Shown here: piece by piece, positions 1 through 64,000 of the stretch | Numbering within the stretch: position 1 is the first letter of the stretch | Layout: each line of letters opens with the position of its first letter | Source of the DNA: a virus | Direction: 5' to 3' (one strand) | DNA length: 64,000 nt | IMG/VR virus record: IMGVR_UViG_3300020421_002453 | Coordinates: 1-64,000 of that record | Notes under the pieces: generated by a model | The model's input: the letters and a program-made list of their open reading frames with translations, nothing else | Databases searched by the model: none | What the model was told of the DNA's origin: nothing | Made by a program: the position numbers and the translations under genes

Positions 1-1224
1 GAAGCTACAACATTTACTACAAATGCTGCCTTATCAGCTAGGAGTACTACCGTACCAGATACTGTAGGAGATTCTGATGGTATAACTTTTAATTACATGG
101 CATCTAATGCAACTAATAAACCAACTGGAACAGACCACTCATTAATGACAATGTCCTATGGGCCCAAATGGCAAACTCAAATAGCTCAAGATTGGCGTAA
201 TGATGGTCGTTTATATATTCGTGGTCAAAATGATGGAACTTGGAGTAGTTGGCACCAAGTATATTCTGAAGATGATACTATTCCAACAAGTAATACAGCT
301 GCAAAAGTAACTTCGATAGTTGCTGGAGCTGGTATTGATGTAAATTCAGCAACAGGAGCTGTTACGGTAACAGCAGAAACTGCAGCAACAAATAATCCAG
401 GAGTTGTTGAGTTGGCAACTACTTCCGAAACCACTACAGGTACAGATGCTACAAGAGCAGTAACACCTGATGGGTTGAAAGATGGTTATCAAGGTTCAAC
501 AAATGTAACCACATTAGGTACAATCGGAACTGGTACTTGGCAAGGTTCAGCAATATCAACAACATATATTTCAAATACAAGTGGAACAAACACAGGTAAC
601 TCACAAACTACTTGGAATTATACATTAAATGGTAGTAGTGGTGCTAGTGTTTCACATGGAGAAACAGTAAACATTGATGGTGGTAATGGTATTGAATTTT
701 CAGAAAATTCAGCAAGAGATTTTGAAATAAGTTTTGCTACACCAACTACATTAAGAAATACATCACTTAAAATTGGTAGAGATGCACATAACCAAATTCA
801 TTTCAATACCGATAATATGATTAAGGTAGAGGTTAATAATGTAGAAGATGAATTTAGATTTGCATCTGGTGGTGATTTCCATGCTGATGGTGATGTTATT
901 GCTTATTCATCCACAACGGCTTCTGATAAAAAATTAAAAAAGAATATCACAAAAACAAAATATGGATTATCTGAGGTATTAAAACTACAAGGTCGTGAAT
1001 TTGATTGGAAACAAAAAGATAGAGGACATGATGTTGGGTTTATTGCACAAGAAGTACAAGAAGTAATACCTGAATTAGTTAAAGAAGTAACATCTTTAAA
1101 AGATAAAGGAACACACTTGACTGTAAATTATGAAAAATTAGTTCCTGTATTAGTAGAATCTATTAAAGAATTGAAAGAAGAAATCAACGATATTAGAAAA
1201 AAATGTGATTGTTTGAACAAATAA
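1..1224 (+). CDS. Tail fibre protein with C-terminal peptidase S74 intramolecular chaperone (5'-partial)
   Basis: Frame is open from base 1. Thr/Gly/Ser-rich, with a fibre knob-like motif (YIRGQNDGTWSSW) and the S74 signature SDKKLKKNI...GFIAQEV...VNYEKLVPVLVESIKEL followed by a coiled coil. Confidence 0.85.
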   Translation, partial: EATTFTTNAALSARSTTVPDTVGDSDGITFNYMASNATNKPTGTDHSLMTMSYGPKWQTQIAQDWRNDGRLYIRGQNDGTWSSWHQVYSEDDTIPTSNTAAKVTSIVAGAGIDVNSATGAVTVTAETAATNNPGVVELATTSETTTGTDATRAVTPDGLKDGYQGSTNVTTLGTIGTGTWQGSAISTTYISNTSGTNTGNSQTTWNYTLNGSSGASVSHGETVNIDGGNGIEFSENSARDFEISFATPTTLRNTSLKIGRDAHNQIHFNTDNMIKVEVNNVEDEFRFASGGDFHADGDVIAYSSTTASDKKLKKNITKTKYGLSEVLKLQGREFDWKQKDRGHDVGFIAQEVQEVIPELVKEVTSLKDKGTHLTVNYEKLVPVLVESIKELKEEINDIRKKCDCLNK

Positions 1225-1229
1225 GTTTA

Positions 1230-1236
1230 TATTTAT
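1230..1236 (+). promoter_or_regulatory. Putative phage late-promoter core TATTTAT (first of several copies)
   Basis: The same heptamer occurs in intergenic DNA upstream of genes at 1230, 1621, 4272, 6117, 19150, 19725, 30607, 36792 and 40985. Confidence 0.55.
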
Positions 1237-1282
1237 ATATGATAATTAAATTAAGTTATAACAACATAAAGGAGTTATTGAA

Positions 1283-1576
1283 ATGGCAAAAGAAACAACA
1301 AATGAGATAAAGTTTACAGATGAAGAACTAACATCTCTTAGTGAGTTGAGAGAAACATATCAGGCAGTTCAAAATGACTTTGGTGTACTTAAAGTACAGA
1401 AAGTTTTATTGAATCAACAACTTGAAAATCTTGAGAAATCAGAAGGACAAGTTGAAACTAAGTATGTGGAAACCCAACAAGCCGAACAAGAACTTGTGAA
1501 ATCTCTTAATGAGAAGTATGGGCCAGGTAATCTTGACCCACAGACTGGAGTTTTCACACCAGTTAGTACAGATTAA
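1283..1576 (+). CDS. Hypothetical coiled-coil phage protein
   Basis: AAGGAG RBS; heptad-rich 97-aa ORF ending KYGPGNLDPQTGVFTP. Confidence 0.7.
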   Translation: MAKETTNEIKFTDEELTSLSELRETYQAVQNDFGVLKVQKVLLNQQLENLEKSEGQVETKYVETQQAEQELVKSLNEKYGPGNLDPQTGVFTPVSTD

Positions 1577-1691
1577 TAAAAAAAATGACCTATCCCATGT
1601 ATTTTGGGAAATGTAAATGATATTTATTACTCGAAGTATATCGTTCCGATATATAAGGAATTAATAACATTAGTTAATTAGGAGAATAACT

Positions 1692-4031
1692 ATGGCTGAA
1701 AGAATAGTAAGTCCTGGAGTTTTTACAAGGGAAAAAGACTTATCTTTCTTACCACAAGGTATAGCTGAAATTGGAGCAGCAATTATCGGTCCAACTAAAA
1801 AAGGACCGGCATTTGTTCCTACTCAAGTAACAAGTTTTGCTGAGTTTCAAAATATCTTTGGTGAGTTAGATACTCGTTTTTATGTACCTTATACAGTACA
1901 GGAATACATTAAAAATGCACCGACAGTAACAATTGTTCGTGTATTAGGTTTAGGTGGATATCAGTCAAGTACAGTTAGATTAGAAGTATCAGCTTCAGCA
2001 GGGAATGTTTATAAAACTGTTGCAGTTTTAAAACCATCAAGAAAATCACCAACATTAGATTTAGGCGGACCAACATCTGCTTCTGTCGATGCTAGTGCTG
2101 ATTGGAATGCTACTGAACTAACGATTGGTACTAATAGTGCGATTACCGTATCTTTTGATACAGGTTCTGCAAACTATATTACCAAAGTATTTGGAACAGA
2201 CCCACAGACCACAAATCATGATGTATATGTTTACAATCAATACAAACATACAACATCAACATCAGGTTTTTCTGCTACAAATGATGTGAGAATAGTAAGT
2301 GCATCGAGTGGTGAAGATTTTACACACGATTATGCAGTTGCTACAACACCTTACATTGTATCTCAGTTAAGTGCTGGAAGTAGAAAAAACCTATTTAAAG
2401 TTAATACTCGTTCACATGGAACAAATGTAAACGATGATTTCAAAATCGCTATTGCAGATTTAACTGCAGCTGGTTCAGTACCAGGTAGTGATTATGGTTC
2501 ATTTGCATTAAGAGTATTAAGAAACAATCCTGGTGAAAACAACGATGGTGAAGTTCTTGAAGAATTTCCAAATCTGAACTTTGACCCAGATTCAATAAAT
2601 TTTGCACCAAGAGCAATTGGTGATAGATATGTAACAATCGATACGGAAGGCAAACTTACCTACAATGGTGATTGGCCAAACAAATCTGTTCATGTTTATC
2701 TAAGTGATTATGAAGCAAATCTTGAGGGAATAGATGAATCTCTAATTCCACATGGTTTCGCAGCAGCATCTAATCCAATTCTTGGAACAACATCCGTACC
2801 AAGTGGTTCATTCAAGACGGGACAAACTACAACAAATGGTGTGTTTGACCAGAATGTATACTATGGTTGGGATTTCACAAACGAAGATAACAAACAATAT
2901 CTTGCTCCATTACCTGCAAGTTCAGGTACTGGTAATAATGCTGTATTCTCACTTGAGAATATGGATGGACATGCTGATGCAAGTTCAATAGGAGCTGATA
3001 CATACTCAGATGCTTCTGAGAAAATCACTCTTGCATTATCAGCAAAAGCACAGAGAAAGTTTGTTGTACCATTTCAAGGTGGATTCGATGGTGATAATCC
3101 AACAACCTTAAAGGCTACTGGTACTAATATTGCGGCAAACAATACTCAAGGATTCGATTGTAGTGGAGCTAACGCTAGTGGTTCTGTTGCTTTCAAGAGA
3201 GCTATTAATGCTATCTCAAATCCTGATGAGTTTGATATAAACTTATTAGTAACACCTGGTATTATACATGAGTACCATAATTCAGTTACGAATCATGCTA
3301 TCAGTAAAGTTGAAGCTAGAGCAGATGCTTTCTATGTAATGGATGGTTCAAGATGGGGTAGAAGTGTAACGAATACTATTTCAGATATTCAAACACTTGA
3401 TACCAATTATGCGGCTGTATATTATCCCTGGGTTAAAGTACTTGATTCAGTTAAAAATAAACCAATGTGGGTTCCACCATCAGTTGTGTTACCTGGCGTG
3501 ATTAGTTTCACAGACCAAGTAGCTCATGAGTGGTTCGCACCAGCTGGTTTAAATCGTGGTGGATTAAGTTCTGTGTTAGAAGCAAAAACAAGATTAACTC
3601 ATACTGAAAGAGATGACCTCTATGAAGCAAGAGTTAATCCAATTGCATCTTTCCCTGGACAAGGTGTTGTTGTCTTTGGACAAAAAACACTTCAAGGAAA
3701 ACCATCTGCACTTGATAGAATCAATGTAAGAAGACTATTAATTAGACTTCGTAAGTTCATTGCAAGTTCTTCAAGATACTTGGTATTCGAACAAAACACT
3801 GCTGCTACTCGTAACAGATTCTTAGGAATAGTTAATCCATTCTTAGAATCAGTACAATCGAATAGTGGTTTAAGTGCATTTAAAGTAGTAATGGATGATT
3901 CAAACAACACACCAGATGTTGTTGATAGAAATCAGTTAGTAGGACAGATATTTATCCAACCTACAAGAACTGCTGAGTTCATTGTACTTGACTTCGTAAT
4001 ACAACCAACAGGAGCAGCATTTCCTGAATAA
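1692..4031 (+). CDS. Contractile tail sheath protein (gp18-like)
   Basis: N-terminal SPGVFTREKDLS; C-terminal WFAPAGLNRG, GQKTLQ, DRINVRRL and PTRTAEFI sheath motifs. Confidence 0.96.
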   Translation: MAERIVSPGVFTREKDLSFLPQGIAEIGAAIIGPTKKGPAFVPTQVTSFAEFQNIFGELDTRFYVPYTVQEYIKNAPTVTIVRVLGLGGYQSSTVRLEVSASAGNVYKTVAVLKPSRKSPTLDLGGPTSASVDASADWNATELTIGTNSAITVSFDTGSANYITKVFGTDPQTTNHDVYVYNQYKHTTSTSGFSATNDVRIVSASSGEDFTHDYAVATTPYIVSQLSAGSRKNLFKVNTRSHGTNVNDDFKIAIADLTAAGSVPGSDYGSFALRVLRNNPGENNDGEVLEEFPNLNFDPDSINFAPRAIGDRYVTIDTEGKLTYNGDWPNKSVHVYLSDYEANLEGIDESLIPHGFAAASNPILGTTSVPSGSFKTGQTTTNGVFDQNVYYGWDFTNEDNKQYLAPLPASSGTGNNAVFSLENMDGHADASSIGADTYSDASEKITLALSAKAQRKFVVPFQGGFDGDNPTTLKATGTNIAANNTQGFDCSGANASGSVAFKRAINAISNPDEFDINLLVTPGIIHEYHNSVTNHAISKVEARADAFYVMDGSRWGRSVTNTISDIQTLDTNYAAVYYPWVKVLDSVKNKPMWVPPSVVLPGVISFTDQVAHEWFAPAGLNRGGLSSVLEAKTRLTHTERDDLYEARVNPIASFPGQGVVVFGQKTLQGKPSALDRINVRRLLIRLRKFIASSSRYLVFEQNTAATRNRFLGIVNPFLESVQSNSGLSAFKVVMDDSNNTPDVVDRNQLVGQIFIQPTRTAEFIVLDFVIQPTGAAFPE

Positions 4032-4057
4032 GTTTAATTTATAATTTGACTTATAAT

Positions 4058-4090
4058 AAAAAACCCCAGACAATTTGTTTGGGGTTTTTT
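4058..4090. terminator. Bidirectional intrinsic terminator after the sheath gene
   Basis: AAAAAACCCCAGACAA-T-TTGTTTGGGGTTTTTT: GC stem with an A-tract on one side and a T-tract on the other. Confidence 0.85.
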
Positions 4091-4150
4091 GTTTTTAGGA
4101 GGTAACTATGATAATTAATTCATTATAAGTCCTTTTTCTTATTTATCTTA
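4058..4150 (-). ncRNA. Candidate ~90-nt antisense sRNA carrying an anti-SD/anti-AUG seed
   Basis: Bounded by a minus-strand sigma70-type promoter and the bidirectional terminator. Contains CAUAGUUACCUCCUAA; its only SD-led ORF is ATG-AAT-TAA. Confidence 0.45.
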
Positions 4151-4156
4151 TATCTA

Positions 4157-4197
4157 AATATAACACTAAAACACTATACAAGTCAAGTCTTTTTTTT
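4157..4197 (-). promoter_or_regulatory. Sigma70-type (early) promoter on the minus strand
   Basis: Reverse complement reads AAAAAAAGAC-TTGACT-18 nt-TATATT with an extended TG. Nearly identical to the + strand promoter at 44034-44072. Confidence 0.7.
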
Positions 4198-4323
4198 AAA
4201 AACTTCTAAAAAACTTCTAAGAAGTAGGTAAAAAAGATACCTATGTAGATTCATTTTTTTTCAAAAATTGATATTTATTAATGTATTGAAAAGAGTAACG
4301 GCAAACTTAATAGGAGAAACATA

Positions 4324-4815
4324 ATGGCCGATATATTAACAACAGACGAAATATTTTTCACACCGTTTGAACCTAAAACGAAAAATCGTTTTGTGATGTA
4401 CATTGACGGAATACCATCATATTTTGTAAAAACTGCAAATAGACCTAATATTACATTTGAAGAGATTGAATTAAATCACATCAATGTTAAAAGATACCTA
4501 AAAGGTAAAGGAACTTGGGAAACATTAGAAATAACTTTATACGACCCTATTGTACCATCAGGTGCTCAGGCAGTAATGGAATGGGTAAGATTACACCACG
4601 AATCAGTAACAGGTCGTGATGGATACTCAGACTTCTACAAGAAAGAAATTACATTTAATATGTTAGGGCCAGTTGGTGATAAAGTTGAAGAGTGGATATT
4701 AAAAGGTGCATTTATTCAATCAGCAAATTTCAATGATTTAGATTTTGCTAATGGAACAGATGTTGCTGATATCACTTTAACACTTCGTTACGATTACGCA
4801 ATACTTTCATACTAA
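4324..4815 (+). CDS. Tail tube protein (gp19-like)
   Basis: Follows the sheath; contains FEPKTKNRF, W..LEITLYDPI, EEWILKGAF and ITLTLRYDYA tube motifs. Confidence 0.92.
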   Translation: MADILTTDEIFFTPFEPKTKNRFVMYIDGIPSYFVKTANRPNITFEEIELNHINVKRYLKGKGTWETLEITLYDPIVPSGAQAVMEWVRLHHESVTGRDGYSDFYKKEITFNMLGPVGDKVEEWILKGAFIQSANFNDLDFANGTDVADITLTLRYDYAILSY

Positions 4816-4854
4816 TAGTTCAATAACAGATTCTTAGGAATCACAGGAGGAGAC

Positions 4855-5082
4855 ATGAGCATGTGGGAAATTTTCAAAGATGACAATGAGTACAATGAGA
4901 AATCAATAATTGGTTTCGGTGCATTCACAATAATGGTTATTTTTGCAGGTGCAGATGTTGTTACTGGTATCATGGGTAAAGATTTAGTTATCAATGATGT
5001 AGTATACAATTCATTCCTATTCACTACTTTAGGTAGTTTCGGTATAGCTGGAGCAGAAAAGGTGTTGGGAAATAAAAAATAA
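4855..5082 (+). CDS. Small two-transmembrane protein (holin-like)
   Basis: GGAGG RBS; two hydrophobic segments and a basic C-terminus. Confidence 0.55.
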   Translation: MSMWEIFKDDNEYNEKSIIGFGAFTIMVIFAGADVVTGIMGKDLVINDVVYNSFLFTTLGSFGIAGAEKVLGNKK

Positions 5083-5157
5083 AATAAATTCGTTTTTACG
5101 AAAGTTACAACATAGTTATATACATATGGTTTTAAATTCAATTCATAGGAGAAAATA

Positions 5158-5934
5158 ATGGCTGATAACCAATACGCTTTCCCTACTGAAACACTATCTT
5201 TACCATCAAAGGGATTACTATATCCTGAAGATAGTCCATTAAGTAGTGGAACAATCGATGTCAAATATATGACAGCAAAAGAAGAAGACATTTTAACATC
5301 AACAAATCTAATCGAAAGAGGTACGGTGATTGATAAACTTTTAGAAAGTGTAATCGCAGACCCTAAAGTTAAGATAGATGATTTATTGATTGGTGATAAG
5401 AATGCTCTGATGTTAGGTGCGAGAGTGTTAGGATACGGAAAGAATTATGTAGTAAACATAACCGACCCTGATACATCGTTAGAGGTTGAACACACATTCG
5501 ACTTATCTGCCTTAAAGACTACGAAATTTGATGAAAAATTATTCAAATCAGGTAAGAATGAATTTGAATATACATTACCAAACACTAAACGAGTAATAAA
5601 GTTTAAACTATTAACTCATAAAGATGAGAGAGAAATAGATACAGAGTTAAAGGCACTTAAGAAACTTACAGAAGTTACTGGTGTTTCTAATGAATTAACC
5701 ACAAGGTTAAAGAAACAGATTATTGCTATCGATGGTGAAACTGATAGAAAAAAGATTGAACAATTTATCAACAATCAATTTCTTGCTCTTGATTCAAAAG
5801 AGTTCAGAAAGTATTATGATAGTCTTTCACCTGATATCGATTTTAGTGTTGAGTATACAAGTCAAATAGGAGAGCCCCATACGGTAGACATACCAATAGG
5901 GGTTAGGTTTTTTTGGCCTGACGCCAGAATATAA
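5158..5934 (+). CDS. Baseplate hub/tail assembly chaperone (gp26-like)
   Basis: LPSKGLLYP and MTAKEEDIL motifs, ends ...FFWP; lies between tube and tape measure genes. Confidence 0.8.
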   Translation: MADNQYAFPTETLSLPSKGLLYPEDSPLSSGTIDVKYMTAKEEDILTSTNLIERGTVIDKLLESVIADPKVKIDDLLIGDKNALMLGARVLGYGKNYVVNITDPDTSLEVEHTFDLSALKTTKFDEKLFKSGKNEFEYTLPNTKRVIKFKLLTHKDEREIDTELKALKKLTEVTGVSNELTTRLKKQIIAIDGETDRKKIEQFINNQFLALDSKEFRKYYDSLSPDIDFSVEYTSQIGEPHTVDIPIGVRFFWPDARI

Positions 5935-6100
5935 AAAAATTCTGCACGAGGAAATATTCAGTTTAATTAATTACGGAAATGGGTTTACTTTTTCCGATGC
6001 ATATTCTTTGCCAGTTCATTTGAGAAGATTCTATCTCAAACAATTAATCGATGCCAAGAAAAAAGAAAATGAGCGAATAGATAAGGCTCAAAAGAAATAA
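5915..6100 (+). CDS. gp51-like/tail chaperone extension, probably reached by a +1 frameshift from the upstream gene
   Basis: 61 codons (GLTPEYKKILHEEIFSLINYGNGFTFSDAYSLPVHLRRFYLKQL...) with no in-frame ATG, starting right after the T7 run at 5908-5914. Confidence 0.65.
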   Translation, partial: GLTPEYKKILHEEIFSLINYGNGFTFSDAYSLPVHLRRFYLKQLIDAKKKENERIDKAQKK

Positions 6101-6157
6101 AAATCTTAAAACTTGATATTTATTAATGATTAAGAAAGTCTATTCAGGAGTTTAAAA

Positions 6158-6364
6158 ATGGCAAAAAGAAAAATAACAGTTGAGGGTTTCTTTGATAAAA
6201 TAAGAAAACACCTACAAAAGAACCTTGATGATAGGTTAGCTAAAGAGTTAGATGACATATTAGATAATCCATCAAAAGATGTTCGTAAAGCCGCAGTTCA
6301 AGCCACAAAGGCAACTATTGAACTAAATAAAGCTATCGAAAGATATAAAAAATCACAAAAATAG
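6158..6364 (+). CDS. Hypothetical small protein
   Basis: AGGAG RBS and an upstream TATTTAT motif; 68 aa, predicted helical. Confidence 0.65.
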   Translation: MAKRKITVEGFFDKIRKHLQKNLDDRLAKELDDILDNPSKDVRKAAVQATKATIELNKAIERYKKSQK

Positions 6365-6411
6365 TATAATAAAAAGTGTTACATTTAATTTCATAAAGTA
6401 TGGATAACTAA

Positions 6412-8829
6412 ATGGCCGTGAACCTAAACGATATAAAGAAAGCTGCAAAAGCTCGTACTCAAGCATTTCAACAAGAAATGTCCGAAATCGAGAAGGTCAA
6501 ACTTGTCCGAAATCAAATAAAAGATATAGATAAAGAAATTGCTGCATTGGCAGTGGAGTATAATGGAGCAGTTGGTAAGGCTAAAGAAAAGGCATATGAA
6601 GCACTTAAGGCCAGAAAGAAAGAAAAGAGTGAGATAAAAGATACTATTACTATGTTATCTGATGAGGCAGAAACTTACGATACTATTACTAAGAGAATGG
6701 ATAAGATGAGTAAATCATCTCGTGATATTTTAGGATTTAGTGAAAAGAGAAGCTCGATAGAATTTGCGGCAGGTGAGGCCGCTAAGAAAGCAGCTCAAGG
6801 TAATGAAAAAGTTGCTGAGGTGATGAATGATATAATAGGAATTCAATTAGATTCATTAGATATATCATCACACAAAAATTTATTAGCTTATGATGAAGAT
6901 GCCGCTTTAGAAGCCATTCGTAATACAAGACAAGAAATAGCTATCTTAGAAGAAGATGGTGTTAAGGCTAATGAAGAAGAATTAAAGTTATTAAACGACC
7001 AAGTTAAGGCGGCTGAGAAATATGTTGATGTTGCTGGACAACTTTCTAAAGAAGCAAAAGAACAGAAAAATGCTTTCGATAAATTACACGAAAATAGTAT
7101 GGCCTTTGTAGACCAATTAGAGGGTGGAGTAGCAGCGGGTAAGGCTATGATAAAAGAATTAATCAAAAATCCATTAATGGCAATGGTTGCGGCAGCCGCA
7201 GCTCTTGGTAAAGCTATGGTGATGATTGCTGAACAATCAGCGGAGTTCAGAGATAATGTGGGATTATCTATAACACAATCTCAAAAGTTAGTACAGACTA
7301 TGAAGTTGGCTACACTTGAATCTAAATTATTAGGATATAATTTGGCGACTGGTGCTGGTGCACTTGTAGACCAATTTGGTAATTTAGACCAAGTAAGTTC
7401 AAAGAATTTAAAAACATTCGGTAGAATGGAAAAGATATTAGGAGTATCACAAGAGAGTTCAGCTACTTTATTCATGTCATTACAGAAAGTAGGTGGTGCA
7501 AGTGAAGAGGGTGCCATGGCACAGATGGCAAGTTTAAAAGCTTTAGGTGAGGCCAACAATATACCAATAGGTAAGTTGTTTGACGATATGGCTTCATCAT
7601 CAGAAGAGATTGCGGCATTCGGTGGAACTAATTTAACCAATATGAAACGAGCAGCAGTTGAAGCTCGTAGAATGGGAGTTAATTTAGGAACCACAATGAA
7701 GATTGCTGATTCCTTATTAGATTTTGAATCTTCTATCACAAACGAGATGGAAGCTTCTATGTTGATTGGTAAACAATTAAACTTCAACAATGCTAGAAGA
7801 TTAGCTCTTGAGGGTGATGTTGCAGGTGCCGCTAGAGATGTGGTGAAACAAATCGGTGGACAGGCTGAATTTAATAAATTAAATGTAATACAAAGAAGAA
7901 AACTTGCTGAATCAATTGGTGTATCAGTAGATGAATTAAGTAAGTTGGCTAGTGGTAAAGTTGAATTTAAACAACCAAAAGACCCTAATGCTCCATTGAT
8001 ATCTTCAAATGAAATGATAAGAGTTGCTATAGAAAAATTAATAATTGCAATGGGAGTTCTTGGTACAGCATTTCTTACATATGCCGTATTATCAAAATTT
8101 AATTTAGGTGGAAAGTTATTAGCTAAGTTAGGAATGGGTGGTGCAAAAGTTGGTGCTACAGCTATGAAAGGTGCTGGAGTAGCAGGTGATGTTGTTAAGG
8201 CTGGTAGTAAAATAGTCACTAAGGCTCCAGCAGGTGGAATGAAAGTTGCTGGTAAGTTTTACAAAGGTGGACAATTCATACCAAAGGCCGCTGCCGCAAC
8301 CGCCAAAACGGTTGATGTGGCAACTGATGTGGCTAAGACTGGTAGTAAAACCGCTGGTAAGGCGGCAGCCAAAACATTAGGAAAATCAGCAATTAAAAAG
8401 ATACCACTTCTTGGATTATTAGCAAGTGGAGTATTTGCCGCTGGTAGAGCTATGAAAGGGGATTTTGCTGGGGCTGGATTAGAACTTGCAAGTGGAGGTG
8501 CAAGTTTGTTACCAGGAGCTGGAACAGCCGCTTCGGTAGGAATAGATGCATTATTATTAGCTAGAGATTTAAAAAGTAAAGATACTGTAAAAGAACAAAG
8601 TGCTGAGATAAATGATTTACAATCACAATTAGACCAACAGGCTGAGATAAGTAATGCTGCATCTCAGATGGATGCTGAAACATCATTGTTTATGGAAATG
8701 TTGAAACAACAAGGATTAAGTGCTGAGGCTCAGAAAGAGTACAATGCAAAATCATTAGATTTATTACAAGAAGTAATTAACGAAGAAAAGGCTACAAGGA
8801 AGGCAGTAAACGAACTACCAGATGGTTAA
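6412..8829 (+). CDS. Tail tape measure protein
   Basis: 805 aa, Ala/Lys/Glu-rich coiled coils, hydrophobic segments and a Gly/Ala-rich C-terminal region (KKIPLLG); follows the chaperone genes. Confidence 0.8.
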   Translation: MAVNLNDIKKAAKARTQAFQQEMSEIEKVKLVRNQIKDIDKEIAALAVEYNGAVGKAKEKAYEALKARKKEKSEIKDTITMLSDEAETYDTITKRMDKMSKSSRDILGFSEKRSSIEFAAGEAAKKAAQGNEKVAEVMNDIIGIQLDSLDISSHKNLLAYDEDAALEAIRNTRQEIAILEEDGVKANEEELKLLNDQVKAAEKYVDVAGQLSKEAKEQKNAFDKLHENSMAFVDQLEGGVAAGKAMIKELIKNPLMAMVAAAAALGKAMVMIAEQSAEFRDNVGLSITQSQKLVQTMKLATLESKLLGYNLATGAGALVDQFGNLDQVSSKNLKTFGRMEKILGVSQESSATLFMSLQKVGGASEEGAMAQMASLKALGEANNIPIGKLFDDMASSSEEIAAFGGTNLTNMKRAAVEARRMGVNLGTTMKIADSLLDFESSITNEMEASMLIGKQLNFNNARRLALEGDVAGAARDVVKQIGGQAEFNKLNVIQRRKLAESIGVSVDELSKLASGKVEFKQPKDPNAPLISSNEMIRVAIEKLIIAMGVLGTAFLTYAVLSKFNLGGKLLAKLGMGGAKVGATAMKGAGVAGDVVKAGSKIVTKAPAGGMKVAGKFYKGGQFIPKAAAATAKTVDVATDVAKTGSKTAGKAAAKTLGKSAIKKIPLLGLLASGVFAAGRAMKGDFAGAGLELASGGASLLPGAGTAASVGIDALLLARDLKSKDTVKEQSAEINDLQSQLDQQAEISNAASQMDAETSLFMEMLKQQGLSAEAQKEYNAKSLDLLQEVINEEKATRKAVNELPDG

Positions 8830-8839
8830 GGGATAGATT

Positions 8840-10615
8840 ATGGCATTATTTGATAAAGTAAGTGATATAACAGAATTTAATTGGCAAAGAAAAGTCGGTA
8901 GAACTGATGAAACCAACCAAGATAATTTACCTGCAAACACTACTGCTAATAAAAAATTAGAAGATAGGTTGGGTGAAGTTGATGACCAGTACGAAAAATT
9001 TAATGGTAACAAAGGATTAAGAACAGGTAATCTTGGGTTCGATGAACCATTTATTGTAAAAGAAGTAGGTGATGGGTATGATAGTGCTAAGTTTGATGAT
9101 GGGATATTCAGAGGTGGATTAGCATTGAATGTAGTTAGAGCGGCTGAAGATGTTACAAGATTGGCCAAATGGACTCTAACATCTAAAGGAGTTCTTTTTA
9201 ATCTAAAACAATTTGCACTACAGGCTCAAAATCCAATAGGTGAAAATAGAATATTTAATCCAGGTGGTATATTTGGTTCTGCCATACCTGGTATACATTT
9301 ACCACGACACACTAACGGAACCTTTCTTGATTTCCAAGACCCACCAAAGTATCAAACTGATAAAGATGGTAACAATAGAAAGATGCCTGAAACTGATGAG
9401 GATGCAGGAATATTTGGAGCTATAGGTGGAGCATTAGGAATAGGTGGTGCGAGAAAAACAAATAGATTACTTCAATTATATGATTCAAGGATGATAAAGG
9501 GTGAGGGTTCAGCTGGTAGAAATCCAGTTATTGGTGCACTTGGATTAGGTAACCAAGAATTTGAAGACCCTAAACGAGTAGTTGATAGTACATTAGGGCC
9601 TTATGGTGGGCCTTTAGAGGAAGAAACCAATCAATTTGGTTTCAGAAATGATACTCATGATGAATTAAGAGATTTTAATGGAAGTGCTATAACTGATGGT
9701 AGAGGACAAAGTAATATTCCACAAGGTAGTTTAATTGACGCAATAAAGAATGGATATGAAACACAGGCAAATGCTGAAGTTGTAGGATTTCAAGGTCAGA
9801 ACGATGATGAAACTGCTCAAAATGCAGAAGATTATAATCTTGGTAAAGGAAAGGTTGCTTATCGAGGTGGTTTATATTCAGTAGGAGTATCAAATCAATT
9901 ACAAGTTCCTTATGGTGGTAAGTTTGATAATATTGGATTTGCAAATACCGTAAATAACAAATTACCAAAAGATTTTATTAAGTTTAGAATTAGAGATGCT
10001 GTGAATGGTAAGTGGATAGTATTTCCTGCTCATCTTGGAACAATCACAGATACAATTACTCCTGAATGGAGTACAGAAAGATATATCGGTAGACCTGATT
10101 CAGTACACTTGTATAGTGGTGCTTCTCGTAGTGTAAGTTTTGATTTTAAAGTTGCTGCTTTTAGTAAACAAGAAATACCAATCATTCAAGAAAAGATGAA
10201 TGCTTTAGTTGGATTGGCTTATCCAACATTTAAGAAGATACTTAGTGGGGATGATGAAGAAAGACCAGTAGCACCATATGTTTATTTAACTATTGGTGAT
10301 TTATTTAATAACACACCAGGTTACTTTAATAGTATCACAGTAACTATGGAAGAAAATTCTAATTGGGAAATTGATGAGGGATTACAAATACCACATTACT
10401 TCTCTGTATCAGTAGAGTTTGTTCATGTAGGTAAATACTTACCGAACACATTAGGTAAACACTATGATGTTCCACACCTAAAAGATTTTGGAGTGGGTAA
10501 TGGAAACAATGGTGTATTTGGAAAGAATGACCCAAGAGATGGAACTACAAGTAGACCTGATATGCAAAAAGCTACAGACCCTAAACATTGGAGTAAGGGA
10601 GTTTATACAGACTAA
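8840..10615 (+). CDS. Baseplate/tail tube initiator-like structural protein
   Basis: C-terminal tube-like domain (W....YIGRPD...Y.G.SR.VSFDF, LTIGDLF); baseplate context. Confidence 0.6.
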   Translation: MALFDKVSDITEFNWQRKVGRTDETNQDNLPANTTANKKLEDRLGEVDDQYEKFNGNKGLRTGNLGFDEPFIVKEVGDGYDSAKFDDGIFRGGLALNVVRAAEDVTRLAKWTLTSKGVLFNLKQFALQAQNPIGENRIFNPGGIFGSAIPGIHLPRHTNGTFLDFQDPPKYQTDKDGNNRKMPETDEDAGIFGAIGGALGIGGARKTNRLLQLYDSRMIKGEGSAGRNPVIGALGLGNQEFEDPKRVVDSTLGPYGGPLEEETNQFGFRNDTHDELRDFNGSAITDGRGQSNIPQGSLIDAIKNGYETQANAEVVGFQGQNDDETAQNAEDYNLGKGKVAYRGGLYSVGVSNQLQVPYGGKFDNIGFANTVNNKLPKDFIKFRIRDAVNGKWIVFPAHLGTITDTITPEWSTERYIGRPDSVHLYSGASRSVSFDFKVAAFSKQEIPIIQEKMNALVGLAYPTFKKILSGDDEERPVAPYVYLTIGDLFNNTPGYFNSITVTMEENSNWEIDEGLQIPHYFSVSVEFVHVGKYLPNTLGKHYDVPHLKDFGVGNGNNGVFGKNDPRDGTTSRPDMQKATDPKHWSKGVYTD

Positions 10616-10917
10616 TGAGTAGATATAAATACACAGAAATACAGAACGATAAAGTTAATAAGAAAAAAGTATTAACTACAACACTATATCCTGATATCGA
10701 AAGTAAAGATAGTGATGTAATCTACTATGCAAAATTTGATGATTCGTTGATGACTTTGGCAAATAAATTTTATGGAGACCAAACTTTATGGTGGATTATT
10801 GCAAGAGCAAATAACTTTCAAGGTAGAACTAAGTTCACAGTCGGACAGAAATTAGTTATACCGATGGATATTGGTGATGTAGTAAAACAATTAAATAAAC
10901 TTAATACCAATGTTTGA
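10615..10917 (+). CDS. LysM-like baseplate wedge protein (gp53-like)
   Basis: DSLMTLANKFYGDQTLWWIIARAN...GQKLVIP motif. Confidence 0.85.
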   Translation: MSRYKYTEIQNDKVNKKKVLTTTLYPDIESKDSDVIYYAKFDDSLMTLANKFYGDQTLWWIIARANNFQGRTKFTVGQKLVIPMDIGDVVKQLNKLNTNV

Positions 10918-13456
10918 ATTTAAACAAATAGATAAATTCGTTCAAAGGAGTTTATATAACCGAATAGATGCATTGAATCGGAGTGGTGAATTTACACCAT
11001 TAGAACCTATGAGTGATGGTTTTAATGCAATGGATTTCCTAACAAACGCCTGTTGGGCTAGAGTAACATCAGCTATACATGGAGTTGATGGTGATGGTAA
11101 AAAGAAATCAGAATTATTTAGGTTATCAAGTGCATTTAAAGATGGACAACCACTTAATAAACCATTAGCCTCTCAAGATAGTTTATACACAAATAATCCT
11201 GATACAACATTTAGACCACATAGTGGTATCCAATCTATTAATACTACATATAAAAGTAATTATGGTATACAAGAAACTACTATTACTTGGAAGTTTTGGG
11301 ATATAAATAAATTTCAAGAATATGAATCTGCTTTACTAAAACATGGTAGGACTGTGTTTGTAGAATTTGGTTGGTCAAACAATAAAGAAGTAGATATAAA
11401 ACCAGATGTTATTAATGATGAGGAAGAGTTTTTAAAATCATTTAAATCAACAAATTTAAAAATAAAAAGAGCTGGTGGTGATTATTATTGTACCATTGGT
11501 AAGATTACAAATTTTGATTACAAGATAAATCCAAATGGTGGATTTGATTGTACCACTACAATAGTTTCTATTGGTGCGGATTTATTTAAAAGTACTATTG
11601 ATGAGAACTTAAATAGTAAAGTAACTGAGATACAAGATTCTAATTTAAAAAAACTTGAAGATGCTTATGCTAACTCTAATTTTTATTTTGAGAAGTTCAT
11701 GGAAAATCTTGATAGTAATATTAAACTGGCAGTTAAGAATGGTGATGCAGGAGTGTATCATAATGGAGAAAAGGGTTATTGTAATTGGGCTTGGTTCGAA
11801 GATATCGTATTGAGTTCTTTCTTTGGATTTAAAACAGAAAAATTTATAGTAACTGAAGACCCATCTAATCCTAATAAAAATGTAAAGACGGATGCTGGTG
11901 AATTATCAACACAAATATTAAGTAGAAATTTAAAATATAGAGTAGATGGTGATGGTAAAATAGTTGGTACAGATGTAGAAAATTCACTTTGTAGATATGG
12001 TAAGTATACATTTACAATTAATAAAGATGTTATATTACCAGGTCGTATACCAGGTAGGATTAAAGTTAATGGTAATAATGCACTAAGAGGTGATATTGGT
12101 AGATTGATGAAGAAGAAACTTGGTGGAACAGATGCTTTCAAAGATTATATACATTTGTTTGAAGATTTTGAAAAAATAAATCAAAGATTTCCAAAATTTA
12201 AACATCCTGATAAAGATAAAGGTATTATACGAAACATGGTGTTTAGTTCAGATTATCTAAAACACTTTTTTAGTTCTGTTAATAACCTTGAAAATGCTAT
12301 GAATAGTTTTTGGGGTGCTGTGGCTTCATTGTACGGAGGATATTGGAACTTTGAGATGGTTGTTGATGTAAATAATACTGGTAAAATTGGTATGGTGGAT
12401 AGATTTGAAACTGAGGGTAGGGTTGCTGATAACAATCCTGAAGTTCGTGAAGATTATACAAGAGATAAGGCAAAGGCAAAAGCATTCTCTAATGATGATG
12501 AGGGTGCCGTAGATACTTTTATGTTCTCTAATTATGGGAAACATTCTTTATTTAAAGATTTTAGTGTAAATGTAAATCTATCATCTGAGATGGCAACTAT
12601 GGCATTATATCATAGTAATAAAAAACTATCTACTAATCCAAATAGTACTACAAACAAACCAGAAGATAAAGGTGCTAAAATACTTGGTGAACTACAAAAC
12701 GAGGCAATACGAGCTACTCAAGATGGTTCAGATATAACACCATTCGAAGATATATTAGTGCATGATGTTTCTAATCCTTTTATGAAAGGTGAGATGCAAA
12801 AGTATAAAACTAAAGTTAGTAATAATCCATCAGCCAAAGATGTTCTTGATGCACAATCTGGTGATACTAAATTAGAAAAAGTAAAACCATCACAAAAAGT
12901 AAATTTTGGTGATAAAAATAAATCTGAATTAGATGAAGAACTTAATAACTTAAGAGCAGATGAAGAAACAGCAAATGAAACAAGTGAACCATTTGATGGG
13001 TTAACATCCTTTGATGTTGATAATCCAGATAAGAATGGATTGATATGGAATTCAAATGGTACTATGATTGCATCTTATGAAAGAACTTTACTTTACTTTA
13101 TGAATAAAACACTACTATCTGATATGGAAGTAGACCCAATAGTACCCGTTGAAGTTTCATTCAGTATGCCAGGTATTGGTGGTTTAGATTTATTTGATAT
13201 GTTTGCAGTGGATTATTTACCTGAAACATATAGGAAATATGCTTTGTTCCAAATTAAATCACAAGAACATACTATTGATACTACAGGATGGACAACCAAT
13301 ATTACAGGTATCATGAGAGTAGATATGCAAAAATTAGTAAAACAAAAAGGAAAGATTACGGAACCTGAGTTCAAAGAAGTTTCTGGTGAAGAACAAGTAG
13401 ATTTTGTACAATTCACCATTGATTCAGAAAAAGACCGAGATGCCGAAGAAAATTAG
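10910..13456 (+). CDS. Baseplate hub-like structural protein
   Basis: 848 aa after the LysM gene; VEFGWS, GKITNFDY...GGFDCTT and C-terminal GIGG...F.VDYLP...WTT.I motifs. Confidence 0.55.
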   Translation: MFEFKQIDKFVQRSLYNRIDALNRSGEFTPLEPMSDGFNAMDFLTNACWARVTSAIHGVDGDGKKKSELFRLSSAFKDGQPLNKPLASQDSLYTNNPDTTFRPHSGIQSINTTYKSNYGIQETTITWKFWDINKFQEYESALLKHGRTVFVEFGWSNNKEVDIKPDVINDEEEFLKSFKSTNLKIKRAGGDYYCTIGKITNFDYKINPNGGFDCTTTIVSIGADLFKSTIDENLNSKVTEIQDSNLKKLEDAYANSNFYFEKFMENLDSNIKLAVKNGDAGVYHNGEKGYCNWAWFEDIVLSSFFGFKTEKFIVTEDPSNPNKNVKTDAGELSTQILSRNLKYRVDGDGKIVGTDVENSLCRYGKYTFTINKDVILPGRIPGRIKVNGNNALRGDIGRLMKKKLGGTDAFKDYIHLFEDFEKINQRFPKFKHPDKDKGIIRNMVFSSDYLKHFFSSVNNLENAMNSFWGAVASLYGGYWNFEMVVDVNNTGKIGMVDRFETEGRVADNNPEVREDYTRDKAKAKAFSNDDEGAVDTFMFSNYGKHSLFKDFSVNVNLSSEMATMALYHSNKKLSTNPNSTTNKPEDKGAKILGELQNEAIRATQDGSDITPFEDILVHDVSNPFMKGEMQKYKTKVSNNPSAKDVLDAQSGDTKLEKVKPSQKVNFGDKNKSELDEELNNLRADEETANETSEPFDGLTSFDVDNPDKNGLIWNSNGTMIASYERTLLYFMNKTLLSDMEVDPIVPVEVSFSMPGIGGLDLFDMFAVDYLPETYRKYALFQIKSQEHTIDTTGWTTNITGIMRVDMQKLVKQKGKITEPEFKEVSGEEQVDFVQFTIDSEKDRDAEEN

Positions 13457-13489
13457 TATTTTGAGGATTTAATTTAATATATATTATAA

Positions 13490-13642
13490 ATGGTTATAAA
13501 TTTTCTAAAGAGTATAGTTCAATCTTTGTATTTAAAAATATGGTTAAGAACCACAAGTGGAAAAGAGTACGCTAAGAAATACAAACGAAGAAGAAAAATG
13601 GAACTTGCACAAATATTAAAAGGAGAAAAAAATGAAAATTGA
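13490..13642 (+). CDS. Small basic hypothetical protein (50 aa; not in ORF track)
   Basis: MVINFLKSIVQSLYLKIWLRTTSGKEYAKKYKRRRKMELAQILKGEKNEN; fills the gap and overlaps the thyX start. Confidence 0.5.
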   Translation: MVINFLKSIVQSLYLKIWLRTTSGKEYAKKYKRRRKMELAQILKGEKNEN

Positions 13643-14324
13643 TGTATTAGATAAAGGATATATAGAATTAGTAGATACACTTGGTGATGATTTAACACCT
13701 GTAAATGCTGCTCGTGTATCATTTGGTGGTAGGAGTGATAAATTTGAAAATAAAGATAGAAAATTATCTAAGTTTTTAATTAAACACAAACACTTTTCAC
13801 CATTTAGACATCAACATGGTATGTTCATTATTAAAGCACCTGAGTTTGTGATGAGACAATGGTACAAACATGTCGTTGGTATTGAAACTACATCATCTCA
13901 TGTAACAAAAGACCATGCTTGGAATGAGATTAGTGGTAGGTATGTTCCATATGATGAATTTTATGAACCAACAGAGTTCAGAAAACAAAGTGATGATAAC
14001 AAACAGGCGAGTGATGGGTTAGTTGATAATCAAAAAGAGATGAAACAATTATGGACTATCTCTCAAATGAATTCCATTTCTGCCTATAAAGAAATGTTAA
14101 AGAGTGGTATGGCCAAAGAACAAGCTCGTAGTATATTACCACTTACAGTTTATACAAAGGTATGGTGGACGGCATCATTTCAAAGTGTTATGAATTTCAT
14201 TGAGTTAAGAGATGAACCAACATCACAAGTAGAAATTCAAGAATATGCTAAGGCATTGAAAGAAATTATGTTAGAGAAGTTTCCTGAAACAACAAAACTA
14301 TGGAGTGAAATATACTTAGATTGA
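13632..14324 (+). CDS. thyX: Flavin-dependent thymidylate synthase
   Basis: VNAARVSF, HFSPF, NEISGRY, AKEQARSILP and NFIELR...Q.EI motifs. Confidence 0.93.
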   Translation: MKIDVLDKGYIELVDTLGDDLTPVNAARVSFGGRSDKFENKDRKLSKFLIKHKHFSPFRHQHGMFIIKAPEFVMRQWYKHVVGIETTSSHVTKDHAWNEISGRYVPYDEFYEPTEFRKQSDDNKQASDGLVDNQKEMKQLWTISQMNSISAYKEMLKSGMAKEQARSILPLTVYTKVWWTASFQSVMNFIELRDEPTSQVEIQEYAKALKEIMLEKFPETTKLWSEIYLD

Positions 14325-15211
14325 TGACAGGTTGGATACTATATAAAAGAGATATTAAGGAATCATACGAAACTCAGAGATTAGTTGAAGAGTTTGAAAA
14401 ACAAGATATAAAAGTTCGTGTGGTTAATCCACAAGATGTAGATATCTATGTGGATAGGGATGATAGAAAAAGTATTCGTGTTGATGGTAAGGCGAGAGCA
14501 TTACCTGATTTTGTAATACCAAGAACTGGTAGTGGAACAACCTATTTTATAAAGGCAATTATTCGTCATTTAGAGAGGTTGGGAGTGATACTTATTAATG
14601 GTAGTGAATCTATTGATGCAGTTAAAGATAAGTTATACTCACAACAAATACTTGGACAATCAAATCTACCTGTACCTAAAACACTATTGGTGAAACATCC
14701 AATCGATGTTGAGTTTATTGAAAGTAGTTTAAACTATCCAATTATTGTTAAAACATTAAGTGGTTCATTTGGTGCTGGTGTATTCTTAGTTGAGAACAGA
14801 AAACAATTAAAACAATTGATGAGAATGGCCGAGATAACTAAACCAAGTTATAACATTATTATTCAAGAGTTTATTGAAGATTCATATGGAAAAGATTTAA
14901 GAGTATTTGTTTTGAATGGTAAAGTAGTGGGTTGTATGATGAGACAATCTACAGATGATGATTTTAGAGCAAACATCACAAGAGGTGGTGAGGGTATTCC
15001 TTATCAAATTACAGAAGAGATTGAGTTCTTAAGTGGTGAGTGTGCAAGATTATTAAACTTGGATATAGCAGGTGTTGACCTACTATTTAATGATGGTGGT
15101 TATAGTATCTGTGAAGTAAATTCATCACCTGGTTTTGAGGGGATGGATAAGTTCTGTAAAACAAACATTGCAGAACAAATAGTTACTTATGTAAAATACA
15201 AATTGGGTTAA
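14321..15211 (+). CDS. rimK: RimK-family ATP-grasp amino-acid ligase
   Basis: DKL..QQ, PIIVK..GS.G.GV, IIQEFI, DLRVFV, FRANITRGG, AGVDLL and EVNSSPGFEG motifs. Confidence 0.88.
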   Translation: MMTGWILYKRDIKESYETQRLVEEFEKQDIKVRVVNPQDVDIYVDRDDRKSIRVDGKARALPDFVIPRTGSGTTYFIKAIIRHLERLGVILINGSESIDAVKDKLYSQQILGQSNLPVPKTLLVKHPIDVEFIESSLNYPIIVKTLSGSFGAGVFLVENRKQLKQLMRMAEITKPSYNIIIQEFIEDSYGKDLRVFVLNGKVVGCMMRQSTDDDFRANITRGGEGIPYQITEEIEFLSGECARLLNLDIAGVDLLFNDGGYSICEVNSSPGFEGMDKFCKTNIAEQIVTYVKYKLG

Positions 15212-16495
15212 ATGGTTATAGTAAATTCTAAAGAGAAGTGGGTTTCATTACAAAAAAGAATGAAAACTCAACACTTCGTTTATCTACAGATATTATCGGA
15301 TGCAAACAAACATCCTAAACAGAATCGTGTGTCTTGTTTTCTTATCGTAACACCATTTGAAAAGTATATTGTTCCTGTAAATCATAATGAGAAGTGGGGA
15401 ACTATAGAAAAGTTTGATGTAGATGATAGTAAAGTATGTGTGGGTGATATGAAATCATTTAAACATAATTCAATGATTGAGTGTGATGATATATTTGGAT
15501 TAATAGATTTGAATTGGTGCCATTATATGAAAACAAATGAACCATATGATTTTGATAAACATCTAACAAATGCACATCATCATAATTACAGAGTACACTT
15601 TGAAAAGGATAATGTGAATGATATTATTCCTTTGGTAAAACATGGTGAGTATCTTTCAAATGTTGCAGATGAATTGATGGGTTATGTTGAAGATTGTGAT
15701 TACTATGACCAAAGTATCTTAGAAGTTTTATCTGATGTAGAGAGTAATGGAATACAAACTACAGATGGTATTGTGTATTCAGAATATAATCCATACACAA
15801 GTACAGGTAGACCATCAAACAGATTTGGTGGTATGAACTTTGCAGCTTTGAATAAAAAAGATGGTAGTAGAAAGAAGTTTATTAGTAGATTCGATAATGG
15901 TGTATTGGTTGAATTTGATTATGATGCATATCATCCAAGATTGATTGGTGAGAAAATAAACTATGAATTTCCTAAAGGTAATGTACATCAACACCTTGCA
16001 GATACTTATGGTTTAAGTTACGAAGATGGTAAAAAATTAACATTTAAGTACTTATATGGTGGAATATCTCAAGAAATTAAAGATAATCCTTTCTTTAGTG
16101 AGGTAGATGTGTATATAAAGGACTTGTGGAGTAAGTGGAAAGCTAATAAAATCATCAAATCTGATATTTATAATAGAGTGATAAGTAAAGAGAATTTACC
16201 TGATATGAATCCTAATAAGTTATTTAACTATATGATTCAGTTGATGGAGACAGAACATAATATTAATATATTAGATGAGTTTTTCTTTTATATGCAAAAG
16301 GAAACTTTTAAGAGTAAACTAATTCTCTACAATTATGATGCTTTTTTGTTTGATTTTGATTACAAAACTGATGGGTTAGAATATCTCAAGAAAGTAAAGA
16401 ATATTATAGAGTGTGATGGTAAGTATCCTACAAGAGTTTATATGGGAGATAATTATCATACTATGAATGAGATAACGGAGAAACTACTTGTATAA
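15212..16495 (+). CDS. Short family-A DNA polymerase-like protein
   Basis: TSTGRPS; motif A EFDYDAYHPRL; motif B K..F..LYG; motif C-like YNYDAF. Only 427 aa. Confidence 0.75.
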   Translation: MVIVNSKEKWVSLQKRMKTQHFVYLQILSDANKHPKQNRVSCFLIVTPFEKYIVPVNHNEKWGTIEKFDVDDSKVCVGDMKSFKHNSMIECDDIFGLIDLNWCHYMKTNEPYDFDKHLTNAHHHNYRVHFEKDNVNDIIPLVKHGEYLSNVADELMGYVEDCDYYDQSILEVLSDVESNGIQTTDGIVYSEYNPYTSTGRPSNRFGGMNFAALNKKDGSRKKFISRFDNGVLVEFDYDAYHPRLIGEKINYEFPKGNVHQHLADTYGLSYEDGKKLTFKYLYGGISQEIKDNPFFSEVDVYIKDLWSKWKANKIIKSDIYNRVISKENLPDMNPNKLFNYMIQLMETEHNINILDEFFFYMQKETFKSKLILYNYDAFLFDFDYKTDGLEYLKKVKNIIECDGKYPTRVYMGDNYHTMNEITEKLLV

Positions 16496-17333
16496 TTTGA
16501 AAGATATTTTATATGAATCTTTAAAGAGCTATCGACATATGAGACCATATATGCAATCTGAACTTGACCAAGAAGTTGATGAGTATCTTGATAATGAACA
16601 TACTAAAAGAAAACTTCCAAAGTTTTGGAAAGATAAAGATGATGGTTATTCAGATATCAAAACTGCTTTATATGAATTTCCAAGTGAAGAAGAGATTCGT
16701 TCATTAGAAAACTCTGATGCTGGTGAAATATTAGATTTAGCTCCAGAGGATAGAATGAAAGAAGCTATCTCAAGAGCTAAGAAATATGGTAAGGATTACA
16801 AGAGGATTATTCAAGGGTTAAAAACTCAAGAGAAGATTCCAGCACCTATAGTTGTGAGGGATAAATCAAAAAGATTATATTTATTAGGGGGAAATAGTAG
16901 ATTGATGTTAGGAATAGCATTAGGATTAAATTTACCTATAAAGATTATTGATTGGAAAAAAGAAATCCAAGAAAATATTTTAGAAATAAGTTCAGGACAT
17001 ATCTCAACAGCAGATGAGGGAGAACCAGATACAGGTTTTTCACCTGCAGGACAAACGAGAGTGTTGGGTGTGGATGATAGTAAACCAGAGCCTTGGTATA
17101 ATAAAGGTGGTTACTCTCAATTACATTATCCAAAAGCTGATGACCCATATGGTGGAAAGAAAGATAAAAAAACAATACAAGTACAAGTGATTAAAAAAAT
17201 TAAAAACACTGGTGAGAAGTACGAGGGATTCCAAGATGCAGTTGGTAGTTGGGATAAGTATGGTAGTACAGATTATTCTAATGATTTCGATTATGGGGAT
17301 TTAGTTGATATGTACACAGGAGATTCTAAATGA
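16488..17333 (+). CDS. ParB/Sulfiredoxin-like domain protein
   Basis: PAPIVV...YLLGGNSRL resembles the ParB-N core; N-terminal LKDILYE leader. Confidence 0.5.
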   Translation: MYNLKDILYESLKSYRHMRPYMQSELDQEVDEYLDNEHTKRKLPKFWKDKDDGYSDIKTALYEFPSEEEIRSLENSDAGEILDLAPEDRMKEAISRAKKYGKDYKRIIQGLKTQEKIPAPIVVRDKSKRLYLLGGNSRLMLGIALGLNLPIKIIDWKKEIQENILEISSGHISTADEGEPDTGFSPAGQTRVLGVDDSKPEPWYNKGGYSQLHYPKADDPYGGKKDKKTIQVQVIKKIKNTGEKYEGFQDAVGSWDKYGSTDYSNDFDYGDLVDMYTGDSK

Positions 17334-18679
17334 ATTGGGATAAAATATTAAACGAATTAAGTTACATTATTAAAGATGGAAGTCCAGACTTGACTAATGA
17401 ACAACATCTTATTAAATTATGGGATATTTTAAAAGAACATAATTGGAGTGTTGAGGCAAGAGTGGAATTATTAAATAACTTATCAGGTACTAAAATAGAA
17501 GAACCGATAGTGGAAGCTAAAGGTGATACATCTGCAACTACATTTTATCACGAAGTAATGACTGGTATATTAGTTGGTGGTGGTAATAGTTCGTTTAAAG
17601 ATGGTGAAGAGGTTGGAAAGTTTTTTAAGAATGGAACTATAAAGGCGGTAAATGCTGGATTAGGAACAGTCAAACCAGATGGTTCGGCTTGGGAAAGATT
17701 CTTACAAAAAGACTCAATACCAAAATCAGCATTAGTTTCAGATGCAAAAAACTTATCTACAAGAGTTAAAAAAGAGTTGGGTAAGGGTAAGAATATGATG
17801 TGGACTGGCCCAACAAATGATGGTTCTAAATTTGGAGCTGCTGATATTGCTGGTAACTTTAGTGGTTATGGTGATGTTGGTATATCATTAAAGGCTGGAG
17901 TTGGACAATTAAAGAATTTAACATTAGGTACTTTTACAAAAATATTAGGAATGCCTGAGTTAAAAGGTGCTGAATTTATAAAGAAATATAATAAAAACTT
18001 TAACTCAATGACCAAAGATTGGATGAAGTTAGTAGAGAAGTTATTTAATTCATTAACAAAAGATAAAGAAGCACAGAAGATATTTAAAAGACATTCAAAA
18101 TCATCTTGGGATGCATATCAAAAAGAAATATTAAAAGAAGATGAATTGAATATATTATCAGAGGCAGTTGGATTTCCTAAACAAAAGTATTCTGCAAAAA
18201 CAAAAAAGTTTAAATACTTCTGTAGAAAACTTCAAGAAAAACATCATCCACAATGGAAAGATTGGCAGGTAAAAAGAGGTAAACATTTCAACGATATATT
18301 TTCAGAATTGTTTTCTAAAGAAGAAAATAATATTAGAATGAACTTGAGTACTCTATTTAAAAGACAATTAAGTGTAGGAGATACAAGTTTATTTTATGCC
18401 GCTAAAGGTGGTAAAACATTTTGGTTTATACCAAGTGAGAAACTCTATGATAAACAAATGGGGCCAGATAAGTTTATTGCCGATTATGAACTACAAGAAT
18501 CACAGGCTGGATACAAATTTTTATTAGATGTTGGTACACAAGAGATGGGTGGTATCGGTACTATTATTATTGAGATTAGATTTTCTACAGGACAAATGGA
18601 TGGAGCACCATCAGTAAAATCAAGTTACAAATTAGTAACCAAAGATTGGTCTGGATTATTGGGGGCCTTTAGGAGATAA
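17330..18679 (+). CDS. Hypothetical protein with a PD-(D/E)xK/restriction-endonuclease-like motif
   Basis: HE...ADI...GISLK pattern; N-terminal KILNE...IVEA leader. Confidence 0.45.
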   Translation: MNWDKILNELSYIIKDGSPDLTNEQHLIKLWDILKEHNWSVEARVELLNNLSGTKIEEPIVEAKGDTSATTFYHEVMTGILVGGGNSSFKDGEEVGKFFKNGTIKAVNAGLGTVKPDGSAWERFLQKDSIPKSALVSDAKNLSTRVKKELGKGKNMMWTGPTNDGSKFGAADIAGNFSGYGDVGISLKAGVGQLKNLTLGTFTKILGMPELKGAEFIKKYNKNFNSMTKDWMKLVEKLFNSLTKDKEAQKIFKRHSKSSWDAYQKEILKEDELNILSEAVGFPKQKYSAKTKKFKYFCRKLQEKHHPQWKDWQVKRGKHFNDIFSELFSKEENNIRMNLSTLFKRQLSVGDTSLFYAAKGGKTFWFIPSEKLYDKQMGPDKFIADYELQESQAGYKFLLDVGTQEMGGIGTIIIEIRFSTGQMDGAPSVKSSYKLVTKDWSGLLGAFRR

Positions 18680-18680
18680 C

Positions 18681-19094
18681 ATGAGAACACAATTACTATG
18701 TACATTCACAAGGGTTCCAAAATTAAATGAAATAATAGATGTTATTGTATCATGCAATGATATTCTATTTGATAAGATATATGTTTTTAGTAACCAAAAT
18801 GACCCAACACAATTAATGTGTACTTACAATGTTGAGTTTATGGATAACTTTGAAGAGAACATTGAGAACACTATATCGTTACACAGAAAGAAACAATCAA
18901 ATACACTCTATACAATCAACGCATTGAATGAAGTTATCAGAGAAAAGAACGGTGGAGTTCTTGATAAATCATTTCAAGTAGATTGGTCAGAGTTTCAAAA
19001 CACATTGATATTAACTGCTGAAAGTGGATTGAATATCATACCTACAAAAATACATCAAATTGTCGATGTAAACGACTGGCAAAAGAAAATTTAA
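18681..19094 (+). CDS. Hypothetical phage protein
   Basis: AGGAG RBS; 137 aa with LLCTF and HRKKQSNTLYTINALN segments. Confidence 0.7.
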   Translation: MRTQLLCTFTRVPKLNEIIDVIVSCNDILFDKIYVFSNQNDPTQLMCTYNVEFMDNFEENIENTISLHRKKQSNTLYTINALNEVIREKNGGVLDKSFQVDWSEFQNTLILTAESGLNIIPTKIHQIVDVNDWQKKI

Positions 19095-19187
19095 AAAAAA
19101 ATTAACTTTTTGCAAAATAAATGCTATTTTGAGAATTTATATACATATATATTTATGTATCTAAAATGAGATACAAAGTTTTTTGAA

Positions 19188-19600
19188 AATTGAGAAATCG
19201 GAAAGTACTGAGAGTAATTAACTCGGTATGGGATTGGCTGAATAATGAGTATACTTCGGAAGCTCATAAGGCAATCACAGATTAGTTCGTGGTGAACCTA
19301 CTTAGGTGTAAATCATTTCGGTAGTTGAGACATCAATAATCAGAAGTACTTGAAGAAAAAAACAGAAACGATTCTGTTGACCTTGTTGTGGGTAAGGGTA
19401 ATACTGAAATCCCACTTAATGACTGAATAAACTAAACTCTGAGAGTTAAAGTAATGGCATAGAGGTTGTACTCGATTCAATGAGATTAACCATCTTGAGA
19501 ATCACTTTCATAACTGAAAGATGTTAGGTACAAGGTATAAAAAATCAGAGCTTCAAGTTGTAAGTAATCGTTAACCTTACATCCCCTAAGATTTCCAATT
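19188..19600 (+). ncRNA. Large multi-stem structured non-coding RNA of unknown class
   Basis: Lies in an ORF-free 700-bp gap. Closing stem, two perfect long-range helices (8 and 7 bp), at least 8 local hairpins including UUCG and GNRA loops, upstream TATTTAT motif and a downstream T-tailed inverted repeat. Confidence 0.7.
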
Positions 19601-19610
19601 AAAAATTTAT

Positions 19611-19683
19611 AAAAAAAAGGTTCAACCGTATTTTTAGTTTCCACTATATTAAAACTTTAAAAAACAACCGAACCTTTTTTTTT
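19611..19683 (+). terminator. Long inverted repeat with T-tail (terminator-like)
   Basis: AAAAAAAAGGTTC (19611-19623) pairs with GAACCTTTTTTTT (19670-19682) around a ~46-nt interior. Confidence 0.5.
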
Positions 19684-19797
19684 GCAAAAGGCAAGAAAAA
19701 ATTGATTTTAATCAATCAAGGTTATATTTATTAATGTATCGATAAATGATACGAATGATAAATGAATAATAAAACTAAACAAATAGGAGAATGAATA

Positions 19798-20562
19798 ATG
19801 GATTTAAATGCAATTAAAAAGCGACTTAATCAGTTACAAACCACAAACAATCGTACTTCCAGTCTTTGGAAACCACAACCAGGTAAAACACAAATTCGAA
19901 TAGTACCTTATGCTTTCAATAAAGATAATCCTTTTATTGAATTATTCTTCCATTACAATCTGAACAATCGTTCATATCTTTCACCAATTTCTTTTGGTAG
20001 ACCAGACCCAATCGAGGAGTTTGCTCAAAAACTAAAAGGAAGTGGTTCTAAGGAAGATTATCAATTAGCTCGTAAGTTAGAAGCTAAGATGAGAACTTTT
20101 GCACCAGTCATTGTAAGAGGAGAAGAAAAACAAGGTGTTAAATTTTGGGGATTTGGAAAGACAGTTTATCAAGAACTTCTTTCAATAATCGCTGACCCTG
20201 ATTATGGTGATATCACAGATGCAGTAAATGGTCGTGATGTAGTTGTTGAGTTCTTATCAGCAGAAGAGACGGGAGCATCGTTTCCTACAACAAAAATCCG
20301 AGTAAAACCTAATCAAACACCGATTTCAGATGAACCTGAAACTCTTGAATTGGTTAAAACCCAACAAGATATTAAGGAAATCTATCAAGAGTTATCTTAT
20401 GATGACCTTACAGATATTCTGAATGAGTGGTTGAATCCAAGTGATGATAACACAGATGGTGAAACTACTACTTCTAAAGAAGAAGTTTCTAAAACTGAAC
20501 TATCAAATGCTAAAGTGAAGAGTAATACTTCAGATGCCTTTGATGAATTGTTTAATTCATAA
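19798..20562 (+). CDS. Single-stranded DNA-binding protein (gp32-like)
   Basis: WKP..G...IRIVP, GVKFWGFGKTVY and DITD..NGRD motifs; acidic tail DAFDELFNS. Confidence 0.85.
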   Translation: MDLNAIKKRLNQLQTTNNRTSSLWKPQPGKTQIRIVPYAFNKDNPFIELFFHYNLNNRSYLSPISFGRPDPIEEFAQKLKGSGSKEDYQLARKLEAKMRTFAPVIVRGEEKQGVKFWGFGKTVYQELLSIIADPDYGDITDAVNGRDVVVEFLSAEETGASFPTTKIRVKPNQTPISDEPETLELVKTQQDIKEIYQELSYDDLTDILNEWLNPSDDNTDGETTTSKEEVSKTELSNAKVKSNTSDAFDELFNS

Positions 20563-20570
20563 ATAATAAC

Positions 20571-20645
20571 AATATATAGTGTGTGGCAACATACAAGAAA
20601 AGTAGAGATGGGTGTTATTGTATTCCCTAACTACACACTATTATT
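20571..20645 (+). other. Structured intergenic RNA element upstream of recA
   Basis: 11-bp stem ATAGTGTGTGG/CTACACACTAT enclosing an inner ATACAA/TTGTAT stem. Confidence 0.5.
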
Positions 20646-20662
20646 AACTTAAGGAGATTAGG

Positions 20663-21763
20663 ATGGCATCAGTAAATGATGTATTGGCCTCAAATTTGGC
20701 CGATAGTTTAAATAAAAAATTCAAAGATAACAAGGTAGCATACTTTTTAGATGGTACTGATAACACACCTACTGATATAAAAGATTTTATATCCACAGGT
20801 AGTTCTATGTTAGATTTGGCTATATCAAATAAACCTGATGGTGGTATCGCCGTAGGTAGAATCACAGAAATCAACGGATTAGAATCAAGTGGTAAATCAC
20901 TACTTGGGGCTCATATGTTGGCAGAAACTCAAAAGAAAGGTGGAATCGCAGTATATATAGATACTGAAACTTCAGTTTCTCAAGAGTTCATGGATGTGAT
21001 TGGAATTGATATGAGTAAGATGTTATATCTACATTTAGAAACTGTAGAAGATATCTTTGAAGCGATTGAAGAAATCGTAACCAAAGTAAGAGAATCAGAT
21101 AAAGATAGATTAGTTACTATATTAGTTGATTCACTTGCAGCCGCTACTACTAAAGTAGAGTTAGAAGCAGATTTTGATAAAGATGGTTGGGCAACAGCCA
21201 AGGCCATTATTATATCTAAAGCTATGAGAAAGATTACTCAGATGATTGGTAGACAGAAAATAGCCTTAGTATTTACAAATCAGTTAAGACAAAAATTAGG
21301 TGTAATGTTTGGAGACCCCTGGACTACAAGTGGTGGAAAGGCATTACCATTCCATGCTTCAACAAGAATTAGATTGAAGAACATGGGACAAATCAAAGAT
21401 ACGGCAAAGAATGTTCTTGGTATGAAGTGTAGAGCACAGATTGTTAAGAATAGATTAGGGCCACCTTTACGACATGCAGATTATGATATGTACTTTGATA
21501 GAGGTATAGATAATTATGGTGCATGGTTGACTGTGTTGAAAGAACACAAGTTAGTTAAATCAGGTGGTGCATGGTACACTCTTACAGACCAAGATGGTAA
21601 AGACCATAAGTTCCTATCGAAAGATTGGGAAGAGTTAATTACCAAAAATGATGAGTTGAGAGAGTATGTATACAAAATCATTTGTGATAAAGTTATATTG
21701 AAATACAAAGAGAAACTTGGTATTGATGATGTAGAATTCACAGATGAGGTTATCGGTGATTAA
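20663..21763 (+). CDS. recA: RecA/UvsX recombinase
   Basis: ISTGS..LD, Walker A GLESSGKS, YIDTE, VDSLAA, FTNQLR, TTSGGKAL.F and VKNR motifs. Confidence 0.93.
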   Translation: MASVNDVLASNLADSLNKKFKDNKVAYFLDGTDNTPTDIKDFISTGSSMLDLAISNKPDGGIAVGRITEINGLESSGKSLLGAHMLAETQKKGGIAVYIDTETSVSQEFMDVIGIDMSKMLYLHLETVEDIFEAIEEIVTKVRESDKDRLVTILVDSLAAATTKVELEADFDKDGWATAKAIIISKAMRKITQMIGRQKIALVFTNQLRQKLGVMFGDPWTTSGGKALPFHASTRIRLKNMGQIKDTAKNVLGMKCRAQIVKNRLGPPLRHADYDMYFDRGIDNYGAWLTVLKEHKLVKSGGAWYTLTDQDGKDHKFLSKDWEELITKNDELREYVYKIICDKVILKYKEKLGIDDVEFTDEVIGD

Positions 21764-22811
21764 TAAGAGACACTTATCGATACTCGAAGAGATTAAAAAA
21801 TCTGGCGGTAAAGTAGATAGTGGTGAACCAAATGACTCGGTTTTACTTATTGACGGATTGAACACATTCATACGAGTGTTTTCAGCCATACCTACTACTA
21901 ATGAGGATGGAATTCACATTGGTGGAATAGTAGGTTTTTTAAGGTCAATTGGTTACACAATCAACATGGTTAGACCTACACGAACTATCATAGTATTTGA
22001 TGGTAAAGGTGGGTCTAACCGCCGAAGAAAACTTTTTCCTGAATATAAAGCAGGAAGAAAAATGTCAGTTAGATTGAATCGACACTTAGATGTTTCACTT
22101 ACAAGAGAAGATGAACACAAGATGATGATTCGTCAATTGAATCGAGTAATAGAATACCTTGAATGTTTACCATTAACATTAATGAACATTGAAAATGTAG
22201 AAGCAGATGATGTTATTGGTTATGCAGCTAAGCATGTATTTAATGATAAGGTTACAATTATGTCAACCGATAAAGACTTTCTTCAGTTGGTGGATGATAG
22301 AATACAAGTTTATTCACCAACGAAAAAGTTGATGTATGATGAAGAAAGAATTGTGAATGAATATGGAATTAATTCAAAGAATTTCTTATTGTTCAGAGCT
22401 ATAGATGGTGATAAATCAGATGGGATACCAGGTATAAAAGGTGCTGGATTAAAAACACTACTGAAAGTATTTCCATTCCTTGAATCACCACACGAATATT
22501 CTATAGAAGATATTATGAAGAGTTCAAAAGCGAACCAAAAAAAATACAAAATATGTGAAACTATTGTAAATAATGAAGACCAATTACTTTTAAATAAAAA
22601 ACTAATGGACTTAACCGATAGTGTTATGGGTGGTAGTAGTAGACAAAAAACTCAACACATAACAGGAGAACCAATTCAGAGATTAGTTAAACACAAATTT
22701 CAAAGGATGTTCTTAGAGGATAAATTATACACTGCCTTACCAAACTTAGATAGTTGGTTACATTCAACATTCAATAGGTTGAATCACATGGCGGAGAAGA
22801 GTCATGGGTAG
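21744..22811 (+). CDS. 5'-3' exonuclease/flap endonuclease (T4 RNase H or PolI N-terminal-like); start may be GTG at 21756
   Basis: LLIDGLN, VFDG, YKAGR, EADDVI, STDKDFLQL and GDKSDGIPGIKG.G.KT motifs. Confidence 0.92.
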   Translation: MRLSVINKRHLSILEEIKKSGGKVDSGEPNDSVLLIDGLNTFIRVFSAIPTTNEDGIHIGGIVGFLRSIGYTINMVRPTRTIIVFDGKGGSNRRRKLFPEYKAGRKMSVRLNRHLDVSLTREDEHKMMIRQLNRVIEYLECLPLTLMNIENVEADDVIGYAAKHVFNDKVTIMSTDKDFLQLVDDRIQVYSPTKKLMYDEERIVNEYGINSKNFLLFRAIDGDKSDGIPGIKGAGLKTLLKVFPFLESPHEYSIEDIMKSSKANQKKYKICETIVNNEDQLLLNKKLMDLTDSVMGGSSRQKTQHITGEPIQRLVKHKFQRMFLEDKLYTALPNLDSWLHSTFNRLNHMAEKSHG

Positions 22812-22989
22812 AAAAAGAAAATACCATAGTGAAAAAGAAAAACGAGAAGCCCAAAGAAAGTGGCAGATGGAACATTATAAAAGAAATGCTGAGGAAATAA
22901 AAGCCAAGGCAAGACAGAAGTATCGTGAAAAAAAGAAAAAAGATTTTTACGATAAAAAAGTACAAGATTTATATGGAAACTTAGGATGA
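22804..22989 (+). CDS. Small basic hypothetical protein
   Basis: GGAG RBS; 61 aa, Lys/Arg-rich; overlaps both neighbours. Confidence 0.6.
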   Translation: MGRKRKYHSEKEKREAQRKWQMEHYKRNAEEIKAKARQKYREKKKKDFYDKKVQDLYGNLG

Positions 22990-24191
22990 TAATTTCAGAT
23001 TACTTTAAAAAGTTTTATGATATGAAACCATACATCTTTATTGATGAAGAAGAATGGAGATATATTATTACTACTTATGAAAAAGAAGAAGTAATTGAAG
23101 AGTTATCAAAAGTTTTACATACATATAGGCCACCGATACCAGTTATATCGGAACGACAAACACTTGATAGTTTAAACAAGCTCAAAAGCGTAAGGTGGCC
23201 AGAATTATTAGTAGAGAATAGTTGGTTTCCAAGAAATGAACAAGAATCGAAGTATTATTTAAAGAGTTGTTACTTCAGGAGGGATAATTCTGGTAATAAT
23301 GCTTCGAATCCCTTTCATATAGAAACAAGATGGAAAGTAGATTGGACGAGAACACCGAGTGGTTGGAAAACATGGCAGACTGTAAAGGGAATAAAAACTA
23401 TTGTAAGAGCGTTCTATACCTTAGACCAAGTATTAACAAAGGTAGATGAACAATCAATTAGGATGGCAACCACATTGAGAAAGTATGTTGCTTCTCAATT
23501 CAAACCAAGTATAGCAAAGGCATTTTATGATTATTATGGAAGTACTAATGTACTCGATTTTAGTGCTGGTTGGGGTGATAGGTTGGCTGGGTTTTATTGT
23601 GGAGAAAGTACAAAATCATTCGTTGGTATTGACCCAAACACCACCAATCATCCAAACTATAAAAAACAAATTGAGTTCTATGAGAAACACAGAACAATGT
23701 TCGAACAAGAAAAGAAAGTTGAGTTAATTTGTTCACCTGCTGAAGATGTAGATTATACAAAGTATGAAAATCACTTTGATACAATCTTTACTTCACCACC
23801 TTATTTCAATGTAGAAAAATATTCAGATGAGGATACACAAAGTTACATTCGATATAAAGATATTGATAGTTGGAATAAAAACTTTTTACACAAAACACTT
23901 GAAAAATTAATCCCTACCTTAAAAAAAGGTGGGATACTTGCAATTAATATTGCAGATGTATACAATCCAAAAGATAAAGGTTATTATGAAATCTGTAATC
24001 CAATGAATGATTTTCTATCAAAAAAAGGGTTACATTATGATGGATGTATTGGAATGGAAATGACAAAGAGATTCAATAGTGGTGGGGCTGGTAATGCCAA
24101 GAGTGAATACTTTGATGATAAATTAAAAGAACAAACACAAAAAACTCAAAATACAGCATTTGGAGAGCCAATTTGGATTTGGAGAAAATAA
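22986..24191 (+). CDS. DNA amino-methyltransferase (N4-C/N6-A type), paralog 1
   Basis: SAM-binding LDFSAGWGDR followed by catalytic FTSPPYF; C-terminal EPIWIW. Confidence 0.82.
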   Translation: MIISDYFKKFYDMKPYIFIDEEEWRYIITTYEKEEVIEELSKVLHTYRPPIPVISERQTLDSLNKLKSVRWPELLVENSWFPRNEQESKYYLKSCYFRRDNSGNNASNPFHIETRWKVDWTRTPSGWKTWQTVKGIKTIVRAFYTLDQVLTKVDEQSIRMATTLRKYVASQFKPSIAKAFYDYYGSTNVLDFSAGWGDRLAGFYCGESTKSFVGIDPNTTNHPNYKKQIEFYEKHRTMFEQEKKVELICSPAEDVDYTKYENHFDTIFTSPPYFNVEKYSDEDTQSYIRYKDIDSWNKNFLHKTLEKLIPTLKKGGILAINIADVYNPKDKGYYEICNPMNDFLSKKGLHYDGCIGMEMTKRFNSGGAGNAKSEYFDDKLKEQTQKTQNTAFGEPIWIWRK

Positions 24192-24227
24192 ATTGTATTC
24201 TGAGAAAAAAAGGAACTAATTATATAT

Positions 24228-25589
24228 ATGAGTGAATCATTAATAAAATATGGTACTGGTTTTCAAAGTAAAATAATTACATCACTTCTTGTAGATAACA
24301 AGTTTATCAAACAAGTTGTTGATATTTTAGAGATTAGTTATTTTGATTCTGATAGTAATAAATTCTTGATTAATTCTATCAAGGATTATTTTTCCAAATA
24401 CAAAACAAATCCAACAATGGAAGCAATCAAAGTTCTGATTGATGATGTAGAGAATGATGTATTAAAAACAGCTATTGTAGATAGTTTAAGAAATGCATGG
24501 CAACATCGTGAGAGTAATGATTTAGAATTTGTTCAAGAAAAAACATTAGAGTTTTGTAAGAATCAAGTTGTTAAGAATGCTATTATGGATTCAGTAGAAT
24601 TATTAGAATCTCAAAGGTATGATGAAATAAAAACCATTATAGATAAAGCCATGACCGCTGGTATGGAAAGAGATATCGGACACGAATACATTACAGGTTT
24701 TGAAGAAAGAATGACACAACAAGCAAGAGTAACACAACCAACACAATGGGATAGTGTTAATGATTTGATGGATGGTGGATTAGCTGGTGGTGAACTTGGA
24801 GTTGTAGTTGCTCCTGCTGGTATTGGTAAGAGTTGGACACTTCAGGCTATTGGAGCTCATGCAGTTGCAAAAGGATTGAATGTAATTCATTATACATTAG
24901 AGTTAAATGCTCAGTATGTAGGGTTAAGATATGATACAATAGTAAGTGGACAACCAACAGGTAACTTACAATACTATAAAGATGATGTATTAAAGGCTAT
25001 AAATAAATTAAAGGGTAATTTAATTATTAAATATTATCCAACAAGAACTGCAAGTGTAAACACTTTAACAGCACATTTACAACAATGTGTATTACAAGGT
25101 ATTAAACCTGATATGATTATTGTGGATTATGCTGATATTATGAAATCTACACAACACTTCAATGAAAAAAGACATCAAATAGGTCATGTTTATGAAGAGT
25201 TAAGGGGAATGGCTGGTGAGTTTGATGTTCCATTATGGACAGCTTCACAGGCTAATCGTTCATCATTAGAGGAAGATGTGATTGGGGCTGATAAAGTTTC
25301 AGAGGATTATTCTAAAGTGATGACTGCTGATTTTGTAATGAGTATGAGTAGGAAAGTAGAAGATAAGATTGCAAACACAGGTAGATTTCATGTAATTAAA
25401 AACAGATTTGGACCCGATGGGATAACCTTTCCTGCTTCTATCAATACAAATACAGGTAACATACAAATATATGAGACCAGTACACAAGGTGGCCGTGAGG
25501 CACAAGGAAAAATGAACAATGCGGATGAGTATGTTCGTAAAACATTGGCACAGAAGAAGAAAGATTTTGATGCTGGTGGATTCGAATAG
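24228..25589 (+). CDS. Replicative DnaB-like helicase (gp41-like)
   Basis: Walker A APAGIGKS, TLEL, IVDYAD, WTASQANR and KNRFG motifs. Confidence 0.92.
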   Translation: MSESLIKYGTGFQSKIITSLLVDNKFIKQVVDILEISYFDSDSNKFLINSIKDYFSKYKTNPTMEAIKVLIDDVENDVLKTAIVDSLRNAWQHRESNDLEFVQEKTLEFCKNQVVKNAIMDSVELLESQRYDEIKTIIDKAMTAGMERDIGHEYITGFEERMTQQARVTQPTQWDSVNDLMDGGLAGGELGVVVAPAGIGKSWTLQAIGAHAVAKGLNVIHYTLELNAQYVGLRYDTIVSGQPTGNLQYYKDDVLKAINKLKGNLIIKYYPTRTASVNTLTAHLQQCVLQGIKPDMIIVDYADIMKSTQHFNEKRHQIGHVYEELRGMAGEFDVPLWTASQANRSSLEEDVIGADKVSEDYSKVMTADFVMSMSRKVEDKIANTGRFHVIKNRFGPDGITFPASINTNTGNIQIYETSTQGGREAQGKMNNADEYVRKTLAQKKKDFDAGGFE

Positions 25590-25712
25590 AACTTCTAAGA
25601 AATTCTTTTTAAAACTTCTAAAAAAATGAGAAATATTGGAATATTCCGCTTTATATACTATACTTAGTTATGGTGAAAAAATATAAACAGAAAACACAGG
25701 AGTTAGTTTCAA

Positions 25713-27728
25713 ATGGTAGAAAACAAATTTAAGTTATCGGAAAATTTTGTTGCAAAATATAAGAGAAAAAAGGCACCTTTCGGGTTCAACGGATTAGGTG
25801 AATTAGTTTATATGAGAACATATTCTCGTATAAAAGAAGATGGTAAAAACGAAAGATGGTGGGAAACCGTTCAAAGAGTTGTAGAGGGAACTTATTCAAT
25901 GCAGTTGAATCACATTGATTCACATCAGTTAGGTTGGAATCCTTGGCAGGCACAGAAATCAGCACAAGAAATGTATGATAGAATTTTTAATATGAAGTTC
26001 TTACCACCTGGTCGTGGTTTATGGGCTATGGGAACTGCAATCACAGAAGAAAAGAATTTATATGCCGCACTAAACAATTGTGCATTTGTATCAACATCAA
26101 CAATCAAAGATGATTATTCTAAACCATTTTGTTTCTTAATGGATGCAAGTATGTTAGGAGTTGGTGTAGGTTTTGATACCAAAGGAGCGGGGGAAATACT
26201 TGTTAAGGGTGTAGAAAAAGATAGAGAAGAACAAGTATTTGTAATACCTGATACTCGTGAGGGTTGGGTAGAATCTCTAAGGTTATTATTGGAAAGTTAT
26301 TTTCATGGACAAGCACCAGTCAAATTTGATTATAGTTTAATTAGATTAGCAGGTGAACCAATTAAAGGATTTGGTGGAGTTAGTTCAGGACCAGACCCAT
26401 TAGAAGAAGTTCATGAAAGTATTACAGAAGTATTAGAGGGTAATGCGGGTAATCCAATCACAATCACAACAATCGTAGATATAATGAATCTGATTGGTAA
26501 ATGTGTTGTAGCAGGTAATGTTAGAAGAACTGCTGAGATAGTTTTTGGTGACCCTGATTCGGAAGAATACTTAGATTTAAAAAATTATAAAGTAAATCCA
26601 CATAGAGACCAATATGGTTGGACATCAAACAATAGTATATTTGCTGAGTTAGGTATGGATTATACAGAAGTATCAAAGAGAATCGTAGATAATGGAGAAC
26701 CAGGTTTGGCTTGGTTGGATAACATGAAAAAGTATTCTCGTATGAAAAATGGTGGTGATGATAAAGACCACAGAGTAATGGGTGGTAATCCTTGTTTGGA
26801 ACAATCATTAGAATCATATGAGTTATGTTGTTTAGTAGAAACATTTCCAGATAACCACGATTCATTTGAAGATTATGCCAAAACATTAAAATATGCTTAC
26901 TTATATGCAAAGACTGTAACATTGGGTAGAACACATTGGAGTGATACCAACAGAGTTATGTTGAGAAACAGACGAATTGGTTGTTCAGTTAGTGGTGTTG
27001 CTCAGTTTATCACACATAGAGGTTTAGATGAATTAAAAACTTGGTTAAATGGTGGATACGATGTTATACAAAAATGGGATGATGTGTATTCAGATTGGTT
27101 TGCTATTCCAAAATCAATTAAAACCACTTCAGTAAAACCAAGTGGAACTGTATCATTATTGGCTGGTAGTACTCCAGGTTTACATTATCCTGAATCAAGA
27201 TTTTATATTCGTAGAATACGATTATCAATCAATTCTGAACTCGTTGAACCACTAACAAAGGCTGGGTACAAAATAGAACCTGCTTTTGGTTCAGAGGATT
27301 CTACATTAGTAGTAGAAGTTCCTGTGGATGTTGGTGAGGGTATAAGAACTGCTGCTGATTTAAGTATATGGGAACAATTCTCATTGGCAGCATTCCTACA
27401 AAGACATTGGGCGGACAATCAAGTAAGTTGTACTGTAACCTTTGACCCCGAAAAAGAGGGTGATGAGATTCCAAATGTATTGAATTATTATCAGTATCAT
27501 TTGAAAGGTATCAGTTTACTACCAAGACATGATTGGGGGGCATATCCACAGATGCCTTATGAAGCTATTGATGAGAAAGAGTATAATAAACAAGTTAAGA
27601 AACTTGGAAAACTATCATTCGGTGTAATTAAACACGAAGAAGCAGAGATAGATAAGTTCTGTAATAATGATAGTTGTGAAGTTCCACCTTTAACAGGTGA
27701 CAACGATGACCAAGATTATGCGAATTAA
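25713..27728 (+). CDS. nrdJ: Class II adenosylcobalamin-dependent ribonucleotide reductase (monomeric RTPR type)
   Basis: RTYSR, PPGRGLW, LNNCAF, GNVRRTAE, NPCLEQ...ELCCLVE, SVKPSGT and C-terminal FCNNDSC; no beta subunit nearby. Confidence 0.92.
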   Translation: MVENKFKLSENFVAKYKRKKAPFGFNGLGELVYMRTYSRIKEDGKNERWWETVQRVVEGTYSMQLNHIDSHQLGWNPWQAQKSAQEMYDRIFNMKFLPPGRGLWAMGTAITEEKNLYAALNNCAFVSTSTIKDDYSKPFCFLMDASMLGVGVGFDTKGAGEILVKGVEKDREEQVFVIPDTREGWVESLRLLLESYFHGQAPVKFDYSLIRLAGEPIKGFGGVSSGPDPLEEVHESITEVLEGNAGNPITITTIVDIMNLIGKCVVAGNVRRTAEIVFGDPDSEEYLDLKNYKVNPHRDQYGWTSNNSIFAELGMDYTEVSKRIVDNGEPGLAWLDNMKKYSRMKNGGDDKDHRVMGGNPCLEQSLESYELCCLVETFPDNHDSFEDYAKTLKYAYLYAKTVTLGRTHWSDTNRVMLRNRRIGCSVSGVAQFITHRGLDELKTWLNGGYDVIQKWDDVYSDWFAIPKSIKTTSVKPSGTVSLLAGSTPGLHYPESRFYIRRIRLSINSELVEPLTKAGYKIEPAFGSEDSTLVVEVPVDVGEGIRTAADLSIWEQFSLAAFLQRHWADNQVSCTVTFDPEKEGDEIPNVLNYYQYHLKGISLLPRHDWGAYPQMPYEAIDEKEYNKQVKKLGKLSFGVIKHEEAEIDKFCNNDSCEVPPLTGDNDDQDYAN

Positions 27729-27803
27729 TATTTTCACATACCCTGGCAGGCGACACACCAGGATAAAAATGTGTCATTCACAAGTAACAACAAGGAGATG
27801 ATT

Positions 27804-30533
27804 ATGAATAAATATCGTAATCTGTTATCATCAGTGCTTATGATGACTGGACTGTTCGCACAGTCAATAGTCGGAGTAATAACTGATGTGGACTCAAATC
27901 CACTTGGAGGAGCTAACATTGTAGTTAACGGAACAGACTTAGGAGGAGTATCAGATAATACTGGTGCCTTTTCTATCAAAGTTGATTCTGGAACATATGA
28001 TGTAACAGCTTCTTACATTGGTTTCTCATCAATAACTAAATCAGTTGTTGTTGAGAAAAGTGCTACACTCGACTTCGTTTTAGAAGTTAGTTTTGTAGGA
28101 CTATCAGATGTTGAGGTGTTAGCATCTCGTGCATCTGAAACTACACCTGTTGCTTACACTAATGTTAGTAAAGAAGAAATGGAAGTGAGATTAGGTTCTC
28201 AAGATATTCCAATGATTCTTAACACAACACCAAGTGTATATGCAACTCAACAAGGTGGTGGTGCGGGTGATGCTCGTATCAACATTCGTGGTTTCAATCA
28301 AAGAAATGTTGCAGTGATGATTAATGGTGTTCCCCAAAATGATATGGAGAACGGATGGGTTTATTGGTCTAATTGGGATGGTGTAGGTGATGCTACATCT
28401 TCAATTCAGGTTCAAAGAGGTCTATCAGCTGTTAATCTTGCTACACCTTCTATTGGTGGAACAATGAATATTATTACCGACCCTACATCTTTTGAAAAGG
28501 GTGGAAAGTTCAAACAAGAAGCTGGTGATGGTGGTTTTCTAAAAACTACTTTTAACTACAATACTGGTCTTATTTTAAATGACAAGTTAGCTTTAAGTGG
28601 AACTATTGTTCGTAAAACTGGTGATGGAATAATCGATGGAACTTGGACTGATGCTTGGGCATACTACTTCGGTGGTTCATATGCTGTAAGTAATAAACAA
28701 AGGTTCGAGTTATATGCAATCGGTGCTCCACAACGACATGGACAAAATCTATACAAACAGAATATCGCTACTTACTCACAAGAGTTGGCTGGTGATGTAG
28801 ACGGATATGATACTGATGCTTTTGCAGAAGGTAACAAATTCGAAACTGAAGCTGGTAGATTTTTCAATCAGAATGTCGCACCTATTGACCCATCTTATAC
28901 AGGTAAACAATATTGGTATATGTATGGTGCAAGAACAACAGATAGATTCAACAAGAACTTCTTGAACGAAAGAGAAAACTTCTTCCATAAACCATTAGTG
29001 AACTTAAATCACTTCTTAGAAATAAACGATAAGATGGGTATCTCATCTATTGCTTATTGGAGTGGTGGTTCAGGTGGTGGAACTGGTACATATGGTAGTG
29101 TATCAAGAACACCAGCGGTTGAGGGAGAAAGATGGTATGCAAGTTCACCGTGGGCTTGGGATTGGAATGCTGAGATTGCTCAAAATTCTGATAACATCGA
29201 TGAAAACTTCTCTGTAGATGAAAATCGTTCAACAGGAATTCTTAGAAACTCTATCAATCGACAAGATACCTATGGATTAATTTCTAAATTAAATTATTCA
29301 GTTAATGATAACTTAGAAATACAAACAGGTATTGATTGGAGAACTGCTCGTATCGAACATGCTCGTGAAGTTAGAGATTTGTTAGGTGGAGATTACTATG
29401 TTGATTATGCTGATGACAATTTCGAGGACGGAAAAGTAGTTGGACTCGGAGATATAATCGCTTATCATAACGAAACAACTGTAGACTGGATTGGTGGTTT
29501 CTTACAAGGTAACTATACATCAGAAAAACTAAACCTATATGGTATGGGTGGAGTTTCTTCTATTAAATATAGTTATCAAGACCACTTCACAGTAGCAGAT
29601 GAAGTAATTACAGCTGACCCTATTTCTACTTATCAAGTAAAGGGTGGTGCATTATATAATGTAAATGAGAATCTTGGAGTATTCATTAATAGTGGATATG
29701 TTCAAAAGGCTCCTATCTTAGATAATGTAATCTACTACGATGGTGTAGTAGCTACCGACCCCGATAATGAGAAATTCTTACACAATGAACTTGGTGCCAA
29801 CTTTGGTACTGAGAAATTTGGTGTTAGAGTTAGTGCATACAACACAGATTGGAAAGATAGAAACTTGACTAAATCAGTACAGACTGGTCAAGGTGATTCA
29901 GGTGATACTGATATTATCTTCCTAAAAGGTGTTAACCAAAACCATAAAGGACTTGAAATCGAAACTAAAGTAAAACCAAATGATATGGTTGAACTTGATT
30001 TCATTTATTCTTATGGTGATTGGAAGTTCGATGGTGATGCCGATGGTACTTACCAAGAACAAGAGTACAATGATGAGAACCAAGTAATTGGTATTCAGAC
30101 CACAGATTACTCTTATGCACTTGATGGATTATATGTTGGTGATATGCCACAAACATCTTATATTTTAGGTGTTACACTTAAACCTGTTAAAGGATTAAGA
30201 CTTCAGGCGTTATACAAAACATATGATAGAAATTATGCTGACTGGTCACCTGATTCTCGTGAGATTGAGGGTGATGCGGACAGAGCTCAAGTTTGGGAAG
30301 CTCCTGGCTATTCAAAACTTGATTTACATGCATCTTATAAACTTCCTATCAAGGGATATGACATTTCTTTAAATGCTCATCTATTCAATGCTCTTGATGA
30401 AGTATTCGTACAAGATGCGGTTGACAACTCGAAATATAATGGGTGGGGTGATAAAGTTCATGCCGCACATAATGCTGAGGTATTCTTAGGAACACCAAGA
30501 TATGCAAATATTGGAGTTTCTGTTAACTTCTAA
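27804..30533 (+). CDS. TonB-dependent outer-membrane receptor
   Basis: ATG 6 nt after AGGAG; signal peptide, carboxypeptidase-regulatory-like N domain, plug (INIRGF...VMINGVP.ND, GGTMNIIT), beta-barrel strands and terminal Phe (GVSVNF). Confidence 0.92.
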   Translation: MNKYRNLLSSVLMMTGLFAQSIVGVITDVDSNPLGGANIVVNGTDLGGVSDNTGAFSIKVDSGTYDVTASYIGFSSITKSVVVEKSATLDFVLEVSFVGLSDVEVLASRASETTPVAYTNVSKEEMEVRLGSQDIPMILNTTPSVYATQQGGGAGDARINIRGFNQRNVAVMINGVPQNDMENGWVYWSNWDGVGDATSSIQVQRGLSAVNLATPSIGGTMNIITDPTSFEKGGKFKQEAGDGGFLKTTFNYNTGLILNDKLALSGTIVRKTGDGIIDGTWTDAWAYYFGGSYAVSNKQRFELYAIGAPQRHGQNLYKQNIATYSQELAGDVDGYDTDAFAEGNKFETEAGRFFNQNVAPIDPSYTGKQYWYMYGARTTDRFNKNFLNERENFFHKPLVNLNHFLEINDKMGISSIAYWSGGSGGGTGTYGSVSRTPAVEGERWYASSPWAWDWNAEIAQNSDNIDENFSVDENRSTGILRNSINRQDTYGLISKLNYSVNDNLEIQTGIDWRTARIEHAREVRDLLGGDYYVDYADDNFEDGKVVGLGDIIAYHNETTVDWIGGFLQGNYTSEKLNLYGMGGVSSIKYSYQDHFTVADEVITADPISTYQVKGGALYNVNENLGVFINSGYVQKAPILDNVIYYDGVVATDPDNEKFLHNELGANFGTEKFGVRVSAYNTDWKDRNLTKSVQTGQGDSGDTDIIFLKGVNQNHKGLEIETKVKPNDMVELDFIYSYGDWKFDGDADGTYQEQEYNDENQVIGIQTTDYSYALDGLYVGDMPQTSYILGVTLKPVKGLRLQALYKTYDRNYADWSPDSREIEGDADRAQVWEAPGYSKLDLHASYKLPIKGYDISLNAHLFNALDEVFVQDAVDNSKYNGWGDKVHAAHNAEVFLGTPRYANIGVSVNF

Positions 30534-30543
30534 TGGTAAAATT

Positions 30544-30570
30544 AGGGGGATTGAAATATATCCCCCTTTT
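30544..30570 (+). terminator. Intrinsic terminator after the TonB-dependent receptor
   Basis: AGGGGGA-ttgaaatata-TCCCCCT followed by Ts. Confidence 0.75.
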
Positions 30571-30629
30571 ATCAAAAATAAATTACACTTTCAGATTATT
30601 TTAATCTATTTATATTAAAGAGGTTTTAA

Positions 30630-33140
30630 TTGTACCAAGCAATACATTACGAAAAAAGAAGAAACAAAATTCACTTATGGGATGATAAAAAAGGTCATCT
30701 CGAAATACCATTTAAAAAATACGCTTATACAAAAAGTCCAACAGGTCTACATTTCACATTGGATGGTGATAAGGTAAAAAAGATTTATGAGTGGGATGGT
30801 GATACACCTAACTTATTTGAAAGTGATGTACCTGTATTAACAAGATTTTTAGTAGACCAATATACTGATTCCGATGAGGTAAGTGAGGGAATCAGAACTT
30901 TATTTTTTGATATTGAGGTAGAAGTTGTAGATGGTTTTCCTGATGTAATGAAGGCCAATGAGAGAATAACTTCTATTGCATTCTATGATGAATACTTAGA
31001 AAAGTATTTTTGTTATACCTTAGATGAAAAAAGAAAACTTGAAAATTGGGAAAATGAACACGAGATAGTTGAATTATTCCAAACAGAATATGAACTACTT
31101 ACAAAATTTTACCAAAAATATCTCGAAATACAACCACACATTCTAAGTGGTTGGAACTCTGAGTTCTTTGATATCCCTTATCTATATAATCGTAGTGTAA
31201 ATGTATTAGGTAAATCAGTTGCCGATATGTTATCACCTATTCGTAATGTGATGTACTCAGAGTATAAAAAGAAACATTCGATTGCTGGTGTTTCATCATT
31301 AGATTATCTAACTCTATATCGTAAATTCTCAGTTAACCAACAATCAAGTTATCGTTTAGATTATATTGGTGAGTTAGAAGTTGGTATGAAAAAGATTGAG
31401 TATCAAGGAACACTTAATGACTTATATGAAAATGATTTAGATAAGTTTATTGAATATAACATTCGAGATGTAAAAATCTTAGTTGAATTAGATAAGAAAT
31501 TAGATTTCATTGGTATTGCTCGTGGTATAGCCCATCTTGGTCATGTTCCTTATGAAGATGTGATGATGAGTTCAAGATATCTTGAGGGTGCTATTTTAGT
31601 ATATCTAAAAAAGATTGGAGTAGTTGCACCTAACAAACCACCAAGACCAAAGAAGTTTGATAGTGAAGAGAAGTTTGCAGGTGCTTATGTTCAACCACCA
31701 CAAAAAGGTAGACATGATTGGGTATACGATTTAGATATCACAAGTATGTATCCAAGTGTTATTCGTTCACTAAACATCTCACCTGAAACCAAAGTTGGTA
31801 AGATAGAGGGTTGGGATGCTGAACAACATTTAAAACAAGATTTGAAAAAAGAATATACATTATGTAATCGTAGTGGTAAAGAGATAGGTACAATACCAAA
31901 TACAGAACTAACTGATTACTTAGAAACTGCTGGGTTAAGTATTGCAAGTAATGGTGTTATGTATCGTACAGATAAACAAGGATTGATTCCTGCACTTCTA
32001 ACCAAATGGTTCAATGAACGAGTTGAGATGAGAAAACTCGTGAAGAAGTTTAATGAAGAGGGTGATAAAGAAAAAGAAGAATACTTTGATAGAAGACAAT
32101 ACCTACAGAAGATTTTGTTAAACTCATTGTATGGTGTATTGGGATTACCTGTATTTAGATTTTATGATTTAGACAATGCAGAGGCGACGACCCTTACTGG
32201 TCAAGCCTTAATTAAGTTCAGTAAAAAGATAACTAATCACTTTTATAATCGAGAGCTTGGTACTAACGATGATTATGTTATATACATAGATACTGATTCT
32301 ATTTTCGCCTCTGCAGTTCCTTTAATTAAAAAAAGATATCCAAATGAAAAGTTATCAGAAGTTATGATGACACAAAGAATTATGGAAATATGTGCAGAGG
32401 TACAAGATTATCTTAATCAGAGTTACAATTACTTTGCCAAGAAGTTTCTGAATGTAGAAGTAGATAAGCATGTATTTGATATTAAACAAGAGGTGGTTGC
32501 AACTACAGGTTTATTCATCACAAAGAAAAGATATGGTTTACATATTATTAATGATGCTGGTAGAAAAGTAAACACGATTCATGTTAAAGGATTGGATACA
32601 GTCAGAAGTAATTTTGCTGTGGCTATGAAAGATTTGTTGGGTAAAGTATTAGGTGATGTACTTGCCAAGGTTCCAAAAGAAAAGATTGATGAACGAATCA
32701 GTATATTTAAACGAAACATGAATGAACTTCATTATGATGTTATGGCAAATCCAATCGGTGTAAAAGGAATTGGAAAGTATGAAGTGAAAGATGAAGAATC
32801 ATCATTCAGTACTTATAAGAAAGGAGCACCAGTTCATGTTAAGGCCGCTATCAATTATAATTCATTACTACAACATTGGTACGAGGGTAGGAAATATGAA
32901 AAGATTGGTAATGGGAATAAGATTAAGTGGGTGTATTTAAAAGATAATGAGTTTGGTTTTGATACAATTGCTTACAAAGGTTATGAAGACCCACCACAGA
33001 TTTTAGATTTAATTAAAAATAAGATAGATAGTAATAGAATGTTTGAACAGGCCATGAGTAAAAAGATAGGAATGTTTTATGAGGCCATGAGTTGGGAAGC
33101 AGTAGTTGATAAAACTCAAAGTATTGAAAGATTTTTTTGA
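30630..33140 (+). CDS. Family-B DNA polymerase (gp43-like), TTG start
   Basis: Exonuclease motifs FDIE, GWNSEFFDIPY and YNIRDV; polymerase motifs DITSMYPS, KILLNSLYG, YIDTDS and KKRY. Confidence 0.95.
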   Translation: MYQAIHYEKRRNKIHLWDDKKGHLEIPFKKYAYTKSPTGLHFTLDGDKVKKIYEWDGDTPNLFESDVPVLTRFLVDQYTDSDEVSEGIRTLFFDIEVEVVDGFPDVMKANERITSIAFYDEYLEKYFCYTLDEKRKLENWENEHEIVELFQTEYELLTKFYQKYLEIQPHILSGWNSEFFDIPYLYNRSVNVLGKSVADMLSPIRNVMYSEYKKKHSIAGVSSLDYLTLYRKFSVNQQSSYRLDYIGELEVGMKKIEYQGTLNDLYENDLDKFIEYNIRDVKILVELDKKLDFIGIARGIAHLGHVPYEDVMMSSRYLEGAILVYLKKIGVVAPNKPPRPKKFDSEEKFAGAYVQPPQKGRHDWVYDLDITSMYPSVIRSLNISPETKVGKIEGWDAEQHLKQDLKKEYTLCNRSGKEIGTIPNTELTDYLETAGLSIASNGVMYRTDKQGLIPALLTKWFNERVEMRKLVKKFNEEGDKEKEEYFDRRQYLQKILLNSLYGVLGLPVFRFYDLDNAEATTLTGQALIKFSKKITNHFYNRELGTNDDYVIYIDTDSIFASAVPLIKKRYPNEKLSEVMMTQRIMEICAEVQDYLNQSYNYFAKKFLNVEVDKHVFDIKQEVVATTGLFITKKRYGLHIINDAGRKVNTIHVKGLDTVRSNFAVAMKDLLGKVLGDVLAKVPKEKIDERISIFKRNMNELHYDVMANPIGVKGIGKYEVKDEESSFSTYKKGAPVHVKAAINYNSLLQHWYEGRKYEKIGNGNKIKWVYLKDNEFGFDTIAYKGYEDPPQILDLIKNKIDSNRMFEQAMSKKIGMFYEAMSWEAVVDKTQSIERFF

Positions 33141-33199
33141 TTTTGAACAATCTCGTATATATGTATATATAGAGAAAATAATAATAGGAGAAAAAGGTT

Positions 33200-33931
33200 A
33201 TGAGTAAAACTAAACTAAAGAGATTCATCGATAAGTATTCACTTGGAGGTGAAATCAAATCAGTTAAGTGGACGAGTAATGGTAACAAGTTATCAACAAG
33301 GTTTATCTCAGGTGATAAATCAGTTGTTGGTCATGTGGTATTGGATAAGTTTGATGGAATAGACCCATCAGATTTAGGTATCTATAATACACCACAATTC
33401 TCAGCTTTACTTGGCATTATGGGTGATGATGTTGATTTTAAATTAACTTCATCTGGTGATAAATTTATTAGTGTTGATATGGAAGATACTAAATTTAAAA
33501 CTAAAGCTAAATATATGTTAAGTGATTTGAGTGTTATCCCTACACCACCTGAACTGAAAAACTTACCAAGTGAATTTGATTTGGATATTAAAGTTGATGC
33601 AAACTTTATAAACACATTCATTGCTGGTAAAGGTGCTTTGGCAGATACAGAATCATTCACTATCGTTACTAAAAATGATAGAGTTGATTTAGTTATTGGT
33701 TTTAGTAATGTTGCAAGTAATCGTGTTACTATTCCTGTAGAAGTAGAAAACTATGTGGAGTTAGAACCGATATCATTTAATGCAAATATATTTGCAAACA
33801 TACTAAGTGCTAACAAAGAATGTCAAACAGCATCCTTGAAGATTAGTAAAGATGGATTGAGTAAGATTAATTTTAATATTGATGATTACTCTTCAGAATA
33901 CTACTTGGTTGCTTCACAACAAGTGAATTAA
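33200..33931 (+). CDS. Sliding clamp (gp45/PCNA-like)
   Basis: 243 aa with a repeated alpha/beta pattern and a C-terminal YYLVA; lies between PolB and the clamp loader. Confidence 0.65.
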   Translation: MSKTKLKRFIDKYSLGGEIKSVKWTSNGNKLSTRFISGDKSVVGHVVLDKFDGIDPSDLGIYNTPQFSALLGIMGDDVDFKLTSSGDKFISVDMEDTKFKTKAKYMLSDLSVIPTPPELKNLPSEFDLDIKVDANFINTFIAGKGALADTESFTIVTKNDRVDLVIGFSNVASNRVTIPVEVENYVELEPISFNANIFANILSANKECQTASLKISKDGLSKINFNIDDYSSEYYLVASQQVN

Positions 33932-35169
33932 TGTATTTAGAATACTTCGATAAATTCCTAAACATGGAACCATATCTTTCTATAGATGAGAAAGAGTGGG
34001 AATATATTAAGGAAACATTTGATAAAGATGATGTTAAAGAATCTCTCGCCAAAGTGGCCATGACTTATGATATACCTTATGCCGAGATTTCAGAGAAAGA
34101 TGCTTACAAGGAACTAATGAACCTTAAAGGTATGAGACACAATGAAATCTTGGTAGAGGGTGATTGGTTTGCTCGTGAGGGAACGGAGTATAGATATGGG
34201 TTAGAGTTTGAGGGTAAACAACAATACTTCAGACGAATCAATACAGGAAATAAAGCTAGTAATTATTTCCAACAAGAGAATCGTTGGAGTGTGGATGGAA
34301 CAATTGCACCTGGCCCAAAAAGAACTTGGGAAAGTGAAAAGTTTATGACCAGTTTAATGGGAGCAGCTTATACATTAAAGTTACCAAGTTTAAATCGTAG
34401 TTCTTTTAGAACAATGATAGGATTGAGAAAGTATATTTGTTCTCAGTTCAAACCTAATGTTGCAAAAGTATTGTATGATAAATTAGATAGTAAAAGTATC
34501 TTAGATTTCTCAGCAGGTTGGGGAGATAGATTGGCTGGATTCTATGGTAGTGAAACAGGTGAGTTCTATATTGGGATAGACCCAAGAAAAGAAAATCATC
34601 CTATCTATCATAAACAGGCAGAGTTTTATGATAAACATAGAACGATGTTTGAAGTTCCTAAAAAAAGTATGTTTGTAGAATCACCAGCAGAGGATTTTGA
34701 ATACAAAGAAAATATGTATGATACCGTATTTACATCACCACCTTATTTTGGTGTTGAGAGATATAGTTATGATGATACTCAGAGTTGGGTTAGATATAAA
34801 ACTATTGAAGAGTGGAACGAGAAGTTCTTACATAAAACTTTAGAAAAAATATGGCCATCTATTAAAAGTGGTGGATATTTATTAGTGAACATTAGTGATG
34901 TATATGCTAGTAGTGGTGCTAAACAGAAGAGATTAAATTCTGGTGGGAAACATTGGTTAGAGATTTGTAATCCAATGAATGATTTCCTAAGTACATTTAG
35001 TGATTCAGAGTATAAAGGTTGTATTGGAATGGAAATGGCCAAACGACCTAATAGTGGTGGAGCAGGAACTGCTTCAGATGAAAGGTTCACCGAAGAATCA
35101 TTGAAACTTGCAGAAGAAACTAAAGAGAAAACATTTTGTGAACCAATTTGGATATGGAGAAAATTGTAA
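33931..35169 (+). CDS. DNA amino-methyltransferase, paralog 2
   Basis: LRKYICSQFKP, LDFSAGWGDR, FTSPPYF and EPIWIW; colinear with 22986-24191. Confidence 0.82.
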   Translation: MYLEYFDKFLNMEPYLSIDEKEWEYIKETFDKDDVKESLAKVAMTYDIPYAEISEKDAYKELMNLKGMRHNEILVEGDWFAREGTEYRYGLEFEGKQQYFRRINTGNKASNYFQQENRWSVDGTIAPGPKRTWESEKFMTSLMGAAYTLKLPSLNRSSFRTMIGLRKYICSQFKPNVAKVLYDKLDSKSILDFSAGWGDRLAGFYGSETGEFYIGIDPRKENHPIYHKQAEFYDKHRTMFEVPKKSMFVESPAEDFEYKENMYDTVFTSPPYFGVERYSYDDTQSWVRYKTIEEWNEKFLHKTLEKIWPSIKSGGYLLVNISDVYASSGAKQKRLNSGGKHWLEICNPMNDFLSTFSDSEYKGCIGMEMAKRPNSGGAGTASDERFTEESLKLAEETKEKTFCEPIWIWRKL

Positions 35170-36093
35170 ATGGATGAAATTAAAAATACCTTATGGGTAG
35201 AAAAGTATCGGCCTTCAAACCTTGACACTTACATAGGTAATGAACACCTAAAAAGTAAAGTTAAGGTCTATTTGGAGAGTGGAGACTTACCACATCTTCT
35301 ATTGTATGGAAGGGCTGGTACGGGTAAGACCACTCTCGCTAAATTACTCGTTAATAATATAGATTGTGATTATCTATATATTAATGCTTCTGATGAGAAT
35401 AGTGTAGATGTAGTTCGTGAGAAAGTAAAGAACTTTGCCTCAACACTTGGATTCCAAGAGATGAAAGTTATTATCTTGGATGAGTGTGATTACATTACAC
35501 CAAATGCTCAGGCAGCTTTAAGAAACCTAATGGAAACATTCTCAAAACATTGTAGGTTTATCTTAACTTGTAATTTTGTAGAGAGAATCATTGACCCAAT
35601 CCAATCAAGATGTCAATCATTTCAGATTATACCACCAGATAGAAAACAAGTTGCAATTCATGTATCTGATATTTTACAAAAAGAAAATGTAGATGCAAAG
35701 GTAGATGATATTGTAACCATAGTTAATGGTGGGTTTCCTGATTTGAGAAGAGTAATCAATGGTGCTCAACGACAAGTTGTAAATGGTAAGTTAATTATTG
35801 ATGAGGGAATGAGTATCCAAAATGATTATAAGAACCAAGTATTAGAAATCTTGAAAACACAAGATAAAAAGAATTCATTTAAGAATATAAGACAACTATT
35901 GGCCGATTCAAAGGTAACAGATTTCTCTGATTTATTCAGATTAATGTTTGATACTGTAGATGATTGGGGTAAGGGTTATGTGGCAGAATGTATTTTAGTT
36001 CTGGCCGAGTATCAACAATCAGATGCTGTAGTTGTGGATAAAGAGATAAATATTATGGCAATGTTCATAGAATTAATAGGGAAAATAAAATGA
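35170..36093 (+). CDS. Clamp loader AAA+ subunit (gp44/RFC-like)
   Basis: LWVEKYRP, GRAGTGKT, INASD, ILDECD, AQAALR and SRC motifs. Confidence 0.95.
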   Translation: MDEIKNTLWVEKYRPSNLDTYIGNEHLKSKVKVYLESGDLPHLLLYGRAGTGKTTLAKLLVNNIDCDYLYINASDENSVDVVREKVKNFASTLGFQEMKVIILDECDYITPNAQAALRNLMETFSKHCRFILTCNFVERIIDPIQSRCQSFQIIPPDRKQVAIHVSDILQKENVDAKVDDIVTIVNGGFPDLRRVINGAQRQVVNGKLIIDEGMSIQNDYKNQVLEILKTQDKKNSFKNIRQLLADSKVTDFSDLFRLMFDTVDDWGKGYVAECILVLAEYQQSDAVVVDKEINIMAMFIELIGKIK

Positions 36094-36350
36094 GTGATAA
36101 AAGAAAATTCGTAGGTCAACAAGACCAACAAACACCACCACCACAAATAGATTTGGGTGATGCTGAAACAATAACTTGTGAAGAATGTAATAATGCATCT
36201 TTCATACAATCGTTCTTCTTAAAAAGAATATCACCTTTGGTATCACCAACAGGTCAAGAAGCTATTGTACCAATTCAAGTATTCAGTTGTGGAAGTTGTG
36301 GTTCAATACCAAAGAAAATGATGAGTACTGCTTTGCAACAAGGAGAGTAA
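36090..36350 (+). CDS. Zinc-ribbon protein
   Basis: CEEC...CGSC pairs. Confidence 0.65.
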   Translation: MSDKRKFVGQQDQQTPPPQIDLGDAETITCEECNNASFIQSFFLKRISPLVSPTGQEAIVPIQVFSCGSCGSIPKKMMSTALQQGE

Positions 36351-36791
36351 ATGTATTACAAGATAGATTTAAGTAATTACGAACCACGAGAAACTCGTAC
36401 TTATTTAGAGTTTGATGAGTATAAATTTAGTCCTTGTCAATTAGAATCTATTGAAAAAGAATTAAATAACTTCCAAGATTCATTTGGAAGACCTTGGACA
36501 GAGTGGGATATGTCTGATTTACAAGATAGATTAGAAAAAAATTGGACATTTTACTTAGTTAATGGTGGTTGGTGCTTTATAGATTGGGATAGAAAATATC
36601 CTTATTTATGTAATCGTTATGTGTTTCCAGAACATAGAGGTAAGGGGTTAGGAAAAGATTTAGTTTGGTTAAGGTGTAATGAAATCAAAAAACGAGGATT
36701 AAATACTGCCTCAATTAAATTAGATTGGTGGAACACACCAGCATTATCGGTTATAGAAGAAGATATTTTCACCGAAATTGATGATATTTGA
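36351..36791 (+). CDS. GNAT-family acetyltransferase
   Basis: Acetyl-CoA binding motif VFPEHRGKGLG and N.PA. Confidence 0.7.
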   Translation: MYYKIDLSNYEPRETRTYLEFDEYKFSPCQLESIEKELNNFQDSFGRPWTEWDMSDLQDRLEKNWTFYLVNGGWCFIDWDRKYPYLCNRYVFPEHRGKGLGKDLVWLRCNEIKKRGLNTASIKLDWWNTPALSVIEEDIFTEIDDI

Positions 36792-36832
36792 TATTTATAT
36801 ATGAAAAGTTTTATAGGAATTAAGGAAACAAT

Positions 36833-46183: not shown

Positions 46184-46381
46184 ATGAGTGATAATTTAAA
46201 ATTGACTTCGGTGAAGATAATCGATGAGTTATATAAAAAATTCAAGAACGAAACAATAGAGAATGAATTTTCATTGCAGAAGTTAGTAAACAGAACACTT
46301 GATAGGTTTGTTTACGATGAAGAATTTAGAAAAGAGATATTAGAACACAAGAATCTACATAAGAGTGGGAGTAGATTCTAA
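46184..46381 (+). CDS. Small ribbon-helix-helix-like protein
   Basis: LTSVKI strand followed by two helices (ELYKKFK; SLQKLVNR). Confidence 0.5.
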   Translation: MSDNLKLTSVKIIDELYKKFKNETIENEFSLQKLVNRTLDRFVYDEEFRKEILEHKNLHKSGSRF

Positions 46382-46400
46382 CAAATTTAAAGGGTTATAA

Positions 46401-47840
46401 ATGAGTGTAAAACTACCAAAGTTAAAATCAGTTCAAGTAGAAAACATATTCGCTAAGAAGAAGAAAATCCTATTACTATCAGATGACTTGAGAATGTCAA
46501 GTGGTGTTGGTGTAATGTCAAAAGAGATTGTATTGGGTACACTCGATAAGTACGATTGGGTACAGATTGGTGGTGCTATCAAACATCCTGATGAGGGTAA
46601 AGTTTTTGATATGAATGAACAGATACGAAAAGAGACTGGTATAAAAGATGCTAGTTTAAAAATATATCCTACAAGTGGTTATGGTAATCCAGATATGTTG
46701 AGAAAGATAATGGAAGTAGAAAAACCAGATGCTATCTTACACTATACAGACCCAAGATTCTGGCAGTGGTTATATCAAATGGAACATGAAATCAGACAAC
46801 ACATTCCAATATTCTATTATAACATTTGGGATGATTGGCCAGCTCCACAATATAATGAGAATTATTACGAGAGTTGTGATTTGATTATGAATATTTCTAA
46901 ACAAACACATTCAATTGTACAAGATGTATGTAAGAACAAACCAAGAACAGATTGGGATTCAACATATGTACCACATGGAATCAACGAAAAAAATTACTAT
47001 CCAATAACAGATGAAAAAGAATTATTGGAGATGAAAAAGTTCAAACAAGAATTATTGGGTGCTAGACCAAATGATTTTACATTATTATATGTAAACAGAA
47101 ACATCAGAAGAAAGATGGTTGGTGATTGTTTATTGGCATTCCAACAATTCGTAAATCAATTACCTGAAGAAAAAAGAAGTAGAGTTACATATGTAATGCA
47201 TACTCAACCAGTAGATAATAATGGTACAGATTTACCACGATTAATAGAACATCTAATGCCTGAAGTTAATGTAGTATTTTCACATAAAAGATTAGATGAT
47301 AAACAAATGAATTATCTATACAATATTGCAGATGTTACAATGAACATTGCAAGTAACGAGGGATTTGGTTTAGGTACTTGTGAATCACTAATGGCTGGAA
47401 CACCAATCATAGTAAATGTTACAGGTGGATTACAAGACCAATGTGGATTCAGAATCAAAGATGAACTTGTAAAGTATCAAGATTATAAAGAAATTAAATC
47501 TCTACATGAGTGGAAGAAATGGGAACATAACGAAGAATTAACTTGGGGTGAGTGGGTGAAACCTGTTTGGCCAAAGACTCGTTCATTAATGGGTTCAGTT
47601 CCAACACCATATATTTTTGATGATAGATGTGATTGGGAAGATGCATCAGTTCAAATCAAGAATTGGTATGAGATGGGTAATGAGGCAAGAAAAGAATGTG
47701 GTTTCAAAGGCCACGAGTTCGTAACAGGTGATGATTCAATGCAAAGTGCTAGATGGATGTGTAAAAACTTTTCAGACCATATGGAAACCGCTATGGATAA
47801 ATTTACACCAAGACAAAAGATTAATGTATACAAGGTATAA
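46401..47840 (+). CDS. GT-B (family 4-like) glycosyltransferase
   Basis: SGVG, PHGIN, NRNIRRK and NEGFGL...ESLMAGTPII motifs. Confidence 0.88.
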   Translation: MSVKLPKLKSVQVENIFAKKKKILLLSDDLRMSSGVGVMSKEIVLGTLDKYDWVQIGGAIKHPDEGKVFDMNEQIRKETGIKDASLKIYPTSGYGNPDMLRKIMEVEKPDAILHYTDPRFWQWLYQMEHEIRQHIPIFYYNIWDDWPAPQYNENYYESCDLIMNISKQTHSIVQDVCKNKPRTDWDSTYVPHGINEKNYYPITDEKELLEMKKFKQELLGARPNDFTLLYVNRNIRRKMVGDCLLAFQQFVNQLPEEKRSRVTYVMHTQPVDNNGTDLPRLIEHLMPEVNVVFSHKRLDDKQMNYLYNIADVTMNIASNEGFGLGTCESLMAGTPIIVNVTGGLQDQCGFRIKDELVKYQDYKEIKSLHEWKKWEHNEELTWGEWVKPVWPKTRSLMGSVPTPYIFDDRCDWEDASVQIKNWYEMGNEARKECGFKGHEFVTGDDSMQSARWMCKNFSDHMETAMDKFTPRQKINVYKV

Positions 47841-47851
47841 AGGAGAAAACG

Positions 47852-48019
47852 ATGCCAAGAACTAAAGGAAAACAAAGTAGTAGAAACAAAATGACAAGTG
47901 TGAAACCAAAAAGAAAATACACACGAAGAACAAAGGTTGAGAGAAGACAAGAAGAGAATCCTTTTCTAAGGTCAGTAATCGAGGGATTTAAGAAGTTCTT
48001 AGAATCACCATTTAAGTAG
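47852..48019 (+). CDS. Small basic protein (55 aa; not in ORF track)
   Basis: AGGAG RBS; MPRTKGKQSSRNKMTSVKPKRKYTRRTKVERRQEENPFLRSVIEGFKKFLESPFK. Confidence 0.6.
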   Translation: MPRTKGKQSSRNKMTSVKPKRKYTRRTKVERRQEENPFLRSVIEGFKKFLESPFK

Positions 48020-48027
48020 AGGTATAA

Positions 48028-49305
48028 ATGAAACCATTAATATTAGTTACAGCACCAATCACAACAAGAAGTGGGTATGGAAATCATTCAAGAGATATCG
48101 TTAGAGCTTTAGTTGATTTAGATTATGATGTAAAGATAAATTCAGTTAGGTGGGGAAGTACACCTACAAACGCATTAGAAGAGGGTAATCCAATTCATGA
48201 TGATATAAAGAAGAGAATATTAGACCAACCACGAATGGATAGGCAACCAGATTTACACATACACTTAGTTGTACCAAATGAGTTTCAACCATTGGGTAAA
48301 AAGAATATTGGTATGACGGCTGGAATAGAAACAACTGTTCCTCCTGTAAAGTGGATTGATGGTATGAATCGTATGGATTTAAATATACTAACTTCTCATT
48401 TCTCAAAGACTGGGTTTGATGAGTCTGTATTTGAACAAAAAAACCAACAAGGTCAAGTTACAGGTGAGGTAAAAGCTAAGAAACCTATGGAAGTTTTATT
48501 TGAGGGTGTTGATACTGAGGTTTATCATTCTACAACAAAAATATCTGATGAAGTTCAAGAAGCATTTAGTGAAATAGATTCAGATTGGAATTATTTATTT
48601 ACAGGTCATTGGTTACAAGGTAATCTTGGTGAAGATAGAAAAGATATCGGTATGATGTTGAAAGTATTTTTAGAAACATTCAAGAATAAACCTAAACAAC
48701 CAGGTTTGATTTTAAAAACAAGTGGTGCTACATTCTCTATTATTGATAGAGAAGAGATATTGAATAAGATACGAACTATCAAAGATGATGTTAAGGGTGA
48801 TTTACCACCAATTTATTTAATACATGGTGATTTTACAGATGTACAGATGAATGAATTATATAATCATCCAAAAGTAAAAGCACATATTTCTTTCACACAT
48901 GGTGAGGGATTTGGAAGACCATTGTTAGAGGCTGCTCAAAGTGGTAAACCTATTATTGCTAGTGGTTGGAGTGGACAAACAGATTTCTTGAATCCAAACT
49001 ATAGTGTATTGTTAAATGGCTCATTAACTAAAGTTCCACCAAATGCATTTCCAAAAGAAATATATGTTGAGGGTTCTCAATGGTTCACTGTAAATTATCA
49101 AGAAGCATCAAGTGCTATAGTTGATGTATTTACAAACTACCAAAACTATTTGGTTAAGGCTAAACAATTAGAGGCCTTCACTAAACAACAATTTAGTTAC
49201 GAGAAAATGAGAGATAAGTTAAATAAGATAATTGAACCACTACTTGATTCAGTACCAAAACAAGTAGAGTTAAAATTACCAAAACTTAAGAAGGTGGAGA
49301 AGTAA
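48028..49305 (+). CDS. GT-B (family 4-like) glycosyltransferase
   Basis: SGYG, DRKD and GEGFGRPLLEAA..GKPII..WSG..DF motifs. Confidence 0.88.
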   Translation: MKPLILVTAPITTRSGYGNHSRDIVRALVDLDYDVKINSVRWGSTPTNALEEGNPIHDDIKKRILDQPRMDRQPDLHIHLVVPNEFQPLGKKNIGMTAGIETTVPPVKWIDGMNRMDLNILTSHFSKTGFDESVFEQKNQQGQVTGEVKAKKPMEVLFEGVDTEVYHSTTKISDEVQEAFSEIDSDWNYLFTGHWLQGNLGEDRKDIGMMLKVFLETFKNKPKQPGLILKTSGATFSIIDREEILNKIRTIKDDVKGDLPPIYLIHGDFTDVQMNELYNHPKVKAHISFTHGEGFGRPLLEAAQSGKPIIASGWSGQTDFLNPNYSVLLNGSLTKVPPNAFPKEIYVEGSQWFTVNYQEASSAIVDVFTNYQNYLVKAKQLEAFTKQQFSYEKMRDKLNKIIEPLLDSVPKQVELKLPKLKKVEK

Positions 49306-49775
49306 TGGCTGAAAAAGTAATAACTTGTCCTGTATGTTTTAGTGGAGATAGATGTTTCGAAGATGTACAAGAACAGGCAGAAAAAACATTTAGTTCATAT
49401 ATGTGTTTTAAATGTGGATACACAAGTAATTCATCATATAAATGGGAATCACAAGAACTCAAACAGGCACAATTGGGTGCTACTCAATTGATGAATGATG
49501 TATCATTTTATGATGAAGATAGAGAGATAATGTGGTTTCCATCAGTATTAAACATGGGTTCTCTTGGTATGATTTATCCTGAGGGTATTGAAACCAATTG
49601 GGTATATAAGTTTGCTCAAGTAAGAAAACTTACAGAGTTGGAAAAGAAAGACCCTAAGTATAAAGGTCATGAACAAATGTTAGATGTAGAAGATGCCAAA
49701 GAATACGGTCAGTACGAATTCTTAGATGCTTGTAAAGATATGGGTGTGATAAAGGATTTAGATAGTGGCTCTTAA
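49305..49775 (+). CDS. Zinc-finger hypothetical protein
   Basis: CPVC...CFKCGY. Confidence 0.6.
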   Translation: MAEKVITCPVCFSGDRCFEDVQEQAEKTFSSYMCFKCGYTSNSSYKWESQELKQAQLGATQLMNDVSFYDEDREIMWFPSVLNMGSLGMIYPEGIETNWVYKFAQVRKLTELEKKDPKYKGHEQMLDVEDAKEYGQYEFLDACKDMGVIKDLDSGS

Positions 49776-50271
49776 AAACACAAGTTGGGATAAAGTTGAA
49801 TCAGGTCAGATAGTTAACTTCGTTTATAAAAGTAAGAAAGAAAAAAAAGGTACTAAACGAACCGTAATTATTATTAATTCTGATTACAAATATAGAAAAA
49901 AGAGTACTGGTAGAATCAAACGATTTGTAGTTGGGTTACAAATAGATATTGCAGGTCAAAGGCCTGTTCCAAAAAACCAATTGAATCAAATATTTGAAAG
50001 TTTTGGTGGCATGGAAATAGAGGGTGATGCTCTTGCTGTAAAGATGACAGATAGTGTAAACAAAAATAAACTTGCTACTGAAAAAACATATCAGAAGTTG
50101 AGAACCATAGTTAACAGATATGATATGTGGAGAACATTTGATAGAAGAGAATGTGCAAAGAGAAGAGTATATCTTGAAGTAGATTACAACAGAGTACCAC
50201 AAAATATTATAGACAACTTTCAAAAAGAACAATCAACGAAAATAATGGAACAATTAGAATATGAAAATTAG
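49765..50271 (+). CDS. Hypothetical basic protein (GTG start)
   Basis: 168-aa ORF overlapping both neighbours. Confidence 0.55.
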   Translation: MALKNTSWDKVESGQIVNFVYKSKKEKKGTKRTVIIINSDYKYRKKSTGRIKRFVVGLQIDIAGQRPVPKNQLNQIFESFGGMEIEGDALAVKMTDSVNKNKLATEKTYQKLRTIVNRYDMWRTFDRRECAKRRVYLEVDYNRVPQNIIDNFQKEQSTKIMEQLEYEN

Positions 50272-50908
50272 TTATGGGATTACGGTTTGTAATGAACAGG
50301 CCGAGTTGGATAATTTATTACATCATTTATCTAAACACATTAGAGAAGAAGATGAAGTGGTGGTTACACAAGATGTGAGTAATGAACATAAGGGTGTAAG
50401 TAAGGTTATTGAAAAGTATGAGTATAGTGATTACTTTAGAAATTTTAATGTAAATACATTTAATTTTAATGGTGATTTTTCTGAACTAAAAAATTATACA
50501 AAATCAGAATGTAGTGGTGATTATATATTTCACTTAGATGCTGATGAAATACCGAATCCAATTCTGATAGAACAATTACCAGAAATATTATCAATTAATG
50601 ATACAGATTTATTATGGGTTCCAAGAATCAATATTGTGGATGGAATAACACCTAAACACATGGAGATGTGGGGGTGGGGTGCTACAGAACAAGGTTGGAT
50701 AAACTTTCCTGATTATCAGGCAAGAGTTTTTAGAAATACAGAAGATATTAAATGGAAAAGACCAGTACACGAACATATTTGGGGTTGTACAACATACTCA
50801 CATTTACCACCACATGAAGAATTAACATTAAAGCATGTTAAAGATATTAAAAAACAAGAAAAACAAAACAATTTATATGGCGACATAGTAAGGAGAAGAA
50901 ATGGCTAA
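50261..50908 (+). CDS. Family 2 glycosyltransferase
   Basis: ISYGITVCNE, DYIFHLDADE (DxD), PRIN and W...VHE motifs. Confidence 0.85.
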   Translation: MKISYGITVCNEQAELDNLLHHLSKHIREEDEVVVTQDVSNEHKGVSKVIEKYEYSDYFRNFNVNTFNFNGDFSELKNYTKSECSGDYIFHLDADEIPNPILIEQLPEILSINDTDLLWVPRINIVDGITPKHMEMWGWGATEQGWINFPDYQARVFRNTEDIKWKRPVHEHIWGCTTYSHLPPHEELTLKHVKDIKKQEKQNNLYGDIVRRRNG

Positions 50909-51209
50909 ACAATTAAGACCGTTAGATGCAAGAGTAATTGTAGAAAAGAGAAAAGCAAAAGAACAAACAGAGGGTGGTATTATCTTACCAGATAGTATTA
51001 ATGACCAAAAGCAAACATCACAAGGTGTGGTTCTATCAGTTGGGCCAGGTTCAAGGAATATGAATGATGGTGAACCAATGTCAATGGATATTAAGGTTGG
51101 TGATACTGTGATTTACCAAAAGTTTACAGGTATTGAAATGGAATATGATAATAAAGAAGTTGTTATTGTACCAGAGAGAGATATTATTGCTGTGGAGGAA
51201 GAATGTTAA
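50901..51209 (+). CDS. groES: Co-chaperonin GroES (Cpn10)
   Basis: LRPLDARVIV, T.GGIILPD, G.V.SVGPG, KVGD.V and ERDIIA motifs. Confidence 0.93.
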   Translation: MAKQLRPLDARVIVEKRKAKEQTEGGIILPDSINDQKQTSQGVVLSVGPGSRNMNDGEPMSMDIKVGDTVIYQKFTGIEMEYDNKEVVIVPERDIIAVEEEC

Positions 51210-52162
51210 ATATTGAAAACTTAGAACAAGTATTTCACAAAGTAGTTCAGAGTGATGATTGGAAAGAACTACAAGAAAAGTTTAATGATTGTGATGATAT
51301 ATATGTACTTGGTCATGGTGGTAATTTGGCAGTTGCAGACCATGCAGCCATTGATATATCGAGGTTGAGTAATGGTACAAAAAATGCTCAATGCCCTGGT
51401 AGTGGAACCGTAGTTACATCACTAATCAATGATACTAACTTTGACCAATGGATGGTTCAATGGTTAAAAATGGTAACATCAAGTAAAACAGAATCCCAAA
51501 TGAAGAAATCTTTAATCTTGGGATTTTCTTCTTCAGGTACATCAAGAGATATTGTTAAGGCTTTACAATGGGGGTATTCTAATGATATGCAATTGGGTTG
51601 TATAACAGCCAAACCATTAATTGAAACTGTACCTAAAACATCAGAAGTAAGAATGGGTGTTGATTATTATCACACAGCAGAAGTATTATCATTACTACTA
51701 CAATATGAATTAACACATGGTAGTGGTAAAGTTTGTCCACCAATCGGAGGAAACAGACCAGAAGATATTGCACATTATAATAGTGAGAGAGATGTTCGTG
51801 AAATTGGATTTAAGGATGAAACAAAAAACATTGCTATTGATTTTGATGGTGTAATACATAAAAATTCAAAAGGTTATCACGATGGTACAATTTATGATGA
51901 ACCAATGGAAAACTCTTATCATGCATTAGAGAAGTTATCAATGGATTATGATGTAGTTATTTTTACTTGTAAGGCCAAACCAGATAGAGGATTAGTGAAT
52001 GGTAAGACAGGAACTGAATTAGTTTGGGAATGGTTAGTGAAATATGATATGGCACAATTTGTAACCAAAGTTACATCAGAGAAACCAAGAGGTGTTCAGT
52101 ATATAGATGATAAAGGATATCAGTTCACTACATGGAATAAATATTGGGATGATAATGCATGA
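51203..52162 (+). CDS. SIS (GmhA-like) sugar isomerase fused to a HAD phosphatase
   Basis: G.GGN.A.A.H and FSSSGTS..IV.A in the N-terminal half; IAIDFDGVI, KP and YIDD in the C-terminal half. Confidence 0.75.
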   Translation: MLNIENLEQVFHKVVQSDDWKELQEKFNDCDDIYVLGHGGNLAVADHAAIDISRLSNGTKNAQCPGSGTVVTSLINDTNFDQWMVQWLKMVTSSKTESQMKKSLILGFSSSGTSRDIVKALQWGYSNDMQLGCITAKPLIETVPKTSEVRMGVDYYHTAEVLSLLLQYELTHGSGKVCPPIGGNRPEDIAHYNSERDVREIGFKDETKNIAIDFDGVIHKNSKGYHDGTIYDEPMENSYHALEKLSMDYDVVIFTCKAKPDRGLVNGKTGTELVWEWLVKYDMAQFVTKVTSEKPRGVQYIDDKGYQFTTWNKYWDDNA

Positions 52163-52892
52163 GATAACTGCTGTAGTACCTACAAGAAAGGGTTCTGAAA
52201 GAGTAAAGAGTAAGAACACTCGACCATTTGCTGGTAAGAGTTTGTTGGAAGTTAAACTTGAAACATTACTTTATCTTAAAGATAACACTACGAGATTTAT
52301 AAAAGATATAGTTGTTAATAGTGATTGTGAAGAATCACGAAGAATTGCAGAATCATATGGAGTACCATTTATAGAAAGAGACCCTTACTTGGCATCATCA
52401 GATGCTCCGATAGTAGATTATTGGAAAGAGGTTTTATTAAATACTAAAACAGAACATTCTATGTTATGTCAATGTACAAGTCCACTAATTAGTTACCCAA
52501 CATACACGAGAGCTATATGTGCTTATAATGGTAAATCTTTAATATGTGTAGATGATGTAAAAGATTATTTATGGTATGACCATGTTACACATGATGAACC
52601 ACACAATTACGATTGGCCAAACCATCCAAAAAGTCAAGACCTTGATGGACATTTTTATAAGTTGAATTTTGGGATTGCAATTATTTCAAAAGAAGAATTA
52701 AAAGAATTTAATAATATTAAAACACCGAATAGTATTCACTATCATTTGAGTGAACATGAGAACTTAGATATAGATAATACTACAGAATTTAAAATAGCGG
52801 AGATGATGTATAAGGAAAAGACTGATATAGAGATGATGTATCAAGAAAAGATGATTGCATTAAAGGAGAACAATGATGGAAATACTGAATAG
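52155..52892 (+). CDS. Acylneuraminate/KDO cytidylyltransferase-like protein
   Basis: P.RKGSERVKSKN.RPFAGKSL, QCTSPL and DID...EF..AE motifs. Confidence 0.85.
   Translation: MHEITAVVPTRKGSERVKSKNTRPFAGKSLLEVKLETLLYLKDNTTRFIKDIVVNSDCEESRRIAESYGVPFIERDPYLASSDAPIVDYWKEVLLNTKTEHSMLCQCTSPLISYPTYTRAICAYNGKSLICVDDVKDYLWYDHVTHDEPHNYDWPNHPKSQDLDGHFYKLNFGIAIISKEELKEFNNIKTPNSIHYHLSEHENLDIDNTTEFKIAEMMYKEKTDIEMMYQEKMIALKENNDGNTE
52800..52851 (+). repeat. Short 30-nt-period direct duplication (EMMYKEK/EMMYQEK)
   Basis: GAGATGATGTATAAGGAAAAGA at 52800 and GAGATGATGTATCAAGAAAAGA at 52830. Confidence 0.6.
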
Positions 52893-53619
52893 AAACGCAA
52901 ACGAAGTTACAACACTAAGGTTAGATTCACCTTATCCAGTATGGGTAATAGATAATTTTTTAAATGATATGACACTAAGAATGATACATGATAGATGGCC
53001 AAAGTTAGATGACCAAAACTGGCATGGTGGACATGAAATGATTGATGGTGAGAAGAACATACTTGAACAAGGTATGATTTCTTATGATACATCAGATACG
53101 AGAGGAATACTTCACGATTTTATAGAATACATTCATGGTGATGAGTTTACAGAAAGATTAGAAGATATTACTGGTATAGGTGGTTTAGTACCTGATTATC
53201 ATATGAGATGGTCAGGAATAAGAACTATGGTAAAGGATGGATTTCAGGCAGTTCATAGTGATGCCAGAGTTAGTCCTGAAACAGGATTAAGAAAAGAACT
53301 AACTTGTTTAATCTATTTTAATGAGGATTGGAAACCAAAAGATAGTGGGTACTTTGAAGTGTGGAATGATGATATGACAAAATGTACACATTCATTGGCA
53401 CCACTTAATAATAGATTAGTTATATTTCAAAATTCAGATAAATCTTATCATGGTGTACCAGAAGTAAATAAGGAAAGAAAATCTATAACATGGAGTGTTT
53501 TAAAAAGCGGTAAAGTTGGTGATAGAAGTAAAGCACTATTTGTTTCACGACCACAAGATGATAAAAAGGTTGGTGAATTAGGAAAAAAACGAGCTCTTGT
53601 AAAAGATGCTCACAAGTAA
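52873..53619 (+). CDS. 2OG-Fe(II) oxygenase
   Basis: PYP..VIDNFL, HSD, LIYFN..W and P..NRLVIF.....SYHGV....RKSI motifs. Confidence 0.85.
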   Translation: MMEILNRNANEVTTLRLDSPYPVWVIDNFLNDMTLRMIHDRWPKLDDQNWHGGHEMIDGEKNILEQGMISYDTSDTRGILHDFIEYIHGDEFTERLEDITGIGGLVPDYHMRWSGIRTMVKDGFQAVHSDARVSPETGLRKELTCLIYFNEDWKPKDSGYFEVWNDDMTKCTHSLAPLNNRLVIFQNSDKSYHGVPEVNKERKSITWSVLKSGKVGDRSKALFVSRPQDDKKVGELGKKRALVKDAHK

Positions 53620-53630
53620 ACGGAGTTAAT

Positions 53631-54761
53631 ATGAAATATCCAATGTTTAAGGTTCACATTGATACAAAGAAGGCATTAGAACAGATAGAACCAGTTCTAA
53701 ATAGTGGATTTGTAAATGAGGGTGAACAAGTTACAGAACTAACACAATATTTTAAAGAGTGGTTTAACCATGAAAAAACTATTGCACTTAATAGTTGTAC
53801 ATCTGCTCTTACCTTGGCATTGAAGTTAAGTGATGTAGGGCCAGGTGATGAAGTTATTGCCACATCAATGACTTGTGTTGCATCAAACACACCAATACAT
53901 ACATTTGGTGCAAAAGTGGTATGGGCTGATATCAATCACAATACTGGTAACATTAATCCTGATGAAATTGAAAAACTAATTACACCAAAAACAAAAGCAT
54001 TATTGTGTGTTAATTGGTCAGGTCTTCCATGTGATTTAAAAAAGATATATGATATTTGTGAGAAACATGGTATAAAGTTTATCCAAGATGCAGCTCATTC
54101 AATAGGAGCACTATATAATAATAGTGAAATACATCATTTTGCACATTACACTTGTTATAGTTTACAGGCCATCAAACACATAACAACAGGTGATGGTGGA
54201 TTATTAGTTGTGAATACTGATAAAGAAGATTTCCAAAGAGCCAAAGCTCTAAAGTGGTTTGGTATAGATAGAGATGCAACCAAAGATGAGAAAGGTGAGT
54301 GGAAAGGACAAAGATGGGAAATGGATGTTGTTGAGGCTGGGTTTAAGTTTCATATGAATAACATTACAGCTGCCATTGGATTATCACAAATTCCACACAT
54401 GGATAGGATTTTAAACAAACACAAATTTAATGGGTTGTTGTATGAACAATTATTTAAAGACCATAAAGATATAAATGGATTACAATATCCTAAAGGTTCA
54501 ATACCAACATTTTGGGTGTACACTTTGATACTATCAGAACATTTAGATAGAGATAAGATAATACAAGAGTTGAATGATGAGGGAATAAATGCTGGGTTGG
54601 TTCATACACCTAATCACTACTACACTTGTTTTGATGATAGTATGGTAGATTTACCTGAAACAGATTACTTTCATAAACATCAAATCTCATTACCTTGTGG
54701 TTGGTGGTTAGAGAGTGAAGATATACAAATTATTGCGGAAACATTAATAAGTAAAGTATGA
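53631..54761 (+). CDS. DegT/DnrJ/EryC1/StrS sugar aminotransferase
   Basis: NSCTSAL.LAL, GDEVI, QDAAHS and SLQAIKHITTGDGG (PLP Lys) motifs. Confidence 0.93.
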   Translation: MKYPMFKVHIDTKKALEQIEPVLNSGFVNEGEQVTELTQYFKEWFNHEKTIALNSCTSALTLALKLSDVGPGDEVIATSMTCVASNTPIHTFGAKVVWADINHNTGNINPDEIEKLITPKTKALLCVNWSGLPCDLKKIYDICEKHGIKFIQDAAHSIGALYNNSEIHHFAHYTCYSLQAIKHITTGDGGLLVVNTDKEDFQRAKALKWFGIDRDATKDEKGEWKGQRWEMDVVEAGFKFHMNNITAAIGLSQIPHMDRILNKHKFNGLLYEQLFKDHKDINGLQYPKGSIPTFWVYTLILSEHLDRDKIIQELNDEGINAGLVHTPNHYYTCFDDSMVDLPETDYFHKHQISLPCGWWLESEDIQIIAETLISKV

Positions 54762-55468
54762 GAAAGATAGCCATATTAGGAAGTAGAGATATCTCAGTAA
54801 AAATACTTGAGTGGATTATCAAACAGAATGATTGTGAGATAGTTGGGGTTGTTGCACCAACATTCAAAACATGGTGGGATGATAAACTAAAGATTAGAGC
54901 TAAACAATGGGGAATAGATACATTTGATGATATTCAAGATGTAATAGATTTAAAACCTGATGTGATATTCTCTATTAATTATTGGAAGTTAATTACAGAA
55001 GAACATATCAATGCTATGGGTGGTAATATAATTAATTTACATCATTCATATAAATTAAACTACAGAGGTAGGTATATGTGTAGTTGGGCTATTGTGAATG
55101 GTGAAAGATATCATGGAACAACATTACATTATATTACACCAGAGTTAGATGATGGGCCAATAATAGAAAGTTATAAATGTGATATTAAAGAAGATGATAC
55201 TTCTGAAACACTATTTAATAGAGTGGAAAAGTTGGGTTATAAAATGTTCCAAGATACATATCATAAAATAATGAGTGGTGGGGTTACTAATTTTATAGAA
55301 CCACATCCATATCCAAAACATTATGATATAGATTCTAATAAAAACTTGGAGATAGAATATCCACAACCATTAGAAAAAATTTACGATTTTGTTAGGGCTT
55401 GGAGTTTCAAAGATAGACCAGGACCGTATTTCACACACAATGGAAAAAAGATAAAGTTAAAGATATGA
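54758..55468 (+). CDS. Formyltransferase (sugar N-formyltransferase-like)
   Basis: INLHHS...YRG and GTTLH....LDDGPII motifs. Confidence 0.85.
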   Translation: MRKIAILGSRDISVKILEWIIKQNDCEIVGVVAPTFKTWWDDKLKIRAKQWGIDTFDDIQDVIDLKPDVIFSINYWKLITEEHINAMGGNIINLHHSYKLNYRGRYMCSWAIVNGERYHGTTLHYITPELDDGPIIESYKCDIKEDDTSETLFNRVEKLGYKMFQDTYHKIMSGGVTNFIEPHPYPKHYDIDSNKNLEIEYPQPLEKIYDFVRAWSFKDRPGPYFTHNGKKIKLKI

Positions 55469-56970
55469 AAATTACTTACACAGGCCATGCCGGTCTATTG
55501 ATTGAAACCAATGATGTAAATATATTATGTGACCCTTGGCATAGTGATAATCCAGCATTTTTTAAAACATGGAGTGTTTATCCAGACAATAGAAATTTAG
55601 ATTGGGATAATATTATTTCAAAAACTGATGTACTTTTTATATCTCACATCCATGAAGACCACTTTGATAAAAAGTTTTTAAAACGATTGTATTCAAAAAA
55701 CAAAGAAGTAAAAGTATTGATTCCAAATTTTCGTTATGATGTACTAAAAAACAAATTGAAAAAGGTTGGATTCAATAACTTTATAACTAAAGAGTTAAAC
55801 ATAGGTAACACAACAGCCGTAACATATTGTTCGGAAAAAATAGATAGAGAACGAGAAGATAGTTCTATATGTATTGATGATGGTAATCTTACTTTTTTAA
55901 ATTGGAATGATTCAACATTCACTCCTGAGAACAAAGAGGATATAATGAAGAGATTTGAGAAAATAGATTGGGCTACTGGTCAATTCTCTGGTGCTACTTG
56001 GTGGCCTACTTGTTACAATTATACCGAAGAGAAGAAACAAGGTTTTATATCACAATTCAAAGAAAGAAAAGTAAGTCATTATGAGGGAATGATAGAGTAT
56101 TTGGGTGTTAAAAAAATAATTCCATCTGCAGGCCCATCTTGTTTTTTACAAAAAGATATGTATCATCTAAATTACTTCGATGATAATCCAAGTGTATTTT
56201 TTGATTGTTGGGATATACCTGAGTTTAATGATATGAAAGAAGTTTATAGAGTTATGCCTGGTGATGAATTTACTTATGATACTATTCAAGATAGGAAGAT
56301 TAGACCATTTGATAAAAAAGAATATATTTTGGAAAATCAGTATTCAGTAGATTACACTTTAGACCATGATAAACTAAAATTAATTGATGAACTAATCATG
56401 AAAAAGTTTCCAAGTTTATTAGAGAACAATGGTTGGTTGAAAAAATATATAAAATCTAAGATTTATATTAGTGTTAAAAATTATAAATCTTTTTGTTTAG
56501 ATTTCAGAAAACAAACAGTTGAAATAGTTGATGAACCTGTAAGAAAAGGTGCGTGGTATATAATAAACATTGAACAAACAATAATATATACACTATTAAG
56601 TAAGAACATTGATGATTGGGAAAATGCAGCATTCTTAAGTAATACTTGTGTGTTCGAAAGAAATCCTGATACATTTAATCCCTGGATTGTTTCTTTTTTT
56701 AGAAACTTAGATAATGGTAGACTTCAAAAAATATATGATATAGTACAATCATCTGAGGTTTTAGAGGGTAAAATGGTTGTTGGTGATTATGAAATTGATA
56801 GATATTGTGTACATCAACAATATGATTTATTATACCATGGCGTGTATGATGAAGATGAAAAAACTATGACTTGTTTAGGTCATGGGTGGATATGGGATTT
56901 AGAATCGTGTGAGGGCATTAATTGTAGTGCCAAAATCGTATGTAAGAAAATAGTAAGACAAAGTGCTTAA
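55465..56970 (+). CDS. NamH/CMAH-like hydroxylase: metallo-beta-lactamase fold plus C-terminal Rieske domain
   Basis: GHAGLLI, ILCDPW, SHIHEDHFD, PSAGP.CFL and Rieske ligands CVH...CLGHGW. Confidence 0.78.
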   Translation: MKITYTGHAGLLIETNDVNILCDPWHSDNPAFFKTWSVYPDNRNLDWDNIISKTDVLFISHIHEDHFDKKFLKRLYSKNKEVKVLIPNFRYDVLKNKLKKVGFNNFITKELNIGNTTAVTYCSEKIDREREDSSICIDDGNLTFLNWNDSTFTPENKEDIMKRFEKIDWATGQFSGATWWPTCYNYTEEKKQGFISQFKERKVSHYEGMIEYLGVKKIIPSAGPSCFLQKDMYHLNYFDDNPSVFFDCWDIPEFNDMKEVYRVMPGDEFTYDTIQDRKIRPFDKKEYILENQYSVDYTLDHDKLKLIDELIMKKFPSLLENNGWLKKYIKSKIYISVKNYKSFCLDFRKQTVEIVDEPVRKGAWYIINIEQTIIYTLLSKNIDDWENAAFLSNTCVFERNPDTFNPWIVSFFRNLDNGRLQKIYDIVQSSEVLEGKMVVGDYEIDRYCVHQQYDLLYHGVYDEDEKTMTCLGHGWIWDLESCEGINCSAKIVCKKIVRQSA

Positions 56971-56982
56971 GGAGAAATTTAA

Positions 56983-57981
56983 ATGAAAAATAAAAGAATA
57001 TTAATATTGGGTGGAACAGGTGCTTTGGGTAGAACTTTACTCGATAGATATCAAGATGATAATCAAATTATGATTTTTTCAAGAGATGAACATAAGCATG
57101 TGAATATGCAAAAAGACAAAAGATACCATGATGATGTTCAATATAAAATTGGTGATGTTAAAGATATAGATTCTATTAGAAATGCTATTGAGGATTATAA
57201 ACCTAATGTGGTAATAAATACAGCCGCATTGAAGCATGTTCCTATTTGTGAAAGTAATACCTTTGAATCTGTAAATGTTAATATTGTTGGACATAGAAAT
57301 GTTATCAATTCTGTTAAGAGAAGTAATCATCGAATAGAAACACTAATTTTTATATCAACAGATAAGGCCTGTAAACCAATTAACATTTATGGAATGTGTA
57401 AAGCAATTTCTGAGAAGTTATATATGGATTATGCAACTAAACAAGATGATATAAAAGTTTGTTTGGTTAGATATGGTAATGTATTGGAATCTACTGGTTC
57501 AGTAATTCCATTCTTCAAACATCTTATAGAAGTTGGTGATGGTGATGTATTACCAATTACAGATTTTAGAATGACAAGGTTTTTATTATCATTACCACAG
57601 GCTACAGATTTGATTCAATGGTCGTATGATAATCCTAATTCTCATGGTAAGATTGCTATACCAAAAGTTAAATCTTTTTTAATCTCAAACATAGCCAAGT
57701 GTTTACAACAACACTATGGTAAAGAGATGAAGATAAAAGAAGTGGGAATAAGACCAGGTGAGAAAATACATGAAGAAATGATTTCATCTGAAGAATGGTT
57801 AAGAACAGAAAATCATGATGAGAATTATTTAATAACTCAAGAGAATGAATTTTTCCAACCAGGTCAACCATCTACTATAGGAGTTGATGCTCCAATAGAA
57901 ATGTATTCCTATAGTTCAAAAGATGATTTAATGGATTTAGAAGAAACTATGAAATTTTTAAAAGAGACTGGTGTAATATAA
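56983..57981 (+). CDS. UDP-GlcNAc 4,6-dehydratase/epimerase (PseB/CapD/FnlA family)
   Basis: GGTGALG, FSRDE.K, AALKHVP, STDKA, YG..K, RYGNV and GIRPGEKIHE motifs. Confidence 0.92.
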   Translation: MKNKRILILGGTGALGRTLLDRYQDDNQIMIFSRDEHKHVNMQKDKRYHDDVQYKIGDVKDIDSIRNAIEDYKPNVVINTAALKHVPICESNTFESVNVNIVGHRNVINSVKRSNHRIETLIFISTDKACKPINIYGMCKAISEKLYMDYATKQDDIKVCLVRYGNVLESTGSVIPFFKHLIEVGDGDVLPITDFRMTRFLLSLPQATDLIQWSYDNPNSHGKIAIPKVKSFLISNIAKCLQQHYGKEMKIKEVGIRPGEKIHEEMISSEEWLRTENHDENYLITQENEFFQPGQPSTIGVDAPIEMYSYSSKDDLMDLEETMKFLKETGVI

Positions 57982-58874
57982 TGTATACAATAAGAGAAGA
58001 TACAGAGTTTGGGTTGGATATGGTTAGAGGTTTACCAAGAGTTTGGCATTGTGTAAAAACCGAAACACCACATCAAATATTATGTAAACCTGGTTTAGTT
58101 GAGATGTATAGAGAGTTTACTGATAATGTTGTGGTTAATAAATCTTGGCATCCAAATAATCCTGATGATTTGTATGGTATTGAAAGACCAGAGTGGACAA
58201 TGGATATGTGGAATCCACCACCACTAAAAGAAATGTATAAAGATAAGATTGAGTTTGATAAACCAACGATTGTTATTAATAATAAGTTTATAAGTGAGTT
58301 ATCTTTAAATAAAGTAAATGAAACTTTAGGGAAATATCCAAGTATAGATTTAAGTATGGGTGCTATGATTGAAGATGATACATTTTGTTCAATAAATCAT
58401 TATAGTATGGAGTTTATTGATAAATTAGTTAAAAAATATTCTGATAAATTTAAAATAATTTACATTTCACCAATAGTAAGTGATAGTTATTTTAAAGACC
58501 ATCAAAAGATGATTAGAGTAAATGATTATGAATATCTTGAAGAAAATCATCCTGAAGTTTATACTATTAAACAACATATGAAAAATAGAAACATTAGTTA
58601 TAATATTGCACAATTTGAACTTGAAGCATCATCAGAAAAACATTTAAGTTTACTTGGTGGTAATTGTAAAGTATCTTCATATTTTGGTGGTGATGTTATT
58701 ATTTACCTAAGTGATATGTGGAAGTATGGTTCACCAGTTCATCGTGATGGTAAAAAAGGAGAAAGAGGAATATTCAAAACAGGTTCTTGGTTACGACACT
58801 TATCAGGTGCAAACATTATTCAATGTAATTCATACAAAGATATTTTTAATCATATAGAAACTGAGTGGAAATGA
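57981..58874 (+). CDS. Hypothetical protein, possibly a glycosyltransferase
   Basis: 297-aa ORF inside the sugar cluster; only weak resemblance. Confidence 0.45.
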   Translation: MYTIREDTEFGLDMVRGLPRVWHCVKTETPHQILCKPGLVEMYREFTDNVVVNKSWHPNNPDDLYGIERPEWTMDMWNPPPLKEMYKDKIEFDKPTIVINNKFISELSLNKVNETLGKYPSIDLSMGAMIEDDTFCSINHYSMEFIDKLVKKYSDKFKIIYISPIVSDSYFKDHQKMIRVNDYEYLEENHPEVYTIKQHMKNRNISYNIAQFELEASSEKHLSLLGGNCKVSSYFGGDVIIYLSDMWKYGSPVHRDGKKGERGIFKTGSWLRHLSGANIIQCNSYKDIFNHIETEWK

Positions 58875-59545
58875 ACAAGAGTATAACAGAATTAAAAAAC
58901 ATCCATAAGGGTGAAGATATTTGGATTATAGGTGCTGGTTCATCTATGGATTATGTTGATAAATCATTCTTTGATAATAAGATTTGTATTGGTGTGAATC
59001 AAATGTTTCAGTATTTTCCTTGTGAGTATGTAGTGGGTAGAGATTTACAAGTAAGAGTAAGGTGGGATGAAACCGTAAAAGAATTATCCAATAGAAAAGA
59101 TATTAAGTTTTTATATAGTAGATATCATCAAGGATATGGTGGAGAAAATCCAATAATTCCATCAGATAATTTCTATGAATTTGAAAGTGGAATAAATGAT
59201 GATATTAAAGGATTAGAGTGTGTTGGTACAGATAAGATGGTTGCAATCAGAACCACACTAAACACTTGTATAAATATTGCAGGTTACATGGGTGCAAAAA
59301 ATATAATGATATGTGGTAAAGATGAGGGTAAGATAAATGGTAATCTTTACTACAAAGGTTATGTAAAAGATAAATGGCCAGATGCTGGTAATTGGAGTGG
59401 GATAGAACATTGGTTGTATCTTACAGAGAAAAACACAATGATGGTTCGTGATAGAGTAAAGGAAGTTTATGATTGTAACATTCATTCATTGAATCCATTT
59501 ATTAATTTTAAATTAGAAGGAAATGAATATGAACCGACTAAGTAA
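58871..59545 (+). CDS. Maf/DUF115 (MptE-like) glycosyltransferase-fold protein
   Basis: LKNIHKGE.IWIIGAGSS, IGVN and A.YMGAKNI.ICG.D motifs. Confidence 0.72.
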   Translation: MNKSITELKNIHKGEDIWIIGAGSSMDYVDKSFFDNKICIGVNQMFQYFPCEYVVGRDLQVRVRWDETVKELSNRKDIKFLYSRYHQGYGGENPIIPSDNFYEFESGINDDIKGLECVGTDKMVAIRTTLNTCINIAGYMGAKNIMICGKDEGKINGNLYYKGYVKDKWPDAGNWSGIEHWLYLTEKNTMMVRDRVKEVYDCNIHSLNPFINFKLEGNEYEPTK

Positions 59546-60092
59546 AGATGAAGTGAAAGAATTGGTATTTGATATACCAGATAAGTTCCAATGGCCTACC
59601 ACTACATCGTGGAATTTTAAAAATCAATTGATTGATGAATTTTATGGAAGTGATTGTGATGTATTAGAAGTGGGTTGCCATAAAGGACAAACAAGTAAAA
59701 TACTATCTTATTTATTTAATAATGTTTTTACTATAAATATAAATCCACCAAGTACTGATTTCCCTACAGAAGAAAATATAATTTATGAACAAATGAATTC
59801 TTATACTGATAAATGGAAATTTGATAAGTGGAAAAATGTAGATGTAGTTATGATTGATGCTGTTCATCAATATGATGAAGTAAAACAAGATACTGAAAAT
59901 GCCTTGAAGTTAAAACCTAAATATATTATTTGGGATGATTATGGTAATGAAGAGTTTTCTGGTGTTAAAAAATATGTGGATGAGTTTGTAAAAGATAAAT
60001 ATAAATTAATCCCTATTGGGTTATCAGATGGCGAGTTTTTTAAGGCCAACGAAAAGATAGTTGGTTCAGAAGGAGTTATGATTAAAGTATGA
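59523..60092 (+). CDS. Class I SAM-dependent methyltransferase (Methyltransf_24-like)
   Basis: VLEVGCHKG, IDAVH.Y..V..D and IIWDDY motifs. Confidence 0.8.
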   Translation: MNMNRLSKDEVKELVFDIPDKFQWPTTTSWNFKNQLIDEFYGSDCDVLEVGCHKGQTSKILSYLFNNVFTININPPSTDFPTEENIIYEQMNSYTDKWKFDKWKNVDVVMIDAVHQYDEVKQDTENALKLKPKYIIWDDYGNEEFSGVKKYVDEFVKDKYKLIPIGLSDGEFFKANEKIVGSEGVMIKV

Positions 60093-60859
60093 ATGCAATA
60101 TACATGGTGGCAATAGACCACAATAAATCTAATTGGAAACATTCTAATTTTTCACAATACTCTACTAAATCTTGGGAGAGATGGTGTGAGAAAAACGGAG
60201 TGGATTTTCATTGTGTAACAAAACATGATGAACGATATGGGTATCCTATATGGAATAAATTAAATGTAGTAGATGTATGTAAAGATTATGATAAGATTGG
60301 TATTGTTGATTGTGATACTATGATTAACATTAATGCTCCAAACATTTTTGATGAACTTGAAGATGGAATTAGTGGAGTACATGATGATAGTAATTTAAAA
60401 TGGATATATGATAGTATAAATAATTATGGTGTGTATTTTGCAAACGAAATGGATTATGAAAAGTACATAAATGCTGGAGTAGTATTTCTTGATAACAAAT
60501 CATTAGAGGTATACAAACAATTACAAGATTTTTATTTTACATATCAAGAAGAACTTGATAATTGGAATAAGGGTGGTGGAAGAGAACAAACACTATTTAA
60601 TTATCATGTACAAGGTATGGGTTTAAAGGTAAATTTATTATCAGCAAAATGGAATGTTTTAGATATAGGTAGAAGAGAGTTATGGCAATGTAATTGGCAA
60701 CAAGAACCACTAACAAATCCAAACAAACCATTTGAGTGGTTGGAGGCTGGTAAGAAACCACATTATGTTAACTATGGTTGTATTTACCACTTTACAGGAT
60801 TTCCAATTGAGATGAGAGAACAAGTTATGAGATATACATGGGAGTTAGAAAATGACTAA
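60089..60859 (+). CDS. GT-A glycosyltransferase (GT8/GT34-like)
   Basis: VDCDT (DxD), YINAGV, EQT.FN, WN and HFTG motifs. Confidence 0.8.
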   Translation: MNAIYMVAIDHNKSNWKHSNFSQYSTKSWERWCEKNGVDFHCVTKHDERYGYPIWNKLNVVDVCKDYDKIGIVDCDTMININAPNIFDELEDGISGVHDDSNLKWIYDSINNYGVYFANEMDYEKYINAGVVFLDNKSLEVYKQLQDFYFTYQEELDNWNKGGGREQTLFNYHVQGMGLKVNLLSAKWNVLDIGRRELWQCNWQQEPLTNPNKPFEWLEAGKKPHYVNYGCIYHFTGFPIEMREQVMRYTWELEND

Positions 60860-61586
60860 TGTAGTATTTTTAGTTGCCATAGGCAATAAAACTGAATATG
60901 AAGTTTGTAAACAATCTTGGAAAAAGTGGTGTGATAAACATGGTGTAGAATTAGTTGTACTTGACCAAGAGATACGACCAAAAGAAGAAATGTTCTATAA
61001 CTTTCAGAGATATTATATGTTTGAATTACTTGATAATATGGGGATTGATTATGATGGTGTATTGACTGTAGATTGTGATACACTAATTCATCCAAACACA
61101 CCAAACTTTTTTGAAACTACTGATAGAGATAAATTATATATGGTAAAAGATAATGGAAGTTATGATTGGATTATCAGAGGATTAGAGTGGTATAAACATT
61201 TATTCACTAACGATGGATTTGATATCTTTGAGTATTCTAATAGTGGATTTCAATTGATGGGTAAGAAACATAAAGATTTCTATACAAAGATGTTGGAGTT
61301 ATGGGAAGAAAAGGGTGATGAGATAATAGAGATATCTGAAAAATATGGATTGGGTAAAGAACAGGCCATATGGAATTGGATGATTAGAGAACATGATATA
61401 GAATATGAATTACTACCATACAAATATAACATGACAAACATGGCTACAAAAGAAATATTAAACATCAACATATTCACTAAGTTAGGTTGGATTTACCACT
61501 TTAATGGACTAGAAGGAAAAGAAGAGGGAAGTGTGAGAAGAGTAATGGAAGAAACTTATAGGTATTTAAATGAAATTGAATTATAA
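60852..61586 (+). CDS. GT-A glycosyltransferase, tandem paralog
   Basis: VDCDT, NSGF, EQA.WN, LP.KYN and HFNG motifs. Confidence 0.8.
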   Translation: MTNVVFLVAIGNKTEYEVCKQSWKKWCDKHGVELVVLDQEIRPKEEMFYNFQRYYMFELLDNMGIDYDGVLTVDCDTLIHPNTPNFFETTDRDKLYMVKDNGSYDWIIRGLEWYKHLFTNDGFDIFEYSNSGFQLMGKKHKDFYTKMLELWEEKGDEIIEISEKYGLGKEQAIWNWMIREHDIEYELLPYKYNMTNMATKEILNINIFTKLGWIYHFNGLEGKEEGSVRRVMEETYRYLNEIEL

Positions 61587-62610
61587 ATTTGCGATAGGTT
61601 GTTTAGTACAATTCTATGAGATACATATCATCAAGGATTATTTATTAAGTGTAAAGAATTCTTTAGAGAATGTAGAAAATAAAAATAATGTTTTGATTGA
61701 TATATGTTTTAATTTGAATCAAGGATTAGAAAAGGTTGATGATAATAAAACATCGGTTGGTGAACTACGAGATAAGTTCAGAGAAATACTAAAGGATGTA
61801 TTTGGTTATGACCATCATTATGATGATGCACAAAACTACAATATAAAATTAGTGGAACATGATACTAATGGTGGTAGTTCAATAGAACAGATTTATACTA
61901 TTGCAGATTATAGAAGAGAGTTTAATGAAAAGTATTGTGAACAAGTTGATGTGTTAATGTGGGGAGAGAGTGATTCACTAATCCCAAAACAAACTTGGGA
62001 AATATTACAGAACTTACATTTTGCATCAGAGAATAATGGTGTTCACAAGTATGTTAGTTTCTTTGCTACTTGTAAAATGTGGGATGATACTTGGAAAGTA
62101 TTAGAACATCCAGAGTTTACAGATAAACCATTCATAGAAATGGATACTGAGAATTGGTGGAGTTTACGATATAATATGAACCAAGATGAAATGGATAAGA
62201 TTAATGATAGAACTGAAGAATTGGATATACAACAAACAACACAATTAAAGTTTAATGGGTGTGGATTAGTTATATCATCAGATGTAATCAAGAGTGGTGC
62301 AAACATACCAAAGAGTGTATTCTTTGTACATGAAGATACAGCATTTATGAATAATTGTTTGATACATTTCAGAAACCAATTACCACAATATATTATTAAG
62401 AATATTTTATTGGTACATAACAGAAAGTTACCAAACAAAAGAATGTATATTAAAGGACAAGATATACAAGATGGTGATATGACAGAGATGAGAAAGAAAC
62501 AATATTGGTTTCACAATGCTGATAAGATGAGTCAAATGAATGCATTCAATACAACAGAACAAGGATATACATATTCATGGGAAGATGTATTTAGGGAGTA
62601 TAATGAATAA
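61570..62610 (+). CDS. Putative glycosyltransferase
   Basis: WGESD, FNGCGLVI and HEDTAF patterns; sugar-cluster context. Confidence 0.5.
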   Translation: MKLNYKFAIGCLVQFYEIHIIKDYLLSVKNSLENVENKNNVLIDICFNLNQGLEKVDDNKTSVGELRDKFREILKDVFGYDHHYDDAQNYNIKLVEHDTNGGSSIEQIYTIADYRREFNEKYCEQVDVLMWGESDSLIPKQTWEILQNLHFASENNGVHKYVSFFATCKMWDDTWKVLEHPEFTDKPFIEMDTENWWSLRYNMNQDEMDKINDRTEELDIQQTTQLKFNGCGLVISSDVIKSGANIPKSVFFVHEDTAFMNNCLIHFRNQLPQYIIKNILLVHNRKLPNKRMYIKGQDIQDGDMTEMRKKQYWFHNADKMSQMNAFNTTEQGYTYSWEDVFREYNE

Positions 62611-63310
62611 TTTAATAGTAGCAATAGATGATGTACATCCAGAAAAAGGTTGGGGAGTTGAGGGTGATGTTCAAGTACAATACCTTGAAAACCTACATCA
62701 TAATTTTGGAGTAAAGTTTAACTTATTTGTACCAAGTAATTACCACAATAAGTTTCCAATCACAAAAGAGTTTGTAGATTTTTGGACACAACACGATTGG
62801 ATAGAGTTAAGTAATCATGGACACTTTCATGCTTGTCAAGATAAAGAAATCACAGGTTTAAATAAGAAATCAGGTGAGAAAGTTATTTTGGAACTTGGTG
62901 AGATGGAGTTTATGGAACTACAACATGGTGATGCAGTTCAAAGAATACAAGAGAGTTTGAATTTATGGAATGCTTGTGGATATAGACCAAGAGGATTCAG
63001 AGCACCAGGTTGGGGAGTGAACCAACAATCAGCAGATGCTATCAGTAGTTATTTTGATTGGACGGCAGGACACAATAAAATAAATTCAGCAATAAAATGG
63101 GGATGTCAATTCTTTGAAGGTCATGATGGAATAAATGAATCTGATAATATAAATTTATATGGTAATACATTTATGTTTCAATCACATATTAATGGTACAC
63201 ATAATGAAAATGTGTGGAATGAAGAAAATTTTTTACATTTTGAGAAAGTTTTAGAATATTTATTATCACAATATAAAATACAATTCAGAACAATATCAGA
63301 GATAAAATGA
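62603..63310 (+). CDS. Polysaccharide deacetylase-like protein (NodB/DUF2334)
   Basis: IDDVHP, ELSNHGHFH and GFRAPGW motifs; GGAG RBS before ATG 62603. Confidence 0.8.
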   Translation: MNNLIVAIDDVHPEKGWGVEGDVQVQYLENLHHNFGVKFNLFVPSNYHNKFPITKEFVDFWTQHDWIELSNHGHFHACQDKEITGLNKKSGEKVILELGEMEFMELQHGDAVQRIQESLNLWNACGYRPRGFRAPGWGVNQQSADAISSYFDWTAGHNKINSAIKWGCQFFEGHDGINESDNINLYGNTFMFQSHINGTHNENVWNEENFLHFEKVLEYLLSQYKIQFRTISEIK

Positions 63311-64000
63311 AAGTTGCATTCTTTTCAGAAATAGGTAATAACCAAAAATATCCAAGAACTTTTCCAAATGCTCGTACAGAGGTGGCATGGTGTTTGGCAC
63401 TTGAAGCTCCAATGTGTAGTTTGACTCCATCACAAAAAGAAAGAATAGATGATGATTTTGATTTGGGTATTGTAATTATACCTAAGAATAATCCTGAACT
63501 AATTGATTGGGAATGGGTTAGAAGTAAATGTGATAAAGTGGCAGTAATGCAAGAAGGCCCACATTGGTATTTTCAAGACTATGACATAAACAATCAGTTT
63601 AATTATTATAATGCTTTGATGGAGGCCGATAGGGTGTATTGTCATAACGAATCTGATGTAAGTTATTATCTTGGGTTGGGTTGTAAAGATGTAAGAGTGA
63701 TGAGAAGTTTAATGATACCTGCTGGAATATCAAGTAGAGGTGATGATGAAATAGGTAATGGTGGAATAATCTTAGGTGGTAATTTTGTTTCTTGGTATGG
63801 TGGATTTGATTCTTATATAGTATCAAGAGAATTTGGATTAAAACTATCTGCACCATCAATGGGTAGAAAACAAGAACAAGAAAGTTTGATAGAAGATATA
63901 AACTATCTGCCATATATGAATTGGAGATTATGGATTACAGGATTAGCACAATATAAGTTTGGTGTACATTTGATGAGAACTCATGCTGCTGGAACATTTA
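63307..64000 (+). CDS. Putative glycosyltransferase (3'-partial; not in ORF track)
   Basis: Starts MKVAFFSEIG..., overlaps the previous stop codon and appears to run to the window end. Confidence 0.55.
   Translation, partial: MKVAFFSEIGNNQKYPRTFPNARTEVAWCLALEAPMCSLTPSQKERIDDDFDLGIVIIPKNNPELIDWEWVRSKCDKVAVMQEGPHWYFQDYDINNQFNYYNALMEADRVYCHNESDVSYYLGLGCKDVRVMRSLMIPAGISSRGDDEIGNGGIILGGNFVSWYGGFDSYIVSREFGLKLSAPSMGRKQEQESLIEDINYLPYMNWRLWITGLAQYKFGVHLMRTHAAGTF

Follow-up and report, generated by a model that had tools for sequence, protein, structure and literature searches.

A gene-less backward promoter unit between the tail sheath and tail tube genes of an uncultured marine T4-like phage, probably a cargo-less copy of an early-promoter cassette

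Introduction

Why should an uncultured marine T4-like phage carry, in the spacer between two of its tail genes, a promoter that points backwards and drives no real gene? The phage is represented by a contig of 73 kb, the first 64,000 nt of which form the window analysed here. The spacer is enclosed by the tail sheath gene (1692..4031, + strand), whose 779-aa product shares 49.9% identity with the sheath of Microcystis phage Mel-JY01, and by the tail tube gene (4324..4815, + strand; 163 aa). A first-pass annotation took the unit for an early antisense small RNA that silences the sheath gene by pairing with its ribosome-binding site (RBS). That overall interpretation is partly supported: every sequence feature that it described was found again in its place, and the surroundings are indeed otherwise a + strand region, with 86 of the 94 called ORFs of the contig on that strand. 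The remaining eight are each 45–69 aa long, and seven of them lack a Shine-Dalgarno (SD) sequence. A search of the phage collection for near-identical copies of the window DNA gave no match. The window's own spacer locus was read against 78 related loci drawn from the best 80 of 553 relatives, the related phage contigs being denoted by L-numbers where they must be told apart.

The backward promoter and its family

The promoter occupies 4157..4197 on the minus strand and, on its sequence, is a member of the phage's own sigma-70-type family, probably of the early class. It agrees with the consensus at 10 of 12 positions and carries the additional TG; its layout consists of an A8 tract (4197–4190), GAC, a -35 hexamer TTGACT (4186–4181), an 18-nt spacer, and a TGn-extended -10 hexamer TATATT (4162–4157), with transcription predicted to start at about 4150. 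Its resemblance to a + strand promoter was confirmed, as a single base outside N6 separates it from the paralogous copy at 44034..44072 (+), which drives a gene at 44098. The promoter 12-mer alone is weak evidence, with two matches against 0.56 expected and at least two in 11 of 100 shuffles, and a simple promoter scan of positions 1–9000 returned no excess of promoter-like sites (33 against 36.9 expected). What lifts the match above chance is the promoter's membership of a six-copy family in the 73-kb contig: the A-tract plus GACTTGAC is found at 4189 (minus strand), 44040, 70399, 70805 and 71433, and a sixth copy, at 66581, reads GCTTGAC. Among the relatives, 47 further copies were collected from 24 distinct promoter-bearing spacers, and in the relatives L005 and L006 the stretch 4157..4197 is 85–90% identical to that of the window, as against 74–80% at third codon positions.

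The cassette is placed between the T-run of the sheath terminator and a spacer backbone (4198..4265) that is common to the promoter-less relatives, holds a AAAACTTC direct repeat and a small hairpin, and is 90% identical in L005 and L006. Beyond the backbone lies ATATTTATTA (4271..4280, + strand), a candidate late promoter motif that probably serves the tube gene. It has four intergenic + strand copies (1620, 4271, 6116 and 19724), each 42–74 nt upstream of a gene, and its core TGATATTTATTA is invariant in alignment A1.

The predicted RNA and its terminator

Transcription from the backward promoter would run into an intrinsic terminator of the form A6-CCCC...GGGG-T6 (4058..4090), which the first-pass annotation had called bidirectional, and rightly so, since the hairpin is followed by a U-run on either strand; on the + strand it would end the sheath mRNA and on the minus strand an RNA of about 95 nt. 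The hairpin is absent from the list of a simple terminator scan and was found by folding: the 98-nt minus-strand RNA folds with -20.2 kcal/mol (z = -3.63), a stability that none of 200 shuffles equals. The terminator stretch (4053–4096) is 93–96% identical in L005 and L006. Promoter and terminator thus bound a predicted RNA of about 95 nt, close to the 90 nt first proposed, and enclose no real ORF, as would be expected of a small-RNA gene. In infection, host RNA polymerase would fire at the minus promoter early, and the RNA would extend from about 4150 to about 4056, stopping at the sheath terminator read in reverse. It would not be antisense to the sheath coding sequence, as the sheath stop codon ends at 4031.

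Assembled contigs from four RNA-library runs, out of 22 runs listed, include none that covers 4070–4312; one perfect contig ends at 4069 (run X1; a weak hint only) and another starts at 4313. Such contigs are blind to strand, to RNA ends, and to small or rare RNAs, so that the gap at 4070–4312 speaks neither for nor against a transcript. A search of the window region against Rfam 15 gave a best match of 30.9 bits against a threshold of 59, with all matches centred on the terminator, and a search of six related loci gave nothing at E values up to 0.1. A T-arm-like hairpin seen in relatives was considered as a tRNA and rejected: the tRNA scan of the window and 20 related loci was empty, and the hairpin is therefore not a recognisable tRNA.

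Transcription might also matter here in itself, whatever becomes of the RNA. A strong opposing promoter and a two-way terminator could act as an insulator, blocking or pairing with sheath read-through into the tube gene before the late promoter of the latter switches on. The arrangement would suit such a role, in that the minus promoter diverges from the candidate late promoter at 4271 over a common conserved backbone, conservation is higher in promoter and terminator than in the transcribed body, and 86 of the 94 called ORFs lie on the + strand. However, 35 of the 78 related loci (from the best 80 of 553 relatives) manage without the unit, the terminator by itself should stop most read-through, and the overlap with a + strand read-through RNA would be shorter than 100 nt; an insulator is thus quite unlikely.

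Spacer variation and cargo among relatives

The sheath–tube spacer changes fast. Across the 78 related loci (best 80 of 553 relatives) its length ranges from 169 to 1673 bp; the backward promoter is absent from 35 loci, 13 hold promoter units without an ORF, and 30 carry one to four small backward genes behind the same module of promoter, leader, SD and ATG. That 30 of the 78 relatives (best 80 of 553) have complete backward genes here is the very finding that the first-pass annotation had named as counting against a regulatory RNA. The backward ORFs encode 64–114 aa and have the codon-position pattern of coding sequence. Nine representative spacer ORFs (eight backward and one forward, from L065) were scanned against PHROGs, with one family match (1.4e-35), one weak match (0.0057), and seven ORFs without a match. 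At the sheath–tube site of L065 the forward ORF is 145 aa long.

The 5' part of the window's unit is built as in these gene-bearing cassettes. Its transcribed leader (4131..4156, minus strand), with the SD-like AAGGA, is the same 5' module; counted from the -10, the SD lies at +22 and the ATG at +33, as in cassettes with ORFs of 74–90 codons. In the window the ATG opens only a two-codon remnant, ATG AAT TAA (4115..4123, minus strand), and two-codon MN or MF ORFs occupy the same place in L005, L006, L068, L069 and L066, so that an identical succession of -10, leader, AAGGA and ATG heads both real ORFs and two-codon stubs. The leader is 77% identical in L005 and L006, which is about the neutral level. 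The comparison with L068 places the breakpoints: the stretch 4154–4217 is 97% identical to the tube-proximal promoter of L068, and most of 4032–4103 matches in two pieces, with 974 nt missing between; the breaks fall at about 4154 and about 4103, and the window has some 50 nt where L068 has the 974. Two cargo genes of the relatives are present in the early region of this same phage, where 70798–71336 of the contig (+ strand) matches the reverse complement of the L044 spacer at 82.7% over 539 nt (E = 2e-159), and also at the protein level. When the conserved non-coding cores of the relatives were sought in the contig, the terminator end alone was matched.

Since relatives carry backward genes behind the same module, and since such cargo resides in the phage's own early region, the unit is on balance probably a copy, without cargo, of an early-promoter cassette that occurs repeatedly, lying backwards in a fast-changing spot between sheath and tube. 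Recombination between the repeated promoter cassettes would have removed the ORF, or would never have delivered one.

The units without an ORF recur in three lineages with their promoters intact. In all 13 ORF-less relatives both the -35 and the -10 hexamer are preserved, at a spacing of 17 or 18 nt, despite an identity of 68–80% at third codon positions, which suggests that selection may keep the promoter even in the absence of cargo. A replication origin was also considered. At oriF and oriG of T4, a short promoter transcript is retained as an R-loop where the DNA is AT-rich and serves to prime replication, and all that recalls such an origin here is a strong promoter with some 50 nt of very AT-rich, ORF-less DNA behind it. 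The site is missing from 35 of the 78 relatives (best 80 of 553), the same promoters plainly drive genes elsewhere, and nothing in the locus points specifically to an origin, which makes this explanation extremely improbable.

The anti-Shine-Dalgarno block and the sheath start

The more substantial challenge to the reading as a cargo-less cassette comes from a conserved block, TTTTTAGGAGGTAACT (4092..4107, both strands), that reads as a canonical SD on the + strand and would give the minus-strand RNA an anti-SD 'seed', ACCUCCU. The proposed target is the SD and ATG of the sheath gene, TTAGGAGAATAACTATG (1678..1694, + strand). The complementarity reported in the first-pass annotation is present, TTAGGAG-G-TAACTATG (4095–4110) standing against TTAGGAG-AA-TAACTATG (1678–1694), and 5 of 300 shuffles score as well. 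If it were functional, the RNA would be an early small RNA that, through the anti-SD block UAGUUACCUCCUAA before its terminator hairpin, masks strong RBSs in phage late mRNAs, that of the sheath included, or in host mRNAs, and delays their translation.

A good deal fits that proposal, which we nonetheless regard as rather unlikely. The intact promoters of all 13 ORF-less relatives would be accounted for. L005 and L006 share the block at 16 of 16 positions, where about 77% would be neutral, and the invariance of 16 nt beside an adjacent 23 nt (4108–4130) that are 56–59% identical counts against the reading as a cargo-less cassette; this conservation of the seed refers to two close relatives only, and the block also adjoins the terminator. 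AGGAGGT adjoins different terminators in several lineages (the types of L044, L055, L056, L062, L064, L066 and L068). The changes in L005 and L006 lose the + strand ATG yet keep the pairing with the sheath AUG through G-U. When pairing with phage start regions was compared, along the lines that the first-pass annotation had advised, the sheath start came first of 86 in narrow windows, at -18.0 kcal/mol, and that it is the single best duplex partner in this test also tells against a mere cassette. The lead is one of near ties, the next values being -17.6, -17.0, -16.8 and -16.6, so that other genes come within 0.4–1.4 kcal/mol of the sheath. Widening the windows puts the sheath third of 82, and a ranking on sequence similarity puts it fourth of 82.

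What became doubtful, then, is a seed dedicated to the sheath: read in reverse, the block is a strong RBS of generic type. AGGAGG has just four + strand occurrences in the contig. Of 26 IMG/VR hits to the identical 17-mer, 24 use it verbatim as the RBS of an ordinary gene, in 24 unrelated phage contigs, and the complement of any strong RBS will mimic a seed against other strong RBSs. Neither outstanding complementarity to one target nor covariation with it was found. The block is invariant in the window, L005 and L006, and the sheath starts of the window and L005 are alike over the paired stretch, so covariation could not show. Moreover, in the minimum-energy fold the UCCU of the seed is paired with the RNA's own AGGA, 35 of the 78 relatives (best 80 of 553) do without the unit although their sheath RBS is similar, the 5' module belongs to a truncated gene cassette, and the Rfam search of the window region gave no match above threshold. 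We infer that the complementarity to the sheath start is probably a by-product of an RBS-like block, AGGAGGT-N5-ATG, lying beside the terminator on the + strand.

Four relatives, from two other lineages, leave a puzzle. L007 and L011 have an ORF-less unit with its own 15-nt match, and L013 and L016 one with its own 25-nt match, to the 5' region of their own sheath gene; these matches rank 1–2 of 82, and 0–4 of 300 shuffles score as well. That each matches its own sheath leader again favours a functional small RNA. The matched regions differ: in the window the match concerns the SD and AUG, L007 and L011 match from the AUG to +10, and for L013 and L016 the match covers -41 to -16. It could be that the ORF-less backward units of this widespread marine T4-like lineage form a family of early small RNAs, each with an anti-SD block on its 3' side next to a two-way terminator and with a lineage-specific complementarity to the 5' region of the phage's own sheath mRNA that holds back sheath translation until late; this broader proposal is unlikely and speculative. 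A 2010 review found no characterised trans-acting small RNA in T4 (PMC3014915), which also counts on the side of a functional small RNA. Were the family real, a T4-like lytic phage would possess a regulatory RNA that acts by base pairing, of which this review had no characterised example from T4. The puzzle is that promoter units without genes stay intact in three lineages, some of them matching their own sheath leader; if this reflects function, the units would give T4-like phages a testable candidate regulatory small RNA.

The + strand and the remaining features

The block could instead work on the + strand, where a strong SD and a tiny ORF just past the sheath terminator would let ribosomes load onto read-through RNA, as a minigene, as an element resembling an mRNA stabiliser, or as the stump of a former forward gene. 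SD and ATG are properly spaced in five of seven variant types (the window, L064/L066/L068, L055/L056, L044 and L062), elsewhere the same 17-mer does serve as an RBS, and L065 has its forward ORF at this site. The six-codon minigene MIINSL, reported earlier, does exist at 4108..4128 (+), but this is the fastest-changing part of the spacer, and its ATG is gone in the two nearest relatives, being replaced by ACA in L005 and ACG in L006; the peptide was dropped as a product. The tiny ORFs of the relatives vary in length and reading frame, so that there is no conserved peptide, and the block lies beyond the terminator, so that its transcription on the + strand would be rare. A + strand function is accordingly very unlikely. 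The 10-bp inverted repeat (4048–57 / 4122–31), said to bracket the element, is likewise present but at chance level, as 54 of 300 spacer shuffles give an arm of at least 10; L005 and L006 lack it, and it was dropped as the boundary of a mobile element.

Comparison with known systems

Staphylococcal RsaE and RNAIII use C-rich anti-SD seeds to mask ribosome-binding sites, and the predicted RNA resembles them in its CCUCC motif, its short length, and its own promoter and terminator hairpin. It differs in that the motif is partly paired within the RNA and finds an equally good explanation as an RBS complement. The bar minigenes of phage lambda consist of two codons, AUG AUA UAA; the SD-led ORFs here are similarly tiny, that of the + strand starting AUG AUA and that of the minus strand reading AUG AAU UAA, whereas the + strand ORF has six codons and has lost its ATG in L005 and L006. 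Late-gene regions of T4 undergo backward early or middle transcription that yields 'anti-late RNA', and Belin et al. reportedly described a gene 32 antisense RNA in 1987. As in these cases, a host-polymerase promoter is aimed against late genes, but the predicted RNA would end with about 25 nt to go to the sheath stop codon and be antisense only to the sheath 3' UTR and terminator, with no coding sequence covered.

By sequence, the cassette appears most like the promoter-early stem-loop (PeSL) cassettes, minus their upstream stem-loop. PeSLs are described as cassettes in the hyperplastic regions of T4-type phages, and the shuffling of such repeated-promoter cassettes as known from coliphage and vibriophage relatives of T4 (Arbiol et al. 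2010, PMC2839356; Comeau et al. 2014, PMC4122927). In the same accounts, phage phi1 has a single PeSL at the site where RB49 has a PeSL-flanked ORFan cassette, and the crossovers were located after the -10 and before the SD or ATG (PMC2839356, PMC4122927). Set against these descriptions, the window's family shares the near-identical sigma-70-type promoter copies with an AT-rich upstream tract (A8-GAC-TTGACT-N18(TGn)-TATATT), several well-conserved copies per genome (six in the 73-kb contig), an element that ends in an SD and start codon (followed here by an ORF of two codons), and copies at insertion, deletion or replacement junctions between close relatives; it also shares the lone leftover element where a relative has ORFan cargo, and crossovers between the -10 and the SD or ATG. 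In contrast to the PeSLs as described, no upstream stem-loop (a stem of at least 5 pairs, at least 3 of them G-C, within 75 nt upstream of the promoter copy) was found in the 75 nt upstream of the window copy, and one is present at only 1 of the 6 promoter copies of the contig and 7 of the 47 in relatives. The window-type cassettes further differ in being oriented against nearly all genes, in lying within the structural module (genes 18–19), in borrowing the sheath terminator in reverse, and in the recurrence, across three lineages, of ORF-less units whose promoters are intact. If the locus does hold a cargo-less cassette, it would be mostly ordinary and would extend cassette shuffling to an uncultured marine lineage, where the shuffling would take place backwards, within the tail-gene block, and without the usual stem-loop.

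The sheath-tube spacer and its relatives

The source phage is an uncultured marine T4-like myophage, represented by an IMG/VR virus record of 73,096 bases (estimated completeness 34%, G+C 32%) whose first 64 kb make up the window. The top match of its sheath protein in the phage collection is Microcystis phage Mel-JY01 (49.9% identity), and DNA matches are only 60-80% identical (Mel-JY01, Flavobacterium 'immuto' phages and cyanomyophages); a search of that collection at near-identity returned no match to the window. A simple ORF-calling script placed 86 of 94 ORFs on the + strand; the eight minus-strand ORFs are 45-69 aa long, and seven of them lack an SD. The element discussed here lies between the sheath gene (1692-4031, +) and the tube gene (4324-4815, +). 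With somewhat better than even confidence, it is read as a cargo-less promoter cassette resembling the promoter-early stem-loop (PeSL) cassettes of T4-type phages, lying in a hyperplastic spacer, with a generic match to the sheath RBS.

IMG/VR contains 553 relatives of the tube protein, of which the best 80 loci (87-99% identity) were examined. The sheath end is missing from L014 and L015; the other 78 span the spacer from the end of the sheath gene to the start of the tube gene. Among these 78 loci from the best 80 of 553, the sheath-to-tube spacer measures 169-1673 bp; in distant cultured relatives it is 94 and 45 bp. At this hot spot, backward copies of the window's promoter family, one to three per locus, are present in 43 of the 78 loci and absent from 35, among which L065 has a forward 145-aa ORF. 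Thirty of the 43 carry one to four backward ORFs of 64-114 aa, and in 13 the promoter is followed by no ORF (L005, L006, L007-L012, L013, L016, L062, L063 and L067). On sequence grounds the backward ORFs of relatives are real genes; codon position three was the least conserved in seven pairwise comparisons. When nine representative ORFs (eight backward, plus the forward one of L065) were scanned against PHROGs, one matched phrog_10415 (E = 1.4e-35), one gave a weak match (0.0057) and seven had no match, a scarcity that is as expected for hot-spot ORFans.

The backward promoter and the unit that it heads

The minus-strand promoter proposed in the first-pass annotation is present, and consists of an A8 tract (4197-4190, then GAC), a -35 TTGACT (4186-4181) and, after an 18-nt spacer, a TGn-extended -10 TATATT (4162-4157). 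Its near-identity to the + strand promoter at 44034-44072 is also borne out, with a single difference outside the N6 gap. An A-tract followed by GACTTGAC occurs in five contig copies, at 4189(-), 44040(+), 70399(+), 70805(+) and 71433(+), and a sixth member of the family, at 66581(+), has GCTTGAC. Five of the six share TATATT at 18-nt spacing, the copy at 4189 among them; the family scan found no -10 at that spacing in copy 70805. Genes stand downstream of all five + strand copies, four of which fall in the small-gene region at 66-72 kb of the contig, outside the window, and 4189 is the sole minus-strand copy. Host sigma-70 promoters are the first used in the T4 paradigm, and for this reason we infer that the family is 'early'.

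The proposed two-way terminator is confirmed as a hairpin (4058-4090) flanked by A6 and T6, and is therefore read as a terminator on both strands. The predicted minus RNA, of about 95 nt, would start near 4150 and end near 4056; as a 98-nt RNA it folds at -20.2 kcal/mol (z = -3.63), a value equalled by none of 200 shuffles. Its sole ORF is ATG AAT TAA, in agreement with the claim that no real ORF is present. The 10-bp inverted repeat said to bracket the unit exists, but arms of at least 10 arise in 54 of 300 spacer shuffles and the repeat is lost in the two nearest relatives. On the + strand lie an AGGAGG (4097-4102) and the six-codon MIINSL minigene (4108-4128) as described. The + strand of the 73-kb contig has only four AGGAGG hexamers (4097, 4845, 23277 and 27941), of which only 4845 serves a called gene; among SD-like sites with no real gene behind them, 4097 is the strongest.

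A probable cargo-less cassette

Units with and without an ORF have a module in common downstream of the -10: a leader, then AAGGA and, a few bases later, an ATG. In the window, L005, L006, L066, L068 and L069 this ATG opens a two-codon ORF (MN or MF), and in other loci it starts ORFs of 74-90 codons. The window matches the related locus L068 at 97% identity over 4154-4217 (-10, -35, A-tract and backbone) and matches it again, split in two, across most of 4032-4103 (terminator and AGGAGGT); the intervening stretch is 50 nt in the window versus 974 nt in L068, the latter containing two ORFs, two further promoters and two non-coding units. Judged against promoter-less spacers, the block from AGGAGGT to the A-tract is present all-or-none, flanked by the terminator T-run and the conserved AAAACTTC-repeat backbone. 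For two of nine cargo ORF types the contig of the window itself encodes homologues (+ strand, small-gene region). A two-gene early cassette outside the window, contig 70798-71336 (+), which has a promoter copy of its own, matches the L044 spacer in reverse complement at 82.7% over 539 nt (E = 2e-159). This match and the cargo homologues are direct sequence evidence of cassette movement between the sheath-tube spacer and the early region.

The direct repeat AAAACTTC-N-AAAACTTC (4199-4222), which could be a protein-binding site, is kept in every spacer type, promoter-less included, and sits between the backward promoter and a candidate late promoter.

Other non-coding elements occur in relatives' spacers. 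A core of about 130 nt in a sheath-proximal backward unit (L068:1873-2002, -) is found in 22 of 80 loci, including the L044, L055, L056, L064, L066 and L072 types; some 65 nt are nearly invariant, and the adjoining hairpin shows a compensatory change (CGGT/ACCG versus CGAT/ATCG). In L072 it is part of a backward ORF's 3' UTR; it was not found in the window's contig and had no Rfam match. The tube-proximal promoter of some relatives heads a unit of about 190 nt that lacks an ORF (L068:2632-2847, -; also L018, L064, L066, L067 and L069); a T-arm-like hairpin (GTGGGG, 7-nt loop, CCCCAC) closes it, and no U-run follows. Neither ARAGORN nor Rfam gave a match, and the same hairpin accounts for the stem-loop that precedes the next promoter in 7 of 47 copies. 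In L013, L016, L019 and L070 the terminator is directly followed by a hairpin whose 21-nt loop, TCTTACGATTACGATATTAAC (+ strand), is conserved; the stem shows a compensatory change between the L013 and L070 types.

Does the unit target the sheath RBS specifically?

The first-pass annotation had interpreted the unit as an early antisense RNA complementary to the sheath RBS that silences premature translation of late structural mRNAs, or of host SD-led mRNAs. The early-type promoter and terminator bounding a short ORF-less unit stand, as does the complementarity to the sheath SD and ATG (1678-1694); a seed dedicated to the sheath RBS is not supported. When the 35-nt seed-bearing stretch was tested against -25 to +12 of all 86 + strand ORFs, the sheath came top at -18.0 kcal/mol, with near ties following (-17.6, -17.0, -16.8 and -16.6); when the whole RNA body was tested against -40 to +20 the sheath ranked 3 of 82, and by direct sequence similarity 4 of 82, after the genes at 1283, 18681 and 57981. 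An exact copy of the 17-mer TTTTTAGGAGGTAACTA is present in 26 stretches of IMG/VR, two being the L005 and L006 contigs; in the other 24, from unrelated phages, it directly precedes the start codon of a long frame like an ordinary RBS (in several directly after a hairpin-like GC-rich stretch), and thus the seed is the complement of a canonical strong RBS. The pattern TAGGAGAA-TAA-N-ATG is common to this phage's late genes. The match of the unit to the sheath RBS therefore appears generic. Covariation of seed and sheath RBS is precluded in the nearest relatives, the block being identical at 16/16 positions in L005 and L006; the sheath start regions of the window and L005 are the same across the paired stretch, and the L006 contig lacks a sheath start. 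Relatives can dispense with the unit: of the 35 of 78 loci without a backward unit, all 24 with a readable sheath start have a similar sheath RBS. In the minimum-energy fold, the UCCU of the seed pairs with an AGGA within the same RNA.

A functional anti-RBS small RNA is, even so, an unlikely reading that we retain because some ORF-less units match their own sheath leader: the unit body matches sheath -5 to +10 at 14/15 in L007 and L011, and -41 to -16 at 22/25 in L013 and L016. Among 82 start regions these matches, seen in just two or three independent lineages, rank 1-2, and they are equalled by 0-4 of 300 shuffles; the sheath-leader-matching segment is also found in L017 and, shortened, in L019. 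They may come from shared late-leader motifs, ectopic recombination or a pairing function, and ACCTAAC is found in tube leaders too. Such an RNA, if demonstrated, would matter, since a 2010 review (PMC3014915) describes T4 as without any characterised trans-acting regulatory RNA.

Evidence for function and expression

Compared with L005 and L006, the window is 93-96% identical in the terminator, 100% in the 16-nt block, 85-90% in the promoter and 90% in the backbone; these parts are more alike than the third codon positions of sheath and tube (74-80%) or the body between them (56-77%), which argues for function. Function is also favoured by the AGGAGGT adjoining different terminators in the L044, L055/L056, L062 and L064/L066/L068 types, and by the perfect TTGAC(T/A) and TATATT, 17 or 18 nt apart, kept in all 13 ORF-less relatives. 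An R-loop origin is among the uses that such a promoter might serve, and seems extremely improbable. Use of the + strand as an RBS or minigene element is very unlikely: the tiny ORFs after AGGAGGT vary in length and frame among types, with no conserved peptide, and in L005 and L006 a T-to-C change removes the + ATG, a change after which G-U pairs still allow the minus RNA to pair with the sheath AUG, again a point for function.

Assembled contigs of the four best RNA-library runs among 22 runs leave 4070-4312 uncovered and are uninformative on a small early RNA; one perfect contig stops at 4069, inside the terminator, and another starts at 4313, which fits separate sheath and tube mRNAs. The motif ATATTTATTA, at 4271 and in three other intergenic + strand copies (1620, 6116 and 19724), lies in all four cases 42-74 nt upstream of a gene (sheath, tube and two others) and is a candidate late promoter, differing from the T4 late consensus TATAAATA. 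Its core is unchanged in seven aligned spacers. Given the copy at 4271, the tube gene is probably served by a separate promoter that lies downstream of the backward promoter. Insulation by convergent transcription, which a backward promoter facing a two-way terminator might provide, is decidedly unlikely.

Comparison with PeSLs

PeSLs are described in two reports (PMC4122927, PMC2839356) as repeated composite elements of T4-type phages, with the order stem-loop, AT-rich tract, sigma-70-like -35/-10, SD and start codon. According to the same reports they concentrate in hyperplastic regions, at junctions of insertion, deletion or replacement, and by recombining excise or insert ORFan cassettes, with crossovers placed by mapping in the interval from the -10 to the SD or ATG; phage phi1 has a single PeSL where RB49 has a PeSL-flanked ORFan. 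The window element shares with them the promoter, the multiple copies, the SD with ATG and the indel junction, but not the upstream stem-loop: none was found within 75 nt upstream of the window copy, and one is present in one of six contig copies and 7 of 47 copies of relatives. For this reason it is considered PeSL-like rather than a strict member, and its parts indicate that it works like a PeSL. Unlike PeSLs, it is placed backward inside a structural block and uses the sheath terminator in reverse.

What the first reader, a model, noticed from the sequence alone, without database searches (positions are those of the whole stretch)
19188..19600. ~415-nt ornate structured ncRNA at the head of the replication module
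Seen, in the largest ORF-free gap: closing helix AATTG(A)GAAATC 19188-99 / GATTTCCAATT 19590-600; nested perfect long-range helices ACTTGAAG 19348-55 / CTTCAAGT 19551-58 and ACCTTGT 19380-86 / ACAAGGT 19530-36; hairpins TACTGAG/CTCGGTA (19206-28), GATTG..ATGAGT..C(TTCG)G..GCTCAT..CAATC (19232-76), TTGA(GACA)TCAA GNRA (19325-36), AACAGAA/TTCTGTT (19361-78), GTGGG/CCCAC (19388-415), AACTC/GAGTT (19435-47), GGTT..CTC/GAG..AACC (19464-91), CTTTCA/TGAAAG (19505-20) and TGTAAG/CTTACA (19559-81). G-U pairs and tetraloops favour the + strand. It has its own TATTTAT motif (19150) and a T-tailed inverted repeat downstream, and ssb has a separate promoter motif, so it looks like a stand-alone transcript. 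I could not match tmRNA, RNase P, or group I/II intron cores. Known: phages carry large ornate RNAs of unknown function (GOLLD, ROOL). Inference: possibly a new class of large RNA (ribozyme, scaffold or sponge), perhaps partnered with the adjacent 137-aa or nuclease-like proteins.
Basis: partly seen in the sequence, partly recalled or inferred. Interest (0 to 1): 0.85.

Follow-up and report, generated by a model that had tools for sequence, protein, structure and literature searches.

The report
Fused double manA phage RNA
The gene-free stretch before this marine phage's single-strand DNA-binding protein gene encodes a real, expressed, intricately folded RNA of about 400 bases; it is not a new class but two copies of the known "manA" RNA fused into one interlocked chain.

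Summary

It is not a new class. Rfam manA (RF01745) matches 19387-19585 at 61.2 bits (cut-off 55.2) and 19206-19418 at 39.9 bits.

The two manA-like units do not fold separately:
- The long hairpin of canonical manA is strand-swapped between them (helices 19348-55/19551-58 and 19380-86/19530-36).
- A single manA closing helix (19230-34/19581-85) encloses both units.

On 85 distinct homologues, 90.9% of pair cells are paired, against 37-44% in slid controls, and 87 of 119 pairs show compensatory change.

I also found two covarying tertiary contacts and a self-complementary loop in the first hairpin.

RNA-library contigs from four marine metatranscriptome studies cover about 19208-19587.

A conserved promoter-like block, a boxA-like leader and a hairpin with a U-run flank the RNA. 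A sister clade has the same flanking gene pair without the roughly 600-nt cassette. I therefore read it as a gene of its own, not a switch for ssb.

Its function is unknown. My best guess is an architectural, self-associating RNA, by analogy with the manA cages in a 2026 preprint.

This scan reported the same layout earlier on other genomes. I found no description of it in the papers I searched.

The parts
19127..19152 (+). Conserved promoter-like block (TTTTGRGAWTTT, 5-9 nt, invariant ATATATAT), preceded by an A-tract. The transcription start is not mapped.
   Evidence: It is conserved in 19 aligned upstream regions. It is the only match in the 64-kb window, with 0 expected by chance. The generic sigma-70 scan is not above chance, 5 found against 5.2 expected.
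19157..19174 (+). Small hairpin (GTATC/GATAC) whose sequence varies while its pairing is kept. It sits where a boxB-like leader hairpin would sit.
   Evidence: Seen in the alignments. The stem letters differ between homologues and stay complementary. I read this by eye and did not count it.
19177..19191 (+). Near-invariant boxA-like element (AGTTYTTTGAMAATT) just 5' of the RNA. It overlaps the 5' strand of the closing helix.
   Evidence: Conserved in the alignments. It is the only exact match in the window. The homologue variant GTTYTTTGACAATTT lies 165-237 nt upstream of a 16S start in 3 of 80 fetched bacterial loci.
19188..19199 (+). 5' strand of the closing helix. It pairs with 19590-19600.
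   Evidence: Exact in the window. Per-sequence duplex test: 17 of 19 sequences and 74 of 85 have at most 10% of shuffles as good. Column-wise only 53-73% of cells are paired, because the flanks align poorly.
19205..19229 (+). First hairpin (manA S1). Its loop carries the self-complementary hexamer UAAUUA.
   Evidence: 97.8% of cells are paired and 4 of 7 pairs are compensatory. A perfect palindrome of 6 nt or more is present in 65 of 85 sequences, against 13.0 expected from shuffled loops. The forms are UAAUUA (57), UUAUAA (5) and GAUC (7).
19230..19234 (+). GGGAU, the 5' strand of the manA closing helix (S2). It pairs with AUCCC 19581-19585 and encloses both units.
   Evidence: 100% of cells are paired in 85 sequences. 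G-C changes to A-U in 8 of them. RNAalifold predicts the helix independently.
19237..19272 (+). Unit 1 S3 hairpin with the CUGAAUAA internal loop.
   Evidence: Matches the manA model. Helices 5 and 6 are 94.5% and 100% paired, with 8 of 9 pairs compensatory.
19279..19342 (+). Unit 1 S4 junction with three hairpins. One loop is GUGGUG (nearly invariant) and another is GACA.
   Evidence: Matches the manA model. Helices 7-10 are 80.8-98.6% paired, and 22 of 23 pairs have changes on both sides.
19348..19355 (+). Helix X, 5' strand. This is the 5' strand of unit 1's long hairpin (S5). It pairs with 19551-19558, which is the 3' strand of unit 2's S5.
   Evidence: 96.6% of cells are paired and 6 of 8 pairs are compensatory. 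The unswapped local alternatives reach mean runs of only 2.4-2.5 bp, against 7.6 bp for the swapped pairing.
19361..19378 (+). Hairpin L1, the apex of unit 1's S5. Its loop 19368-71 (ACGA) pairs with 19568-71 (UCGU) in the last hairpin's loop. I call this contact K1.
   Evidence: The stem is 79.6% paired and 3 of 7 pairs are compensatory. K1 is 99.4% paired. Its pair types are A-U 48 / G-C 37 at one position and C-G 64 / U-A 20 / A-U 1 at the next. Slid controls are 15-34% paired.
19380..19386 (+). Helix Y, 5' strand. This is the 3' strand of unit 1's S5. It pairs with 19530-19536, the 5' strand of unit 2's S5.
   Evidence: 97.8% of cells are paired and 4 of 6 pairs are compensatory.
19388..19415 (+). 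Shared hairpin GUGGG/CCCAC with a nearly invariant loop. The model reads it as the last hairpin (S6) of unit 1 and as the first hairpin (S1) of unit 2.
   Evidence: Shown by the model alignments. 100% of cells are paired and 2 of 5 pairs are compensatory.
19422..19452 (+). Unit 2 S3 hairpin with CUGAAUAA. Its loop 19437-42 (CUCUGA) pairs with 19545-50 (UCAGAG). I call this pseudoknot PK2.
   Evidence: Helices 15 and 16 are 100% paired. PK2 is 100% paired in 85 sequences. Three of its 6 pairs are compensatory, in 38, 40 and 3 sequences.
19455..19526 (+). Unit 2 S4 junction with three hairpins. The loops are GUUGUA, UUAACCAU and AUAACU.
   Evidence: Matches the manA model. Helices 17-20 are 83.1-100% paired, and 21 of 26 pairs have changes on both sides.
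19559..19585 (+). Last hairpin (S6 of unit 2, UGUAAG/CUUACA), followed by AUCCC, the 3' strand of S2.
   Evidence: 100% of cells are paired and 4 of 5 pairs are compensatory. Matches the manA model.
19590..19600 (+). 3' strand of the closing helix.
   Evidence: Same evidence as for 19188-19199.
19611..19683 (+). Long hairpin with an A-run, a variable G+C stem and a conserved A+U-rich inner stem, followed by a run of 9 T. It is terminator-like. Its apex holds the invariant ATTTTTAGTTTCCAC (19630-19644).
   Evidence: Folds at z -3.81 in the window and z -2.13 to -5.74 in 5 homologues. The outer stem letters differ between homologues and stay complementary (by eye).
19798..20562 (+). Downstream gene: gp32-like single-strand DNA-binding protein. 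It is context, not part of the RNA.
   Evidence: Pfam PF08804 at 49.8 bits and PHROG 1192.

Best explanation
This is an independently transcribed gene for a stable non-coding RNA of about 380-415 nt in an uncultured marine phage.

**What the RNA is**
- It is a single-chain, interlocked pair of manA-family domains. Two tandem manA-like units share one hairpin.
- The units exchange the strands of their long hairpin (S5). Unit 1's 5' strand pairs with unit 2's 3' strand (helix X). Unit 1's 3' strand pairs with unit 2's 5' strand (helix Y).
- One manA closing helix (GGGAU/AUCCC) and an outer closing helix enclose both units.
- Two covarying tertiary contacts tie it further together. The S5-apex loop of unit 1 pairs with the last-hairpin loop of unit 2. 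The S3 loop of unit 2 pairs with the strand that sits where unit 2's S5 apex would be.
- All of this is shown by covariation.

**What I infer**
- It is made from its own promoter behind a boxA-like leader. That would protect an untranslated transcript from premature termination, as in rRNA operons.
- Transcription ends at the hairpin with the U-run before ssb.
- It may be trimmed at the closing helix.

**Most likely mode of action**
- It works through its shape as an architectural RNA that associates with itself or with partners by loop-loop contacts.
- This is inference by analogy with the cryo-EM report that manA RNAs form pentamer-based decamers and a 60-mer cage through kissing loops.
- On this reading it is not a ligand-sensing switch for ssb.

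**Odds**
- Identity and fold: about 0.9.
- Stand-alone gene rather than cis-regulator: about 0.7.
- Self-assembly as the working principle: about 0.35.
For: **Identity**
- RF01745 matches 19387-19585 at 61.2 bits, against a cut-off of 55.2.
- It matches 19206-19418 at 39.9 bits.
- I scanned 42 of the 81 records I then held (L003 plus L005-L045). 25 have a manA hit and 11 are over the cut-off. Six records also show the second, upstream unit; in five of them it overlaps the strong unit by about 31 nt.

**Fold**
- RNAalifold recovers the S2, X and Y helices on its own.
- Tertiary contacts are.
- Unswapped local pairings reach only 2.4-2.5 bp.
- The flanks of the swapped strands are homologous in both units: GUA before each 5' strand and UUGURRGUAA after each 3' strand.
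- The canonical S-CREM1 manA has a local S5 hairpin and scores 96.6 bits.

**Expression**
- 18 RNA-labelled marine or seawater runs from 7 studies hold part of the stretch.
- In 4 of 4 runs laid, each from a different study, contigs cover the RNA. X10 spans 19215-19587 and X5 spans 19208-19580, both with 0 mismatches and both bridging the two units.

**Own gene**
- The promoter-like block is unique in the window.
- There is a boxA-like element.
- A conserved hairpin with a U-run follows the RNA.
- In 36 of 38 loci of the clade with ssb at 74% identity or less, the 133-163-aa gene and ssb are only 84-132 nt apart. In 19 of 23 loci of the RNA-bearing clade they are 660-813 nt apart.
- In 10 of 110 RNA-bearing loci the next gene is not ssb.
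- The canonical manA of phage S-CREM1 abuts tRNA-Leu and tRNA-Asn, not a protein gene.

**Self-association**
- The first-hairpin loop is palindromic in 65 of 85 sequences, against 13.0 expected. There is a position-2/position-5 exchange between UAAUUA and UUAUAA.
- K1 joins the same two loops (S5 and S6) that are complementary in the Rfam consensus and in S-CREM1.
- Preprint 10.64898/2026.07.01.735769 reports intermolecular L5-L7', L8-L9' and L3-L8' kissing loops in manA assemblies. I read passages and section 8.
Against: - **No 5' or 3' ends, strand or abundance can be read.** All runs were contigs, and DNA can be present in RNA libraries.
- **The contigs stop about 10-20 nt inside the closing helix.** The mature ends, and the role of that helix, are open.
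- **The RNA is followed by a gp32-like gene on the same strand in 100 of 110 loci.** That fits a cis-acting role as well as plain synteny. These loci are related to one another, and some are the same contigs fetched twice.
- **The promoter is not a recognisable sigma-70 site.**
- **The tertiary contacts could be within one chain.** In that case they say nothing about assembly.
- **The palindromic loop is weak evidence.** Its variants arose in few clades, and A+U-rich loops form palindromes easily.
- **The loop numbering is my inference.** My mapping of the preprint's loop numbers onto the Rfam helices was not checked against its figures or supplements, which I could not see.
- **The cage results are in vitro.** They come from RNAs under 200 nt in a preprint. 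No double manA was tested.
Confidence: 0.6

Rival explanations
1. It is a cis-regulatory leader, a riboswitch-like double aptamer that controls transcription read-through into ssb at the downstream hairpin with the U-run. Rfam and Weinberg 2010 classify manA this way.
For: - Rfam types manA as Cis-reg.
- Weinberg 2010 lists it as a riboswitch candidate found in potential 5' UTRs (passages).
- The RNA, the terminator-like hairpin and ssb lie on one strand in that order.
- 100 of 110 RNA-bearing loci have a gp32-like gene next.
Against: - The sister clade has the same gene pair, with ssb, and no RNA. L015 keeps the roughly 90 nt next to ssb without the RNA.
- In 3 loci another gene lies between the RNA and ssb. 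In 7 loci other genes follow.
- The canonical manA in S-CREM1 sits between two tRNA genes.
- The leader is boxA-like, as for stable RNAs.
- No contig joins the RNA to ssb. This is only a weak point, because that stretch is low-complexity.
- I did not look systematically for an alternative anti-terminator pairing.
Confidence: 0.2
2. It is a stand-alone RNA that works as a monomer. It would be a decoy, sponge or scaffold for a host or phage protein, for example a nuclease, an RNA-binding defence protein or the replication proteins encoded next to it. It would not self-assemble.
For: - All the evidence for a stand-alone gene under the best explanation applies here too.
- Several loops are nearly invariant (GGUAAGGGUAA, GUGGUG, GUUGUA, UAACC). 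That could mark protein contacts as well as RNA contacts.
- Both tertiary contacts may lie within one chain.
Against: - No partner is identified.
- The upstream neighbour varies, with a p137 homologue in only 31 of 95 loci.
- The palindromic loop and the preprint's assemblies point to RNA-RNA association.
Confidence: 0.15
3. It is two separate manA RNAs in tandem. Each would be cut out and folded on its own in the canonical way.
For: Each half aligns to the whole manA model.
Against: - Helices X and Y covary between the halves.
- Local S5 pairing is absent, with runs of 2.4-2.5 bp.
- One S2 helix spans both halves, with compensatory change in 8 sequences. The near AUCCC at 19409-13 does not covary.
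- The units share one hairpin.
- RNA contigs bridge both units.
Confidence: 0.03
4. It is a DNA element, such as a replication origin or a protein-binding array at the head of the replication module, and not an RNA.
For: - It lies before ssb, a RecA/UvsX-like recombinase, an exonuclease and a helicase gene.
- Its flanks are A+T-rich.
Against: - Pairing is kept through G-U on the + strand only, 167 cells against 25.
- The - strand fold is no better than shuffles.
- It matches a covariance model of an RNA family.
- Contigs in RNA libraries are confined to it, and the upstream gene is not covered.
Confidence: 0.02

Closest known systems
manA RNA motif (Rfam RF01745; Weinberg et al. 2010, PMC2864571). 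Canonical example: Synechococcus phage S-CREM1, OP535465 10215-10429.
   Same: - **Conserved blocks:** it has the same CUGAAUAA internal loop, a three-hairpin junction with a GUGGUG loop, UUGUGGGUA at the last hairpin, and the GGGAU/AUCCC closing helix.
- **Model match:** one half scores above the Rfam cut-off.
- **Setting:** it comes from a marine phage.
- **Loop complementarity:** the S5 and S6 loops are complementary.
   Different: - **Two units in one chain:** they share a hairpin.
- **Strand swap:** the S5 hairpin is exchanged between the units instead of being local.
- **One closing helix for both units,** plus an extra outer closing helix.
- **Unit 2 has no S5 apex.** A strand that pseudoknots with its own S3 loop takes that place.
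- **Size:** total length is about 400 nt, against about 190-215.
- **Host phage:** it is not a T4-like cyanophage by its nearest isolate. The nearest isolate is Microcystis phage Mel-JY01, with RecA 54% identical, and Mel-JY01 has no manA hit.
manA assemblies solved by cryo-EM (bioRxiv 10.64898/2026.07.01.735769; I read passages and section 8).
   Same: - It belongs to the same RNA family.
- The two covarying contacts found here join the same kinds of loops as the preprint's L8-L9' and L3-L8' kissing loops. This holds if helices are numbered in 5'-to-3' order, which is my inference.
   Different: - The preprint's RNAs are single units under 200 nt that associate between molecules in vitro.
- Here the two units are covalently joined and strand-swapped.
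- Whether the contacts lie within or between chains is unknown.
- Nothing has been tested at the bench.
- I could not see the preprint's figures or supplements.
   Same: It is a large, highly structured non-coding RNA of unknown function carried by a phage.
   Different: No Rfam family other than manA matched the region, even at E up to 10, apart from chance-level snoRNA and miRNA rows. So it is not a member of those families.
rRNA-operon leaders with boxB-boxA antitermination elements.
   Same: - A hairpin is followed by a conserved GTTYTTTGAMAA-type element directly 5' of a long untranslated structured RNA.
- The same 15-mer stands 165-237 nt before 16S genes in 3 bacterial genomes.
   Different: - The leader is in a phage and sits before a 400-nt RNA, not an rRNA.
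- Binding of Nus factors is not tested.
- The host is unknown, and no host rRNA leader was compared.

Membership tests
manA RNA (Rfam RF01745) | The covariance-model score reaches the curated gathering score (55.2 bits). | tested here: met
   - 19387-19585 scores 61.2 bits, E 3.8e-13 for the whole window.
- The 5' unit alone, 19206-19418, scores 39.9 bits and is below the cut-off.
- Among relatives, 11 of 42 scanned records are over the cut-off and 25 of 42 have E of 0.01 or less.
manA RNA (Rfam RF01745) | An S3 hairpin with the conserved CUGAAUAA internal loop. | tested here: met
   It is present twice, at 19237-72 and 19422-52. Both copies align to the model and covary.
manA RNA (Rfam RF01745) | A multi-helix junction (S4) with three hairpins, the first with a GUGGUG loop. 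| tested here: met
   - Unit 1 has GUGGUG, which is invariant in 21 homologues and kept in most of the 85.
- Unit 2 has GUUGUA in that position.
- Both junctions covary.
manA RNA (Rfam RF01745) | A local long hairpin (S5: 7 bp, internal loop, 4 bp) within each unit. | tested here: not met
   - Local pairing of the S5 strands reaches runs of only 2.4-2.5 bp. The strands pair between units instead, with runs of 7.6 and 6.7 bp. These inter-unit helices have compensatory changes.
- The canonical S-CREM1 RNA does have the local hairpin.
- I therefore file this RNA as a variant architecture of the family, not as two canonical members.
manA RNA (Rfam RF01745) | A closing helix GGGaG/CuCCC (S2) around S3-S6 of one unit. 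| tested here: inconclusive
   The helix exists and covaries (GGGAU 19230-34 / AUCCC 19581-85; 8 sequences carry GGAAU/AUUCC). But it encloses both units, and unit 2 has none of its own. The model deletes it there.
manA RNA (Rfam RF01745) | Position in a potential 5' UTR, that is, a cis-regulatory role (Weinberg 2010). | tested here: inconclusive
   - It lies upstream of ssb on the same strand (100 of 110 loci).
- A hairpin with a U-run separates it from ssb.
- It is absent in the sister clade.
- Regulation itself cannot be tested with these tools.
Self-assembling manA particles (preprint 10.64898/2026.07.01.735769) | Intermolecular kissing loops that build pentamers, decamers or a 60-mer. | not testable with these tools
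   - Loop-loop pairs covary and one loop is palindromic.
- Covariation cannot tell pairing within a chain from pairing between chains.
GOLLD / ROOL / other large ornate RNAs | A match to the family's covariance model. | tested here: not met
   No such match appeared at the gathering score in the window, or at E up to 10 in 18900-19900.

The most novel reading that the evidence does not exclude
The RNA is a natural single-chain, strand-swapped dimer of the cage-forming manA RNA. Its two units would be held in the same loop-loop geometry that joins neighbouring protomers in manA pentamers. Its palindromic first-hairpin loop would link chains. In infected cells it would then build a defined RNA-only particle or shell, a phage-made RNA compartment or scaffold. 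If so, manA's in vitro quaternary structure would be its biological function.
Probability: 0.25. Interest if true: 0.85.

Novelty: new variant of a known kind. Interest (0 to 1): 0.6.

Why it matters
manA was filed in 2010 as a riboswitch candidate with no known ligand. A 2026 preprint reports that it builds RNA-only decamers and a 60-mer cage in vitro, and leaves open whether that matters in nature.

This locus bears on that question in several ways:
- **Evolution has fused two manA units into one chain.** They exchange helix strands, and loop-loop contacts between them are preserved by compensatory change. That argues that contacts between units are under selection.
- **The form is common and transcribed.** It is present in marine metatranscriptomes from several studies.
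- **It is laid out as a gene of its own.** It has its own promoter-like block, a boxA-like leader and a terminator-like hairpin.
- **It gives a concrete construct and concrete mutations to test.** The candidates are helices X and Y, contacts K1 and PK2, and the palindromic loop.
- **It shows a gap in the Rfam model.** The model captures only one half of these RNAs above its threshold.

It is not a new class of RNA, and the scan had already met the same layout on other genomes.

Tried and rejected
**Rfam families other than manA.** The only other rows were chance-level snoRNA and miRNA matches, with E from 0.19 to 8.4 and scores far under their cut-offs. I rejected them.

**tRNA or tmRNA.** None is present in the window.

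**Sigma-70 promoter and simple terminator scans.** Neither was above chance. The conserved upstream block and the long hairpin were found by alignment instead.

**Host inference from the boxA-like 15-mer.**
The taxa were scattered.
- Only 3 of the 80 loci lie before a 16S start.
- 11 marine-looking loci had no Rfam hit.
- No host could be named.

**Nearest phage records.** DNA search of the phage collection gave one short 74% match inside ssb. The nearest isolate, Mel-JY01, has no manA hit.

**First covariation screen.** It allowed one-sided G-U changes and gave 4795 spurious column pairs, so I discarded it. The stricter screen still listed many clade-level correlations. I kept only K1 and PK2, which are adjacent antiparallel pairs in unpaired columns, and tested them.

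**RNAalifold's GAUU/AAUC helix (A1 columns 246-249/423-426).** It is invariant, and it competes with the covarying L1 hairpin. I did not adopt it.

**Other loop complementarities.** The candidates were unit 1 GUGGU with unit 2 ACCAU, and unit 2 GUUGU with RUAAC. They are consistent across homologues but nearly invariant. Four sequences change both loops and keep complementarity only in another register (by eye). I do not count this as evidence.

**Parts of the laid stretch without contig cover (18667-19202 and 19605-19738).** These prove nothing. One is low-complexity, and contigs drop thin ends.

**Depth figures.** I did not use them to rank genes.

**Supplements.** Those of Weinberg 2010 and of the preprint, which hold the alignments and secondary-structure figures, could not be seen. 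They may show tandem manA cases or a different loop numbering.

**Not-in-print claim.** It rests on four searches:
- 'manA RNA motif'.
- 'manA RNA' / wcaG / cyanophage.
- RF01745.
- manA + tandem + 'riboswitch candidate' + phage.

I also searched within the papers. No double or tandem manA appeared in the main texts.
Full report
**What is there**

The window comes from an IMG/VR virus record of 73,096 bases that CheckV rates 34% complete. G+C is about 31%, and the ORFs I read between 13.6 and 25.6 kb are all on the + strand. The nearest isolate is Microcystis phage Mel-JY01, whose RecA is 54% identical.

The flagged stretch lies between a 137-aa ORF of unknown family (18681-19094) and a gp32-like single-strand DNA-binding protein gene (19798-20562; PF08804, 49.8 bits). 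No + strand ORF of 40 aa or more lies in the gap.

**Check of the observation**

- The + strand folds better than its shuffles: -96.4 kcal/mol, z -2.34, 0 of 100 shuffles as good.
- The - strand does not: z -0.74, 16 of 100 shuffles as good.

The ssb protein found 592 relatives in viral contigs, of which the best 80 were kept. blastn matched the intergenic region in 34 of those 80 loci at 68-100% identity, in 26 of them over 500 nt or more.

On a 21-sequence alignment (A1), RNAalifold predicted 87 pairs, and 51 of them have compensatory change.

Counting a 101-pair structure on A1 gave:
- 96.6% paired cells, against 34.8-44.5% with slid partners.
- 55 pairs with a change on both sides, against 9-16 slid.
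- A covariation score of 0.480, against 0.072-0.100 slid.

A pattern taken from the junction between the two halves then found at least 117 more stretches in viral contigs. I aligned 85 distinct full-length copies, 63-100% identical to the window, as A2. On A2:
- 90.9% of cells are paired, against 37.1-43.8% slid.
- 87 of 119 pairs have a change on both sides, against 31-40 slid.
- The covariation score is 0.499, against 0.079-0.105 slid.

G-U cells outnumber A-C cells 167 to 25, so the RNA is read from the + strand.

Three local ones are displaced by covarying alternatives, and GACA is not a GNRA loop.

**What it is**

Rfam's manA model (RF01745) matches 19387-19585 at 61.2 bits, against a gathering score of 55.2. 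It matches 19206-19418 at 39.9 bits.

In the strong match, the model's closing helix (GGGaG/CuCCC) is deleted and its long hairpin is mostly mismatched.

The two matches overlap on the hairpin GUGGG/CCCAC (19388-19415). The model reads this hairpin as the last hairpin of the first unit and as the first hairpin of the second.

The same pair of matches recurs in relatives. I scanned 42 of the 81 records I then held. Of these, 25 have a hit, 11 are over the cut-off, and 6 also show the upstream unit; in 5 of them it overlaps the strong unit by about 31 nt.

**The strand swap**

The two units are not independent. In both, the strands of the long hairpin (S5) are flanked by the same conserved letters: GUA before the 5' strand and UUGURRGUAA after the 3' strand. 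This matches the model consensus.

The strands within one unit are not complementary, with mean runs of 2.4-2.5 bp. Instead:
- Unit 1's 5' strand pairs with unit 2's 3' strand. This is helix X, 19348-55/19551-58, with a mean run of 7.6 bp.
- Unit 1's 3' strand pairs with unit 2's 5' strand. This is helix Y, 19380-86/19530-36, with a mean run of 6.7 bp.

X has compensatory changes in 6 of 8 pairs and is 96.6% paired. Y has them in 4 of 6 pairs and is 97.8% paired.

GGGAU (19230-34) after the first hairpin pairs with AUCCC (19581-85) after the last hairpin. This is 100% paired, and 8 sequences carry GGAAU/AUUCC. The nearer AUCCC at 19409-13, which the model uses when given unit 1 alone, does not change with it.

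So one manA closing helix encloses both units. Equivalently, the core of unit 2 is nested in the long hairpin of unit 1.

For comparison, the canonical manA of Synechococcus phage S-CREM1 scores 96.6 bits as a single unit with a local S5 hairpin.

An outer closing helix (19188-99/19590-600) is present in most copies. It aligns poorly by column, but 74 of 85 sequences pass a per-sequence duplex test.

**Tertiary contacts**

My own screen of A2 for covarying unpaired columns pointed to two stacks. I then tested them with the counting tool.
- **K1.** The loop of the small hairpin at the S5 apex of unit 1 (19368-71, ACGA) pairs with 19568-71 (UCGU) in the loop of the last hairpin. It is 99.4% paired. 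One position shows A-U in 48 sequences and G-C in 37. The next shows C-G in 64, U-A in 20 and A-U in 1.
- **PK2.** The S3 loop of unit 2 (19437-42, CUCUGA) pairs with 19545-50 (UCAGAG). That strand lies where unit 2's S5 apex would be. It is 100% paired, and 3 of its 6 pairs are compensatory.
- Slid controls are 15-34% paired.

The S5 and S6 loops are also complementary in the Rfam consensus and in S-CREM1.

The preprint on manA assemblies describes intermolecular L8-L9', L3-L8' and L5-L7' kissing loops. If helices are numbered in order along the chain, K1 is of the L8-L9 kind and PK2 of the L3-L8 kind. That numbering is my inference. I could not see the preprint's figures or supplements.

The loop of the first hairpin holds a perfect palindrome of 6 nt or more in 65 of 85 copies, against 13.0 expected from shuffled loops. 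UAAUUA occurs in 57 copies, UUAUAA in 5 and GAUC in 7. UUAUAA differs from UAAUUA by an exchange at positions 2 and 5, which keeps the palindrome. Other long loops show 6, 0, 1 and 18 of 85, and the last of these has 21.1 expected. This is the signature expected of a loop that pairs with its own copy in another chain. But only a few independent events stand behind it.

**Is it expressed, and is it a gene of its own?**

Eighteen RNA-labelled marine or seawater runs from 7 studies hold part of the 2-kb stretch.

I laid four runs from four studies. In all four, contigs cover the RNA. X10 spans 19215-19587 and X5 spans 19208-19580, both without a mismatch and both bridging the two units. X1 and X8 cover it in two pieces. 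ssb is partly covered.

These are contigs. They show presence in RNA libraries, not ends, strand or level. Variants from relatives are present too.

Upstream, 19 aligned loci share three elements:
- An A-tract and the block TTTTGRGAWTTT-N5-9-ATATATAT (19127-52). It is the only match in the window, with 0 expected.
- A hairpin of varying sequence (19157-74).
- A near-invariant AGTTYTTTGAMAATT (19177-91). It is the only exact match in the window.

I tested that in part. The 15-mer of the homologues occurs 165-237 nt before a 16S start in 3 of 80 fetched bacterial loci, two Planctomycetaceae and one Rhizobiales. So it is a genuine rRNA-leader element in some bacteria. No host could be inferred from this.

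Downstream, a long hairpin is followed by nine T (19611-83). Its outer stem varies but stays complementary, and its inner part is conserved. It folds at z -2.1 to -5.7 in the window and 5 homologues.

In the clade with ssb at 80% identity or more, the upstream ORF and ssb are 660-813 nt apart in 19 of 23 loci. In the clade with ssb at 74% identity or less, a 133-163-aa ORF and ssb are 84-132 nt apart in 36 of 38 loci, and 8 of 8 scanned records of that clade have no manA hit. The RNA with its signals is therefore a cassette of about 600 nt that ssb can do without.

Among 110 RNA-bearing loci with room downstream:
- 100 have a gp32-like gene next.
- 3 have another gene in between.
- 7 have other genes and no gp32-like hit in the fetched DNA.

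The upstream neighbour is a p137 homologue in only 31 of 95 loci.

In S-CREM1 the canonical manA directly abuts tRNA-Leu and tRNA-Asn. That is the setting of a processed stable RNA, not of a 5' UTR.

**How it most likely works**

Shown:
- The fold, with its strand swap and two tertiary contacts.
- Family membership of its parts.
- Presence in RNA libraries.
- The cassette layout.

Inferred:
- Transcription from its own promoter behind a boxA-like leader.
- Termination before ssb.
- Possible trimming at the closing helix, since the contigs end 10-20 nt inside it.

Speculative: that it acts as an architectural RNA that associates through loop-loop contacts, as manA does in vitro (about 0.35).

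The main rivals are a riboswitch-like leader for ssb (0.2) and a monomeric decoy or scaffold (0.15). Two separate RNAs, or a DNA element, are disfavoured by the data above.

**Novelty**

The class is known. The fused, strand-swapped double form is not in Rfam as such, because only one half passes the threshold. I did not find it in the main texts reached by four searches or by in-paper searches. I could not see the supplements.

Earlier reports of this scan describe the same layout on other genomes. I wrote down my reading before opening them, and it agrees with theirs.
- The two covarying tertiary contacts.
- The palindromic-loop count.
- The cassette indel.
- The 100-of-110 linkage to ssb.
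- The partial test of the boxA lead.

Noticed in passing
window 19630-19644: ATTTTTAGTTTCCAC, at the apex of the terminator-like hairpin, is invariant in all 21 aligned homologues, while the outer stem varies freely. A plain terminator does not need that conservation. It may be a protein site, part of the mature RNA's 3' end, or a promoter element for ssb.
   Followed up: partly
L204 1133-1502 (OP535465 10132-10501): In Synechococcus phage S-CREM1 the canonical manA RNA directly abuts tRNA-Leu and tRNA-Asn inside a tRNA array that also holds wcaG and abiF RNAs. This suggests it is released by tRNA processing and is not a 5' UTR element.
   Followed up: partly
L014 (alignment A1, columns 220-227 and 431-438): L014 carries the 5' strand of helix X of one lineage (as in L027) and the 3' strand of another (as in L012). 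Helix X is therefore broken there, with a 3-bp run. It looks like a recombinant or chimeric contig.
   Followed up: no
L015 2768-3000: One close relative, with ssb 84% identical, lacks the RNA cassette. It keeps only the roughly 90 nt next to ssb, and a different 111-aa ORF lies upstream.
   Followed up: partly
L095, L117, L129: The 15-mer GTTCTTTGACAATTT stands 165-237 nt upstream of the 16S rRNA start in two Planctomycetaceae MAGs and one Rhizobiales genome. It is a boxA-type leader element shared across phyla and copied, or converged on, by this phage group.
   Followed up: partly
window 13632-15211: A ThyX thymidylate synthase gene (PF02511) is followed, with overlapping stop and start, by a RimK-like ATP-grasp ligase gene (PF08443, 176.5 bits). 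Three ORFs with no Pfam or PHROG family follow (15212-18679).
   Followed up: no
window 19379-19478, loose ends in runs X1, X5 and X10: The metatranscriptome contigs include several sequence variants of the same RNA from related phages. The RNA family as a whole, not only this genome's copy, is present in marine RNA libraries.
   Followed up: no
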